A program made the translations under genes and the position numbers. Below the pieces are notes generated by a model, which made no database searches, was not told where the DNA came from, and was given only the letters and a program-made list of their open reading frames with translations. From assembly GCA_023258975.1 (NCBI GenBank), contig JAHFRD010000007.1, forward strand, positions 26,058-90,057: a stretch of 64,000 nucleotides of DNA, read 5' to 3'. Shown piece after piece: positions 1-64,000 of the stretch (within the stretch, counting starts at the first letter, position 1; every line of letters begins with the position of its first letter). The DNA is from Hydrogenophilales bacterium (GTDB taxonomy: Bacteria > Pseudomonadota > Gammaproteobacteria > Burkholderiales > Thiobacillaceae).

Positions 1-1611
1 CTCGGCCACCGGGATGAACACGCCCGGCGGCACCAGCCCGCGCACTGGATGTTGCCAGCGCACCAGCACTTCCGCGCCGACCAGCTTGCCCTCGATATCC
101 ACCTGGGGTTGCAGGAACAGGCGCAGCTCGCCGGCCGGAATGGCGTTGCGCAGTTCGCGTTCGACTCGGAAACGCTGTTCCGCCGATTCGCCCATGCTGG
201 TTTCAAAAAACGCGGTCTGGTTGCCGCCGGCCGCCTTGGCCCGGTGCAGCGCGGTGTCGGCGCGGCGCAGGATGTCCTCCCGCGTTTCTTCCAGTTCATC
301 CGAGAACAGGACGATCCCCAGGCTGGCGGTGACGGTGACTTCTTCATCGCCGATTAGCAGGGGAGCGCGTAGGGCTGCGTGGATTTTTTCCGCCACCACC
401 AGGGTGCGCCGGCTGGCCTTGATGACATGCTGGCTGAGATCCGGCAGCAGCAGGGCGAATTCGTCGGCGGCGAGGCGGGCCAGGGTGTCGCCGTCGCGCA
501 GCAGGCCGGCCAGGCGCGCGCCCAGCGCTTGCAACAGGGCATCGCCGAAGGCATGGCCGCGCGCGTCGTTGACGGTCTTGAAGCGGTCGATGTTGAGCAG
601 GATCAGCGCTTCCTGCTGCCCGGAGCGGCGTCTGGAGGCCAGCAGTTGCGCCAGGCGATCCATCAGCAGGACGCGATTGGGCAGGCCGGTAATGCTGTCG
701 AAATAGGCGAGCCGATGGATTTCCGCCACGCCGCGCTGTTTCTCGGCGATCTCGTGCTGCAACGCCAGATCGCGCGTTTCCACCGCGAACGCCATATGGT
801 TGAAGGCGTCGGCGAGGCGGCAGATCTCGTCCTCGCCGGCCTTGTCCATGCGCACGCTGTAATCACCCGCAGCCAATTGTTCCGCGCCCGCCTGCAGACG
901 GGCCAGACGCCGCGTAACCAGACGGTCGAGCAGGAATCCCAGGGCCAGGAACAGGATGGCATAACTGATCAGGCTCTTGAGCAACTGCCCGCCCCAGATT
1001 TCATTACGCCGCTGATCCAGGCGATGCGTGGGCATCTTGATGCTCACTACCCCGCGCAGGTCGCCCACCTGATAGTCATAGGCGCTGGCATAGTGCTCGC
1101 GAATGCTCGTCGGCGCGTTCTCCCGTTTACCGTGGCAGTTCAAACAGAACGGTTCGATCCAGATCGGCGCGGTATAGAGCAGATAACCCACGCCCTTGTC
1201 GTCGATGATGTTGCGCGACCGCTCCCGGAGCCTGGGGTTGGCGCGATAGGAGGCGATGTCCTCCATCTCGAAACGGTCGGCGCGGTTGCCGGGGTTGCGC
1301 GGCTGGTCGGAGACGTTGTTGAACAGGATGCCGCTGTTGTTCCAGTTGGCGAAATCCTTGGAGATGCGCGAGAAGGAATGCGCGGGCAACAAGCCGACCG
1401 TCCTGTCGTTCACCGGCAGGCCGCTGGTGATGAATACCTGTTGATACACGCGCCGGGTCGCCATCATGTAGCCGTAGATGGCGCGGGCGTCGGACTCGGT
1501 CTCCTTGCGCAACTCGGCGGCGAGTTTTTCATAACTGATGCTCAGGTCGATCACCAGCACCACGCTCATCAACGCGCCCAGGAGCAACCAGATTTTGGTC
1601 TTGAGTTTCAT
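1..1611 (-). CDS. Signalling protein with an N-terminal TM segment, a CxxCH haem-c sensor (DUF3365-like), HAMP, a degenerate GGDEF (AADEF) and an EAL-type (EVL) domain; the 3' end runs off the window
   Basis: Not in the ORF track because there is no stop in the window. My reverse-complement read is open from ATG (rc of cat 1609-1611) to position 1. It reads MKLKTKIWLLLGALMSVVLVIDL..., EPFCLNCHGKRENAP, HAMP-like LADAFNHMAFAVETRD, RLAADEFALLLPD, then ELRLFLQPQVDIEGKLVGAEVLVRWQHP...IPVAE. Confidence 0.8.
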   Translation of the reverse strand, partial: MKLKTKIWLLLGALMSVVLVIDLSISYEKLAAELRKETESDARAIYGYMMATRRVYQQVFITSGLPVNDRTVGLLPAHSFSRISKDFANWNNSGILFNNVSDQPRNPGNRADRFEMEDIASYRANPRLRERSRNIIDDKGVGYLLYTAPIWIEPFCLNCHGKRENAPTSIREHYASAYDYQVGDLRGVVSIKMPTHRLDQRRNEIWGGQLLKSLISYAILFLALGFLLDRLVTRRLARLQAGAEQLAAGDYSVRMDKAGEDEICRLADAFNHMAFAVETRDLALQHEIAEKQRGVAEIHRLAYFDSITGLPNRVLLMDRLAQLLASRRRSGQQEALILLNIDRFKTVNDARGHAFGDALLQALGARLAGLLRDGDTLARLAADEFALLLPDLSQHVIKASRRTLVVAEKIHAALRAPLLIGDEEVTVTASLGIVLFSDELEETREDILRRADTALHRAKAAGGNQTAFFETSMGESAEQRFRVERELRNAIPAGELRLFLQPQVDIEGKLVGAEVLVRWQHPVRGLVPPGVFIPVAE

Positions 1612-1621
1612 GTCCTATGCC

Positions 1622-4342
1622 CTATCCCCGATCCAACCGCGCCCATTTTTTCACCGTCGCCACCAGCAGATCCGGATCCAGCGGTTTGCAGAGCTGATCG
1701 ACCATGCCGGCTTGCAGGCATTTCTCGCGCTCCTCCGCCAGGGCGTGTCCGGTCTGGCCGACCACGGGCAAATTTGGGTCGAAGGCGTGGATCGCGCGGG
1801 TGGCTTCCAGGCCATTCATCACCGGCATCTGCACGTCCATGAGCACCAGGTCGTAACCGCCCGGGCCGGCCGCGCGCACGGCATCCAGCGCCTGCTGCCC
1901 GTCCGCCGCCAGATCCGGCACGCAGCCTTCGTCACCCAGCAATTCCTGCAGCAGCATCTGATTCACCTCGTTGTCCTCGGCCACCAGCAACCTGAGACCG
2001 CTCAGTTGCGGCACTCGCGCCGGGGGGGCCGCGCTGGCGGCGCCCGTATCCGGCGCGACGGAAATCTGCGTGGGCGGAGAAGGCCGCAGATAGGGCAGAT
2101 ACACCCGGAAAGTACTGCCGACACCCGCCTGGCTTTCCAGTGTGATTTCGCCCCCCATCAATTCCACCAGGCGTTTGCTGATCGCCAACCCAAGGCCGGT
2201 GCCGCCGTAGCGCCGGGTGGTGGAAGTATCAGCCTGAGTGAAGGCGTTGAACAGGAGGGTTTGCTGCTCAGGAGAAATGCCGATGCCGGTGTCCCGCACC
2301 GAGAACACCAGTTGCTCGCCATCCCGGCCCGTCGCCATGCTCGCGGACAGGGTGACCTGGCCGCGTTCGGTGAACTTGACCGCATTCGCAACCAGATTGA
2401 TCAGCACCTGTTGCAGCCGCGGGCCGTCACCCACGCAGCAGGCGGGGAGATCGGGAGAAGTGGCCAGCGTGAGCGCGAGCCCCTTGTCTTGCGCGCGCTC
2501 GCGCAGCAGATCCAGGGTTTCCCGCAGCACCTGTTCGAGCACATAGGGCAGGGCTTCGATCTTGAGCTTTCCGGCTTCCATCCTGGAAAAATCGAGGACG
2601 TCGTTGATTACGACCAGGAGCAGCTTGCCAGAGTCGATGATGCGAGCGAAGTACTCCCGAGCCTTGCCGCGCCCCTCGCTGGCGCGCAAGCCGACCTGCG
2701 CGAAGCCGAGCACGCCGTTCAGGGGCGTGCGAATTTCATGGCTCATGTTGGCGAGGAATTCACTCTTCACTCTGGCCAGTTGTTCGGCCTCCTTGCGCGC
2801 GGTGACCAATTCCACGGTACGGGCCTGCACCTGTTCCTCCAGACGATTGCGGTACTCCGCCAGTTCGAGTTCCAGAGCGTGTTGGGCCGTGATGTCGTGG
2901 CCGATGCAAAGCACGCCGACGGGACGTTGCCCCGCATCCAGAATGACCCGGTTGGCCCAGCGTACCCAGACCCGGCAACCATCCCGGGTGAGGTTCTCGT
3001 TTTCGTTCTCGGCGAAGCGTGACGGATCGGCCAGGATGGCGGCGATCACGCCGGAAAGATCGCGCCGGCTGCCGGACTCCACCTCCGGAACGATGGTGCC
3101 GACCACGTGTTTACCGACGATTTCCTTGCACGAATAGCCGAAAAACGCCTCCGCATATTCGTTGAAGTACGTCACCGTGCCATCCGGCGCCATGCGCAAG
3201 ATGATCGCGTTGGCGTTGTCCACAAGCTCGCGGTACTTCGCCTCGCTTGCCTGCAAGGCCGTCTCGGCCTGTTTACGCTCGCCGATCTCGCGCCGCAGTT
3301 TCCGGTTGAAGGCGCGCACCCTGGCCACCACCGCCAGCGCGGCCAGCATGCCGGCCAGCGCGACGACCAGCGCCCAACTCAACCAGACCGGCGCGGGCGG
3401 CGGCGCGGGGTCGTAGAGAAAGCCGGCCAGGTCGAAGCCGGCCGCCATCTTGTTCTGGCTGGCATACACCTCCACCACATGGCGCCAGCGTCCGGGGCTG
3501 ATGTAGCCCGGGTCCACGATATCCAGGCGCGTCAGCTCGCGGATCTGTTCCGCCTCGAAAAGCAGATGCTCCCGTGATTTTTTCTGCGTGTTGTAACGGG
3601 CCAGGATCAGATCCGTGATTTCCTCCGGGTGCGCGAGCGCGTAGACCAGCCCCTTGAGGGTGGCCTCGCGGAAGGCCTTCACGATTTCCGGGTGCGTTTT
3701 AACCAGGGATTCGCCGCTGAACAGCACATTGCCATACAGATCAATGCCGGCGGAACGCGGGGTCAGCAGCAGATATTCGTGTTCCCTGCCACGTATCAGA
3801 AACGGTTCATTGGAGACATACACCACCTTCGCGGCTTCCTTCCCCTGTTCCAGGCTCGCCAGGGTCCAGTCGGTCTGCTCGATCAACTTGAGCTGCCTGG
3901 CGGGAATGCCGGAAGCGCGTAGATACGCCTCGATCTCGTCGCGGCTGTGCGCGTCCACGGCAATCGGCTTGCCGGCAAGATCGTGCACGCTTTCCACGCC
4001 ATTCCGGCGCCGCGCCAGCAAGGCGATCGGCGAGTGCTGCATCAGCGTGGCGAGTACCACCAGCGGCTTGCCCTGGTAGCGTTCCACCACCAGCGCGGAG
4101 GTGCCGACGCCGAAATCCGCGTGGCCCTCCAGCACCTCCTTCACCGCATCCACGCCGGGGCCGCCCTCGCGAATCGCCACCTCCAGCCCGGCATCGCGGT
4201 AATAACCCCGCTCCAGCGCCGCGTAGAACGCGGCGAATTCGAACTGGTGCTTCCAGATCAACTGGACGGACACCTGCTCGCCGGCCTGTACCACGGGCAG
4301 CGCAAGCCAACAAAGAGCCAGAAAGGCGAACAGCCGATTCAT
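1622..4342 (-). CDS. Hybrid sensor histidine kinase: periplasmic NMT1/ThiY-like solute-binding domain, TM, PAS, HisKA, HATPase and a C-terminal receiver
   Basis: ORF 1622..4441. I start at the internal MNRLFAFLALCWLALPVVQA signal peptide (cat at 4340-4342). Motifs seen: H-box SHEIRTPLNG, DTGIGI, GGTGLGLAIS, and receiver LLVAEDNEVNQ...LVLMDVQMPVMNG. Confidence 0.85.
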   Translation of the reverse strand: MNRLFAFLALCWLALPVVQAGEQVSVQLIWKHQFEFAAFYAALERGYYRDAGLEVAIREGGPGVDAVKEVLEGHADFGVGTSALVVERYQGKPLVVLATLMQHSPIALLARRRNGVESVHDLAGKPIAVDAHSRDEIEAYLRASGIPARQLKLIEQTDWTLASLEQGKEAAKVVYVSNEPFLIRGREHEYLLLTPRSAGIDLYGNVLFSGESLVKTHPEIVKAFREATLKGLVYALAHPEEITDLILARYNTQKKSREHLLFEAEQIRELTRLDIVDPGYISPGRWRHVVEVYASQNKMAAGFDLAGFLYDPAPPPAPVWLSWALVVALAGMLAALAVVARVRAFNRKLRREIGERKQAETALQASEAKYRELVDNANAIILRMAPDGTVTYFNEYAEAFFGYSCKEIVGKHVVGTIVPEVESGSRRDLSGVIAAILADPSRFAENENENLTRDGCRVWVRWANRVILDAGQRPVGVLCIGHDITAQHALELELAEYRNRLEEQVQARTVELVTARKEAEQLARVKSEFLANMSHEIRTPLNGVLGFAQVGLRASEGRGKAREYFARIIDSGKLLLVVINDVLDFSRMEAGKLKIEALPYVLEQVLRETLDLLRERAQDKGLALTLATSPDLPACCVGDGPRLQQVLINLVANAVKFTERGQVTLSASMATGRDGEQLVFSVRDTGIGISPEQQTLLFNAFTQADTSTTRRYGGTGLGLAISKRLVELMGGEITLESQAGVGSTFRVYLPYLRPSPPTQISVAPDTGAASAAPPARVPQLSGLRLLVAEDNEVNQMLLQELLGDEGCVPDLAADGQQALDAVRAAGPGGYDLVLMDVQMPVMNGLEATRAIHAFDPNLPVVGQTGHALAEEREKCLQAGMVDQLCKPLDPDLLVATVKKWARLDRG

Positions 4343-4404
4343 TTTTTGGGAATCTTGGGCCAACAAGGTGACTACATCATCGGTAACGGTAATGAAAACT
4401 TTAA

Positions 4405-4653
4405 TACCGGATATTCGCTTGGCCCTGTCCGTCGGCGTCACGCGCGGATTCTCTCTGGGTCAACATGAGCACGGCGGTGCTGCTTGGCCTCACCCTCATG
4501 CCGCTTCCGCAAGCCCTGTTCACCTACCTGCCGGCCATGCAAATGCTATTCGGCACCACCTCGATGAGCCTGGAAGACTGGCTCCGGCTGCTGGCCACGG
4601 CGGCGTTGATTACCCTGGCCGGCGCGCTGGAAAAGCGGTTTAGAAAAAGGTAG
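4405..4653 (+). pseudogene. Relic of the C-terminal end of a cation-transporting P-type ATPase (last TM helices only)
   Basis: ORF 4465..4653 reads STAVLLGLTLMPLPQALFTYLPAMQMLFGTTSMSLEDWLRLLATAALITLAGALEKRFRKR. This resembles the conserved ...Y.P.LQ.LF.T..LS..DWL... C-terminus of ~900-aa P-type ATPases. The open frame reaches back only to 4405, and no upstream ATPase domains are present. Confidence 0.5.
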
Positions 4654-4677
4654 CGCCGGCGGGGACGCCGACGCTAC
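4650..4677. repeat. REP-like GC-rich hairpin of the GTAGCGCCGGCG family
   Basis: The sequence is gtagcgccggcggggacgccgacgctac. The arms gtagcgccggc and gccgacgctac pair with one mismatch. The same motif recurs at 8699-8722, 25322-25337, 34581-34592 and 34667-34678. Confidence 0.5.
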
Positions 4678-4699
4678 AAGACCGCGTGCCCGCGTTAGC

Positions 4700-6067
4700 A
4701 TGCCATCCATTTTCCCGATGGAACCCGCCATGCCCAACCAAGCCCCTCAGCCGCGCGGCGCCGATCTACGCATCGACGCCGCCTGGATCGTGCCCGTGCA
4801 ACCCGCCGGAACGGTATTGGCCGGCCACAGCCTGCTGGTGAAAGACGGGCGCATCGCCGCCCTGTTGCCGAGTTCGGAAGCGGATGCCTGGGCCTGCCGC
4901 GAGCGCGTGCATCTGCCCGGCCATGTACTGATCCCCGGTCTGGTCAACTTGCACACCCACGCCGCCATGACCCTGCTGCGCGGTTATGCCGACGACCTGC
5001 CGCTGATGGACTGGCTCAACCATCACATCTGGCCGGCCGAACAACGCCACGGCAACCACGATTTCGTGCGCGACGGCACCCTGCTCGCCTGCCTGGAAAT
5101 GCTCAGTGGCGGCATCACCTGCTTCAACGACATGTATTTCTTCGCCGAAGGCGCGGTGGAAGCGGCCACCCAGGCCGGCATGCGCATCGCCGCCGGCATC
5201 ATCCTGGTGGACTTTCCCACCGGCTACGCCGCCGATACCGACGGCTATCTGCAAAAAGGCCTCGCCATGCGCGACGCCCATGCCGACAACCCGCTGGCGA
5301 CGTTCTGCCTGGCGCCGCACGCCCCCTACACGGTGGGCGACCGCGGCCTGGAAAAAATCATGACCTACGCCGAGCAGCTCGACCTGCCGATCCACATCCA
5401 CCTGCACGAAACCGAAGACGAACTGAAGCAGAGCCGGGAACAGTACGGCGTGCGGCCTCTCGCCCGGCTGAAATCACTGGGCATGCTCACCCCCAGCCTG
5501 ATCGCCGTGCATGGCGTCCACCTCAACGATATGGAGATCGGCTGGCTCGCCAGCCACGGCTGCCACGTCGCGCACTGCCCTGCCTCCAACCTCAAGCTCG
5601 GCAGCGGCTTCGCGCCGGTGGCCAAACTCCTGGCCGAAGGCGTCCATGTCGGCATCGGCACCGACGGCGCCGCCAGCAACAACCGCCTCGACCTGTTCGG
5701 CGAAATGCGCCTCGCCGCCCTCCTCGCCAAAGGCGTCTCCGGCAATCCCGCCGCCCTTCCTGCCGCCAAAGCGCTGGAAATGGCCACCCTCGCCGGCGCC
5801 CGCGCCCTCGGCCTGGAACAGGAAATCGGCTCCCTCGAACCCGGCAAACAAGCCGACATCGTCGCCATCGACCTGGCCCACCCCGGCAGCCTGCCCTGCT
5901 ACGACCCGCTCTCCGACCTCGTCTACAGCGTCGGCCGCGAACAAGTCAGCCACGTCTGGGTGGGCGGCCAACCCCGCGTGGAAAACGGCATCTGCCGCAG
6001 CCTCGACAAATTGGAAACCCTGCGCGTGGCGGGAAAATGGAAAGGCGTCATCAGCCGGAACGGATAG
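4700..6067 (+). CDS. mtaD: Amidohydrolase of the 5-methylthioadenosine/S-adenosylhomocysteine deaminase (TRZ/ATZ) type
   Basis: 455-aa ORF with GLVNLHTHAAMTLLRGYADDLPLMDWL, IHIHLHET, HGVHL and GTDGAASNN metal-binding motifs. The start could instead be 4718 or 4730. Confidence 0.8.
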   Translation: MPSIFPMEPAMPNQAPQPRGADLRIDAAWIVPVQPAGTVLAGHSLLVKDGRIAALLPSSEADAWACRERVHLPGHVLIPGLVNLHTHAAMTLLRGYADDLPLMDWLNHHIWPAEQRHGNHDFVRDGTLLACLEMLSGGITCFNDMYFFAEGAVEAATQAGMRIAAGIILVDFPTGYAADTDGYLQKGLAMRDAHADNPLATFCLAPHAPYTVGDRGLEKIMTYAEQLDLPIHIHLHETEDELKQSREQYGVRPLARLKSLGMLTPSLIAVHGVHLNDMEIGWLASHGCHVAHCPASNLKLGSGFAPVAKLLAEGVHVGIGTDGAASNNRLDLFGEMRLAALLAKGVSGNPAALPAAKALEMATLAGARALGLEQEIGSLEPGKQADIVAIDLAHPGSLPCYDPLSDLVYSVGREQVSHVWVGGQPRVENGICRSLDKLETLRVAGKWKGVISRNG

Positions 6068-6069
6068 TC

Positions 6070-6500
6070 GGCCGGAATGAAAAGCCCCCCATTCCTCCAC
6101 CGCGCCGCCGAACTTGTCCAGGGTTATCGTCCCGCCCCCGGTCGCAGTTTGGTACACGACTTCAGGTGTCTGTTGCCCCAGCGACTGGTGCGGGCGCTCG
6201 CCGTTGTAGAAGGCGAAGTACTCGGCCAGGCCACCATCAGTTCGCCCATCGTGGCGTAGCCCTTCAGATACACGTCCTCATGCTTGACGCTGCGCCTGAG
6301 CCGCTCGACGAAGAAGTTGTCGTAGGCCCGCCCTCGGCCATCCATGCTGATGGCGATGCCCTCCCGCTTCAGCACCCCGGTGAACGTCTCGCTGGTGAAC
6401 TGCGAGCCTTGGCCGCAGTTGAAGACTTTCGGTTTGCCATGAACGCGCAGCGTCTCTTTCAGGCGATCGAGCAGCGCGCCTGGCGTGAAGGTGCAGAGAT
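6070..6500 (-). mobile_element. IS3-family (IS407-group-like) transposase OrfB fragment, 5'-truncated and frameshifted
   Basis: The reverse strand reads ...FTPGALLDRLKETLRVHGKPKVFNCGQGSQFTSETFTGVLKREGIAISMDGRGRAYDNFFVERLRRSVKHEDVYLKGYATMGEL. A frame change at about 6228-6236 is needed to continue GLAEYFAFYNGERPHQSLGQQTPEVVYQTATGGGTITLDKF. This covers only the rve integrase core and C-terminus; there is no OrfA and no IS ends. Confidence 0.75.
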
Positions 6501-6629
6501 ACTTGGGGAGATGAGACGGCGCTGGTCAATACGGATGTGCGAGGCCGCAGCTACGCGCCGACGGGCAAAACCCCAGTCGCCATGACCGTATGCGCACCTG
6601 GCGCCGGAGAACCCTCAATCTCTGTGTAA
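6495..6629 (+). mobile_element. IS630-family (DDE_3) transposase fragment abutting the IS3 fragment
   Basis: The plus frame reads WGDETALVNTDVRGRSYAPTGKTPVAMTV..., which matches the first-D region (DE....GR.YAP.G.TPV) of IS630-type transposases. The frame opens at 6489 and stops at 6627-6629. Confidence 0.5.
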
Positions 6630-6686
6630 GCTGAAGCCACTGTATCCTGTCGCCATGACCGTATGCGCACCTGGCGCCGGAGAACC
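6576..6686 (+). repeat. 38-bp direct duplication with a 73-bp period
   Basis: gtcgccatgaccgtatgcgcacctggcgccggagaacc occurs at 6576-6613 and again, identical, at 6649-6686. Copy 1 covers the end of the IS630-like homology. Confidence 0.85.
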
Positions 6687-6783
6687 TCAAGGCCGTCGTG
6701 CGTGTGCTGAATCGGATGTCACGATCCGGTCACGCTGGGGGTTTTGAGTCAGGCTGGGATGTTGCCTAAGTGCTTGAATTTAA

Positions 6784-6860
6784 TGGTCGGGGTGAGAGGA
6801 TTCGAACCTCCGGCCTCCACGTCCCGAACGTGGCGCTCTACCAGGCTAAGCTACACCCCG
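6784..6860 (-). tRNA. tRNA-Pro (anticodon CGG)
   Basis: The rc reads cggggtgtagcttagcctggtagagcgccacgttcgggacgtggaggccggaggttcgaatcctctcaccccgacca. It has a 7-bp acceptor stem, anticodon stem ccacg/cgtgg with loop ttCGGga, a GGTTCGAATCC T-arm and an encoded CCA. Confidence 0.95.
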
Positions 6861-6925
6861 ACTTGAACTGGTCTCGGAACCGAGATCAGTGAAACTGACT
6901 GAGAAGAGCCGTTCCTTCAGGCTAC

Positions 6926-7894
6926 TCAATATTCGCGGCTGACCGCGAAGGCCGACAATTCTAGCAAAGCCGTCTTGTATTGGCTATCCGGAATTACGGC
7001 CAAAGCGGAACGCGCCAACTCGGCCTCGGACTCGGCCTGGCGGCGGGCGTGGTCAAGGGCGCCGGTGCCGCGCACAATGGCGAGTATTTCATCAAAGCGG
7101 CTGGCGTCGCCTTGCTTGATCGCGTTGCGGATGACTTCAGCCTGTTCCGGGTTGCCGTGCTTCATGGCGAACAGCAAGGGGAGGGTGGGTTTGCCTTCGG
7201 CAAGGTCATCGCCGACGTTCTTGCCGATCACATCGCTGCTGCCCGAATAGTCAAGGACATCGTCGATGATCTGAAAAGCGGTGCCCAGGTGCATGCCGTA
7301 ATCGCCCAACGCGTCTTCCTGTTCGCGCGGAGCGCTCTGGATGATGGCGCCCAGTCGCCCGGCGGCCTCGAACAGCTTTGCGGTCTTGTAGCGGATGACT
7401 CGCAGATACGCGGCTTCGTCGATGTCCGGGTCATTGCAATTCATGAGCTGCAAGACCTCGCCCTCGGCAATGACGTTGGTGGCATCCGAGAGCACTTCCA
7501 TGACGCGCATGTTGTGTAGCGAAACCATCATCTGAAAGGCGCGTGAATAGAGAAAGTCACCCACCAGGACACTGGCTGCGTTACCGAACAGGGCATTGGC
7601 GGTATCCCTGCCGCGTCGCAAGGTGGAGGCATCCACCACGTCATCGTGCAGCAAGGTGGCGGTATGGATGAACTCGACCACAGCGGCGAGTTCGTGATGA
7701 TGCTTGCCCTCATGTCCCATCGCCCTGCCCGATAGCACCACCAGGGCGGGGCGCAGACGCTTGCCGCCACTGTGGATGATGTATTCGGATACCTGTCGCA
7801 CCAGAGCCACCTCGGAGTGCAGACGCTCTCGGATGACCTGATCGACCTGGGCCATGTCGGCGGTCAGCAGCGTTTGCAGCAGGGGGGATGACAC
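6926..7894 (-). CDS. ispB: Octaprenyl-diphosphate synthase
   Basis: 322-aa ORF with a GTG start, GGKRLRPALV, and the DDxxD motifs LLHDDVVD and FQIIDDVLDY. Confidence 0.9.
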   Translation of the reverse strand: MSSPLLQTLLTADMAQVDQVIRERLHSEVALVRQVSEYIIHSGGKRLRPALVVLSGRAMGHEGKHHHELAAVVEFIHTATLLHDDVVDASTLRRGRDTANALFGNAASVLVGDFLYSRAFQMMVSLHNMRVMEVLSDATNVIAEGEVLQLMNCNDPDIDEAAYLRVIRYKTAKLFEAAGRLGAIIQSAPREQEDALGDYGMHLGTAFQIIDDVLDYSGSSDVIGKNVGDDLAEGKPTLPLLFAMKHGNPEQAEVIRNAIKQGDASRFDEILAIVRGTGALDHARRQAESEAELARSALAVIPDSQYKTALLELSAFAVSREY

Positions 7895-7942
7895 GATGTG
7901 GGTGAAAGCCAGGTAAAGGTGGAAAACAGGACTTGGTCAATA

Positions 7943-8018
<76 letters not shown>

Positions 8019-8345
8019 GCATTGGGTCGCGGATTATACATTTCTCCAGGCAATGCCCAAGTCTGGTTCATGCGCGCCCTGTTTTCTCACTCGAACGGGT
8101 AGCCCAGGCGCAACCTGCCCCCAGTGCCGACGCTGGATGTAGATGGGGGCGGACAGGTCTTTCATCAGCGCGTATTTGCCCGCGCCCATGTCGCGCCGCT
8201 ATCGGATGGGGACGCCGCTGCATGGAAAATGATCGCGGCGGGGTTCCGAATCTGAGTCGGGTGCAGGCCCGACAGATCCCCTTCTTCCAGTTACGTTCCT
8301 GCAAACACTGGCGTCTCGCCCGCCGCAGCGTCGAGGGATAGCCCC

Positions 8346-8648
8346 ATGACAGACACCCCGCAACGCGCCACCGAATACGGAGAACAGGCCGCCATGCGTG
8401 GCCTCTCGCAAGACGACTGCCCTTATCGTCTGCACGACCTGTGCGCCTGCTGGCTGCGCGGCTGGCACGCTTGGCACCAGGCGGCAGCCGGTGCCGGCCG
8501 TGGAGGCCACCGCGCAAGGCCGCGCCGCCCTGGCGCGGTTGAAGGCCATGCTGCCATGATCACCATAGAGGTCGACGACCGCGCCATCCTCGACGCGCTG
8601 GCGCAAGCCGCGCAGTGGCTGACCAGGGCGCCCGGCGTCAGCGGCTAA
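8346..8648 (+). pseudogene. Prophage relic: an Rmf-like small protein fused by a frame error to the first ~25 codons of a Mu-G-type virion morphogenesis gene
   Basis: The N-terminal part YGEQAAMRGLSQDDCPYRLHDLCACWLRGWHAWHQ fits the Rmf signature (CPY...WL.GW). An alternative frame ends AQGRAALARLKAMLP-stop and overlaps ATGA with MITIEVDDRAILDALAQAAQ, which looks like the start of phage virion morphogenesis proteins. That reading stops after 30 codons. Confidence 0.4.
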
Positions 8649-8693
8649 CAACATGATTTGCGAACACAGCCTTTGCAATTGAGGACTCCGGGG

Positions 8694-8722
8694 AAAAACG
8701 CCGGCGAGTCGCCGGCGCTACA
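8694..8722 (-). terminator. Rho-independent terminator / REP hairpin after the ABC-F gene
   Basis: The minus strand reads ctgtagcgccggcgactcgccggcgtttttccc. It has an 8-bp stem cgccggcg/cgccggcg, loop act and a T5 run, immediately after the stop at 8724. Confidence 0.6.
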
Positions 8723-8723
8723 G

Positions 8724-10754
8724 TCAGCCACCGACCGCTTCCAGCGCTTCCTGCTGTGCCAGCCATTCGACTTCGAGTTGCTCCAGTTCCTTGCCCAGGG
8801 TGGCCTGCTCGAACAGAAATGCCTTGAGATATTCCTTGCGGCTTTCCGCGTAGATCGCCGGGTCGGCGAGCAGTCCTTCCAGTTCGAGCTTGCGTGTGTT
8901 GCGCCGCGCCATCTGTTCTTCCAGGCGCTTGATTCGGGTTTCGATGGGCTTTTTCTGGATCGACAGTCGTTGCCGGGCTTCGGCTTCCTGGCGCTTCTGT
9001 TCCTTGCGGTCGGCCACCGGCGGAGGTGGCGCCGTGGCGGACTCCGGCGCGGCCGGTTTGCCCAGCTTGGTCTTGAACAACCAGTCGCGGTAGTCGTCGA
9101 GGTCGCCGTCGAATTCCTTCAGGCCGCCGTCGGCGACGATCAGGAATTCCTCGGTGGTGGCGCGCAGCAGATGGCGGTCGTGCGAAACCAGTACCAGGGT
9201 GCCTTCGAACTGGGCCAGGGCGACGGTCAGGGCTTCGCGCGTTTCCAGGTCGAGGTGGTTGGTGGGTTCGTCGAGCAGCAACAGGTTGGGGCGTTGCCAG
9301 ACGATCAGGGCCAGGGCCAGGCGCGCCTTTTCGCCGCCGGAGAAGGGGGCGATGCGGGCACTGGCCATTTCGCCGACGAAGTTGAAACCGCCGAGGAAGT
9401 TGCGTAGTTCCTGTTCACGGATCTGGGGCGCGATTCTGGCCAGGTGCCACAGCGGGGTCTGGTCGTGGCGCAGCATTTCCACCTGATGCTGGGCGAAGTA
9501 GCCGATGGACAGGCCCTTGCCCTGGCTGACCGCGCCGGAAAGCGGCGACAGGTCGCCGACCAGGGTTTTGATGAGGGTCGATTTGCCGGCGCCGTTGACA
9601 CCCAGCAGGCCAATGCGCTGGCCGGCCTGGAGGGTGAGGTTGATGTTGGAGAGGATGCGTATTTCTCCCTCTCCCCGTGGGAGAGGGTCGGGGAGAGGGA
9701 GCGACGTATCACTTCGTGGCAGCGTCGATCGAAGTGCGGGCGTTGCTCCCTCTGATGAAGCCCCTCCTCCAGCGGGGGAGGGGAGTTTATAACCCGCCAC
9801 CACGTTTTCCAGCACCAGCAGCGGGTTCGGTGCCCGCTCCGGCTCGCGGAACTCGAAGCTGAAGGAAGCCGCAGCGTGGATGGGGGCGAGGTCTTCCATC
9901 TTTTCCAGCATCTTCATCCGCGATTGCGCCTGTTTGGCCTTGCTGGCCTTGGCCTTGAAGCGGTCGATGAAGGATTGCAGGTGGGCGCGTTCGCGCGCCT
10001 GTTTCTCGAACGTGGCCTGGCCCAGGGCGAGGTCGATGGCGCGCTGTTTCTCGAAGGTGGAGTAGTTGCCGCCGTAGCGCTTGATCTTCTTGTCGGCGAG
10101 GTGGGCGATGACGTTGACCACGCCGTCGAGAAAGTCGCGGTCGTGGGAAATGATGATGAGCGTGCCGGGGTAGCGTTTCAGCCAGTCTTCCAGCCAGAGG
10201 ATGGCGTCGAGGTCGAGGTGGTTGGTGGGCTCATCGAGCAACAGCAGATCGGACGGGCACATCAGCGCCTGGGCGAGGTTGAGGCGCATGCGCCAGCCGC
10301 CGGAGAAACTGGCGACCGGCCGGCCCATCTGTTCATGGCTGAAGCCGAGGCCGTTGAGCAGCGTTTCCCCGCGCGAGCGCACGGTGTAGGCGTCGGCGTC
10401 GGCCAGGGCGGTGTGCAGTTCGCCAATCAGGTGGCCGTCATGGGCGGCCTCCGCTTCCGCCAGCCGGCTTTCCAGGCGGCGCAGCGTGGTGTCGCCGTCG
10501 ATGGCGTAATCCAGCGCGGTACGGTCGAGGGCCGGGGTTTCCTGGGCGACGTGGGCGATGCGCCAGGCGGCGGGAAAATCGACATCGCCGGCGTCGGGTT
10601 GCAATTCGCCGCGCAGCAACGCGAACAGGCTGGATTTGCCGGAGCCGTTGGCGCCGATGAAGCCGATTTTTTCGCCCGGATTGAGCGCGAGGTCGGCGGC
10701 TTCCAGCAAGGGCTTGGTGCCGCGAATGAGGGTGAGTTTCTGGAGTCGGATCAT
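8724..10754 (-). CDS. yheS: ABC-F family ATPase (YheS-like, two ATPase domains) carrying a ~40-residue repeat-derived insertion
   Basis: 676 aa. Motifs seen: GANGSGKSS, FSGGWRMRLNLAQALMCPSDLLLLDEPTNHLD, GVNGAGKSTLIK, FSGGEKARLALALIVWQRPNLLLLDEPTNHLD, and a C-terminal coiled coil. It is nearly collinear with my memory of E. coli YheS, except for KLPSPAGGGASSEGATPALRSTLPRSDTSLPLPDPLPRGEGE between AGY and IRILSNINL. Confidence 0.9.
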   Translation of the reverse strand: MIRLQKLTLIRGTKPLLEAADLALNPGEKIGFIGANGSGKSSLFALLRGELQPDAGDVDFPAAWRIAHVAQETPALDRTALDYAIDGDTTLRRLESRLAEAEAAHDGHLIGELHTALADADAYTVRSRGETLLNGLGFSHEQMGRPVASFSGGWRMRLNLAQALMCPSDLLLLDEPTNHLDLDAILWLEDWLKRYPGTLIIISHDRDFLDGVVNVIAHLADKKIKRYGGNYSTFEKQRAIDLALGQATFEKQARERAHLQSFIDRFKAKASKAKQAQSRMKMLEKMEDLAPIHAAASFSFEFREPERAPNPLLVLENVVAGYKLPSPAGGGASSEGATPALRSTLPRSDTSLPLPDPLPRGEGEIRILSNINLTLQAGQRIGLLGVNGAGKSTLIKTLVGDLSPLSGAVSQGKGLSIGYFAQHQVEMLRHDQTPLWHLARIAPQIREQELRNFLGGFNFVGEMASARIAPFSGGEKARLALALIVWQRPNLLLLDEPTNHLDLETREALTVALAQFEGTLVLVSHDRHLLRATTEEFLIVADGGLKEFDGDLDDYRDWLFKTKLGKPAAPESATAPPPPVADRKEQKRQEAEARQRLSIQKKPIETRIKRLEEQMARRNTRKLELEGLLADPAIYAESRKEYLKAFLFEQATLGKELEQLEVEWLAQQEALEAVGG
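9663..9788. repeat. Nested-palindrome GC-rich repeat element lying in frame inside the ABC-F CDS
   Basis: The plus strand is ctccctctccccgtgggagagggtcggggagagggag - cgacgtatcacttcgtggcagcgtcgatcgaagtgcgggcgttg - ctccctctgatgaagcccctcctccagcgggggaggggag. Pairings seen: ccctctccc/gggagaggg, ctccctctcccc/ggggagagggag, cacttcg/cgaagtg, cccctcc/ggagggg. The 3' module is homologous to 31158-31205. Confidence 0.7.
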
Positions 10755-10857
10755 GGCGCGGATTATCCCTGAAAGCCCATCGGTCCCGGCGATTGGCGGT
10801 CAACCCGTGCATTCGCAAGCTATGATCGGCGGCAATCACCATCAACCATCGCATGCC

Positions 10858-12582
10858 ATGCGCCGCCCGATCAGCCTGAAAATCTTCAGCATCACCCTGG
10901 CCCTGCTGCTTTTGATGGGGGTGGTGACCTGGATCTCGGTGTTCAACCTGCGTTTGTTGAACAATCAGGTGCGCGCGCTTTCCGACACCTATCTGCCCTT
11001 GCAGCAACAAGTGGCCAGCGTGGAAATCCTGGTGCGCCAGCAGATGGTGCACATGGAGCGGGTGATGGCCGGGATGGGCGCGGCGATCCCGGATCAGGCT
11101 TTTCTGGACAAGGAAAATCAGGATTTCGACGCGCGCGGCATCAACGCCGACCAGATCGTCGATTCTTCGCTGCGTTTGCTGAATGAAGCGAACGCCGCCC
11201 GCGACATCGAACTCGACCGCGTCACCCTGGCCGTGCTGGGGCGCCAGTTGCCCGCCATCCAGTCCGCGCGGCAGAACTTTCACCGCACCTTTCGGCTGTT
11301 CCAGATCGAGGCGGCGGAGGGCAACCCGCGCTCCGTGATTCGCGTGCGCGAAGCCCTGTTGCGCGACAAGGATGCGCTCGACGGCGAAATCCAGAAAGTC
11401 ATCGACCTGCTCAACAAGTTGACCCAGGACACCGCGCGACAGGCCAAGGCGGAAGAAGCGAGCGCGGCGCGGCTCAACTGGATCATCACCGGCATTGCCA
11501 GCCTGCTCGGGTTGATCTTCGCCGCCCTGGTCACCCGCTCCCTGGTCGCGCCGATCCGGCGCCTGTTGGGCGGCACCCAGGCGGTGGAGCAGGGCGATCT
11601 GGGTGTGGAGATCCTGGTGCGCACACGCGATGAACTGGCGACGTTGGCGGATTCCTTCAACCACATGGTGCTGGGCCTGCGCGAGAAGGAACGCATCAAG
11701 GAAACTTTCGGCCAGTATGTGGATCCGCGCATCGTGCGTGGCCTGCTCGACAACCGCTTGCCCGCCGAGGGCGGACAGCGCCAGGTGATGAGCGTGTTTT
11801 TCTCCGATCTGGCCGGCTTCACCCGGATGTGCGAGGGGCTGACGCCGGATACGGCGGTGCGCTTTCTGAACCGCTATTTTTCGCTCATGGCGGAAGTCAT
11901 CCGCGCGCGCCAGGGCATTATCGACAAATACATCGGCGACTCGGTCATGGCGTTCTGGGGGCCGCCCTTCAGCGATGAATCGGCGCATGCCGAGCTCTGT
12001 TGTGTCGCGGCTCTGGAACAGATGGCGCGGATGGAGGCTTTTCGCACCGACCTGCCCAATCTGATCGGTGTGCGCTATGGGTTGCCCACGGTGAACGTCC
12101 GCATGGGTATCGCCAGCGGCGAGGTCACGGTGGGCAACATCGGCTCGGATACCGCGCGTGGCTATACGGTGATCGGCGATACCGTGAACCTGGCTTCGCG
12201 ACTGGAACAGGCCAACAAGTTCTACGGTACCCGCATCCTGGTCAGCGCGGAAACCCGGCGGCTGGCCGGTGCCGCGCTGGCTTTCCGCGAAATCGACACT
12301 CTCCGTGTGGCCGGCAAGCACGATCCGATCCAGGTGCACGAATTGCTTGGGCTTCAAGCCGATCTGGCGCCCGACCAGGAAAGGGGCGTGGCGGCGTTCG
12401 AGTCAGGCTTGCGGCATTACCGGAATCAGGATTGGGAGGCCGCCGAAACGGCGTTCAGGCAATGTCTGGAACGGGTTCCCAAAGATCCGCCCAGCACGAT
12501 CTTCCTGGAGCGGATCAGGATTTTCCGGGAAACCCCACCGGCGCGGGATTGGGATGGCGTCTGGATGGCGTTGAGCAAATAG
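10858..12582 (+). CDS. Membrane-bound class III adenylate/guanylate cyclase (periplasmic helical sensor, HAMP, CYCc, TPR-like tail)
   Basis: Start taken at MRRPISLKIFSITLALLLL (ATG 10858). Motifs seen: HAMP LVAPIRRLLGGTQAVEQGDL...ELATLADSFNHMV, then cyclase VMSVFFSDLAGFT, DKYIGDSVMAFWG, GYTVIGDTVNLASRLE. Confidence 0.85.
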   Translation: MRRPISLKIFSITLALLLLMGVVTWISVFNLRLLNNQVRALSDTYLPLQQQVASVEILVRQQMVHMERVMAGMGAAIPDQAFLDKENQDFDARGINADQIVDSSLRLLNEANAARDIELDRVTLAVLGRQLPAIQSARQNFHRTFRLFQIEAAEGNPRSVIRVREALLRDKDALDGEIQKVIDLLNKLTQDTARQAKAEEASAARLNWIITGIASLLGLIFAALVTRSLVAPIRRLLGGTQAVEQGDLGVEILVRTRDELATLADSFNHMVLGLREKERIKETFGQYVDPRIVRGLLDNRLPAEGGQRQVMSVFFSDLAGFTRMCEGLTPDTAVRFLNRYFSLMAEVIRARQGIIDKYIGDSVMAFWGPPFSDESAHAELCCVAALEQMARMEAFRTDLPNLIGVRYGLPTVNVRMGIASGEVTVGNIGSDTARGYTVIGDTVNLASRLEQANKFYGTRILVSAETRRLAGAALAFREIDTLRVAGKHDPIQVHELLGLQADLAPDQERGVAAFESGLRHYRNQDWEAAETAFRQCLERVPKDPPSTIFLERIRIFRETPPARDWDGVWMALSK

Positions 12583-12605
12583 GCGCCGTTCCCGTCCGCG
12601 AGGGG

Positions 12606-12899
12606 TCAGTTCGCCACGCCCCAATCCGAATGGCAGGCGCAGTTGGGGCTGGTGGTGTTGTCGCAGCATACGATCTTGCCGGCACGGCAGCCGCACACGC
12701 CCTTGTGGCCCTTGCAGCAATCGTTCTGGCTGACCTGGGCGGTGTCGATGCGGTTGTCGGTCGTGGGGCAGGCTTGCGCCATGACCGCTTCGGTAGATGC
12801 CCGAGGCTGGGCGCTTGGCATGGCGCCAGCGGTCTCGGCCAGCGAGGAGGCGGAATACATCAGCACGGCCGGCAGCAATAGCTTGAACAGCATTTTCAT
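12606..12899 (-). CDS. Small secreted cysteine-rich protein of unknown function
   Basis: Start taken at MKMLFKLLLPAVLMYSASSLA, a signal peptide. The mature ~76 aa has 9 Cys in the pattern C-x16-CC-x6-CxC-x6-CC-x7-CxC. I recognise no family. Confidence 0.6.
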   Translation of the reverse strand: MKMLFKLLLPAVLMYSASSLAETAGAMPSAQPRASTEAVMAQACPTTDNRIDTAQVSQNDCCKGHKGVCGCRAGKIVCCDNTTSPNCACHSDWGVAN

Positions 12900-13023
12900 G
12901 ATGGGTTCTCCAAAAAGACGCTTGTTCAATATATGCGATTCAGCCGCCTGTTAGCGTTCCCGTGTTTGTAAAAGCGTTGTTACGGGGGGATGTGAGTAAA
13001 CGAGGTGAGCAAATGATGTGAAC

Positions 13024-13051
13024 AAAAAAAACGGCTGCCGAAGCAGCCGTT
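13024..13051 (-). terminator. Rho-independent terminator after the Met-rich repeat protein gene
   Basis: The minus strand reads aacggctgc-ttcg-gcagccgtt followed by T8, 20 nt downstream of the stop at 13072. Confidence 0.8.
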
Positions 13052-13071
13052 CTTCTTGGAGCAATCCCGTA

Positions 13072-13905
13072 TTACTTGGCGGGCTTGGCCGGAGCGGCAG
13101 CGGGAGCGGCCGGGGCGGTCGGGAACGGGAAGGCGAAGGGCTGGCCGGCGGCCGGAACCTGCAGCATCTGGGTCCAGGCATTCGGGTCGAAGAAGTTGAA
13201 GGCGGGCGCGGCGCCAGCGGCGGGCGCGGTCCAGGCGGTGGGGGCGGCGAAGTTCGGCAGGGCCGGCAGGGTCGGTAGAGCAGTCGTGGCACCGGGGGTC
13301 ATGAAGCCTTTCCACATGTCGCCGTAAGAACCCGGGTTCAGGGAAGCGCCCGCCCAGCCCATGTACAGGTTGGGGTTGATCGGGGCCATCATGAGTTGCA
13401 GGGAACGGGGATCCAGGGGGGACATCATCCACTTCATGTACACGTTGGGGTTGACGGAGTTCGTCAGCATCGACATGACCTTGGGATCCAGCGGGGACAT
13501 GGCCCAACGCATCATCTTGCCCGGATCGGACAGTTGGGTCAGCACGGCGGTGTAGAAGTTGGGATCCAGGGAAGCGGCCAGCCACTTCATGTACACGTTC
13601 GGGTCGGCGAAGGCGGCCACGTTCGTATAGGCGCCGGGCTGGGTCATGGAGTTCATCATGTTCAGCCAGTTGCCCGGCTCCATCATGTTGTTGCCCATGG
13701 TGGTATAGAAACCGGGTTCGGTGACGGCGTTCAGCCAGGGCACAAATACCTTCGGATCCTTGTAGGCGGACATGTTCTGGGTCATGTCGGTCATGCGGGC
13801 CAGCCACTGTTCCGGGGTCTGGGGAACTTGCTTGGCGGGAGCGTCAGCGAAGGCGGTGGGCGCGGCACAGACCAGCAGGGCGGCGACGAGGGATTTCATT
13901 TTCAT
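13072..13905 (-). CDS. Secreted Met/Trp-rich tandem-repeat protein with a Pro/Ala-rich tail, unknown function
   Basis: Start at MKMKSLVAALLVCAAPTAFA, preceded by aaggag. It has about 12 consecutive 12-14-residue repeats (D/N/E/Q)P(N/G/K)x(Y/W/M)xxW(L/M)..., for example DPNVYMKWLAASL, NPNVYMKWMMSPL and NPNLYMGWAGASL. The mature protein has no His and no Cys. Confidence 0.7.
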   Translation of the reverse strand: MKMKSLVAALLVCAAPTAFADAPAKQVPQTPEQWLARMTDMTQNMSAYKDPKVFVPWLNAVTEPGFYTTMGNNMMEPGNWLNMMNSMTQPGAYTNVAAFADPNVYMKWLAASLDPNFYTAVLTQLSDPGKMMRWAMSPLDPKVMSMLTNSVNPNVYMKWMMSPLDPRSLQLMMAPINPNLYMGWAGASLNPGSYGDMWKGFMTPGATTALPTLPALPNFAAPTAWTAPAAGAAPAFNFFDPNAWTQMLQVPAAGQPFAFPFPTAPAAPAAAPAKPAK

Positions 13906-14066
13906 TGCAATCTCCTTGAGGTAATTGGGAAAACCTGGGTAACCAGCGGGGTGGAAAACTCGGTGCATGCAGAATATCAACATATCCTGATGTACTCCAA
14001 GGTCTCATAACTTTGCCTTATCGACCGCTTTCAATTGTTGTGTTTATGCGACATCGCGCTGTTACT

Positions 14067-14072
14067 TATAAT
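14067..14072 (+). promoter_or_regulatory. Perfect TATAAT -10 hexamer ending 7 nt before the ATG at 14080, so the mRNA may be leaderless
   Basis: The sequence is gttactTATAATcagccgcATG. There is no Shine-Dalgarno and the -35 is poor (ttatgc at 17-bp spacing). Confidence 0.3.
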
Positions 14073-14079
14073 CAGCCGC

Positions 14080-14523
14080 ATGCAACAACCCGCCTTCCTC
14101 GGGGCTGCCGGCTGGGATAGGCCGGAATGGTCCGACACCTTCTATCCCTCGGATATGCCGGAAGCGTGGCGCCTGACGTACTACAACACCCAGTTTTCTT
14201 GCGTATTTCTGTCCGCGTCGGTCTGGCGCGAGGCGGATGCGCCTCTCCGTGAAACATGGGCTGCGGATACCCATGAGAATTTCCTTTTTTTACTGGAGGA
14301 TGCGAGCCTGGAGGATATTCCGGCGGCGCTGGCCGGGCGGGCGCGGGGAATCGGGAGGAAGGATCCACAACTGCTCTGGTTCGATCGCCAGACCTCGCTG
14401 AAAACACTCGCCGCGCAACTTGCGCCAGCGGATGGCAACACGCCGATTTACCTGATCAGTCGCGATGGTGACATGGGGCAGATCGAGCAGGTGCGCACCT
14501 TGCTGGAATTGATGGGGCTTTGA
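14080..14523 (+). CDS. Hypothetical protein resembling the N-terminal half of DUF72
   Basis: MQQPAFLGAAGWDRPEWSDTFYPSDMPEAWRLTYYNTQFSCVFL resembles the DUF72 start (GTSGW.Y..W...FYP......WL..Y...F..VE.N). It is only 147 aa, whereas the family as I remember it is ~250-280 aa. Confidence 0.45.
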   Translation: MQQPAFLGAAGWDRPEWSDTFYPSDMPEAWRLTYYNTQFSCVFLSASVWREADAPLRETWAADTHENFLFLLEDASLEDIPAALAGRARGIGRKDPQLLWFDRQTSLKTLAAQLAPADGNTPIYLISRDGDMGQIEQVRTLLELMGL

Positions 14524-14586
14524 AGCGCGTGCTCCAGGCCATAGAATGCCGCGCGTCAGTTCCCAAGAAAAAATACGTTTTCATCC

Positions 14587-15387
14587 GTGTCAGACAACCT
14601 CATCGAAATCCGCGATCTTTCCTTCGCCTACCGCGAAAGGCTGGTGCTCAAGGGCATCAACCTCTCCGCCAGGCGTGGTCAGGTCGTTGCCATCATGGGT
14701 ATTTCCGGGGGGGGCAAGACCACCCTGTTGCGCCTGATCGGTGGTGCGCTGCGCCCGACCAGTGGCGTGCTCAACGTGGATGGCGTCGACATGAGCCATC
14801 TTGACCGGGACGGCTTGTACCGGTTGCGCCGACGCATGGGCATGTTGTTCCAGTTCGGCGCCTTGTTCACCGACATGTCGGTATTCGACAACGTGGCGTT
14901 CCCGCTGCGTGAACATGCCGATCTGCCGGAAGAAATGATCCGTGACCTGGTGCTGATGAAGCTGAACGCGGTGGGGCTACGTGGGGCGCATGATCTGATG
15001 CCCTCGGAACTGTCCGGCGGCATGGCGCGCCGCGTGGCGCTGGCGCGGGCGATCGCCCTGGAACCGAGTTTGATTCTTTATGACGAGCCTTTCGCCGGCC
15101 TCGACCCGATTTCCCTGGGTGTCACCGGCAACCTGATCCGGCGCCTCACCGATACCCTGGGGGTGACTTCCATCGTCGTGACCCATGACATCCAGGAGTC
15201 CCTGCGCATGGTGGATTACGTCTATTTCGTTTCTGAAGGGGTGATCGCCGCGCAAGGCACACCCGACGAACTTCGGGCCTCGACCGAACCCTTCGTGCAC
15301 CAATTCGTGCATGGCGAGGAGGATGGGCCGGTCCCCTTCCATTACCCGGCGCCCGCTTATGCCGATGAACTTGAACTCGCCGCATGA
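14587..15387 (+). CDS. mlaF: Phospholipid (Mla) ABC transporter ATP-binding protein
   Basis: Motifs seen: [35 protein letters not shown]. It is first in a mlaFEDCB-ordered block. Confidence 0.9.
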
Positions 15388-16175
15388 ATAACTTGCTCAA
15401 CAGCCTGCGCGGCATCGGCGCCCATGTGATCGACGGCATCTGGCGCATGGGTGTGGCGACGCGCTTCTTCTTGATGACCCTGCTGCAATCCGGGCAGAGC
15501 TTTCGCCGCTTTCATCTGATCATTCGCGAGATATTCAGCGCCGGGGTGCTATCGCTGATCATCATCCTGGTGTCCGGCCTGTTCGTCGGCATGGTGCTCG
15601 GCCTGCAAGGCTACGAGACCTTGCAGACTTACGGTTCCGAGGAGGCGCTGGGGGTACTGGTTTCCCTTTCACTGGTGCGCGAACTGGGGCCGGTGGTCGC
15701 CGCCCTGTTGTTCGCCAGCCGCGCCGGTTCCGCGATCACGGCCGAGATCGGCCTGATGAAGGCTACCGAACAGCTCGCGGCGATGGAGATGATGGCGGTG
15801 GACCCGGTCGCTCGCGTGGTGGCGCCACGCTTCTGGGGCGCGGTGATTTCCATGCCGATCCTCGCCGCGCTGTTCTCGGCGATGGGCATTCTCGGCGGCT
15901 ATCTGGTCGGTGTGGTACTGATCGGTGTCGATGAGGGCGCATTCTGGTCGCAGATGCAGGCGGCCGTCGATTTTCGTGAAGACATCCTCAATGGCGTCAT
16001 CAAGAGCGTGGTGTTCGGCGTAGCGGTGACGGCCATCGCGCTGTTCGAGGGCTACGACGCGCCACCCACGGCGGAGGGGGTCTCCCGCGCCACCACGCGC
16101 ACCGTGGTGACTTCTTCCCTGGCCATCCTGGGCCTGGATTTCATCCTGACCGCATTCATGTTCCGTGGAGTCTGA
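15384..16175 (+). CDS. mlaE: Mla ABC transporter permease
   Basis: 263-aa polytopic membrane protein with a 4-nt overlap with mlaF. It carries typical MlaE motifs ([27 protein letters not shown]). Confidence 0.9.
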
Positions 16176-16178
16176 TCC

Positions 16179-16658
16179 ATGCAGCGCGCAACTCTCGATC
16201 TTTGGGTAGGTATCTTCGTGGTGGCCGGCATTGCGGCCGTCCTGTTTCTCGCCCTGCGGGTGGGCAACATGGGCAGCTTCGACAGTGCCTCGACCTACAC
16301 GGTGAAAGCCTCGTTCGACAATATCGGCGGCCTCAAGGCGCGCGCGCCGATCAAGAGCGCGGGTGTGGTGGTGGGCCGTGTCTCCGAGATCGGTTTCGAT
16401 TCCAACATGTATGAAGCCACGGTAATGATGAAGCTGGATACCCGTTACAAATTCCCCAAGGACACCAGCGCTTCCATCATGACTTCGGGCCTCCTGGGCG
16501 AGCAGTACATCGCGCTTGAAGCCGGTGGGGAAGACAAGAAGTTGGTCGAGGGCGACCATCTGAAGATCACCCAGGGCGCCGTGGTTCTGGAGAATCTGAT
16601 CGGCCAGTTCCTCTACAACAAATCGGAAGGCGAGTCGAAAACCGCAGAACCTCGATAA
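16179..16658 (+). CDS. mlaD: MCE-domain protein MlaD
   Basis: It has an N-terminal TM anchor (DLWVGIFVVAGIAAVLFLAL) and an MCE domain (GGLKARAPIKSAGVVVGRV). Confidence 0.9.
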   Translation: MQRATLDLWVGIFVVAGIAAVLFLALRVGNMGSFDSASTYTVKASFDNIGGLKARAPIKSAGVVVGRVSEIGFDSNMYEATVMMKLDTRYKFPKDTSASIMTSGLLGEQYIALEAGGEDKKLVEGDHLKITQGAVVLENLIGQFLYNKSEGESKTAEPR

Positions 16659-16798
16659 GGCGGGAACCCGCGACAACCGTATCCTGTTCCGGCGAATGGC
16701 CTATCACGAATGCCCGCTTTTCCGGTAGGAACATACGCTTGACCATTCGACCCACTGGCCCTCACAGTAAAAACTGTTTCGACCCATCAGGACACACC

Positions 16799-17410
16799 AT
16801 GTATCGCTTGTTCAAATACTTCATTCTCATGCTCGCCATCGGCGGGCTCTCCCTGTCCGCGCAGGCCGCCGAAATCGGGCCCGATACCCTGGCCCGGAAC
16901 GTCACCAACGACGTGTTGCGCATCGTCCGCCAGGACAAGGACATCGCCAGCGGCAATACCTCCAAGGTCAATGCGCTGGTCGAGCAGAAAATCCTGCCTT
17001 TGTTCAATTTCAAACACATGACCCAGTTGGCCGTCGCCAAACACTGGCCCAGGGCCACACCGGAACAGCAGGAAAGCCTGACCGACCAGTTTCGCGGCAT
17101 GTTGGTACGCACCTATGCTTCGTCCCTGACCAGCGTGGCGGACTACAAAATCGAGTTCAAACCGTTCCGTTCCACTCCCGGCGATACCGAAGTCACCGTC
17201 AGTACCGAAGTGAGCAAGCCCGGCGCGCCGCCCATCCCCATCGATTACCGCCTGGAAAAGACCGACAACAATGGCTGGAAGGTGTTCGATGTGATCGTGG
17301 ACAACGTAAGCCTGGTCACGGTTTACCGCAGTTCGTTCAATTCCGAAGTGCGCAAGGGTGGCGTCGATGGACTGATTGCCGCGCTTGAACGCCGCAACAG
17401 CCGGCCCTGA
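16799..17410 (+). CDS. mlaC: Periplasmic phospholipid-binding protein MlaC (Tgt2/toluene tolerance family)
   Basis: Start taken at the MYRLFKYFILMLAIGGLSLSAQA signal peptide. Position and size fit MlaC. Confidence 0.8.
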   Translation: MYRLFKYFILMLAIGGLSLSAQAAEIGPDTLARNVTNDVLRIVRQDKDIASGNTSKVNALVEQKILPLFNFKHMTQLAVAKHWPRATPEQQESLTDQFRGMLVRTYASSLTSVADYKIEFKPFRSTPGDTEVTVSTEVSKPGAPPIPIDYRLEKTDNNGWKVFDVIVDNVSLVTVYRSSFNSEVRKGGVDGLIAALERRNSRP

Positions 17411-17417
17411 GGCTCGC

Positions 17418-17690
17418 ATGATGCGTGTGGAAGCCGGCGTGGCCGTGCTCGACGGCGACCTGACCCTGGCCAACGCCAGCCAGTGGCTGGCCGAGGGAGA
17501 AGCCGCTCTGAAACAGGGCGTGGCGGCCTTCGACCTGGCGGGAGTCGGCCATCTCGACTCCGCCGCCCTCAGCCTGATGTTGTCCCTGCGCCGTCGCGCC
17601 GAGGCGGCGGGCAGCGCCATCGAATTCCGCAACATTCCGGAAAGCCTTGCCAGCCTCGCCAAGTTGTACGGCGTCGCGGAGCAAATTTAG
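17418..17690 (+). CDS. mlaB: STAS-domain protein MlaB
   Basis: ~90 aa following mlaC, with the STAS-like segment LDSAALSLMLSLRRRAEAAG. The start at 17418 or 17421 is chosen to avoid overlapping mlaC. Confidence 0.7.
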   Translation: MMRVEAGVAVLDGDLTLANASQWLAEGEAALKQGVAAFDLAGVGHLDSAALSLMLSLRRRAEAAGSAIEFRNIPESLASLAKLYGVAEQI

Positions 17691-17699
17691 CTTCTCTTC

Positions 17700-18611
17700 A
17701 TGACAACCGCCGTCCGCCTGCGCGGCGTGGAAAAGCGGTTTCCGCGTGTGCACGCCTTGCGCGGGGTCGATCTCGACATTGAACAAGGCGAGTTTTTCGC
17801 CTTGCTGGGCCCCAACGGCGCGGGCAAGACCACGCTCATCAGCATTCTCGCCGGGCTCACGCGCGCGAGTGCCGGATCGGTGGAAATCATGGGTTTCGAC
17901 GTGACCCGCCAGTACCGTGAAGCACGCCGCGCCTTGGGCGTGGTGCCGCAGGAACTGGTGTACGACCCCTTCTTTACCGTGCGCGAGACCTTGCGGCTAC
18001 AGTCCGGCTATTTCGGACTTCGCCGCAACGACGCCTGGATCGATGAGTTGCTGGACAACCTGGGACTCGCCGATAAAGCGGATACCTATACGCGCCGACT
18101 CTCCGGCGGCATGAAGCGGCGCGTCCTGGTGGCCCAGGCGCTGGTGCACAAGCCGCCGGTGATCGTCCTCGACGAGCCCACCGCCGGTGTCGATGTGGAA
18201 TTGCGGCAATCGCTCTGGGCCTTTATTCGCCGCCTCAATCGCGAGGGCCATAGCGTCGTCCTGACCACGCACTACCTGGAGGAGGCCGAGGCGCTCTGCA
18301 AGCGGGTGGCCATGCTCAAGGAAGGCCGCGTGGTCGCGCTGGATCGCACCGACAACCTGCTGCGCGCCGGGGCCGAGCGGCGTCTGCTGCTGGATCTGGA
18401 TGCCTCCGAATTGCCCGCCTCGCTGCAACCTCTCCTGATCGGCGGAGAGGGGCGGCATTTCATCCTCGATCTTCCCGACTACGGCGACCTCGAAGGCATC
18501 CTCGCCAATCTGCGCGAGGCGGGTATCGGCATCCGCGACATGAGCCTGGCGCAGGCCGATCTGGAAAAGGTGTTTCTGAAAATCATGAACGCCACGACGG
18601 AGCGGACATGA
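17700..18611 (+). CDS. ABC-2 type transporter ATP-binding protein
   Basis: Motifs seen: GPNGAGKTT, LSGGMKRRVLVAQAL, VIVLDEPTAGVD. Confidence 0.9.
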   Translation: MTTAVRLRGVEKRFPRVHALRGVDLDIEQGEFFALLGPNGAGKTTLISILAGLTRASAGSVEIMGFDVTRQYREARRALGVVPQELVYDPFFTVRETLRLQSGYFGLRRNDAWIDELLDNLGLADKADTYTRRLSGGMKRRVLVAQALVHKPPVIVLDEPTAGVDVELRQSLWAFIRRLNREGHSVVLTTHYLEEAEALCKRVAMLKEGRVVALDRTDNLLRAGAERRLLLDLDASELPASLQPLLIGGEGRHFILDLPDYGDLEGILANLREAGIGIRDMSLAQADLEKVFLKIMNATTERT

Positions 18612-19363
18612 GCGGCTTCCGCACCCTGCTCTACAAGGAAATCCTGCGCTTCTGGAAAGTGCTGGTGCAGACCGTGGGAGCGCCGGTGCTCACCTCCCTG
18701 CTGTATCTGCTGATCTTCTCGCATGTGCTGGAAGACCACGTTCAGGTGTATCCCGGCGTGCGCTACACCTCGTTCCTGATGCCTGGCCTGATCATGATGT
18801 CGATCCTGCAGAACGCCTTCGCGAACAGTTCCTCGTCCCTGATCCAGTCCAAGATCACCGGCAACATCGTGTTCGTCCTGCTGCCCCCGATCTCTTATCT
18901 GGAGTTTTTTCTCGCCTACCTGATTGCGGCGCTGGTACGCGGTTTTGCGGTGGGGCTGGGGGTGCTGCTGGTCGGCCTGTTCTTCGCCGACATCGAAATG
19001 CGCCATCCGCCCTGGATTCTGGCTTTCGCGCTGACATCCGGCGCCGTGTTCGCCTGTATCGGCATCCTGGCCGGGATCTGGGCGAACCAGTTCGACAATC
19101 TCGCCGCCGTGCAAAACTTCATCATCATGCCGCTCACCTTCCTGTCCGGCGTGTTTTTCTCCATCCATTCCCTGTCACCGTTCTGGCAGGGGGTCTCCCA
19201 CCTCAATCCGGTGTTCTACATGATCGACGGTTTCCGTTACGGCTTCTTCGGCCAGGGCGACGTCGATCCCTGGCTGGGGCTGGCGGTGGTCACGCCTTTC
19301 GTCTTGCTGCTTTCCTTCCTGACTTTGGCGATGCTGAAGTCCGGCTATAAACTTCGTCATTGA
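18608..19363 (+). CDS. ABC-2 type transporter permease
   Basis: 251-aa six-TM protein with a 4-nt overlap with the ATPase gene. Confidence 0.85.
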   Translation: MSGFRTLLYKEILRFWKVLVQTVGAPVLTSLLYLLIFSHVLEDHVQVYPGVRYTSFLMPGLIMMSILQNAFANSSSSLIQSKITGNIVFVLLPPISYLEFFLAYLIAALVRGFAVGLGVLLVGLFFADIEMRHPPWILAFALTSGAVFACIGILAGIWANQFDNLAAVQNFIIMPLTFLSGVFFSIHSLSPFWQGVSHLNPVFYMIDGFRYGFFGQGDVDPWLGLAVVTPFVLLLSFLTLAMLKSGYKLRH

Positions 19364-20902
<1,539 letters not shown>

Positions 20903-20945
20903 GCCTGTACTTCGGCGCGACGCGAGGTCGTGGCCGATTCCCCCG

Positions 20946-22367
20946 TCAGGCCACCAATCCCCGATACAGCGACTCGTATTCCCGCGCGCTCTTCTCCCAA
21001 CTGAAATCACGCTTCATGCCGGCTCGCATCATGCGTTGCCACATCTTCGGATCGGCATGGGCGCGCAGGGCGCGCTCGACCGCCAGCCAGAGCGCGTGTG
21101 GAGTCGGTTCGTGGAAGACGAAGCCGGTGACGCCGTCTTCCACGGTGTCCCTCAGGCCGCCGGTGGCATGGACGATGGGCACCGTGCCGTAACTCAGGCT
21201 GTAGAGTTGGTTGAGGCCGCAGGGCTCGAAGCGGGAAGGCATCAGAAAGAGGTCTGAGGCGGCTTCGATGCGGTGCGACAAGCCTTCGTCGTAGCCGATC
21301 ACCGCCGCGACCCGACCGGGATGCGATGCGCCAAGCTCGCGGAAAGCCGCTTCCAGCATTTTCTCGCCGGTGCCCAGAAGGGCGATCTGGCCGCCCCGGT
21401 GCAGGATACCGTCGGCTATCGCCAGGATCAGATCGAGGCCCTTCTGCTGCGCCAGGCGCGCAATGATCCCGAACAGGGGAGTCTCCTTCCCGGGTTCCAG
21501 ATTGAGATCCTGTTGCAGCTTGAGCTTGCACTGTTTCTTGCCGGCGAGCGCGCGCGCGGAAAACTTGCAGGGAAGGTGGCGATCGGAGGATGGGTTCCAT
21601 TCCCCGCTGTCGATGCCATTGAGGATGCCGACAAGATCGTCTCCACGCGCGGCCAACAACCCCTGCATGCCCATGCCCAGCGCGGGCTGGCGAATTTCCT
21701 CGGCATAGGTGGGCGAAACCGTGGTGAGGCGGTCGGCGTAGTAGAGGCCGGCCTTGAGGAAGGAGAGATTGCCGTAATACTCGACGCCTTCCATCGAGAA
21801 GCTTTCCGGCGGCAGTTCCACCGTGGCGAGATCTGCGGGCGGAAAGATGCCCTGGTAGGCCAGATTGTGCACGGTCATCAGGCTGGGCGTGGTTTGCCCG
21901 GCCAGACGCAGGTAGGCGGGCGCCAGGCCGGTTTGCCAGTCGTTGCAATGCAGGAGTTGCGGTCGCCAGGCCAGCGGCGAGTCGCCGTCGGAGGCGAGGA
22001 TGGCGGCGGCTTTGGAAAATACGGCGAAACGTAGAGCGTTGTCGGGGTGGTCGTGGCCGGCGACATCCTGATAAGGGCCGCCTTCGCGCTGGAACAATTC
22101 CGGGGCGACGAGAATGTAGAGGGGTACTCCGTTGTCGGGCATGGGGGCCTGTAGGAGCGTGGCCGTGATCCCGCCCGGCAACCCGCTCAGGTTGCATACC
22201 GGCTCGGCGTTGTCGATGCCGGCCAGCACGGCCGGGTAGCCGGGGAGCAACAGGCGGCAGTCGAGGCCGATCTTGCGCAAGGCGGCTGGGAGGGCGCCGG
22301 AAACATCCGCCAGCCCGCCGGTCTTGATCAACGGCCTGGCTTCGGATGTGGCGAACAGAATACGCAT
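20946..22367 (-). CDS. glgA: Glycogen synthase (ADP-glucose type)
   Basis: Start taken at MRILFATSEARPLIKTGGLADV (cat 22365-22367). The body is typical GT5. Confidence 0.9.
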   Translation of the reverse strand: MRILFATSEARPLIKTGGLADVSGALPAALRKIGLDCRLLLPGYPAVLAGIDNAEPVCNLSGLPGGITATLLQAPMPDNGVPLYILVAPELFQREGGPYQDVAGHDHPDNALRFAVFSKAAAILASDGDSPLAWRPQLLHCNDWQTGLAPAYLRLAGQTTPSLMTVHNLAYQGIFPPADLATVELPPESFSMEGVEYYGNLSFLKAGLYYADRLTTVSPTYAEEIRQPALGMGMQGLLAARGDDLVGILNGIDSGEWNPSSDRHLPCKFSARALAGKKQCKLKLQQDLNLEPGKETPLFGIIARLAQQKGLDLILAIADGILHRGGQIALLGTGEKMLEAAFRELGASHPGRVAAVIGYDEGLSHRIEAASDLFLMPSRFEPCGLNQLYSLSYGTVPIVHATGGLRDTVEDGVTGFVFHEPTPHALWLAVERALRAHADPKMWQRMMRAGMKRDFSWEKSAREYESLYRGLVA

Positions 22368-22607
22368 GGAAAGTCCTTGAGTAGTACTAAAGAAACACGC
22401 CGGGTTCCCGATAACCATATCTGAAACCGGTGCCCGCTTGAACCGGGATTTTTCATTGGACGATTCAGCCACTCTCGCAGGAGGGCCGCTTGCGGCCCGA
22501 AGCGCCGACAGGTGCAAAGGTGGAACGCCCGCCAGGGCAAGCGTTTCAAGAAAAAGTCCCGGCGGAAGCCGCTGAAGAAATCAATCACCATCGAGAAGAG
22601 AATTTAC

Positions 22608-24299
22608 ATGCGCAACAACCAGCCTGTCAGCCGGCGCGAATACCCGTTACGCGAGGGCGCGGTCATCATCAGTTGGACCGACGCCCAGGGAAACATCACC
22701 CATGCCAATGATGATTTCGTGGAGGCTTCCGGGTTCACGCGGGAGGAGTTGCTCGGCCAGCCGCAGAACATCGTGCGCCATCCCGATATGCCGGCGGAAG
22801 CGTTCCGCGACCTCTGGGCCACCATCAAGGCGGGGGAACCCTGGGTGGGCCTGGTCAAGAACCGGCGCAAGGATGGCGACCACTATTGGGTCAAGGCGAC
22901 GGCGACACCGACGCCGGATGGCGGTTTCATGTCGGTGCGAACCAAGCCGCCACGCGAAGAAATCCAAGCGGCCGAGGCGCTGTATCAGCGCCTGCGCGAT
23001 AACCCCGGCCTGCGCCTGGAAAGCGGCAAGCCCGCGCTTGGCCTGGGCGGGCGTCTGCTGCGCCGCTTCATGGATCTCAATCTGTCCAGCAAGCTGTGGT
23101 TGTCCACCCTGTCCTCCATCCTCGCCATCCTGCTTTGCGCGGGGCTGGGCTGGATGGCGGTCGAGGAGGCGCGCGGGTTGCTGAAATGCGTCGACGCGGG
23201 CAAGGCGCAACAATTGCAGTCCTCGCTCGACAACCTGGGGCTGCTCATGGGGGCGGTCGCAGTGGCCGCCCTGGTGCTCTGGCCCGCGATCGCATTCGTG
23301 GTGGTGCGCTCCTTCACCGAACCGTTGCGCAACGCGGTACAGGCGGCACGCGGCATCGCCGCCTTCGATCTCGCCAAGCCGGCGCCGCTGGCCGGCCATG
23401 ATGAGGTGGGCGAGTTGCTCGCGCAGTTCGCCATCATGCGCAACAACCTGCTCGGCAATGCCTCGCTGATCAAGCAGAGCACCCGCAAACTGGACGGCGC
23501 GGCCCATGACCTCACCAGTTCCAGTGATGCCAGCGCGCAAGCCGCGATCAGCCAGTCGGAATCGGCATCCGGCATGGCGGCGGCGGTGGAACAGTTGTCG
23601 GTGTCGATCGACCAGGTGGCCGACCATGCCAACGAAGCCGATGGCGTGTCACGCGAATCGGGCGAATTGTCGGGAGAAGGCGGCCGCGTCATTCATGCCG
23701 CCGCCAACGAGATCGGCCACATCGCCGACGCGGTGCAGGGTTCGGCGAAGACCATCCGTGAACTGGAGGCCTATTCGGCGGAGATTTCCACCATCGTCGG
23801 CGTCATCAAGGAAATCGCCGACCAGACCAATCTGCTCGCGCTCAATGCCGCCATCGAAGCCGCGCGCGCCGGCGAGCAGGGGCGCGGCTTCGCGGTGGTG
23901 GCCGATGAAGTGCGCAAACTGGCCGAACGCACCGCCAGATCCACGCAGGAAATCACCGGCATGATCGACAAGGTGCAAAGCGGCGCCCGCCGCGCGGTGG
24001 CGGAAATGGAAGCCAGCGTGAAACGGGTTTCCGAGGGCGTGGAACTCGCGCATCAGGCCGGCAATTCGATTTCCAGCATCCAGTCGGCTTCCGCGCGGGT
24101 GATGCGGGCGGTGGCGGACATCAATCACGCGCTCAAGGAACAGGGCATCGCGGCGCGCGAGATCGCCCAGAACGTGGAGCGGGTGGCACAGATGACCGAA
24201 CATGGCAGCCACGCCAGCCGTCAGGCCTCCGGAGTGGCGGAAGACGTGGTACGGCTTTCCGGAGAACTGAAGCGCCTGTCCGATCTATTCAAGATTTGA
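22608..24299 (+). CDS. Methyl-accepting chemotaxis protein with an N-terminal cytoplasmic PAS domain, two TM segments and HAMP
   Basis: The PAS domain reads [42 protein letters not shown]...[12 protein letters not shown]. The MA domain reads [38 protein letters not shown]. Confidence 0.9.
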
Positions 24300-24319
24300 T
24301 TGCGGACAGCGTGGTGCCG

Positions 24320-24399
24320 GTAGGATGCGGTGAGGTACGAACCGCATCGGGGTTTTATCGCATCGTCCGATGCGGTTCGCTACGCTCACCACATCCTGC
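24320..24399. repeat. Long imperfect REP-like hairpin between the MCP and gnd-like genes
   Basis: The left arm is gtaggatgcggtgaggtacgaaccgcatcgg and the right arm is ccgatgcggttcgctacgctcaccacatcctgc. The inner 13 bp pair perfectly (cgaaccgcatcgg/ccgatgcggttcg), followed by a bulge and then an outer ~13 bp with one mismatch. Confidence 0.7.
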
Positions 24400-24410
24400 G
24401 GGGGAACTAC

Positions 24411-25325
24411 ATGCTTGAAATTGGTCTTTACGGACTCGGCCGCATGGGCGGCAACATGGCGCGGCGCTTCGCGCGCGGTGGCGCGCGGGTGTATGCCTGC
24501 AACCGAAATTTCGCGGTCACCGAGGCGCTGGCGGCGGAACATGGCAGTGTGCTGGCATGCCGTGATCTGGCGGAAATGGTCGCCGGTCTGGCCGCGCCAC
24601 GCATCATCTGGTTGATGCTGCCGGCGGGAGAGGCCACCGAGGCGGCGATTCGCGAGATCGCGCCGCTGCTCAACCCCGGCGACATGCTGGTGGATGGCGC
24701 CAACGGCTATTACCACGACGCGCAGGGACGAGCCGAACACCTGCACGGTTTGGGCCTGCGCTTCGTCGACGTCGGCGTTTCCGGTGGCGTCTGGGGTCTG
24801 GCCAACGGCTATTGCCTGATGGCCGGTGGTGGCGACGAGGATCTGGCGCGCCTGAAACCCTATCTGCAAGTGCTGGCGCCGACGCCGGAAACCGGCTGGC
24901 TGCACGCCGGCCCGGTGGGCGCCGGCCACTTCACCAAGATGGTCCACAACGGCATCGAGTACGGCATGATGCAGGCGCTGGCCGAGGGCTTCGCCTTGAT
25001 GCGGGCGAAGAGCGAATTCGATCTGGACATCGCCGCCGTCGCCGAACTCTGGCGCCATAGTTCCGTGGTGCGCTCCTGGCTGCTCAATCTTTCCGCCGAC
25101 TTCCTCAAGACCGATCAGAAGCTGGACGGCGTCGCCCCCCTGGTCGCCGACTCCGGCGAAGGCCGCTGGACCGCGCTGGAGTCCATTCATCTGGGCGTAC
25201 CCACGCCGGTGATGACGCTGGCTCTGATGAGCCGCTTCTCCAGCCAGGGCAAGGGCGATTTCGCCAACCAGATGCTGGCGATGATGCGCAAGGGCTTCGG
25301 CGGCCACGCGGTGAAGGAAGAGTAG
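24411..25325 (+). CDS. gnd: 6-phosphogluconate dehydrogenase, decarboxylating, short (Gnd-like/YqeC-type) form
   Basis: MLEIGLYGLGRMGGNMARR (Rossmann), GVSGGVWG, GAGHFTKMVHNGIEYGMMQALAEG. About 304 aa. Confidence 0.8.
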   Translation: MLEIGLYGLGRMGGNMARRFARGGARVYACNRNFAVTEALAAEHGSVLACRDLAEMVAGLAAPRIIWLMLPAGEATEAAIREIAPLLNPGDMLVDGANGYYHDAQGRAEHLHGLGLRFVDVGVSGGVWGLANGYCLMAGGGDEDLARLKPYLQVLAPTPETGWLHAGPVGAGHFTKMVHNGIEYGMMQALAEGFALMRAKSEFDLDIAAVAELWRHSSVVRSWLLNLSADFLKTDQKLDGVAPLVADSGEGRWTALESIHLGVPTPVMTLALMSRFSSQGKGDFANQMLAMMRKGFGGHAVKEE

Positions 25326-25337
25326 CGCCGGCGCTAC
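25322..25337. repeat. Perfect 16-bp palindrome gtagcgccggcgctac (REP family core), overlapping the gnd stop codon
   Basis: Seen directly. The TAG stop at 25323-25325 lies inside it. Confidence 0.8.
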
Positions 25338-25348
25338 ACGAGAAAACC

Positions 25349-26830
25349 ATGTTCGACCAGGAAACTCCCCTCCCTCCCTGCAACTTCGTCATCTTCGGCG
25401 CCACCGGCAACCTGGCGTCGAACAAGCTGTTACCGGCGCTGTATCGCCTGGAGTTGGCGGGCAAGTTGCCGGAGGGCCTGAACTTCGTCGCCTTCGCCCG
25501 CAGGGAGTGGGACGACGCCGTCTGGCGCGGCCACGTCAAAACCCTGCTGACCGACAAGCTCAAGGCCACGGGCGAGGCGCTGGAACGCTTCGCCAATCGT
25601 TTCGACTATCTGCGCGCGGAACTGAACGACCCACAGGCCTACCACGCCCTCAAGGAAGTGCTGGCGAAACCCAAGCTGGGCGTCTGTTCCAACGTGGTGT
25701 TCTATCTGGCGATCAAACCCAGCGATTTTTCGGCGGTCATCAAAAATCTGGATGGCGCCGGCCTATCGAAGCCGCGCGGCCTGCACCGTATCGTCGTGGA
25801 AAAACCGTTCGGCACCGACATCGAATCGGCGCAGATGCTCAACCAGCTGCTGCACCGCTATTTCGACGAAAGCCAGGTGTTCCGTATCGACCACTACCTG
25901 GGTAAGGAAACGGTGCAGAACCTGCTGGTATTCCGTTTCGCCAACACCCTGATCGAACCGCTGTGGAACCGCAATTACATCGATCATGTACAAATCACCG
26001 TGGCCGAGAGCCTGGGCATCGAGAAGCGCGCCGATTACTACGACAAGGCCGGGGCGCTACGCGACATGCTGCAGAACCACCTGATGCAGCTCCTTACCCT
26101 GGTGGCGATGGAGCCGCCGCCGGCCCTGGAGGCCGACGCCCTGCGCGACGAGAAGGTGAAGGTGTTGCGCTCCATCCGCCCCATCTCGCGGCGTTCCGTC
26201 CATGCCCACGCCTTCCGCGCCCAATACAAGGCCGGCAAAGTGGAAGGTCGCGAAGCGCCGGGCTACCAGGATGAACCCGGCGTGGAGCCGGGTTCCATCA
26301 CCGAAACCTTCGCCGCCGCCAAGTTCTACATCGACAACTGGCGCTGGCGCGGCGTGCCGTTCTACCTGCGCACTGGCAAGCGCCTGAAACAGCCGATGTC
26401 GATGATCGCGCTGCGGTTGCGCCACCCGCCGCAACAGTTGTTCCGGGAAACGGCGCTGGAAGTCCTGGAGCCGAACTGGATCGTGCTGTCCATCCAGCCG
26501 GAGGAAAGCATGCACATGGAAATCCACGCCAAACAGCCCGGCCTGGACATGAACACCCGCGTGGTCAAGCTCAACGCCAGTTTCCGCAACGCCGACGAAA
26601 ACCCGCTGGATGCCTACGAGGCGCTGCTCCTGGACGTAATCGAAGGCGACCGTACCCTGTTCATTCGTTTCGACGAAGTGGAATGGGCCTGGCGCGTGGT
26701 CGACCCCATCCTCAAGTACTGGGCGCAGGAACGCGATTTCATCCATACCTACGCCGCCGGCGGCTGGGGCCCGATCGAGGCCAACCGCTTGTTCGACGGC
26801 GAAGATACCGAGTGGCGTAACGCGGTGTGA
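25349..26830 (+). CDS. zwf: Glucose-6-phosphate 1-dehydrogenase
   Basis: IFGATGNLASNKLLPAL, RIDHYLGKETVQN, EKPFG. Confidence 0.95.
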   Translation: MFDQETPLPPCNFVIFGATGNLASNKLLPALYRLELAGKLPEGLNFVAFARREWDDAVWRGHVKTLLTDKLKATGEALERFANRFDYLRAELNDPQAYHALKEVLAKPKLGVCSNVVFYLAIKPSDFSAVIKNLDGAGLSKPRGLHRIVVEKPFGTDIESAQMLNQLLHRYFDESQVFRIDHYLGKETVQNLLVFRFANTLIEPLWNRNYIDHVQITVAESLGIEKRADYYDKAGALRDMLQNHLMQLLTLVAMEPPPALEADALRDEKVKVLRSIRPISRRSVHAHAFRAQYKAGKVEGREAPGYQDEPGVEPGSITETFAAAKFYIDNWRWRGVPFYLRTGKRLKQPMSMIALRLRHPPQQLFRETALEVLEPNWIVLSIQPEESMHMEIHAKQPGLDMNTRVVKLNASFRNADENPLDAYEALLLDVIEGDRTLFIRFDEVEWAWRVVDPILKYWAQERDFIHTYAAGGWGPIEANRLFDGEDTEWRNAV

Positions 26831-27573
26831 GTGAAGAAGCGCCGCTGCCCATCCTGTACCGCGACGACTGGCTGATCGCCGTCCACAAACCCGCCGGTTT
26901 GCTGGTGCATCGCAGCGGCCTCGACCGCCACGAAACCCGCTTCGCCCTGCAACTATTGCGCGACCAGATCGGCCGCGTGGTGTGGCCGCTGCATCGGCTC
27001 GACAAGGGCACCTCCGGGGTGTTGCTGTTCGCCCTGGAACGCGAGGTGGGCCGCGCCATGAGTGGCCAGTTCGAGCGCGGAGAAGTCGACAAGACCTACC
27101 TCGCCGTGGTGCGCGGCCATCCACCGGAAGCCGGCGAGATCGACCACCCCCTGGCGCGCATGGCCGATGAACATGCCGGCATCCAGGGCGGCCCGCCACA
27201 GCCCGCGCAGACCCGCTATCGACGCCTCGCCACGGTGGAATTGCCCTATCGCGTGGATCGCTATCCGAGCAGCCGCTACGCCTTGCTGGAACTGAAGCCG
27301 CTCACTGGCCGCTGGCACCAGTTGCGCCGCCATCTGAAACACATCGCCCACCCCATCATCGGCGACGCCACCCACGGCCAGGGACGGCACAACCGCCTGT
27401 TCCAGGAGTTGTTCGACAGCCGACGCCTGCTGCTGGCGGCGACGGAGATGCGCTGCAAGCACCCCGTCAGCGGTGAGGCGCTACGCCTGACGGCGCCACC
27501 GGCAAAGGATTTTCAGCGGGTGCTGGAACATCTGGGATGGGGTGCGTTGAGCATCAGTGGCGTGATCGGGTGA
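26827..27573 (+). CDS. truC: tRNA pseudouridine synthase C (RluA family)
   Basis: ILYRDDWLIAVHKPAGLLVHRS and HRLDKGTSGVLLFA are collinear with my memory of E. coli TruC. The GTG start overlaps the zwf stop. Confidence 0.8.
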   Translation: MSEEAPLPILYRDDWLIAVHKPAGLLVHRSGLDRHETRFALQLLRDQIGRVVWPLHRLDKGTSGVLLFALEREVGRAMSGQFERGEVDKTYLAVVRGHPPEAGEIDHPLARMADEHAGIQGGPPQPAQTRYRRLATVELPYRVDRYPSSRYALLELKPLTGRWHQLRRHLKHIAHPIIGDATHGQGRHNRLFQELFDSRRLLLAATEMRCKHPVSGEALRLTAPPAKDFQRVLEHLGWGALSISGVIG

Positions 27574-27698
27574 CGCTTGCATCCATGTGGGCGCGCGGGA
27601 GGGGGGCGCACCCCGGCTTGTCGAGTTGATTTTGTTCGCGGTCAGACGTTCAGCGTTTTCAGCAGGGTGCGGTGTTCCGGTAGCGGGTCGCGAACACC

Positions 27699-27728
27699 AA
27701 AAAAAACGCCGGCAAAGCGGCCGGCGTG
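27699..27728 (-). terminator. Rho-independent terminator after the M23 peptidase gene
   Basis: The minus strand reads acgccggc-cgcttt-gccggcgt followed by T8, about 40 nt downstream of the stop at 27766. Confidence 0.8.
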
Positions 27729-27765
27729 ACGGATCGGGGGGAGCGTTCTCCCAAAGAATCCGGGC

Positions 27766-29043
27766 TTAATCCAGCGATGCGAGATTGGTGTTGCGCAGCA
27801 GTTCCAGGTTCGCGGCCAGGGGTTGCACCTTGCCGGCGAATTGCGCCTTGGCGCGCGCATCCAGGGGATAGGAGGTCGGCAGTTTCAGCGCCAGCGGGTT
27901 CTTCTGCACGTTGTTGATGCGGAATTCGTAGTGCAGGTGCGGGCCGGTGGCCAGGCCGGTGGAGCCGACATAGCCGATCACCTGGCCCTGGCCGATATGG
28001 GCGCCGCGCTTGAGGCCCTTGCCGAAGCGGGAAAGGTGGCCGTAGGCCGTGCTGTAGGCGCCCTGATGCTTGAGCACGATCAGGTTGCCGTAGCCGCCCT
28101 GGCGACCGACAAATTCAACCTTGGCGTCGGCCACCGCGCGTACCGGCGCGCCGGTGGGCGCCGCGTAGTCGATCCCCTTGTGGGCGCGCCAGGTTTGCAG
28201 CACGGGATGGAAACGGGCGCCGCTGAAGCCGGAGGAAACCCGGCTGAACGGCATGGGTGATTTCAGGAATGCGCGCTTCAGGCTTTGCCCATCCTGGGTG
28301 AAATAGCCTTCGCGTCCCTGGGTGTCCTTGAAGTACAGAGCCTGATACCGCTTGCCCTGGTTGGTGAATTCGGCGGCCAGGAGGCGGCCGGTCTTGACCA
28401 GTTGGCCATCCAGGTAGAACGCTTCGTAGACCAGGGAGAAATGGTCGCCGCGCCGCAAATCCTTGTGAAAGTCGATGTCGCCGGAGAGGGCTTCGGCCAT
28501 TTCGGAAGCGATGCGGTCGGGCACGTCGGCGGCGTCGGTGGCGCCGAACAGGGAGCTTTCGATTTCACCCGAGCGCATGACCTGGCGGGTTTCCAGCGCC
28601 ACCGGCAATTCGTTGGCCTTGAACTCGCCGCCGCTACGGGTGAGCGCGACCAGTTTTTCATCGGAGACCAGGTAGCGGAACAACATCAGCTGGCCTCCGG
28701 AGGTGACACGCGCCAGCACACTGCGGCCGGGAACCAGGCGGCCCAGCGATTTGCTTTCGCGCGCGGCGGCGAGCACCTTGCGGGCTTCGCCACTTTCCAC
28801 GCCCAGGCGGGTGAGCAGGCTTTGCAGGGTATCGCCCCGGCCGATGCGTTCCTCGCGCCAGAAATCGAAGGCGCCGCTATCGGTGGCCTGAACCTGTGGA
28901 AGCTCGACGCTTTCCACCACGGTCTTGCGCGTGAGATTCTCGGTGGGAGTGTCGGGCGCGATACCGAAGGCGGCGACCACGCCCATGAACGGCAGCGCGG
29001 CCAGAGTCAGAAACAGGTGCTTGCGGGTGAAGATGCGGTTCAT
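27766..29043 (-). CDS. M23-family peptidoglycan DD-metalloendopeptidase (MepM-like)
   Basis: N-terminal anchor followed by a C-terminal M23 domain: HKGIDYAAPTGAPV, GYVGSTGLATGPHLHYE. Confidence 0.85.
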   Translation of the reverse strand: MNRIFTRKHLFLTLAALPFMGVVAAFGIAPDTPTENLTRKTVVESVELPQVQATDSGAFDFWREERIGRGDTLQSLLTRLGVESGEARKVLAAARESKSLGRLVPGRSVLARVTSGGQLMLFRYLVSDEKLVALTRSGGEFKANELPVALETRQVMRSGEIESSLFGATDAADVPDRIASEMAEALSGDIDFHKDLRRGDHFSLVYEAFYLDGQLVKTGRLLAAEFTNQGKRYQALYFKDTQGREGYFTQDGQSLKRAFLKSPMPFSRVSSGFSGARFHPVLQTWRAHKGIDYAAPTGAPVRAVADAKVEFVGRQGGYGNLIVLKHQGAYSTAYGHLSRFGKGLKRGAHIGQGQVIGYVGSTGLATGPHLHYEFRINNVQKNPLALKLPTSYPLDARAKAQFAGKVQPLAANLELLRNTNLASLD

Positions 29044-29201
29044 TGACGAAGTCCTGTCACAGCCAAAACAGGGGGCAGGGTAACAGGAATACCCTCCCGG
29101 GCAAAGCGTTAATCCGCTGAAAAATGCGCTAACGTCTTGTGTCTAAAGAAAATCATGTAAAAGCCGATATACAGGACTGAAATTCGAAAGTGAGGGTGTT
29201 C

Positions 29202-29927
29202 ATGGTTCACAAACCTCCACGCATGAGCGAAGTGCTCAACAAGATTCAGGATGAGATGGCGCGGCAAATCAGGAAGAGTGGCGCCCCTGAAGAGGTGCAT
29301 GCCTTCCTCATGCGGGACTGGTCGCGCCTGCAGGCCGGTATTTTCCAGGCCAAGGGCAATCAGCACGGCGACTGGAAGGCCGGCTGGGAAACCGCCAATG
29401 CCCTGCTCTGGAGTCTGGCGCCGAAACGGGGGCTGGAGGAAACCGGCGCGCTGTTGCGCATGCTGCCCACCTTGCTGTCCCGCCTGCATGCCGGCTGCGC
29501 CGCGTTGGGGATGCCATTGGGCGAGCGCGATGCCCTGTTTGAACGTCTGGCGATGATGCACGCCGCTCTGGCAAGAGAGGGGCTGCAAGCCCGGCCGGAG
29601 GAAGAAGGGCCGATTACCCGATTGCGAGAGGAGGACGTGACGGGTTCCGACGACTCCGACCTGCGCGATCTGACCGCCCCCGATCTGCCGGCCACCGATT
29701 CGCCGACCGCCGATCCGCGCATCGTCCCGCCGCCGCTGAAACTGGGTGATCGGGTAGTGTTCAGGGGGGAGGGGGGCGAGCGCCTGCTAACTCTCACCTG
29801 GGTCAGCCCGATGGGCGGCATGTATCTGTTCGCCAATGAACAGGGCCTGGATGCGATGACCCTCACTCACGCCCGGCTGGAAGCGAAGTTTCAGGCCGGG
29901 GATGCCAGCCTCCCCCCAATGCCCTGA
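29202..29927 (+). CDS. Short protein resembling only the C-terminal third of DUF1631 proteins
   Basis: gaggg sits 5 nt before ATG 29202. The segments ...WETANALLWSLAPK...LLPTLLSRL...ERDALFERLAMMH... and the C-terminal LKLGDRVVFRG..LLTLTWVSPMGGMYLFANEQG match my recollection of DUF1631 C-termini, but full-length members are ~700+ aa. The last 65 nt overlap the convergent outer-membrane gene. Confidence 0.45.
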   Translation: MVHKPPRMSEVLNKIQDEMARQIRKSGAPEEVHAFLMRDWSRLQAGIFQAKGNQHGDWKAGWETANALLWSLAPKRGLEETGALLRMLPTLLSRLHAGCAALGMPLGERDALFERLAMMHAALAREGLQARPEEEGPITRLREEDVTGSDDSDLRDLTAPDLPATDSPTADPRIVPPPLKLGDRVVFRGEGGERLLTLTWVSPMGGMYLFANEQGLDAMTLTHARLEAKFQAGDASLPPMP

Positions 29928-31311
29928 ACAATCCCGCCGTTGCCGCCAGTTGCACGCGGCGGGCTTCGATGCGGTTCTGTTCCGCCTGATACAGGTTGCG
30001 CTGGGCGTCGAGTACTTCCAGGTAGCTGGAAACGCCATTCTGGTAGCGCAGCCCGGCGAGTTCGGCGGCGCGCGACAGCGCCTCGGCGCGGCGGCTTTCG
30101 GCGGCCTCCGACTCGCGCGCCTGGCGGTTGGCGACCAGCGCGTCGAGCACTTCCTTGAAGGCGACGCGCAGGGCTTGCTCGTAGGCCAGCAGCGCCTGTT
30201 CCTGGCGCGCCGCTTCGCCTTTCAGGGCGGCCTCGGTGCGGCCGGCGTTGTAAACGGTCTGTACCAGGCTGGCGCCGATGCCCCAGAGGGTGGCGGGGCC
30301 GCTGAACAGGTTGGAGAGGGCTTTGCTTTCCGAGCCCAGGTTGGCGGTGAGCGAGAGGCTGGGGTAGATCGCGGCCCGCGTTTCCAGCACGCGCGCCTCG
30401 GCGCCGACGAGTCTTTGTTCCGCCTGGCGAATATCAGGGCGACGCGCGAGCAGGTCGGCGGGAAGGCCCGCCGGGATGGTGGGGGGTAGGGTCAGTTCCC
30501 GCAGCGGTTTGCCACGCGCCAGCGGGTTTTCCGTCAGCGCGCGCGGCGAGCGGCCAAGCAGCAGGGCCAGCGCGGTTTCCTGCTGGCGCAACTGGCGCTG
30601 GAGTTCGGCCTGAGCCGCTTCCACCGTGGCCAGTTCCGCTTCCGCCTGGCGCAGGGGAAGTTCCGAGGCGATCCCTGCGTCGAAACGCAGTTTGTACAAG
30701 TCGACCGCCTCGCGCCGGTTGTTCAGGGTGTCCCGAGTGAGCAGCAGCGCGGCATCCAGGGTGGTGATCTGGAAATACGCCTGGGCGACGGCGCCGGCCA
30801 GTCCGGCGCGAACCACTTCGCGGGCGTATTCCGAGGCCAGCAGGTCGGCGCGGGCGGCGGCGCTCGCCTGCCGGTAACGGCCCCAGAGATCGACTTCGTA
30901 GGCGGCTTGAAGATTGACCTGGAACTTGTTGTTGATCGGAGAGGGGATGGGGAAACTGCCCTTCTCCGTCGCGCGGGTGCGGCCGGCATTGCCGCCGATA
31001 TGTGCCTCGGGGTGGCGATCGGCTTCCCTCAGGCCCAGGGTGGAGCGGGCTTCCTCGATGCGCGCGGCGGCGAGAAGGAGGTCGCTGTTGCGGGCGAGGG
31101 CCTCGTCGATCAGGAGGGTGAGGGCGGGGTCGTTGAATTGGGTCCACCACGCTTGCAGGCGTTGCTCCCTCACCCCCGCCCCCTCTCCCAGGGGGAGAGG
31201 GGAGGTTGGCGGCCACACCGCCGGTAGATCGGGGCTGGTTTTTCTCAGTGTGGGCAGGCTGACGCAGCCGGACAGGCTCAAGGCGAGGAGGGCGATCAGG
31301 AGCTTATTCAT
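29863..31311 (-). CDS. RND efflux outer-membrane lipoprotein, NodT/OprM family
   Basis: MNKLLIALLALSLSGC contains a lipobox, and the protein has two OEP repeats. The ORF could start at 31323 (METTMNK). The start overlaps the pump gene stop (ATGAATAA). Confidence 0.9.
   Translation of the reverse strand: MNKLLIALLALSLSGCVSLPTLRKTSPDLPAVWPPTSPLPLGEGAGVREQRLQAWWTQFNDPALTLLIDEALARNSDLLLAAARIEEARSTLGLREADRHPEAHIGGNAGRTRATEKGSFPIPSPINNKFQVNLQAAYEVDLWGRYRQASAAARADLLASEYAREVVRAGLAGAVAQAYFQITTLDAALLLTRDTLNNRREAVDLYKLRFDAGIASELPLRQAEAELATVEAAQAELQRQLRQQETALALLLGRSPRALTENPLARGKPLRELTLPPTIPAGLPADLLARRPDIRQAEQRLVGAEARVLETRAAIYPSLSLTANLGSESKALSNLFSGPATLWGIGASLVQTVYNAGRTEAALKGEAARQEQALLAYEQALRVAFKEVLDALVANRQARESEAAESRRAEALSRAAELAGLRYQNGVSSYLEVLDAQRNLYQAEQNRIEARRVQLAATAGLFRALGGGWHPRPETSLPAGRE
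31158..31205. repeat. Second copy of the GC-rich palindromic module, inside the outer-membrane lipoprotein CDS
   Basis: ggcgttgctccctcacccccgccccctctcccagggggagaggggagg contains a hairpin, ccccctctccc/gggagaggg(g). It shares the exact 14-mer ggcgttgctccctc and the following palindrome with 9739-9786. It is translated as TSPLPLGEGAGVREQR. Confidence 0.65.
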
Positions 31312-34300
31312 GGTCGTCTCCATGCCGGGCGGCGCCGTGGTAGTGGATCGGGCCGGGAAAGAGCTTGCGCACCAACAGGTAGAGCACCGGCACGACGAAG
31401 ACCGCCAGCACCGTGGCGGCGATCATGCCGCCCATGACGCCGGTGCCGATGGCGTGGCGGCTGGCGGCGCCGGCGCCGCTGGAAATCGCCAGCGGCAGCA
31501 CGCCGAAGATGAAGGCGATGGAAGTCATGATGATGGGGCGAAAGCGCAGGCGGCAGGCCTGCATGACGGCGTCCAGCGAGCTTTTGCCCTGGGCCTCCAT
31601 CTGGCGCGCGAATTCCACGATCAGGATCGCGTTCTTGGCCGACAGGCCGATGATGGCGATCAGGCCGACCTTGAAATAGACATCGTTGGGCAGGTCGCGC
31701 AGGGTCACCGCCAGCACCGCACCGAACACGCCCAGCGGCACCACCAGCAGCACCGCCAGCGGCACGGTCCAGGATTCATACAACGCGGCCAGACACATGA
31801 ACACGACGATCAGCGACAGCGCGAACAGCACCGGCGCCTGCGCGCCCGAGAGGCGTTCCTCGAACGAGGTGCCGGACCACTCGAAGCCGATGCCCGGCGG
31901 CAGCTTGCCGGCGATTTCCTGCATCGCCTGCATCGCCTCGCCGGTGCTGCGGCCGGGTGCCGGGCCACCGGCGATCTTCATGGCCGGTACGCCGTTGTAG
32001 CGGTCGAGTTTGGGCGAACCCACCACCCAGCGCGGCGTGGCGATCTCGGAGAGCGGCACCATGCCGCCTTTCCGCGTCCGCATGCGCAGTGAAAGCAGAC
32101 CTTCCGGGGTGGCGCGCGCGTGGGCGTCCAGTTGCATCACCACGCGCAGGACGCGGCCGTCGCGGATGAAGTCGTTGACATAGGCGGAGCCCAGCGCCAC
32201 GGCCAGGGTCTGGTTGAGTTCCGCCAGGTCGATGCCGAGGCTGCCGGCCTTGAGGCGGTCGATGTCGAGCAGCAACTGGATGGCCGGTTCCTTGCCTTCC
32301 GGGCGTACACCGGCCAGGCGGGCATCCTGGGAGGCCATGCCCAACACCAGATTGCGCGCTTCCAGCAATTTCTCGCGGCCGAGGCCGGCGCGATCCTGCA
32401 AGCGGAAGTCGAAACCGCCCACCGCCGCCAGTTCCGGAATCGGCGGCGGGTTGAGGGCGAACAGCATGGCCTGCTTGATGCCGAACAGCGCCATGTTGGC
32501 GCGCTGCACCACTTGCAGGGCGTGGTCGCCGGGCTTGGTGCGTTCGTCCCAATCCTTCAGGCGCACGAAGGCGATGGCCGCGTCCTGGCCCTTGCCGAAG
32601 AAGGAGAAGCCGGCCACGCCGACCACCTTGGCCACTTCCGGTTGTTTGAGGAAGTGTTGCTCCAGTTGCGAGAGCACGGCCACGGTGCGTTCCTGGGTGG
32701 CGCCGGCCGGGAGCTGCACGATGGAAATCAGATAGCCCTGGTCTTCATCGGGCAGAAAACCGGTGGGCAGGCGCAGCAACAGGAAGGCGGTGAGGCCGGT
32801 CAGGCCGAGGAACAGCAGCATCACGCGCAGCGGCCGTTTCACCGCGCTGGTCACGCCCGCCAGATAGCCGCAGGTGGTGCGGTCGAAGAAACGGGTGAAC
32901 AGGCCGAAGAAACCGCTGTGATGCTCCATCTGTTCCCGGGTCAGGCCCTTGAACAGGGTCGCGCACAGGGCCGGCGTCAGGCTGATCGCCAGGAAGGCGG
33001 AGAACATCATGGTCATCACCAGGGTTACCGCGAACTGGCGGTAGATGGCGCCCACCGAACCGGAGAAGAAGGCCATCGGAATGAACACCGCCGACAGCAC
33101 CACCGTGATGCCGACGATGGCGCCGAAGATCTGGCCCATCGCCTTGGAGGTCGCCTCGCGCGCCGGCAGGCCTTCCTGGGTCATGATGCGCTCGACGTTC
33201 TCCACCACGACGATGGCGTCGTCCACCACGATGCCGATGGCCAGCACCATCGCGAACAGCGACAGCACGTTGATCGAGTAGCCCAGCAGATACAGGCCGA
33301 CCAGGGTGCCGACCAGCGACACCGGCACCACCAGGGTCGGGATGATGGCGGCGCGCAGATTCTGCAGGAACAGCCACATCACCAGGAACACCAGGAAAAA
33401 GGCTTCGGCCAGGGTGTAGGCCACCTCACGTATGGAGATTTCCACGAAGCGCGAGGTGTCGTAGGGCACGTCCCAACTCACCCCCTGGGGGAAGAACTTC
33501 GCCAGTTCCGCCATGCGCGCCTTGACCGCCTTGGCGGTTTCCAGGGCGTTGCCGCCGGGTGCCAGCTTGACGCCGACCGCCGCCGTGGGTTTGCCGTTCA
33601 AACGCGCCTGCACGGTGTAATCCTGGGCGCCCAGTTCGATGCGGGCGACGTCCTTCAAGCGCACGGCGGCGCCGTTGGCGGCGGTACGCAACAGAATCTC
33701 GCCGAACTCGGCCGGGTTTTTCAGGCGCCCCTGGGTGACCACCGTGGCGGCCAGTTGCTGGCCGGGCAGGGCGGGCAGTTGTCCGAGTTCGCCGGTCGCC
33801 AGCTGCACGTTTTGCGCCTGTACCGCGCCCAGCGCCTCGCCCGGCGTCATGTTGAAACTGGCCAGTTTCAGCGGGTCCAGCCACAGGCGCATGGCGTATT
33901 CCGTGCCGAACAGGTTGGCCTCGCCCACGCCCGGCACGCGGCGCAGGTTTTCCAACACGTTGGCGGCGGTGAAACTGCCCAGGTCGATGGCGTTGCGCGA
34001 CTGATCCGGCGAGAACACGGTCACGAACATCATGTAGTTGCGCCGCGCCTTTGCCACCGTGATGCCTTGCCGCCGTACCTCGTCGGGCAGGCGCGCTTCC
34101 ACCCGCTTGATGCGGTTCTGCGCCTCCACCGAGGCGATGTCGAGGTTGACCCCGGTGGCGAAGGTGAGGGTCAGGGTGAGTACGCCGTTGGAATCCGAGT
34201 TGGACTCCATGTAGAGCAGGTTGTCCAGCCCGTTCATCTCCTGCTCGATCAGGCTGGTGACGGCGTCCTCCACCACCTGCGCGCTGGCGCCGGGGTAGAC

Positions 34301-34444
34301 GGCGGTGATGGAGAGCGCCGGCGGGGCGACTTCCGGATATTGCGAAACCGGCAGCTTCGGGAACACCAGAAAACCCGCCAGCAGGATGGACAGCGCCACG
34401 ACCCAGGCGAAGATGGGACGGTCGATGAAGAAACGGGGGAGCAT
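31304..34444 (-). CDS. RND multidrug efflux pump, AcrB/MexB family
   Basis: 1046 aa, starting MLPRFFIDRPIFAWVVALSILLAG, with 12-TM HAE1 architecture. Confidence 0.95.
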   Translation of the reverse strand: MLPRFFIDRPIFAWVVALSILLAGFLVFPKLPVSQYPEVAPPALSITAVYPGASAQVVEDAVTSLIEQEMNGLDNLLYMESNSDSNGVLTLTLTFATGVNLDIASVEAQNRIKRVEARLPDEVRRQGITVAKARRNYMMFVTVFSPDQSRNAIDLGSFTAANVLENLRRVPGVGEANLFGTEYAMRLWLDPLKLASFNMTPGEALGAVQAQNVQLATGELGQLPALPGQQLAATVVTQGRLKNPAEFGEILLRTAANGAAVRLKDVARIELGAQDYTVQARLNGKPTAAVGVKLAPGGNALETAKAVKARMAELAKFFPQGVSWDVPYDTSRFVEISIREVAYTLAEAFFLVFLVMWLFLQNLRAAIIPTLVVPVSLVGTLVGLYLLGYSINVLSLFAMVLAIGIVVDDAIVVVENVERIMTQEGLPAREATSKAMGQIFGAIVGITVVLSAVFIPMAFFSGSVGAIYRQFAVTLVMTMMFSAFLAISLTPALCATLFKGLTREQMEHHSGFFGLFTRFFDRTTCGYLAGVTSAVKRPLRVMLLFLGLTGLTAFLLLRLPTGFLPDEDQGYLISIVQLPAGATQERTVAVLSQLEQHFLKQPEVAKVVGVAGFSFFGKGQDAAIAFVRLKDWDERTKPGDHALQVVQRANMALFGIKQAMLFALNPPPIPELAAVGGFDFRLQDRAGLGREKLLEARNLVLGMASQDARLAGVRPEGKEPAIQLLLDIDRLKAGSLGIDLAELNQTLAVALGSAYVNDFIRDGRVLRVVMQLDAHARATPEGLLSLRMRTRKGGMVPLSEIATPRWVVGSPKLDRYNGVPAMKIAGGPAPGRSTGEAMQAMQEIAGKLPPGIGFEWSGTSFEERLSGAQAPVLFALSLIVVFMCLAALYESWTVPLAVLLVVPLGVFGAVLAVTLRDLPNDVYFKVGLIAIIGLSAKNAILIVEFARQMEAQGKSSLDAVMQACRLRFRPIIMTSIAFIFGVLPLAISSGAGAASRHAIGTGVMGGMIAATVLAVFVVPVLYLLVRKLFPGPIHYHGAARHGDDHE

Positions 34445-34449
34445 GGGGA

Positions 34450-34477
34450 TTAGGCGTGAGGCGTTAGGGGTGAGGCG
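34450..34477. repeat. Tandem 14-mer (ttaggcgtgaggcg / ttaggggtgaggcg) immediately upstream of the pump start codon
   Basis: Seen directly, with 13 of 14 positions identical. Confidence 0.7.
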
Positions 34478-34484
34478 TCGAATT

Positions 34485-34760
34485 GGCCGTCATTCCCGCG
34501 CAAGCGGGAATCCAGGCTTTGGGCCTGATGGCGCTTATCCGGGATTGTCCATTGATACCGCCACCTTCCCGGCAAACGCTGTAGCGCCGGCGTCTCGCCG
34601 GCTCGTTCGTCTGACTGGAAGAACTGGCCGGCGAGCCCTGAAGGATACCGTCCCTGCGGGACATAACGCCGGCGCTACACGGGCGCGCGTCAGGCTTCGT
34701 CGCTAATGGGCAAGCCGGGCTTGGTTGAACTGGATTCCCGCCTGCTCGGGAATGACGGCC
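34485..34760. mobile_element. 276-bp MITE-like element with 31-bp terminal inverted repeats, between the adaptor and pump genes
   Basis: The left terminal repeat is ggccgtcattcccgcgcaagcgggaatccag (34485-34515) and the right one is ctggattcccgcctgctcgggaatgacggcc (34730-34760). The three mismatches fall in or next to the internal hairpin loop. Each repeat contains an attcccgc-N4-gcgggaat type hairpin. The interior carries inverted gtagcgccggcg motifs (34581-34592 and 34667-34678). No credible ORF is present. Confidence 0.7.
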
Positions 34761-34765
34761 GGGCA

Positions 34766-35911
34766 TCATGGCTTGGCGGGAACGGCCTTGACCGGGCTGC
34801 CCGGCCGGGCTTTCTGGATGCCGTTGACGATGACCTGTTCACCGCCTTTCAGTCCCTCACTGATGATCCAGTCGCCGCCTGACAGGCCACCGGTTTTCAC
34901 CGGTTGCGGCAGCACCTTGCCGTCCGCGCCGACCAACATCACTGCCTGGCCTTGTGGACTGACCTGGACCGCGCGTTGCGGCACGACGATGGCGTTGTCC
35001 ACCTTGGCCACCGGCAGGCGCACGGTGACGAACTGGCCGGGCAACAGGGTACGGTCATGATTGGGAAACTCGGCGCGCAAACCCACCGATCCGGTGGCCG
35101 GATCCACCGCCAGATCGTTGAACAACAGCTTGCCGGGATGCGGGTATTCACGGCCGTTTTCCAGCACCAGTTTCACCGGCGCCTTGCTCGCCACGGAGTG
35201 GCCCTGGCGTTGCGCCTCGCGCAGATTGAGAAACTCGGCGCTGGATTGCGAGAAATTCACCCAGATCGGGTCGTACTGCTCGATGTTGGCCAACGGCGTC
35301 GCCTCGCCCTTGCCCACCAGCGCGCCCTCGCTCACCAGGGCGCGGCCAATGCGCCCGGAAATGGGCGCGGTGACATTGGCATAGGAAAGGTCGATCTCGG
35401 CGCGCGCCACCACCGCCTGCGCCGCCGCCACCTCGGCGTCCGCCTGCGCCCTGGCCGCCACGGCCTGATCCAGATCCTGCCTGCTGATCGCCTTGCTGCC
35501 CGCCAGCGCCTGCATGCGCTCCTGGTTCTGCCCCGCGATCAAAGCTTGCGCTTGTGCTTTGGCGAGATTGGCGCGGGCGCTGGCCAGATTGGCCGCGAGC
35601 GCGCGGCCGTCGATACGGAACAACAGCGCGCCGGCCTTGACCTCGCTTCCCTCGACATAAGCGCGACCCTCCAGAATGCCTTCCACCCGCGCCCGCACTT
35701 CCGCCGCGCGCACCGCCTGCAACCGCCCCGGCGCCTCGACGGTCAGAGGCACGCCACGCGGCGCCACGGTGACGACTTCCACCTCGGGCGGCGGCATGCC
35801 GGCCATGCCACCCGGAGGTGGGGCGGATTGCGGTTTGCAGGCGGTAAGCGAGGCGAGCAGCAGGACTGCTGGCAGCCAGGCGCGCGGGGGAAGCGAGGGC
35901 AGGGGTTTCAT
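34766..35911 (-). CDS. RND efflux periplasmic adaptor (AcrA/MexA family) lipoprotein
   Basis: MKPLPSLPPRAWLPAVLLLASLTAC contains a lipobox, followed by HlyD-like barrel-sandwich and hairpin regions. Confidence 0.9.
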   Translation of the reverse strand: MKPLPSLPPRAWLPAVLLLASLTACKPQSAPPPGGMAGMPPPEVEVVTVAPRGVPLTVEAPGRLQAVRAAEVRARVEGILEGRAYVEGSEVKAGALLFRIDGRALAANLASARANLAKAQAQALIAGQNQERMQALAGSKAISRQDLDQAVAARAQADAEVAAAQAVVARAEIDLSYANVTAPISGRIGRALVSEGALVGKGEATPLANIEQYDPIWVNFSQSSAEFLNLREAQRQGHSVASKAPVKLVLENGREYPHPGKLLFNDLAVDPATGSVGLRAEFPNHDRTLLPGQFVTVRLPVAKVDNAIVVPQRAVQVSPQGQAVMLVGADGKVLPQPVKTGGLSGGDWIISEGLKGGEQVIVNGIQKARPGSPVKAVPAKP

Positions 35912-36068
35912 CGGATTCTGGATGATCTCGGGCTTGGGTCATGTCGCGGCGACGGCCGTTGCCCGGCGTTCCACTTCAAATCGGGAAGGGATCGTCGGGA
36001 GCCTGGCCTACAGCGAATGTCTCGGGGCGGGCGAACAGGGGAACAGGCGCGCAGAGTAAACCAATGGC

Positions 36069-36074
36069 TATAAT
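36069..36074 (+). promoter_or_regulatory. TATAAT -10 hexamer 34 nt upstream of hisD
   Basis: The sequence is aatggcTATAATtccgc. There is no convincing -35. Confidence 0.3.
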
Positions 36075-36107
36075 TCCGCACCGCATCAATTTACCCCCAG
36101 GCCCGCC

Positions 36108-37415
36108 ATGACCGACCTCGCCATCGCCCGTCTCGACGCCGCTTCCCCTGATTTTCGCGCCCGCCTCGCGGAGCTTCTGGCGTTCAACGACGCAACCGAC
36201 AACGCGGTCGGCAACGCCGTCTCGGAAATCCTCGCCGCCGTGAAAACGCGAGGCGACGCGGCCGTCATCGAATACACCCATCGCTTCGACCGCCTCGACG
36301 TGGCGGATATGGCCACGCTGGAAATCTCTCAGGAAGAATTGCACGCGGCGCTGGGCAAGCTGCCTCTGCGCCTGGAGCAGTCCTTGCGCAAGGCGGCCGA
36401 ACGGGTGCGCGTCTATCACGAGAAACAGCGCCAGGAATCCTGGACCTATACCGAAGCCGACGGCACGGTGCTGGGGCAGCAGGTCACCGCGCTGGATCGC
36501 GTCGGCCTCTACGTGCCGGGCGGCAAGGCGGCCTATCCGTCATCCGTGCTGATGAACGCCATTCCCGCCAAGGTCGCGGGCGTCAAGGAACTCATCATGG
36601 TGGTGCCCACCCCGGACGGCGTGAAGAACGACCTGGTGCTGGCCGCCGCCGCCGTGGCCGGCGTCGATCGCGTGTTTTGCATCGGCGGCGCCCAGGCCGT
36701 GGCGGCGCTGGCTTACGGCACCGAAACCATTCCCCAGGTGGACAAGATCGTCGGCCCCGGCAACGCCTATGTGGCCGAAGCCAAGCGCCGCGTGTTCGGC
36801 ATCGTCGGCATCGACATGATCGCCGGCCCCTCGGAAATCCTGGTGATCTGCGACGGCAAGACCGATCCCGACTGGATCGCGATGGATCTGTTCTCGCAGG
36901 CGGAACACGACGAACTCGCGCAATCCATCCTGATCTGCCCGGATGCACCCTATCTCGACGCGGTTCAGGCCAGCGTCAACAAACTGCTGCCGACCATGCC
37001 GCGCCAGGACGTGATTTCCGCTTCCATCGGCAACCGCGCCGGCCTCATCCTCTGCCGCGACCTCGATGAGGCGGCGGACATCGCCAACTTCATCGCCCCG
37101 GAACACCTGGAACTGTCGGTGGAAGACCCCGAAGCCATGCTGCCGAAGATTCGCCACGCCGGCGCCATCTTCATGGGCCGCAACACCTGCGAAGCCCTGG
37201 GCGACTACTGCGCCGGCCCCAACCACGTCCTGCCCACCTCGCGCACCGCGCGCTTCTCCTCGCCGCTCGGCGTTTATGACTTCCAGAAACGCTCCAGCCT
37301 CATCCACGTCTCCGCCCAGGGCGCCAAAACCCTGGGCGAGATCGCCATCGCCCTGGCCTACGGCGAAGGCTTGCAGGCGCACGGCCGTTCGGCTGAATAC
37401 CGCATGGGACATTGA
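36108..37415 (+). CDS. hisD: Histidinol dehydrogenase
   Basis: 435 aa. Motifs seen: [33 protein letters not shown]. Confidence 0.95.
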
Positions 37416-37416
37416 G

Positions 37417-37444
37417 GTGGCGCCGGCGGGGATGCCGGCGCCAC
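37417..37444. repeat. Perfect 11-bp-stem GC hairpin immediately after hisD
   Basis: The sequence is gtggcgccggc-ggggat-gccggcgccac. No T-run follows, so it looks REP-like rather than a canonical terminator. Confidence 0.6.
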
Positions 37445-37561
37445 AGGGTTGATCGGCGGCATGATTCGGCCATGCGCTTCCTGCCAGGGCATGCCCGGTT
37501 CTGGTCGAGAACGGAGCGTGCGCGCCGCTGAGTTACCCGCAGGTTTGCTCTGTAATCCAGA

Positions 37562-38644
37562 TCAACGGCAAATTTCCACAATCTCCCGCAACGCCGCGAC
37601 CAGCGCCGCGCATTGCGGGTCGCTGCCGATGGTGATGCGCAGGTATTGCTCGATACGCGGCTGGCGGAAGTGGCGGACGATGATGTTGCGGGCGCGCAGG
37701 GCGGCGGCGAGGTCGCCGGCGTCGTGGGCCGGGTGGCGGGCGAAGATGAAGTTGGCGGCGGAGGGCAGGACGTCGAAGCCGATCGCCGTCATGTCGCGCA
37801 CCAACTGCTCGCGACTGGCGATGACCGCCAGGCGGGTGGCCTCGAAATACGCGCGATCCTCGATGGCGGCCGTCGCGCCGGCGATGGCGAGGCGGTCGAG
37901 CGGGTAGGAGTTGAAGCTGTTTTTTATCCGTTCCAGGGCCTCGATCAAATCGGCGTGCCCCACCGCGAAGCCGACCCGCAGGCCGGCCAGGGAGCGCGAC
38001 TTGGACAGGGTCTGCACCACCAGCAGGTTGGGGTATTTGTCCACCAGGGTGATCGCGCTTTTGCAACCGGGGCCACCGAAGTCGATGTAGGCCTCGTCCA
38101 CCACCACCACGACATCCGGCCCGCCGGTGAGTAGGCGCTCGACTTCCGCGAGCGGCAGCAGGCGTCCGGTGGGGGCGTTGGGGTTGGGGAAGATGACGGC
38201 GCCGCAGGCCGGGGCGTCGAGATAGTCATCCACACGGATTTCAAAGCGGTCGTTGAGCGGCACGCCGCGCCCTTCGATGCCGTAGAGGCCGCAATAGACC
38301 GGGTAGAAGCTGTAACTGATGTCCGGGAACAGCAGCGGCGCGTCGTGCTTGAGCAGGCCCAGGAAGGCGTGGGCGAGGACTTCGTCGGAGCCGTTGCCGA
38401 CGAAGACCTGGCGCGGCGTGATCTGGTAATAGGTGGCGATGGCGGCTTTCAGGCGATCCGAGTTGGGGTCGGGGTAGAGCCGAAGATTGTCGCCGATCTC
38501 GCCGCGCAGGGCTTCCAGCGCGCGCGGCGAAGGCGGGTAGGGGTTTTCGTTGGTATTGAGTTTGACGAGATCCGGCAGCTTGGGCTGCTCGCCGGGGACA
38601 TACGGGGTGAGTCCGGCGACGAGGTCGCTCCAGAAATGGCTCAT
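37562..38644 (-). CDS. hisC: Histidinol-phosphate aminotransferase, encoded opposite to the rest of the his cluster
   Basis: Start taken at [40 protein letters not shown] (cat 38642-38644). Other motifs: [25 protein letters not shown]. Confidence 0.9.
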
Positions 38645-38721
38645 GGCGGTGGGGGGGTAAATGGAGAAAAAATGCGGGGGGGTGAAAACTCGTCGAGGCT
38701 GGAACCCGAAAGCGGCCGTGA

Positions 38722-38730
38722 TGTTATCAT
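38722..38730 (+). promoter_or_regulatory. Extended -10-like element (TGtTATCAT) about 70 nt upstream of hisB
   Basis: ccgtgaTGtTATCATgcgg lies in the divergent hisC/hisB spacer. Confidence 0.3.
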
Positions 38731-38800
38731 GCGGCCCGACCAACCCCGCCCGCCCCGCCTGTCTTCCAACGCTTCAGCGCCAAGCTCTCCAAGTACCCCG

Positions 38801-39388
38801 ATGCGGCAAGCCGAACTCTCTCGCAATACCCTGGAAACCCGGATTCGCGTTCTGATCGACCTCGATGGCACGGGGCGCGGCGTATTCAAGACCGGGATTC
38901 CCTTCCTCGATCACATGCTCGACCAGGTTTCCCGACACGGGCTGATCGACCTCGACATCGAAGCCGATGGCGATCTGCATATCGACGCCCACCATACCGC
39001 CGAGGACATCGGCATCACCCTGGGCCAGGCTTTCAGCAAGGCACTGGGCGAGAAGAAGGGTATCCGCCGTTACGGCCATGCCTACGTGCCGCTGGATGAG
39101 GCGCTGTCGCGCGTGGTGATCGACCTTTCCGGTCGCCCCGGCCTGGAGTTCCATGTGGACTTTACCCGCGCGCGCATCGGCGATTTCGATGTCGATCTGT
39201 TCCGCGAGTTCTTCCAGGGCTTCGTCAACCATGCCGGCGTCTCGCTGCATGTCGACAACCTGCGCGGCATCAATGCCCACCACCAGGCGGAGACCGTGTT
39301 CAAGGCTTTCGGCCGGGCGCTGCGCATGGCGCTGGAGTTCGACCCGCGCATGGGTGACATCCTGCCTTCGACCAAGGGCGCGCTGTAA
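38801..39388 (+). CDS. hisB: Imidazoleglycerol-phosphate dehydratase
   Basis: [25 protein letters not shown]..., [26 protein letters not shown]. The track ORF starts far upstream, at 38345. Confidence 0.95.
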
Positions 39389-40047
39389 TGCCCGTCCCGA
39401 GCCAAGCCGACGTCGCCATCATCGACTATGGCATGGGCAATCTGCTGTCCGTGTCCAAGGCGTTCGAGCATGTCGCGCCGCGCTCGAACATCGTGGTGAC
39501 TTCCGATCCCGCCGTGATCGCGGCGGCGGCTCGGGTGGTCTTCCCAGGGGTTGGCGCCATGCCGGATTGCATGCGGGAACTGGAACTGCGCGGCCTTGCC
39601 GATGCGGTGAAGCAGGCCGCCGCCAGCAAGCCGTTCCTGGGCATCTGCCTGGGAATGCAGGCGCTGTTCGCGCACAGCGAGGAAGGCGACTGCACCGGCC
39701 TCGGCCTGCTCCCCGGCAATGTGCGCCTGTTCCCGGCGGAAGCCATGAAGGACGAGCAGGGCCGGAAACTGAAGGTGCCGCATATCGGCTGGAACAATGT
39801 GCAACAGGCCATTCCGCATCCCCTGTGGGCCGGTATCGAGGAAGGCGCGCGCTTCTATTTCGTGCACAGCTATTACGCCGAACCCGCTTCGCGGGACGTG
39901 GTGGCCGGCTTCACCCATTACCCTTTTGCATTCGCCTGCGCGGTGGCGCACAAGAATCTGTTCGCCGTGCAGTTTCACCCGGAAAAAAGCCAGGCCGCCG
40001 GCCTGCGCTTGCTTGCCAACTTTGTGACCTGGGACGGCACAAGGTAA
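39388..40047 (+). CDS. hisH: Imidazole glycerol phosphate synthase, glutamine amidotransferase subunit
   Basis: [29 protein letters not shown]. Confidence 0.95.
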
Positions 40048-40075
40048 CCACCAAGGTAAAACCAAGGTATCGGAC

Positions 40076-40822
40076 ATGCTCATCATTCCCGCGATTGATC
40101 TGAAGGACGGCCAGTGTGTTCGCCTGAAACAGGGCGAAATGGACAGCGCCACGGTGTTTTCCGCCAACCCGGCGGAAATGGCGGAAAAATGGCTGGCCAG
40201 TGGCGCCCGCCGACTGCATCTCGTCGACCTCAACGGCGCCTTTGCCGGCAAGCCGGTCAACGAGAAAGCCATCAAGGCCATCACCGATGCGCTCGGCGAC
40301 GAGATTCCGGTGCAGTTGGGTGGCGGCATTCGTGACCTGGATACCATCGAGCGTTATCTCGACGATGGCATCTCCTACGTCATCATCGGTAGCGCGGCGG
40401 TGAAAAACCCCGGCTTCCTGCATGACGCCTGCACCGCCTTCCCCGGGCACATCATCGTTGGCCTCGACGCCAAGGACGGCAAGGTGGCGGTGGAGGGCTG
40501 GTCGAAAGTGACCAAGCACGATGTCATCGACCTGGCCAGACGCTTCGAGGATTACGGGGTGGAGTCGGTGGTCTACACCGATATCGGCCGGGACGGCATG
40601 CTCTCCGGCGTCAATATCGAAGCCACCGTGCGCCTGGCGCAAGCACTGAGCATTCCGGTGATCGCCAGTGGCGGCGTCACCAATCTCGACGATGTGCGCA
40701 ATCTTTGCGCCGTGGCCCAGGAAGGCATCATGGGCGCCATCACCGGCCGCGCCATCTATGAAGGCACGTTGGATTTCACGGCGGCACAAGCGCTGGCGGA
40801 TCAATTGTTCGCCGCCAAATGA
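40076..40822 (+). CDS. hisA: ProFAR isomerase
   Basis: [30 protein letters not shown]. Confidence 0.95.
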
Positions 40823-40829
40823 GCCTGGC

Positions 40830-41600
40830 ATGGGGTTAGCCAAACGTATCATTCCCTGTCTCGACGTGACCGCCGGTCGCGTCGTGAAGGGCGTCAATTT
40901 CGTCAATTTGCGCGATGCCGGCGATCCGGTGGAAATTGCCCGCCGTTACGACGAACAGGGCGCCGATGAACTGACTTTTCTCGACATCACCGCCACCTCC
41001 GACAACCGCGATCTGATCCTGCACATCATCGAGGCCGTGGCCGCGCAGGTGTTCATCCCCCTCACCGTGGGCGGCGGCGTGCGCGCGGTGGAGGATGTGC
41101 GGCGCCTGCTGCACGCCGGCGCGGACAAGGTTTCCATCAACACCGCCGCCGTGTTCAACCCGCAACTGGTGAAAGAGTGTTCCGACCGTTTCGGCGCGCA
41201 GTGCATCGTGGTGGCGATCGACGCCAAACAGACGGTGTGGGGCGCGGCGCCGAAATGGGAAATCTTTACCCACGGCGGGCGCAAACCCACCGGTCTGGAC
41301 GCGGTGGAATGGGCGAAACGGATGCAGAGTCTGGGCGCGGGCGAGATATTGCTCACCAGCATGGATCGCGACGGCGCCAAGATCGGTTTCGACCTCAACC
41401 TGACGCGCGCGATTTCCGACGCGCTCTATATCCCCGTCATCGCCAGCGGTGGCGTCGGCAATCTGCAACATCTGGCCGATGGCGTGAAGCTGGGCGGCGC
41501 CGATGCCGTGCTGGCCGCGAGCATATTCCACTTCAGTGAATACAGCGTGGAAGAGGCCAAGCGGTATATGCGGGAACAGGGAATCGAGGTGCGCTTGTGA
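40830..41600 (+). CDS. hisF: Imidazole glycerol phosphate synthase cyclase subunit
   Basis: [36 protein letters not shown]. Confidence 0.95.
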
Positions 41601-41989
41601 GCGGTGAATCCTGGTTGAACAAGGTGAACTGGTCCGAGGATGGGTTGGTGCCGGCGATCGCCCAGGATGCCGCGAGTGGCGACATCCTGATGGTGGCCTG
41701 GATGAATCGGGAAGCGCTCAAACAGACCGTGGAACTTGGCGAGGCGGTGTACTGGTCGCGCTCGCGTAAAAAACTCTGGCACAAGGGCGAGGAATCGGGG
41801 CACACCCAAAAGGTCAGGGAAATTCGCCTGGATTGCGACGAGGACGTGGTGCTGCTCAAGATCGAGCAATCCGGAGGCATCGCCTGCCATACCGGCCGCC
41901 GTAGCTGTTTCTTCCAGAAGCTGGAAAACGACAAGTGGACAGCTGTGGATCCGGTGCTGAAAGACCCGCACGAGATTTACAAGAAATGA
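41597..41989 (+). CDS. hisI: Phosphoribosyl-AMP cyclohydrolase
   Basis: [49 protein letters not shown]. Confidence 0.95.
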
Positions 41990-42312
41990 GATCCGAAATT
42001 CTCGACCGCCTCGCGGAAACCCTGGAGGCCCGCAAATCCGCCGATCCCGCTTCATCCTATGTGGCCAAACTCTATGCCAGGGGACTCGATGCCATCCTGA
42101 AGAAGGTGGCGGAAGAAGCGGCGGAAACCATCATGGCGGCGAAAGATGGAGCGCGGGAAAAAATCATCTATGAAACCGCAGACCTGTGGTTTCATTCGCT
42201 GGTTCTCCTGGCGCGGCAGGGCATCCACCCCGATGAGATATTGAATGAACTGGCGCGGCGCGAAGGTTTGTCCGGGCTGGCGGAAAAGGCGGCGCGCAAG
42301 GAATCCGTATGA
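41986..42312 (+). CDS. hisE: Phosphoribosyl-ATP pyrophosphatase
   Basis: [30 protein letters not shown]...EEAAE...ETADLWFH. There is an ATGA overlap with hisI. Confidence 0.9.
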
Positions 42313-42647
42313 GCGAGACCTGTATCTTTTGCAAGATCGTATCCGGGGAGATTCCCTGCAAGAAGATCTATGAAGGCAATGATCTGCTCGCCTTTCATGA
42401 CATCCATCCAGTCGCCCCGGTGCATTTCATGATTATCCCCAAGGAACATATCGCTTCCCTGGTGGACGCACATGCGCGCCATGAGGATCTGTTGGGACGC
42501 ATCCTGCTGTTGGCGCCCATTCTGGCAAAGGAGCAGGGGCTCGACGACGGCTTCCGCACCATCATCAATACCGGCCGGGGTGGCGGCCAGGAAGTGTTCC
42601 ACCTGCATGTTCACGTTATCGGCGGCAACGGATTGCATCCGATGTAG
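42309..42647 (+). CDS. HIT-family nucleotide hydrolase (HinT-like)
   Basis: [12 protein letters not shown] and the histidine triad HLHVHVIGG. Confidence 0.9.
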
Positions 42648-42709
42648 TCCAATACGTGGTGACGGCGCCGCCGACACCACCTCATTCCATTCAGCACAGG
42701 AGACGGAAA

Positions 42710-42934
42710 ATGGGTTCTTTCAGCATCTGGCATTGGTTGATCGTTCTGGTCATCGTTCTACTGGTCTTCGGCACCAAGAAGCTGCGCAACATTGGTGGCG
42801 ATCTCGGCGGCGCGGTCAAGAATTTCAAGGAGGCCGTGGGGGAAGAGAAGAACAAGCCCACCGAACTGCCGCGCGAGGGTGAAACCCGTGGCACGACCAT
42901 CGAAGGCGAGATCAAGGACAAACAACAACATTGA
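42710..42934 (+). CDS. tatA: Twin-arginine translocase subunit TatA
   Basis: [33 protein letters not shown]. Confidence 0.9.
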
Positions 42935-43007
42935 GTTGTCCGGGCATGCGGCGAGGGCGGTTAAACCCCCTCATTTTCCACGCCTGACACTTGACGTCTG
43001 ACGACCT

Positions 43008-43544
43008 ATGTTTGATATCGCCTTTTCCGAACTTCTGCTCATCGGCGTCGTTGCCCTGGTGGTGATCGGCCCGGAACGCCTGCCCAAGGTAGCGCGCACC
43101 GCCGGCCAGTGGGTCGGAAAACTCAACCGCTACGTGTCGCAGGTCAAGCAGGACATCGACCGCGATATGAAGCTGGAAGAGTTGCGCAAGATGCAGCAGG
43201 ACATGAAGGACTCCGCGCAGCGCTACGAAATCCTGGGTAACGAAACCGCGCGGCGCGTCGAGGAGACCGTGGCGGAGGAGACCAGCCAGATCAGCAAGGT
43301 CATGCAGGCCATGAGTGCCACCGATGGTGGCCTGACCATGAAGGAATGGGACAAGGTCAAGGAAGAGGAAGCGGCCAAGATTGCCGCCGCCGCACTGCCC
43401 GAGGAACCGGCCGCGCTCGCCGATCCGTCCACGCGGCCTGAACCACCGCAACCCTCCACCGAGGCCACGCCGCCACAAGCGCCTGCGGCACCGGTTGGCG
43501 ACAAGATGGCCGCCCGGAACGACACCGGCGCCAAGGCAGGCTGA
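43008..43544 (+). CDS. tatB: Twin-arginine translocase subunit TatB
   Basis: [33 protein letters not shown]. Confidence 0.9.
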
Positions 43545-43552
43545 GAAACCGC

Positions 43553-44365
43553 ATGGACGGCACGGAAACCTTTATCTCCCACCTGATCGAACTGCGTGAC
43601 CGTCTGCTGCGTTCGGTGATCGCATGGATCATCCTGTTTGTCTGCCTGTTTCCTTTCGCCAACGATCTCTACACGATTCTCGCGGGGCCGATGCTGGCCA
43701 AGTTACCCAAGGGCGGCCAGATGATCGCCACGGAAGTGGTCACACCCTTCTTCGTGCCGATCAAGGTGGCGATGATGACCGCTTTCCTCGGCACTCTTCC
43801 GTACATCCTTTATCAGGTCTGGGCGTTCATCGCGCCTGGCCTGTACGCGCACGAGAAGAAGTTCATCGTGCCGATGGTGGTTGCCAGTTTTCTGTTGTTC
43901 GGCTGCGGCATGGCGTTCGCCTATTTCCTGGTATTTCCGGTGGTGTTCGGGTTCATCATCGGCATCGCCCCGGTCGGGGTCGCGGTGATGACCGACATCA
44001 ACAAGTACCTGGATTTCGTCATCACCATGTTCCTGGCTTTCGGTATCACTTTTGAAGTACCCATCGTGGTGGTGGCGCTGGCCTACACCGGCATGGTCGA
44101 AATCAAGCAATTCAAGGAAGGCCGGCCTTATGTGATCGTCGGCGCCTTCGTGATCGGCGCCATCTTCACGCCACCGGATGTGGTGTCGCAGATCATGCTT
44201 GCCGTGCCTTTGTGGCTGCTTTACGAACTGGGTGTGCTCGTCGCGGGCTGGATGCTGAGGAACAAATCACGGGAACGCTGGGAGGAGTCCTACCAGCCGA
44301 TGTCCATCGACGACATGGACAAGGAATTCGACCGCATCGAGGACGAGCAGAAGAATGTGCCCTGA
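43553..44365 (+). CDS. tatC: Twin-arginine translocase subunit TatC
   Basis: 270-aa six-TM protein with HLIELRDRLL and FTPPDVVSQ. Confidence 0.95.
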   Translation: MDGTETFISHLIELRDRLLRSVIAWIILFVCLFPFANDLYTILAGPMLAKLPKGGQMIATEVVTPFFVPIKVAMMTAFLGTLPYILYQVWAFIAPGLYAHEKKFIVPMVVASFLLFGCGMAFAYFLVFPVVFGFIIGIAPVGVAVMTDINKYLDFVITMFLAFGITFEVPIVVVALAYTGMVEIKQFKEGRPYVIVGAFVIGAIFTPPDVVSQIMLAVPLWLLYELGVLVAGWMLRNKSRERWEESYQPMSIDDMDKEFDRIEDEQKNVP

Positions 44366-44394
44366 TGTTCCGTAATGGTGCGCACTGTGAAAAT

Positions 44395-44423
44395 AACGCC
44401 CCTTTATGGGGCGTTTGTTTTTT
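44395..44423 (+). terminator. Rho-independent terminator after tatC
   Basis: aacgcccc-tttat-ggggcgtt followed by tgtttttt. Confidence 0.85.
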
Positions 44424-44623
44424 CCAACGACACTGTGATGCACCAGGAGCCATACATGCCCGGAACCGGACGGCATTCGATACCGTTGTAAAATACTGTC
44501 TTATTTCAATGAGATACAGTTGGTTACAAGGCGCGTGTCCACCTCTGTGGCATCCCGGTGCATGACGCCCCAATTGAAGGCACAACTCTTGCTTTGGAAT
44601 TCCCGGTTTTTCTGGAGAAAATT

Positions 44624-45826
44624 ATGGATGCTTTCAAATCGGGCGCGGACGTACTGTTCATACTACTGGGCGCCATCATGGTGCTGGCCATGCATGCCGG
44701 CTTTGCGTTTCTGGAACTGGGGACGGTGCGCAGGAAGAATCAGGTCAACGCCCTGGTCAAAATCCTCACCGACTTTTCGGTATCCACCATCGCCTATTTC
44801 TTCATCGGCTACAGCATCGCCTACGGCGTCGATTTCATGACCGGCGCCGACAAGCTGGTGCTGAAAAGCGGCTATGACCTGGTGAAGTTCTTCTTCCTGC
44901 TCACCTTCGCCGCCGCCATTCCCGCCATTGTTTCCGGCGGCATCGCCGAGCGTGCCAGGTTCAACCCGCAACTGGCCGCGACCTTCCTGCTGGTCGGTTT
45001 CGTCTACCCCTTCTTCGAGGGCATGGCCTGGAACAACAATTTCGGTTATCAGGATTGGATCAACGCCGCTTTCGGCGCCAAGTTCCATGACTTTGCCGGT
45101 TCCGTGGTGGTGCATGCCGTGGGGGGGTGGATCGCGCTTCCGGCGGTGCTGCTGCTGGGTGCCCGCCGTGGCCGTTACCGCCACGACGGTGCGATTTCCG
45201 CGCATCCGCCCTCCAGCATCCCGTTCCTGGCTCTGGGCGCCTGGATACTCACGGTGGGCTGGTTCGGCTTCAACGTGATGTCCGCGCAAACCCTGGAAGC
45301 CGTCTCTGGCCTGGTGGCTGTGAATTCCTTGATGGCGATGGTGGGCGGCACGCTGGCCGCGCTGCTCGTCGGCAAGAACGACCCCGGCTTCATCCACAAC
45401 GGTCCTCTTGCCGGCCTGGTCGCGGTCTGCGCCGGTTCCGACCTGATGCACCCGCTGGGCGCGCTCGCCACCGGCGTCATCGCCGGCGCGCTGTTCGTGG
45501 TCATGTTCACCATCACCCAGAACAAATGGAAGATCGACGATGTACTCGGTGTCTGGCCCTTGCACGGCCTGTGCGGCGCCTGGGGCGGCATCGCCGCCGG
45601 CATCTTCGGCCTGCATGGGCTGGGTGGAATCGGCGGCGTGACCTTCTCCGCGCAACTCGTCGGCACCTTGAGCGGCATCGCCATCGCCACGGCAGGAGGC
45701 TTTGCGGTTTATGGCCTGCTGAAACTCGCGATCGGCATCCGGCTCGACGCCGAGGAGGAATTCAACGGCGCCGACCTCTCCATCCACAAGATTTCCGCGA
45801 CGGCGGAACGCGAAACGAACTGGTGA
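44624..45826 (+). CDS. amtB: Ammonium transporter (Amt family)
   Basis: Start taken at MDAFKSGADVLFILLGAIMVLAMHAGFAFLELG. Other motifs: DFAGSVVVHAVGG, GVWPLHGLCGAWGG. Confidence 0.9.
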   Translation: MDAFKSGADVLFILLGAIMVLAMHAGFAFLELGTVRRKNQVNALVKILTDFSVSTIAYFFIGYSIAYGVDFMTGADKLVLKSGYDLVKFFFLLTFAAAIPAIVSGGIAERARFNPQLAATFLLVGFVYPFFEGMAWNNNFGYQDWINAAFGAKFHDFAGSVVVHAVGGWIALPAVLLLGARRGRYRHDGAISAHPPSSIPFLALGAWILTVGWFGFNVMSAQTLEAVSGLVAVNSLMAMVGGTLAALLVGKNDPGFIHNGPLAGLVAVCAGSDLMHPLGALATGVIAGALFVVMFTITQNKWKIDDVLGVWPLHGLCGAWGGIAAGIFGLHGLGGIGGVTFSAQLVGTLSGIAIATAGGFAVYGLLKLAIGIRLDAEEEFNGADLSIHKISATAERETNW

Positions 45827-45939
45827 GCGAAGTATCGGGCGCGCGGCCGTAGCCGTGTCGCGCGCTGGCGTGAATGGACAATCCAGGCCCGAGGCTTCGG
45901 TGCCAGAATCCCGTATCCATCCGAGGCAAGGGATACGTC

Positions 45940-48900
45940 ATGAACAAACTGGGTTTTCTCCTCGTCATCTGGTCGGGTTTCTGTGCCGCCGCCAGCCTGG
46001 AAAGCTTCACGCCGACCGGAGAACAACTCGAAGCGCGCCAGGCGCGGGCGCGTTTTTCCGCGCCGATGGCGCCGTTGGGGCGGGGCGACGCAGCGGCGCC
46101 ATTCCGCGTGGAATGCGGTGTGCCTGGTAGCGGGCACTGGGAGGACGAGCGCACCTGGGTGTATGACCTGGAACGCGCGCCGCCAGCCGGCGCACCGTGC
46201 CGTTTCCTGCCGCGCGCGGATCTCGCGGCGCTGGATGGCGAGAAGGTGGCGGCGGCGGCCGAATATGGTTTCTCCAACGCCGGGCCGCGCGTGCAATGGA
46301 GCTTGCCGTTTGTCTCGGAGACCGTGGACGAGGAACAGGCGTTCGTCCTGTTCCTCAATGGCCCGGCGCGGCCGGAGAGCGTTCTTGCCAAGGTGCGTTG
46401 CGAAATCCAGGGTATTCATGAGCAGGTGCCGGTCACGCGGGTGAGTGGCGGTGAACGCGCGCGCCTGCTGGCGCAACTCCGGTCGCGCCTGGATGACATG
46501 AACACCACCTGGGAAGGCGGCTCTCCGGAAGCCGACCCTCGCCTGGAAGTGGTGCGGTGCGGCCGCGCCTTGCCGGCCAATGCGGGATTCGACCTGGTCT
46601 GGGGCGAGGGGGTGAGCACCCCTTCCGGCCAGCGCAACCCGGGCGATCAGCGCCTTACTTTCCGGGTACGCGACCATTTCGTGGCGCGCATGCGTTGCCA
46701 GAAGGAAAACGCCAAGGCCGGTTGCATGCCGCTGACGCCCATCCACCTGGAATTCACCGCGCCGGTGTCGCGCGAGCAGCTCGACAAGATCACGTTGCGG
46801 GATGCCAAGGGCAAGCATCATGCGCGACAGAAGGTCGAGTCGCCGCCCGCCAGCGACGACGGTGTGGTGTTCCCCGGCCCATTCCCGGCCAAGGCCGACC
46901 TGACCTTGTCGCTGCCGGCCGGACTGGTCGATGACAAGGGCCGCGAGCTGGTCAACGCGGCGCGCTTTCCGCTGAGTTTCCGGATGGCCGACGATCCGCC
47001 GTTGCTCAAATTCTCGGGGGATTTCGGCATCATCGAACGGGTGGCTGGCGGCCTGTTGCCGCTTACCGCGCGCAATCTGGAGCCCGACACCAGTGGCGCG
47101 ACGGCGGCCAAGGTGCGCTGGCTGCGGGTGACGGATGATGCCGCCATCCTCGCCTGGCGGGCGCGGGTGAAGAAAATCGACCACCCGGATTTCGACCAGC
47201 AACTCAAGCGTTACCCGGAAACGCGCCATGCCCAATTGCTCGGCGACTGGGAAGCGGGCGTGGTCGAGCAGAGGCTGCCCAAGCCCAACGGCGCGCGGGC
47301 TTTCGAGGTGGTGGGCGTGCCGCTGCGGGCACCGGGCTTTTACGTGGTGGAGGCGGAAAGCAAGCGCCTGGGCAAATCGCTGCTGGATCAGAACGTACCC
47401 ATGTTCGTGCGCACCACCGCGCTGGTCACCAATCTGGGCGTGCATTTCAAATGGGGCGAGGGCGCCTCGCTGGCCTGGGTGACGCGCCTGGATCTGGGTA
47501 CGCCGGTGGCCGGCGCGCGGATCGCGGTGCTCGACTGCAAAAGTCGCCTCCTTGCCCAGGCCACCACCGACAAACAGGGCATGGCGCTGATTCCGCAAGG
47601 CATGCTCGGTTTTCAAAACTCGCCGCGCAACGCGCAATGGGACTGCCCCCTGATGGTCAGCGCGCGCGCCGACGACGACATGAGCTTCGCCTTCTCCGAC
47701 TGGAATGAAGGCATCGAAGCCTGGCGTTTCGGCCTGCCGGAGTCCTGGAGCGGCGACAAGCGCCAGGCCCATAGCGTGCTCGACCGTGTCCTGTTCCGCC
47801 CCGGAGATACCGCGCACATGAAGCATTTTCTGCGCGACCGGCAGGCTTTCGGCCTTTCGTATTCCTCGAAACCGCTGCGTACCTTGCTGATCGAACATGG
47901 CGCCAGCCGGCAGAGCTGGTTTTTGCCGTTGGCGTGGAAGAACGGCGCGGCGGAATCCACCTGGAAAGTGCCGCCAGGCGCCAAACGCGGCGATTACCGC
48001 TTGCGCCTGCTGGACAAGGAGATCAAACCCGGCAGCGGCCCCAACGAGTTGCAGTATCTCGATGGCCTGGATTCCGGCGCATTCAGCGTCGGCGATTTCC
48101 GGGTGCCGTTGATGAAAGTCAGCATCGACCCGGTGCGGCCGTCCTGGCTGGCGACCGAGGCGGCGGAATATGACCTCGCCGTGAGCTACTTCAGTGGCAA
48201 CAGCGGTGGCAACAGCGGTGGCGGTGGCGCGAAGCACCTGGCGGTGAAATTGCGCGCGCAAATGGAGCCCTGGCGCAACGTCGATTTCGCCGGCTACGAG
48301 GATTTCGATTTTGCCGTGCGCCACGACACAGACCAGGGCGGCGAAGAAAGCGATCCGGTCGCCCTGGCGGCGGCAACCCTCAACCTGGATGCGGGCGGCG
48401 GCGCGCGGGGCAAGGTGGCCGGCATTCCCGCTCTGGCCATGCCGCACAAGTTGCGTGTGGAACTGGAATACGCCGACCCCAACGGGGAAATCCAGACCGT
48501 CAGCACCACCACGCCGTGGTGGCCGGCCAATGTGGTGCTGGGTCTGAAGAAGGGCGACTGGGCGCGCGCCGGCACTCGCCACAGCCTCACCTTCCAGGCG
48601 GTCGACCCGCAAGGTCGTCCCGTCGCCAACGCGCCGATCGAAGTGAAAATGGCCCTGCGCCAGACCTTTGGCTATCGCGAACGCCTGGCCGGCGGTTTCT
48701 ACGGCTATCGCAACGAAACCCGGGAAACGGCCCTGCCGGACACCTGCGACGGCAAGAGCGATGCCAGGGGCCGCTTTACCTGCGCCGCCCGCACCGAACA
48801 GGGGGGCGAGGTCGTGATCGTTGCGACGGCGCGCGACGCCCAGGGGCGCATCGCCAAAACCACGCACAGCTACTGGGTGGCCGGCCGCGACGAGTGGGTG

Positions 48901-51585
48901 TTCGCCCAGGACAACCACGACCGCATCGACCTGATCCCGGAAAGGAAACACTACGAACCTGGCCAGACCGCGCGCTTCCAGGTGCGCATGCCGTACCGCA
49001 AGGCCACCGCCCTGGTTACCGTGGAACGCGAGGGCGTGCTCGACGCGCGCGTGGTCACCCTGTCCGGCAAGGCGCCGGTGCTGGATATTCCGGTCAAGGC
49101 CGGGTGGGCGCCCAATGTTTTCGTCTCCGCCCTGGTACTGCGCGGCCGCAACGACGACATCAAGCCCAGCGCGCTGGTCGATCTGGGCCGCCCCGCGTTC
49201 AAGCTGGGCATCGCCGGCATCGAGGTGGGCCAGCAGGCGCATCGCTTGAACGTGGAGGTGAAAACCGACCGCGCCAGCTACCAGATTCGCGAAAAAGCCA
49301 AAGTGCGGGTCAAGGTGCGCACGCCGGAAGGCAAGGCGCCCCCGGTCGGCACCGAGATCACCCTGGCCGCCGTCGATGAAGGCTTGCTGGAACTCGCCCC
49401 CAACTCAAGCTGGAAGCTGCTGGAAGCCATGATGGCCGAACGCGGTTATGCCGTGCGAACCTTCACCGCGCAGATGCAGATCACCGGCAAACGCCACTTC
49501 GGCAAGAAGGCCCTGCCCGCCGGCGGTGGCGGCGGCAAGCTGCCGACGCGCGAGCTGTTCGACACCCTGCTGTTCTGGCGGGGCAGCCTGACGCTCGACG
49601 CGAACGGCGAAGCCGACGTCGAGGTGCCGCTGAACGACAGCCTCACCGCCTTCCGCATCGTCGCCATCGCCGCCTCGGAAACCCGCTTCGGCAGCGGGGA
49701 TGCCGGCATCCGCTCCACTCAGGATTTGCAGCTGGTTTCCGGCCTGCCGCCGGTGGTGCGCGAGGGCGACCGCCTGCAAGCCCATGTCACGGTGCGCAAC
49801 GGCAGCGAGCGCTGGATGCGGGTCGAGGTGAGCGGCGCAGCCCAGGGCCAGAAAGACCTGCCGCCGCAAACCGCGCGCCTCGCCGCCGGGGAAAGCCGGG
49901 AACTGGCCTGGCCGGTCGTCGTGCCGGAACGTGGGGACAGTCTGGAATGGACGTTCAACGCAAGCGAGGTCGGCGGCAAGGGGCGGGACGCCCTCAAGGT
50001 GAAGCAGGCGGTGCGCGATGCCGTGCCGGTGCGCGTGCAGTCCTCGGCCCTGTATCGCGTGGAAAACAAACTGGAGCTGCCGGTGGCCACGCCCGCCGAA
50101 GCGCTTCCCGGCAGCGGCGAACTGCGCGCCACCCTGGCGGCCAGCCTGCTCGACGGCCAGACCTCGTTGCGCGACTACATGCGCCGCTACCCCTATGCCT
50201 GTCTTGAGCAGAAGGCCTCGAAGGCCATCGCCACGCGCGACAACAGCGCCTGGCAGGCGCTGCTGGACGATCTGCCCACCTATCAGGCGGAGAGCGGCCT
50301 GCTCGACTTCTTCCCCGGCGCCGGCGAAGGCAGCGTCGCGCTCACCGCCTATGTGTTGTCCATCGCCCACGAGGCCGGCTGGAACCTGCCGGTGGATGCC
50401 AGGGCGCGCATGGAAAACGCCTTGGAGGGCTATGTCGCGGGCAAGCTGGAAACCCGGCGCGGCGTCTGGGAAGCATCCGGCGGCGGCCCGGTGTCGCGGC
50501 TCGCCGCCCTGGAAGCCCTGTCGCGCGGCGGCAAGGCGACACCGGCGCTGATCGCCACCGTCAAAACGGAACCCCGGCTGTGGGCCACTTCGGCGCTGAT
50601 CGACTGGATCGGCATCCTTAAACGCGCGCCCACCCTGGCGCAACGCGACGCCTTGCTGAAAGAGGCCCATGCCGCGCTGGAGAGCCGCTTCACCTACGGC
50701 GGCCGCCGTCTCGACTTCGCCAACGAGGCGGGCGACGGCCTCTGGTGGATGATGGCTTCCGCCGATAGCAACGCCCTGCGCGCGCTGCTCGCCCTGGTCG
50801 ATGAACCGGCCTGGAAGGAGCGGCTGCCCAGGTTCGCCGCCGCCGTGCTGGGGCGGCAACGGGAGGGGCGCTGGAATACCACCACCGCCAACGCCTGGGG
50901 CACGCTGGCGCTGGAGCGCTACCAGCAACGCTTCGAGGCGGTGAAGCCGGCCGGCAAGAGCTATGTGGCGCTGGGCAAGGAAGGGCGGTTGATCGACTGG
51001 AGTGTGTTCTCCAATGGGGCCACCGCCTTCCTGCCGCTGGGCTCCGGGGCGGCGACCCTGCACGTCAAGCATGAAGGACAGGGTGAACCCTATGTCGGCG
51101 TCACCATCCTGGCGGCCGTGCCGATCAAAGCCCCGGTGCAACACGGCTACGGCATCCGCCGCGAGCTGTTGCCGATCGACCAGAAAATTCCCGGCAAATG
51201 GAGCCGGGGCGATGTCGTGCGCGTGCGCTTGAGCATCGACGCCCGCGACGATATGGGCTGGGTGGTCGTGGAAGACCCCATTCCCGCCGGCGCCAGCATT
51301 CTCGCCGGCAGCGGCAAACGCGGCTCCACCCTGCTTGCTCAAGGCGAGGGTGGCAACCTCGGTGGCAACCCCGGCGGAAACGCCTGGCCGGCCTGGCGGG
51401 AACACTTGTTCGACACTTTCCGCGCCTACTACGAATGGCTGCCGCGCGGCCACCATGGCGTTGAATACACCCTGCGCCTGAACAACGACGGCGCCTACCA
51501 CCTACCGCCCACGCGGGTGGAAGCGATGTATGCGCCAGAGCTATACGGCGAAGCGCCGAATGGGGTGTTCGAGGTCGGGAAATGA
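45940..51585 (+). CDS. Very large secreted alpha-2-macroglobulin-family protein with a thioester motif
   Basis: About 1881 aa from the MNKLGFLLVIWSGFCAAAS signal peptide. The CLEQ thioester motif lies at 50200-50211 (YPYACLEQKASKA). The long repetitive beta-rich N-terminal region is consistent with MG domains. Confidence 0.8.
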   Translation: MNKLGFLLVIWSGFCAAASLESFTPTGEQLEARQARARFSAPMAPLGRGDAAAPFRVECGVPGSGHWEDERTWVYDLERAPPAGAPCRFLPRADLAALDGEKVAAAAEYGFSNAGPRVQWSLPFVSETVDEEQAFVLFLNGPARPESVLAKVRCEIQGIHEQVPVTRVSGGERARLLAQLRSRLDDMNTTWEGGSPEADPRLEVVRCGRALPANAGFDLVWGEGVSTPSGQRNPGDQRLTFRVRDHFVARMRCQKENAKAGCMPLTPIHLEFTAPVSREQLDKITLRDAKGKHHARQKVESPPASDDGVVFPGPFPAKADLTLSLPAGLVDDKGRELVNAARFPLSFRMADDPPLLKFSGDFGIIERVAGGLLPLTARNLEPDTSGATAAKVRWLRVTDDAAILAWRARVKKIDHPDFDQQLKRYPETRHAQLLGDWEAGVVEQRLPKPNGARAFEVVGVPLRAPGFYVVEAESKRLGKSLLDQNVPMFVRTTALVTNLGVHFKWGEGASLAWVTRLDLGTPVAGARIAVLDCKSRLLAQATTDKQGMALIPQGMLGFQNSPRNAQWDCPLMVSARADDDMSFAFSDWNEGIEAWRFGLPESWSGDKRQAHSVLDRVLFRPGDTAHMKHFLRDRQAFGLSYSSKPLRTLLIEHGASRQSWFLPLAWKNGAAESTWKVPPGAKRGDYRLRLLDKEIKPGSGPNELQYLDGLDSGAFSVGDFRVPLMKVSIDPVRPSWLATEAAEYDLAVSYFSGNSGGNSGGGGAKHLAVKLRAQMEPWRNVDFAGYEDFDFAVRHDTDQGGEESDPVALAAATLNLDAGGGARGKVAGIPALAMPHKLRVELEYADPNGEIQTVSTTTPWWPANVVLGLKKGDWARAGTRHSLTFQAVDPQGRPVANAPIEVKMALRQTFGYRERLAGGFYGYRNETRETALPDTCDGKSDARGRFTCAARTEQGGEVVIVATARDAQGRIAKTTHSYWVAGRDEWVFAQDNHDRIDLIPERKHYEPGQTARFQVRMPYRKATALVTVEREGVLDARVVTLSGKAPVLDIPVKAGWAPNVFVSALVLRGRNDDIKPSALVDLGRPAFKLGIAGIEVGQQAHRLNVEVKTDRASYQIREKAKVRVKVRTPEGKAPPVGTEITLAAVDEGLLELAPNSSWKLLEAMMAERGYAVRTFTAQMQITGKRHFGKKALPAGGGGGKLPTRELFDTLLFWRGSLTLDANGEADVEVPLNDSLTAFRIVAIAASETRFGSGDAGIRSTQDLQLVSGLPPVVREGDRLQAHVTVRNGSERWMRVEVSGAAQGQKDLPPQTARLAAGESRELAWPVVVPERGDSLEWTFNASEVGGKGRDALKVKQAVRDAVPVRVQSSALYRVENKLELPVATPAEALPGSGELRATLAASLLDGQTSLRDYMRRYPYACLEQKASKAIATRDNSAWQALLDDLPTYQAESGLLDFFPGAGEGSVALTAYVLSIAHEAGWNLPVDARARMENALEGYVAGKLETRRGVWEASGGGPVSRLAALEALSRGGKATPALIATVKTEPRLWATSALIDWIGILKRAPTLAQRDALLKEAHAALESRFTYGGRRLDFANEAGDGLWWMMASADSNALRALLALVDEPAWKERLPRFAAAVLGRQREGRWNTTTANAWGTLALERYQQRFEAVKPAGKSYVALGKEGRLIDWSVFSNGATAFLPLGSGAATLHVKHEGQGEPYVGVTILAAVPIKAPVQHGYGIRRELLPIDQKIPGKWSRGDVVRVRLSIDARDDMGWVVVEDPIPAGASILAGSGKRGSTLLAQGEGGNLGGNPGGNAWPAWREHLFDTFRAYYEWLPRGHHGVEYTLRLNNDGAYHLPPTRVEAMYAPELYGEAPNGVFEVGK

Positions 51586-51792
51586 AGGGCGCCGAGTTTC
51601 TGGATTCACGAAACGTGTGAGTTGCAGATGCGCAAATCACTTGTCGTGATTTCGGTCGACGGTACGCGTCGGTAGTGTTTCTCGTCGACGGCCTTGATTT
51701 CGGCATCTTGCAAATTTTGATGGGGGGTGTGAACTGTTGCGCCACGCTGCCCGGATAACACGCGGCTCCCGAGTGTGCGCGATGTGTGTTGA

Positions 51793-53562
<1,770 letters not shown>

Positions 53563-53624
53563 GGGCCGTTGCGAATGTGTGTTTTTTTGCTCCGGCGCGC
53601 ATTCAACCCATTTCAGGATGAAAC

Positions 53625-54476
53625 ATGAAACTCTGCGGCTTTGAAGTCGGCCTCGACCAACCCCTGTTCCTGATCGCCGGCCCCTGCGTGATCGAATCGG
53701 AGCAGATGGCGCTGGATACCGCCGGCGCGCTCAAGGAAATCTGCGCCGAGGTCGGCATCCACTTCATCTACAAATCCTCCTTCGACAAGGCCAACCGTTC
53801 TTCCGGCAAGTCGTTCCGGGGGCTGGGGCTGGACGAGGGCCTGCGCATCCTGTCCGAAGTGAAGAAACAACTCGGCCTTCCGGTCATCACCGATATTCAC
53901 ACCGAGGCGGAAATCGCCCCGGTGGCGGCGGTGGTGGATGTCCTGCAAACCCCCGCCTTCCTGTGCCGGCAGACCGATTTCATCCAGGCCTGCGCCGCTT
54001 CCGGCAAGCCGGTGAACATCAAGAAGGGCCAGTTCCTGGCGCCCGGCGACATGAAGAACGTGGTCGCCAAGGCGAAGGACGCGATTCTGGCAAAGGCGGG
54101 CGACACGGACAGCATCATGGTGTGCGAGCGCGGCGTTTCGTTCGGCTACAACACTTTGATTTCCGACATGCGCGGCCTGGCCATCATGCGCGACACCGGC
54201 TGCCCGGTGGTGTTCGACGCCACCCACTCGGTGCAGCAGCCGGGCGGGCAGGGCGATCGTTCCGGTGGTCAGCGCGAGTTCGTTCCGGTGCTGGCGCGGG
54301 CGGCGGTGGCCGTGGGCATCGCCGGCCTGTTCGCGGAAACCCATCCCGACCCGGCCAAGGCACTTTCCGACGGCCCCAATGCCTGGCCGCTGCATCTGAT
54401 GAAGGAATTGCTGCATACCCTCAAGGACATTGATGCCTTGGTGAAACAACAGGGCTTTATCGAAGCCCGTTTGTAA
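53625..54476 (+). CDS. kdsA: 3-deoxy-8-phosphooctulonate synthase
   Basis: [32 protein letters not shown]. Confidence 0.95.
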
Positions 54477-54504
54477 TCGGCGGCCACCCGCCGTCTTACT
54501 GTGA

Positions 54505-55803
<1,299 letters not shown>

Positions 55804-55804
55804 A

Positions 55805-56136
55805 ATGCGTGGTCTGTCCTGGGCGCTGGCGGTGCTTATCCTCCTGTTGCAATACCCGCTCTGGCTGGGCAAGGGCAGCTGGCTGCGGGTATGGGAGCTG
55901 GAACGGGAGGTGAACGCTCAGAAGACCGCCAATCTGGCCCTGGAAGCACGCAACGTCCAATTGGGCGCGGAGGCGCAGGATCTGCACGGCGGTTATGATG
56001 CGCTGGAGGGACGCGCCCGTTTCGAGTTGGGCATGGTGCGGGCCGACGAAGTTTTCATTCATGTAATCGACCCTGAAGGCGGCAAAACGTCAGACGGCGA
56101 CGTCGGCGTTTCGCCGCGCGAGGAGAGCAAAAAGCC

Positions 56137-56140
<4 letters not shown>
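55805..56140 (+). CDS. ftsB: Cell division protein FtsB
   Basis: MRGLSWALAVLILLLQYPLWLGKGSW followed by a coiled coil. It sits directly after eno. Confidence 0.85.
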
Positions 56141-60480
<4,340 letters not shown>

Positions 60481-60643
60481 GGCGGGAGAGGGAACTCGGG
60501 AGCCCGCCGGAACGAACCGGCGCCCGGCCTACAACCGCTCACGCAAACCACGTAGAATCGCCGCGCCCGCGTGGTAACCCGACAGCCTCGCCAAGGCAAG
60601 GACACGCGATAAACCACTCGATAAGCGTTTGAACCCAGGTTAA

Positions 60644-61417
60644 ATGCGGATTCTCCTCAGCAATGACGACGGCTATTTCGCCCCCGGACTCGCCGTCCTC
60701 GCCGCCACCCTCGGCCGTCATGGCCATGAAATCACGGTGGTCGCCCCCGAGCGCGACCGCAGCGGCGCGAGCAATTCCCTGACACTGGATCGGCCGTTGA
60801 TGGTGCGCGAGACGCCGGGCGGCTTTCACTATGTCAACGGCACTCCCACGGACTGCGTGCACCTGGCGGTGACCGGCTTGTTGCCGCACCTGCCCGACAT
60901 GGTCATTTCCGGCATCAACCACGGCGCCAACATGGGGGACGACACGGTGTATTCCGGCACCGTGGCGGCCGCGACCGAAGGGTTCCTGCTGGGCATTCCC
61001 TCCGTGGCGGTCTCGCTGGCCAACGTATCGTTTGCCAAATCGTTTGCCAATACCCAGGATGAAAACTTCCAGACGGCGGCGGATTACATTGCCGGGCTGG
61101 TGGCGCGCTTCGCCGAGCGGCCTTTCCCCGAGCACGTGCTGCTCAACGTCAACGTTCCCGATGTGCCGGCCGACCGGATCACCGGGGTGGAAGTCACCCG
61201 GCTGGGACGCCGCCACAAGGCGCAGGACACGGTGAAGACCATCAATCCACGCAACCAGACCATGTACTGGGTGGGCGCGGCGGGCGCGGCGCAGGACGCC
61301 GGCGCGGGCACGGATTTCCACGCCCTGGCGCGCGGCTGCATTTCCCTCACCCCCTTGCAACTGGACCTGACCCGCTATGCCCAGATGGGCCTGGTCGAAG
61401 ACTGGTTGGCGCGATGA
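60644..61417 (+). CDS. surE: 5'/3'-nucleotidase SurE
   Basis: [37 protein letters not shown]. Confidence 0.95.
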
Positions 61418-62067
61418 ACGTCGGCATCGGCATGATCTCGCAGCGCACCCGGGGGCGCATGCTGGAGCGGCTCAAGGAGCAGGGCATCAAGGATGCGATG
61501 GTGCTGGCCGCCATGAACGCGATGCCGCGCCACCCCTTCGTGGAAGAAGCGCTGCATTCGCGCGCTTATGAAGACACGCCGCTGCCCATCGGCCAGGGCC
61601 AGACCATCTCCAGCCCCTATACCGTCGCGCGTTCCTGCGAGCTGGCCTGCCAGGGCCGCATCCTGGAACGGGTGCTGGAAATAGGCGGTGGTTGCGGCTA
61701 TCAGGCGGCGGTGCTGTCGCGGTTGGCGAAAGAAGTGGTCAGTGTCGAGCGCATCGCCAAACTGGTCGGCCGCGCGCGCCTGACCTTGCGCGGCCTGCGC
61801 GTCAACAACGTGCTGATGAAGAACGCTGACGGCAGCCACGGCTTCAAGGAAGCCGCGCCGTTCGACGCCATCATCGTCGCCGCCGCCATGCCCTACATTC
61901 CCGAAGAGTTGAAACACCAGCTCAAGCCTGGTGGCCGTCTCGTGGCCCCGGTCGGCGCGGGCGAATCGCAGGTTCTGGTGGTGGTGGACGCCGATCCGGA
62001 GGGTGGTTACCGCGAGCGTATTCTGGAGGCGGTCAAGTTCGTGCCCTTGCTGGAGGGCGTGAGCTGA
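61414..62067 (+). CDS. pcm: Protein-L-isoaspartate O-methyltransferase
   Basis: [26 protein letters not shown]. Confidence 0.95.
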
Positions 62068-62099
62068 CCCGGCCGCTCGCCTCCCCAATCGTCTGTTCA

Positions 62100-62831
62100 T
62101 TGCTGGCCATGTTCGCGGGCTGCGCCGGCACCCACACCGCCGCGCCGATACGCGAGCTCCCGCATGGCGGGCCGCTGGCGGCCGGCAAACCGCCGCCCCC
62201 GGTGGCGCCCGGTTACTACCGGATTCAGCCGGGTGACACCCTCTACAAGATCGCCTTCGAACACAATCAGGACACGCTCGATCTGGCGGCCTGGAACCAT
62301 CTCGGCGACCCCGACCGCATTCGCGCCGGCGATACGTTGCGCGTGGCGCCGCCCAAGCCCGCGCTCGCCGCGCGCGCCGCGCCGCCGCCGACGCAAACCA
62401 GAATGCCGGCGAATCAGGCATCCACGCAGCCCGCCGCCTCCGCAGTGGCGGAGGACATCGCGCCCGACATCTGGTCCTGGCCCCTGCGCGGCCCGTTGCT
62501 GGCGCGTTTCGGAGAAGGCCTGAACAAGGGCATCGACATTGCCGGCCCGCGCGGCATGTTGGTGCAGGCCGCCGCGCCCGGCCGGGTCGTTTATGCGGGC
62601 TCCGGGTTGCGGGGCTACGGAAAACTCATCATTATCCGCCACGGCAAAACCTTGCTTTCCGCCTATGCGCACAATGCGCGCATCCTGGTTTCGGAAGGGC
62701 AGAGCGTCGCGCGCGGCCAGGCCGTGGGCGAGATTGGCGATAGCGACGCCGACCAGGTCAAGCTGCATTTCGAGATTCGTGAGCGGGGTTTGCCGGTCGA
62801 TCCGCTGATTTATCTCCCTAATGCCGGTTAG
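62100..62831 (+). CDS. nlpD: LysM/M23 murein hydrolase activator lipoprotein NlpD
   Basis: MLAMFAGC lipobox (TTG start), LysM segment YRIQPGDTLYKIA, and an M23 domain. Confidence 0.85.
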   Translation: MLAMFAGCAGTHTAAPIRELPHGGPLAAGKPPPPVAPGYYRIQPGDTLYKIAFEHNQDTLDLAAWNHLGDPDRIRAGDTLRVAPPKPALAARAAPPPTQTRMPANQASTQPAASAVAEDIAPDIWSWPLRGPLLARFGEGLNKGIDIAGPRGMLVQAAAPGRVVYAGSGLRGYGKLIIIRHGKTLLSAYAHNARILVSEGQSVARGQAVGEIGDSDADQVKLHFEIRERGLPVDPLIYLPNAG

Positions 62832-62883
62832 CAGCCTGTCGGGTGCGCCGGCCAGTACAAACCGACAGGCCGTAGGAGCAACG

Positions 62884-63816
62884 ATGCAGGATGAACGCGA
62901 TCTCGACGCGGAACCGGAAATGCGGGAGAGCCCGGACGGAAGCATCATTCCCCCCCCTTCGACCGAGCCTCATTACGAGTACGACGACCTTCCCGATGTC
63001 ACCCAGCTCTACCTCAACGAAATCGGACGCGAGGGCCTGCTGACGCCCGAGCAGGAGCGCACCCTGTCGACGCGGGCGCGTGAAGGCGATTTCGCGGCGC
63101 GGCAGAAGATGATCGAACACAACCTGCGCCTGGTCGTGAATATCGCCAAGCACTATCTCAAGCGCGGCCTGACCCTGCTGGACCTGATCGAGGAAGGCAA
63201 TCTCGGGCTGATGCACGCCCTGGAAAAATTCGAACCGGAACGCGGCTTCCGCTTTTCCACCTATGCCACCTGGTGGATACGCCAGAACATCGAGCGGGCG
63301 ATCATGAACCAGTCGCGCACCATCCGCCTGCCGGTGCATGTCATCAAGGAACTCAACATCTTCCTGCGCGCGCAGCGGCATCTGGAAATGCATGGCGTGC
63401 CGGATGCCGGCCCGGAAGAAATCGCCGGTCTCACCGGCAAACCAGTGGAGGAGGTGCGCCGCGTGCTCGCCCTGAACGACCGGGTGGCCTCCCTGGATGC
63501 GCCTTTGGACATCGACCCCACGCTTTCCATAGGCGAGTCGATCGCCGACGAACATTCGGAAAAGCCGGAAGACATGCTGCAACTGGCCGAGATCGAACAC
63601 TATGTGCGCGAGTGGATGGCGGAACTCAGCGAAAAGCAGCGCTGGGTGATCGAATGCCGCTTCGGCCTCAACAACCAGGATGTCTCCACCCTGGAGCAAC
63701 TGGCCGAACAACTCGGCGTGACCCGTGAGCGGGTGCGCCAGATCCAGGTCGAGGCGCTGCAAGCCCTGCGCCGCATCCTGAGGCGCAAGGGCGTATCGAA
63801 GGACGGCCTGCTGTAG
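62884..63816 (+). CDS. rpoS: RNA polymerase sigma factor RpoS
   Basis: Start taken at MQDERDLDAEPE. Regions 2-4 are present (LIEEGNLGLMHALEKFEPERGFRFSTYATWWIRQ). It follows surE-pcm-nlpD. Confidence 0.85.
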   Translation: MQDERDLDAEPEMRESPDGSIIPPPSTEPHYEYDDLPDVTQLYLNEIGREGLLTPEQERTLSTRAREGDFAARQKMIEHNLRLVVNIAKHYLKRGLTLLDLIEEGNLGLMHALEKFEPERGFRFSTYATWWIRQNIERAIMNQSRTIRLPVHVIKELNIFLRAQRHLEMHGVPDAGPEEIAGLTGKPVEEVRRVLALNDRVASLDAPLDIDPTLSIGESIADEHSEKPEDMLQLAEIEHYVREWMAELSEKQRWVIECRFGLNNQDVSTLEQLAEQLGVTRERVRQIQVEALQALRRILRRKGVSKDGLL

Positions 63817-63845
63817 GCCGCCCGCCGGAACCTGGCCGCCTGGTT

Positions 63846-64000
63846 CTACCGCTGATTCGCGACGATGCGATTGCGGCCGGCGTGTTTGGCCAGATAAAGC
63901 CTCTGGTCGGCCTGTTCGATCAGGCTGTCGACCACGCTGTCCGGCTTGGCGGCGGCGACGCCGGCGCTGAAAGCCACCTTGAAGATGGCTTCCTTGTCGC
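63846..64000 (-). CDS. C-terminal end of a GGDEF-domain protein; the 5' part lies outside the window
   Basis: The rc reads ...DKEAIFKVAFSAGVAAAKPDSVVDSLIEQADQRLYLAKHAGRNRIVANQR-stop (stop = rc of cta 63846-63848). The ADQ.LY.AK..GRNR ending is typical of diguanylate cyclases. Confidence 0.7.
   Translation of the reverse strand, partial: DKEAIFKVAFSAGVAAAKPDSVVDSLIEQADQRLYLAKHAGRNRIVANQR

Follow-up and report, generated by a model that had tools for sequence, protein, structure and literature searches.

The YheS-type ABC-F gene in the 64,000-nt stretch of DNA analysed here (the window) carries an in-frame insert that is very probably an inverted doublet of the BoxC/PIT/TMECO (TM) repeat, tolerated in a permissive loop of NBD2, where it would be a selfish or neutral passenger. 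PIT stands for potential intrastrand triplex, and the family is found in E. coli and other Proteobacteria. In-frame palindromic repeats were already known, as the Rickettsia palindromic elements (RPEs) and as intragenic REPs. An earlier sequence-only reading of this DNA had taken the insert for a REP/MITE-like repeat element; a palindromic repeat inserted in frame is what we found, but it does not represent a new family, since BoxC/PIT/TMECO has already been described (PMC4666352).

A search of the product of the host gene against the NCBIfam profiles returned PRK10636 as the top model, with 826 bits, below its cutoff of 917 bits, and the best-scoring stretch of this match ends at residue 322; the ABC-F model NF000355 scored above its cutoff. 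Alignment with E. coli YheS (PDB 9vvi_W; E = 1e-215) indicates that the two proteins are collinear except between AGY and the next strand, as the sequence-only reading had claimed. The alignment breaks off at AGY and restarts at the end of the insert (query residue 362 = chain residue 332), so that the 42 residues K323-E364 lie opposite the two residues 'GD' of YheS, again as anticipated. The turn bearing the insert begins one residue past Tyr322, between β1 and β2 of NBD2. Gly321 and Tyr322 are invariant in 85 aligned sequences, and Tyr322 is presumably the A-loop (adenine-stacking) tyrosine. The relatives are Gallionellaceae and Thiobacillus MAGs. The 312 residues downstream of the insert are 91-95% identical to relatives and, by this comparison, the downstream part of the protein is under purifying selection. 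The gene is not interrupted, and the insert is taken as translated because the frame is open and the downstream sequence conserved. An artefact of assembly or binning, or a pseudogene, is scarcely credible: the assembly is of metagenome type, and palindromes and repeats can be mis-assembled, but the identical protein is on record for two contigs of separate origin, independent NCBI, ENA and JGI assemblies contain homologous inserts, and both the open frame and the downstream conservation argue against it.

Table 1. Features of the ABC-F insert and of the second TM locus in the window.
Feature	Position	Strand	Remarks
ABC-F host gene, YheS-type	8724-10754	-	ORF list; 676 aa, frame intact
In-frame insert, 126 nt, encoding K323-E364 (KLPSPAGGGASSEGATPALRSTLPRSDTSLPLPDPLPRGEGE)	9663-9788	-	inverted TM/BoxC doublet plus spacer
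Intact arm	9665-9706	+	strict regex match to the published consensus
Spacer, 34 nt, with its own hairpin (CACTTCG 9710-9716 / CGAAGTG 9730-9736)	9707-9740		
Second arm, degenerate, inverted	9741-9785	-	matches only the 'hairpin only' pattern
NodT-family efflux outer-membrane lipoprotein, host of the second copy	29863-31323	-	ORF list, TIGR01845
Solo TM arm, CCCTCTCCC-CCT-GGGAGAGGG-GGCGG-GGGTGAGGG	31167-31201	-	read in frame as ...SPLPLGEGAGV...

The insert consists of a closely spaced inverted pair of arms, and the two C/G-rich hairpin modules and the central hairpin that had been described for it are all present (9667-9687, 9761-9783 and 9710-9736, respectively). The intact arm reads CCCTCTCCC-CGT-GGGAGAGGG-TCG-GGGAGAGGG at 9667-9699 (+); its hairpin pairs CCCTCTCCC with GGGAGAGGG (9667-9675/9679-9687), and the inner extension at 9700-9706 is AGCGACG. 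Both its G1 and G2 blocks are GGGAGAGGG, and in a putative intrastrand triplex of the purine motif all triads would accordingly be G.G:C or A.A:T. The second arm retains its hairpin, CCCCTCCTCC/GGGGGAGGGG at 9761-9770/9774-9783, with one mismatch, and its third G block is mutated, reading GCTTCATCA in the window and GCCGGGGGA in the codon-aligned sequence of the orthologous locus L001. The L001 insert also has a spacer that is diverged yet recognisably homologous to that of the window. A long-range pairing of 13 nt joins 9694-9706 with 9741-9753, and the RNA of 9655-9796 (-) folds with a dG of -67.7 kcal/mol, whereas shuffled sequences average -47.5 (z = -4.92) and 0 of 200 shuffles were equally stable. 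A frame check bore out that the length is a multiple of three and that the used frame has no stop; of the six frames in all, four are stop-free across the insert, the used one among them.

The published BoxC/PIT/TMECO consensus is 5'-CCCTCNCCC-N3-6-GGGNGAGGG-N3-GGGNGAGGG (PMC4666352). Used as a strict regular expression, it matched exactly at 9667-9699 (+) and gave zero matches in shuffled windows, and because of this exact match the insert was assigned to the family; judged by its sequence, it is an inverted doublet of TM arms. TM arms have an inner end of CGTTGC or CGTCGC before the C-rich block and an outer end of CT followed by CCCTCTCCC, and the arms of the doublet are inverted copies that include the non-coding-like extensions CGTTGC/GCAACG. 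These features bear on the alternative that a low-complexity Pro/Gly linker expanded in place, with the palindromes as a by-product of CCN/GGN codons. The encoded peptide is of low complexity, and empty alleles of the loop do vary in length (4 versus 8-9 residues), but 33 nt that agree exactly with a consensus established in E. coli, the inverted extensions and the same module in unrelated genes and in intergenic DNA of many phyla stand against such an expansion; the consensus match together with the dispersed copies in effect refutes it. An Rfam search in E-value mode (9400-10000) returned only chance-level miRNA and sRNA matches, far under the gathering scores. A blastn search of one arm against E. 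coli genomes gave weak matches only (84% identity, E of about 0.9, unannotated) and was uninformative; the link of the arms to E. coli is drawn from the literature consensus.

The family has been treated by Bachellier et al. in the 1990s, Hoyne et al. (2000, 2002) and Holder et al. (2015; PMC4666352). The window arm shares with the E. coli elements the three-block design with mirror G blocks, and the arrangement in inverted pairs is found likewise at 5 E. coli loci; in both cases the loci are hypervariable between relatives and the hairpin survives deletions. The spacers of 37 inverted TM pairs at other loci are typically 19-48 nt, a range that includes the spacer of the window. The differences are that one window arm is degenerate, that the host is a Gallionellaceae-like betaproteobacterium and that both loci in the 64-kb window are intragenic, in frame and presumably translated, whereas the TM motif of E. 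coli K-12 was reported as 'always located intergenically' (PMC4666352).

The second of these loci, with the third arm of the window, lies in a NodT-family gene (TIGR01845, 360 bits versus a cutoff of 210). Its solo arm fits the consensus except that loop 2 has 5 nt instead of 3, sits in a variable linker past the lipobox in the orthologue alignment, and is shared by the closest NodT orthologues and missing from others that are 75-80% identical. The closest relative has two TM loci in 22 kb, and there an in-frame doublet lies in an AAA_33 gene. The family was further detected in at least 120 contigs of highly diverse bacterial phyla, including intergenic DNA, so that the element has copies besides that in the ABC-F gene. 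Among the TM matches in other genomes, 29/216 are situated 80 codons or more inside long ORFs, several of which were confirmed as real proteins, and in-frame arms were found in IleRS, MetRS, PriA, Glf, E2, LigA, a radical-SAM protein and VgrG. By this count, an intergenic location describes E. coli rather than defining the BoxC family.

To follow the loop through the YheS-type proteins, we used 120 orthologues at least 76% identical to the window protein, with confirmation at the DNA level for loci L001-L009. The loop was empty in 62 of them and carried TM sequence in 44, a GTAG-REP (type B) in 6 and a CGTC-REP (type C) in 8. The site is empty in many orthologues of 76-86% identity, and the insert is missing from loci L002 and L008 and from the distant YheS of E. 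coli. The TM alleles, 35 of them long and 9 short or solo, grade from triple through double to solo arms. Inserts of type B and type C, seen in L004 and L007, carry the tags GTAG and CGTC (GTAGCCCGGATG... and CGTCATTCCGGC..., respectively). Fitch parsimony on the loop states required 28 changes (bootstrap 25-30) versus 48 with shuffled labels, on a neighbour-joining tree of cluster representatives from metagenome assemblies in which recombination between alleles could inflate gains and losses. These data indicate that one ABC-F loop can host three unrelated repeat families and act as a recurrent landing pad. A sequence-specific target (TTAC/TTAT before the insert, as for IS608-type enzymes) was rejected as the principal explanation, since the entry points of the three families lie 1-5 codons apart in the loop.

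Comparison of the window with L001 revealed a nucleotide identity of 0.756 and an amino-acid identity of 0.68 in the insert, against 0.878 and 0.91 in the remaining gene, whose third codon positions are 0.76 identical. The insert diverges at about the synonymous rate, which is near-neutral. In an AlphaFold model, structure prediction being one of the checks suggested beforehand, residues 324-363 are coil with pLDDT <50, between strands 313-322 and 365-375, and the 42-residue peptide is predicted to form a disordered surface loop between β1 and β2 of NBD2. One hairpin shows a compensatory change, T:A in the window and C:G in L001; together with the persistence of TM in 44/120 orthologues, this could mean that some constraint on DNA or RNA structure acts instead of pure neutrality.

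The same observations, with the survival of the insert through the window-L001 divergence (12% at the nucleotide level), its highly stable structure and its position next to an invariant catalytic-site residue, would suit an exapted insert, either because the loop peptide modulates ATP binding or ribosome contact or because the mRNA or DNA structure regulates expression (pausing, mRNA stability, replication-linked variation). We consider this quite improbable: the peptide diverges near the synonymous rate and is predicted to be disordered, the insert is often lost or swapped for unrelated sequences in the loop, one window arm is already decaying and, in the work of Hoyne & Maher (2002) as PMC4666352 cites it, PIT elements acted neither as promoters nor as terminators in E. 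coli.

Each arm has three parts, namely a C-rich stem of 9 bp, the G-rich sequence complementary to it and a third block that mirrors the G-rich one. Under the passenger explanation that we favour, a doublet of such arms would have inserted into the β1-β2 turn of NBD2 in the YheS-type gene. The gene stays open because G/C-rich arms are nearly stop-free and the insert adds a whole number of codons, and the inserted DNA would be translated as a disordered surface loop rich in Pro, Gly, Ser and Glu that the ATPase tolerates. As a selfish or neutral passenger, the element would then be inherited vertically and would decay, shorten to solo arms, be lost or be replaced. The loop would be one of the few sites in a very conserved protein where insertions survive selection, and different repeat families may collect there because few other sites tolerate insertions. 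Both the lack of function of the insert and the mode of its insertion are what we infer. By inspection, no target-site duplication or transposase was found at the doublets of the window, L001, L005, L006 and L009 or at 36 cassettes in which TM arms flank a gene, and to call the element mobile therefore rests on its distribution.

The gene in these cassettes encodes a DUF559 endonuclease. In other genomes, TM arms flank DUF559 genes with a 37-fold enrichment, and TM-DUF559-TM cassettes lie in frame in MetRS, PriA, HrpA and an NTP-transferase. Their C-rich stems lie outside and their third blocks inside in 32/37. The left and right loops within a cassette are identical in 8/36 versus 5%, only modestly above background, and arm identity is 0.91 versus 0.81, which is supportive rather than decisive. 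A tight physical linkage of TM arms with DUF559 genes was not found in the searchable literature. The DUF559 endonuclease is the only candidate enzyme for moving TM arms, and we tentatively propose, as a possibility that falls somewhat short of probable, that the arms are the termini, or else the homing target, of a widespread cassette of ~455 bp encoding DUF559 (PF04480; Vsr-like PD-(D/E)XK). Such a cassette would be translationally transparent, with stop-free arms encoding Pro/Gly-rich linkers, and would sit in frame in essential genes (MetRS, PriA, HrpA, NTP-transferases); doublets of the ABC-F type would be its non-autonomous derivatives.

It is a separate matter, and an unlikely one, that the doublet in the window is itself the remnant of a cassette once present in the same loop, with the cargo deleted between the arms. 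The doublet has the polarity of the 32/37 cassettes, such cassettes do occur in frame in conserved genes, the orthologue alleles form the series of arm numbers described above, and Holder et al. report deletions that keep the hairpin at inverted TM pairs (PMC4666352). Polarity, however, is weak evidence, as TM pairs without cargo occur in both arrangements, 37 head-to-head and 49 tail-to-tail, and we rejected the argument that polarity proves descent from a cassette. When a chimeric query of ABC-F flanks plus cassette was run, none of the best 120 of 8000 candidates was an ABC-F protein carrying DUF559 in the loop, and tblastn with two DUF559 domains, even at E = 10, detected no remnant of DUF559 in either the window or L001-L009. 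The window element is at most a relative of the cassette that lacks cargo.

Among known elements, the RPEs (Ogata et al. 2000, reviewed in PMC10969869) are a close analogy, as the sequence-only reading had recognised: in both cases a palindromic repeat of ~100-150 nt lies in frame in conserved housekeeping genes, is translated (presumably so in the window) and occupies a site that the fold tolerates. The window arms are set apart by their match to the BoxC consensus rather than by direct comparison with RPE sequences, and their host is free-living and of high GC. RPEs moreover encode one conserved peptide per family, whereas the frame and orientation in which TM is read vary (PSPxGGG..., PLPxGEG..., LTPTLS...). 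Outside Rickettsia, intragenic GTAG- and CGTC-tagged REPs have been catalogued (Di Nocera et al. 2013, PMC3733652), whose dimers span 20-30 codons (in Thauera up to 43-82) and were read as neutral linker or loop inserts; in Xanthomonas recB, different REPs occupy roughly the same position (PMC3733652). Such REPs are palindromes of 20-40 nt with an unpaired GTAG or CGTC at one end. The type B and type C inserts of the ABC-F orthologues bear exactly these tags, whereas the window element has neither tag in the defining position (CGTTGC predominates at its inner ends) and is built of three blocks in the manner of TM instead of a single stem. We know of no link of TM arms to a RAYT (Y1 HUH transposase). 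Elsewhere in the window, an intergenic pair at 34489-34513/34732-34756 carries the tags of GTAG/CGTC-tagged REPs; no copies of the type B (GTAG) REP were found above chance in the 64 kb.

Like a MITE, the element is short and of non-coding origin, with terminal inverted repeats of ~42-45 nt around a short spacer, and is apparently multi-copy and polymorphic for presence and absence. Unlike a MITE, its doublets lack visible flanking target-site duplications, and the only associated gene found is that of the DUF559 PD-(D/E)XK endonuclease, not a transposase; to our knowledge it has no parent IS with a transposase. The cassettes of other genomes recall inteins and homing endonuclease genes, being ORFs for an endonuclease of Vsr-like fold placed in frame in conserved genes, as in the Vsr-like homing endonuclease family (Dassa et al. 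2009, PMC2677866) and I-Bth0305I (PMC3239194). They differ from inteins in having no apparent splicing domain, so that they would stay in the host protein, and their homing is putative; the window element differs from homing endonuclease genes in having no endonuclease.

A translation-factor ATPase thus carries 42 repeat-derived and apparently functionless residues, one residue away from its presumed adenine-stacking tyrosine, and both annotators and structure modellers should regard residues 323-364 as inserted sequence rather than a domain specific to the lineage. BoxC/PIT/TMECO, called strictly intergenic in E. coli, appears elsewhere to form translated parts of many housekeeping proteins, and the ABC-F loop offers a natural experiment on protein sites that tolerate insertions. 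The link between TM arms and DUF559 suggests a possible way in which this orphan family moves. If it is true, a repeat family orphaned for 30 years would gain a candidate enzyme and a testable mechanism of mobility, and repeat-encoded loops would quite generally supply the housekeeping proteins of bacteria with insertions.

The ABC-F open reading frame is intact, and its top NCBIfam model is the YheS-type PRK10636 at 826 bits, below the model cutoff of 917 and with the best-scoring stretch stopping at residue 322; the cutoff of the ABC-F model NF000355 was passed. A search of solved structures gave an alignment to E. coli YheS (9vvi_W, E = 1e-215) that is split in two: residues 5-322 of the query match 15-332 of the chain, and 362-673 match 332-639, so that E. 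coli has ...SAGY-GD-RIIL... where the window has 42 extra residues. The collinearity with YheS claimed in the sequence-only reading thus holds apart from this insert, across which the frame stays open, and every hairpin that it listed is present. Four of the six frames of the 126-mer are open. Directly downstream of the gene, a 100-aa ORF has a weak Pfam match to ribosome-modulation-factor (RMF), placing two translation-related genes side by side. The neighbourhood also holds a tRNA-Thr gene and GC-rich direct repeats, which are probably the reflection of a repeated protein segment.

The 126 nt are built as a palindromic repeat, as had been proposed. A single module of ~42-45 nt makes up both arms, in opposite orientations. 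A 13-nt long-range pairing (9694-9706 with 9741-9753) adds to the hairpins, and the RNA fold of the region reaches -67.7 kcal/mol vs a shuffled mean of -47.5 (z = -4.9, with none of 200 shuffled sequences folding as well). A literature search with the core nonamer of the module led to the TMECO of Holder et al. 2015 (PMC4666352), with consensus CCCTCNCCC-N3-6-GGGNGAGGG-N3-GGGNGAGGG, which the authors equate with the BoxC repeat described in the 1990s and with Hoyne and Maher's PIT element. One arm contains an exact match to this consensus and the other, 9785-9741, has its hairpin part only; shuffled windows gave zero matches to the pattern. Going by this match, the repeat family of the insert is an already known one, and the unusual feature is its location. 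A low-complexity expansion in place, to be set beside the inverted arms and the consensus match, is hardly credible.

Positions of the repeats and associated genes (window coordinates unless a locus, L, or protein cluster, P, is named; TM arm, one BoxC/PIT/TMECO module; doublet, an inverted pair of arms)
Feature	Position	Strand	Description
ABC-F gene	8724-10754	-	676 aa
Insert	9663-9788	-	encodes K323-E364
Arm 1 of insert	9785-9741	-	CTCCCCTCCCCC-GCT-GGAGGAGGGG-CTTCATCA-GAGGGAGCAACG
Spacer of insert	9740-9707	-	34 nt, own 7-bp hairpin
Arm 2 of insert	9706-9665	-	CGTCGCTCCCTCTCCCC-GA-CCCTCTCCC-ACG-GGGAGAGGGAG
Exact TMECO match	9667-9699	+	CCCTCTCCC-CGT-GGGAGAGGG-TCG-GGGAGAGGG
tRNA-Thr (CGT)	7943-8018	-	
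RMF-like ORF	8346-8648		
Direct repeats	13201-13247, 13333-13612		GGCGGGCGCGG units 18 nt apart; 52-nt unit x3, spacings 75 and 153 nt
NodT-family efflux lipoprotein gene	29863-31323		
Solo TM module in NodT gene	about 31160-31210	-	read as ...PPTSPLPLGEGAGVREQ...
NodT copy of TMECO	31167-31201	-	match save second loop of 5 nt
RND pump gene	31304-34444		
Intergenic palindrome composite	34445-34770		upstream of RND pump gene
G-rich near-repeat	34450-34480		GGCGTGAGGCGTTAGGGGTGAGGCGT
CGTC-tagged REP pair	34489-34513, 34732-34756		94% complementary over 31 nt; encloses TGTAGCGCCGGCG...CGCCGGCGCTACA
Second doublet of closest relative	L001 16623-16732		in gene 16111-17754; read ...LLPPPPGEGWGERTAPVQATTSKQAPLPLPQPLPQGVRG...
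TM-DUF559-TM cassette in MetRS	L020 2111-2649		
TM-DUF559-TM cassette in PriA	L097 2407-2839		
Further in-frame cassettes	L131, L132, L133, L139, L148, about 950-1400 in each		
Cassette-bearing protein clusters	P0241-P0246, P0262, P0275		
DUF559 fragment, Dyella	L039 7179-7308		33 residues, adjoining TM arm
ycjD, E. coli K-12	1351407-1351760		DUF559 gene
ycjD locus (L130)	NC_000913.3 1351205-1351760		TM-like hairpin CCCTCTCCCTGAAAGAGCGAGGGGG over stop codon

Across 262 proteobacterial genomes the same study counts 3610 copies; E. coli K-12 has 23, 'always located intergenically', five of them inverted pairs. The loci are hypervariable among strains, an association with known mobile elements was not found, and the triplex formed in vitro on single strands was not demonstrated in vivo; citing Hoyne and Maher, the study describes the elements as lacking promoter and terminator activity in E. 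coli. A stricter two-block pattern found matches in at least 120 contigs of species-representative genomes, those listed including Pseudomonas, Enterobacteriaceae, Xanthomonas, Chloroflexota, Acidobacteriota, Planctomycetota and Verrucomicrobiota.

To describe the site in relatives, we used the best 120 homologues (76-100% identical), which are cluster representatives from metagenome assemblies named as Gallionellaceae, Thiobacillus, Hydrogenophilales and Parasulfuritortus MAGs, and delimited the loop by the invariant G321-Y322 and L368. The empty sites that had been anticipated were found in 62 of the 120 ('GDKT', or 8-9 residues, e.g. 'RTEDGDKA'). The TM type ('PSPxGGGAGGEG...PLPNPPPxGEGAK') occurs in 35 long and 9 short or solo forms, type B ('ARMERSGIRG...PDSxxAASGL') in six orthologues and type C ('RHSGEGRNPE...WTPASAGVT') in eight. 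The DNA of nine loci (L001-L009) bore these states out, with empty loops in L008 and L002, TM doublets in L001, L005 and L009 (three arms in the last), a solo arm in L006, an inverted pair of GTAGCCCGGATGCAGCG.GAGCGGAATCCGGG in L004, and CGTCATTCCGGCGGAAGCCGGAATCCAG with a partner hairpin in L007. Types B and C bear GTAG and CGTC end tags, respectively, which define two REP super-families (Di Nocera et al. 2013, PMC3733652).

In a neighbour-joining tree with the loop masked, the loop states are intermixed at the tips, and Fitch parsimony required 28 changes (bootstrap 25-30) vs ~48 with shuffled labels, a count that allele recombination would raise. The TM alleles could derive either from one old insertion with many losses or from several separate insertions. 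The distance from the Tyr to the entry point is 1-4 codons for TM arms and 2-3 for type C, type B entering behind 'RPEE', and these differing entry points suggest a permissive insertion filter. A sequence-specific target was disfavoured, as the families enter at different codons.

Several other sequences were observed in these alleles and in the window. Two TM-type proteins (P0047, P0049) carry an extra 24-residue segment nested in the doublet (PTAGPACPAGYGGAEQCSSKPHLR and TSCPTDWAASQSGSSGAKHALPSP), possibly a fourth insertion. Among the empty alleles the loop is either 4 residues long (GDKT) or 8-9 (RxEGExDK, RTEDGDKA; e.g. P0005-P0015, P0096-P0106), and the longer form, with EGE/GEG-like codons, might be the footprint of a lost TM arm. 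The REP pair in the intergenic composite of nested palindromes shares its family with the type C insert of Thiobacillus ABC-F alleles.

The ABC-F proteins of the window and of its closest relative (L001) are 89% identical, and the recognisably homologous spacer of their inserts argues for descent from one event. Identity between the inserts is 0.756 for nucleotides and 0.68 for amino acids, vs 0.878 and 0.91 in the rest of the gene, where third codon positions have 0.76; the peptide is therefore changing roughly as fast as synonymous sites do. Strong purifying selection acts on the flanking protein, which speaks for a gene that still works with the insert present, and we give an artefact or pseudogene almost no weight. 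At one stem position both partners differ, T:A in the window against C:G in L001, and the third block was lost from the window's first arm, indicating stems that are weakly constrained at most and visibly decaying. Beside the paired change on one side and the drift and decay on the other, exaptation of the insert as a functional loop or regulatory structure appears quite unlikely.

AlphaFold2, run with an 85-sequence alignment (overall pTM 0.39, reflecting a two-lobed protein), assigned no secondary structure and a pLDDT below 50 to residues 324-363, with confidently predicted strands on either side (313-322 and 365-375), in line with a surface loop. If the turn has two residues as in E. coli, the first Gly of the Walker A motif GVNGAGKS comes 23 residues after Tyr322, and from this distance we take Tyr322 to be the adenine-stacking residue of the A-loop, a feature of ABC ATPases reportedly treated by Ambudkar et al. 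in 2006. In the predicted model the insert follows Tyr322 directly and projects from the solvent-exposed β1-β2 turn. Very probably, an inverted BoxC/TM doublet got into this turn of NBD2, would have been retained as in frame, free of stops and structurally harmless, and has been drifting ever since. The loop would be a selective sieve letting such insertions survive, which would explain three repeat families at one place.

Further copies of the element, which the sequence-only reading had looked to, exist outside the ABC-F gene in the window, in the closest relative and in the contigs already mentioned. The NodT arm is common to the closest orthologues and missing from others at 75-80% identity, and a second in-frame doublet within 22 kb of L001 lies in an AAA_33-domain/zeta-toxin-like kinase gene. 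Of 216 TM matches (120 contigs listed), 41% lie within stop-free frames of 250 codons or longer vs 76% of random positions, so arms in other genomes still lean intergenic; 29 of the 216 are at least 80 codons deep within long ORFs. Pfam domains flank or run across an arm in IleRS, MetRS, PriA, UDP-galactopyranose mutase, an E2 acyltransferase linker, NAD-ligase, a radical-SAM protein and VgrG. By these domain matches, TM arms are apparently translated inserts in housekeeping proteins of other genomes. Stops are rare in the motif, randomly filled consensus leaving 84% of frames open vs 80% for random GC-rich 33-mers.

In MetRS and PriA a DUF559 domain (PF04480) lies in frame between two arms, and all four DUF559 matches of the first locus set were bordered by inverted arms on both sides. 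A second set was chosen by DUF559 homology alone (best 80 of 568 metagenome relatives), and among 70 loci with enough flank, arms within 300 bp were found on both sides in 37, on one in 21 and on neither in 12, although the seeds came from TM-flanked genes and the link may concern one DUF559 subfamily. Polarity is alike in 32 of the 37, with C-rich stems outermost; TM density is 4.05/kb within 150 bp of the gene vs 0.11/kb beyond 300 bp, or 37-fold (loci of 35-71% GC). The unit has a median of 455 bp, and the DUF559 frame is open across both arms in 23 of 36 cassettes. Five more are in frame within larger ORFs, namely MetRS of a different organism, HrpA, an NTP-transferase and two DNA methyltransferases, and the NTP-transferase fusions form at least 8 protein clusters. 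The Dyella fragment looks like a decaying cassette. TMECO no. 9 of Holder et al. lies 168 bp downstream of ycjD; upstream of ycjD no TM arm was found in its locus, an unrelated palindrome taking its place.

The solved DUF559 structure 3HRL is 'endonuclease-like', DUF559 has been grouped with Vsr among PD-(D/E)XK nucleases (PMC1189080), and homing endonucleases use Vsr-like folds (PMC2677866). Judged by title or abstract, no DUF559 paper in the searchable literature, and none of the ycjD papers listed, appeared to connect these genes with BoxC/TM repeats. Cargo-less TM pairs occur in both polarities (37 vs 49) and some DUF559 genes are bordered by whole doublets, so that two models stand, TM arms as element ends or DUF559 homing into TM doublets. 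A part for this endonuclease in the insertion of TM arms is a tentative idea and the sole lead. That a cassette once occupied the ABC-F loop and decayed to the doublet is rather improbable; no DUF559 was found in the window or in L001-L009, nor, with a chimeric protein query, in the loop of the best 120 of 8000 ABC-F candidates.

In-frame palindromic repeats have published precedents in the RPEs of Rickettsia, which the ABC-F insert resembles in being in frame, and in intragenic GTAG and CGTC REPs, among them differing REPs at nearly one position of Xanthomonas recB (Di Nocera et al. 2013, PMC3733652). The sequence-only reading of an RPE-like in-frame repeat was right as to kind, and the arms are of the published BoxC/PIT/TMECO family. 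In contrast to the intergenic K-12 copies, all three TM arms of the 64-kb window are inside genes. The reading of such inserts as neutral in loops and linkers is also already published. As far as the searchable literature goes, what is new is the BoxC/TM arm as an apparently translated insert, the ABC-F loop as a site where three families land and turn over rapidly, and the DUF559-TM cassette.
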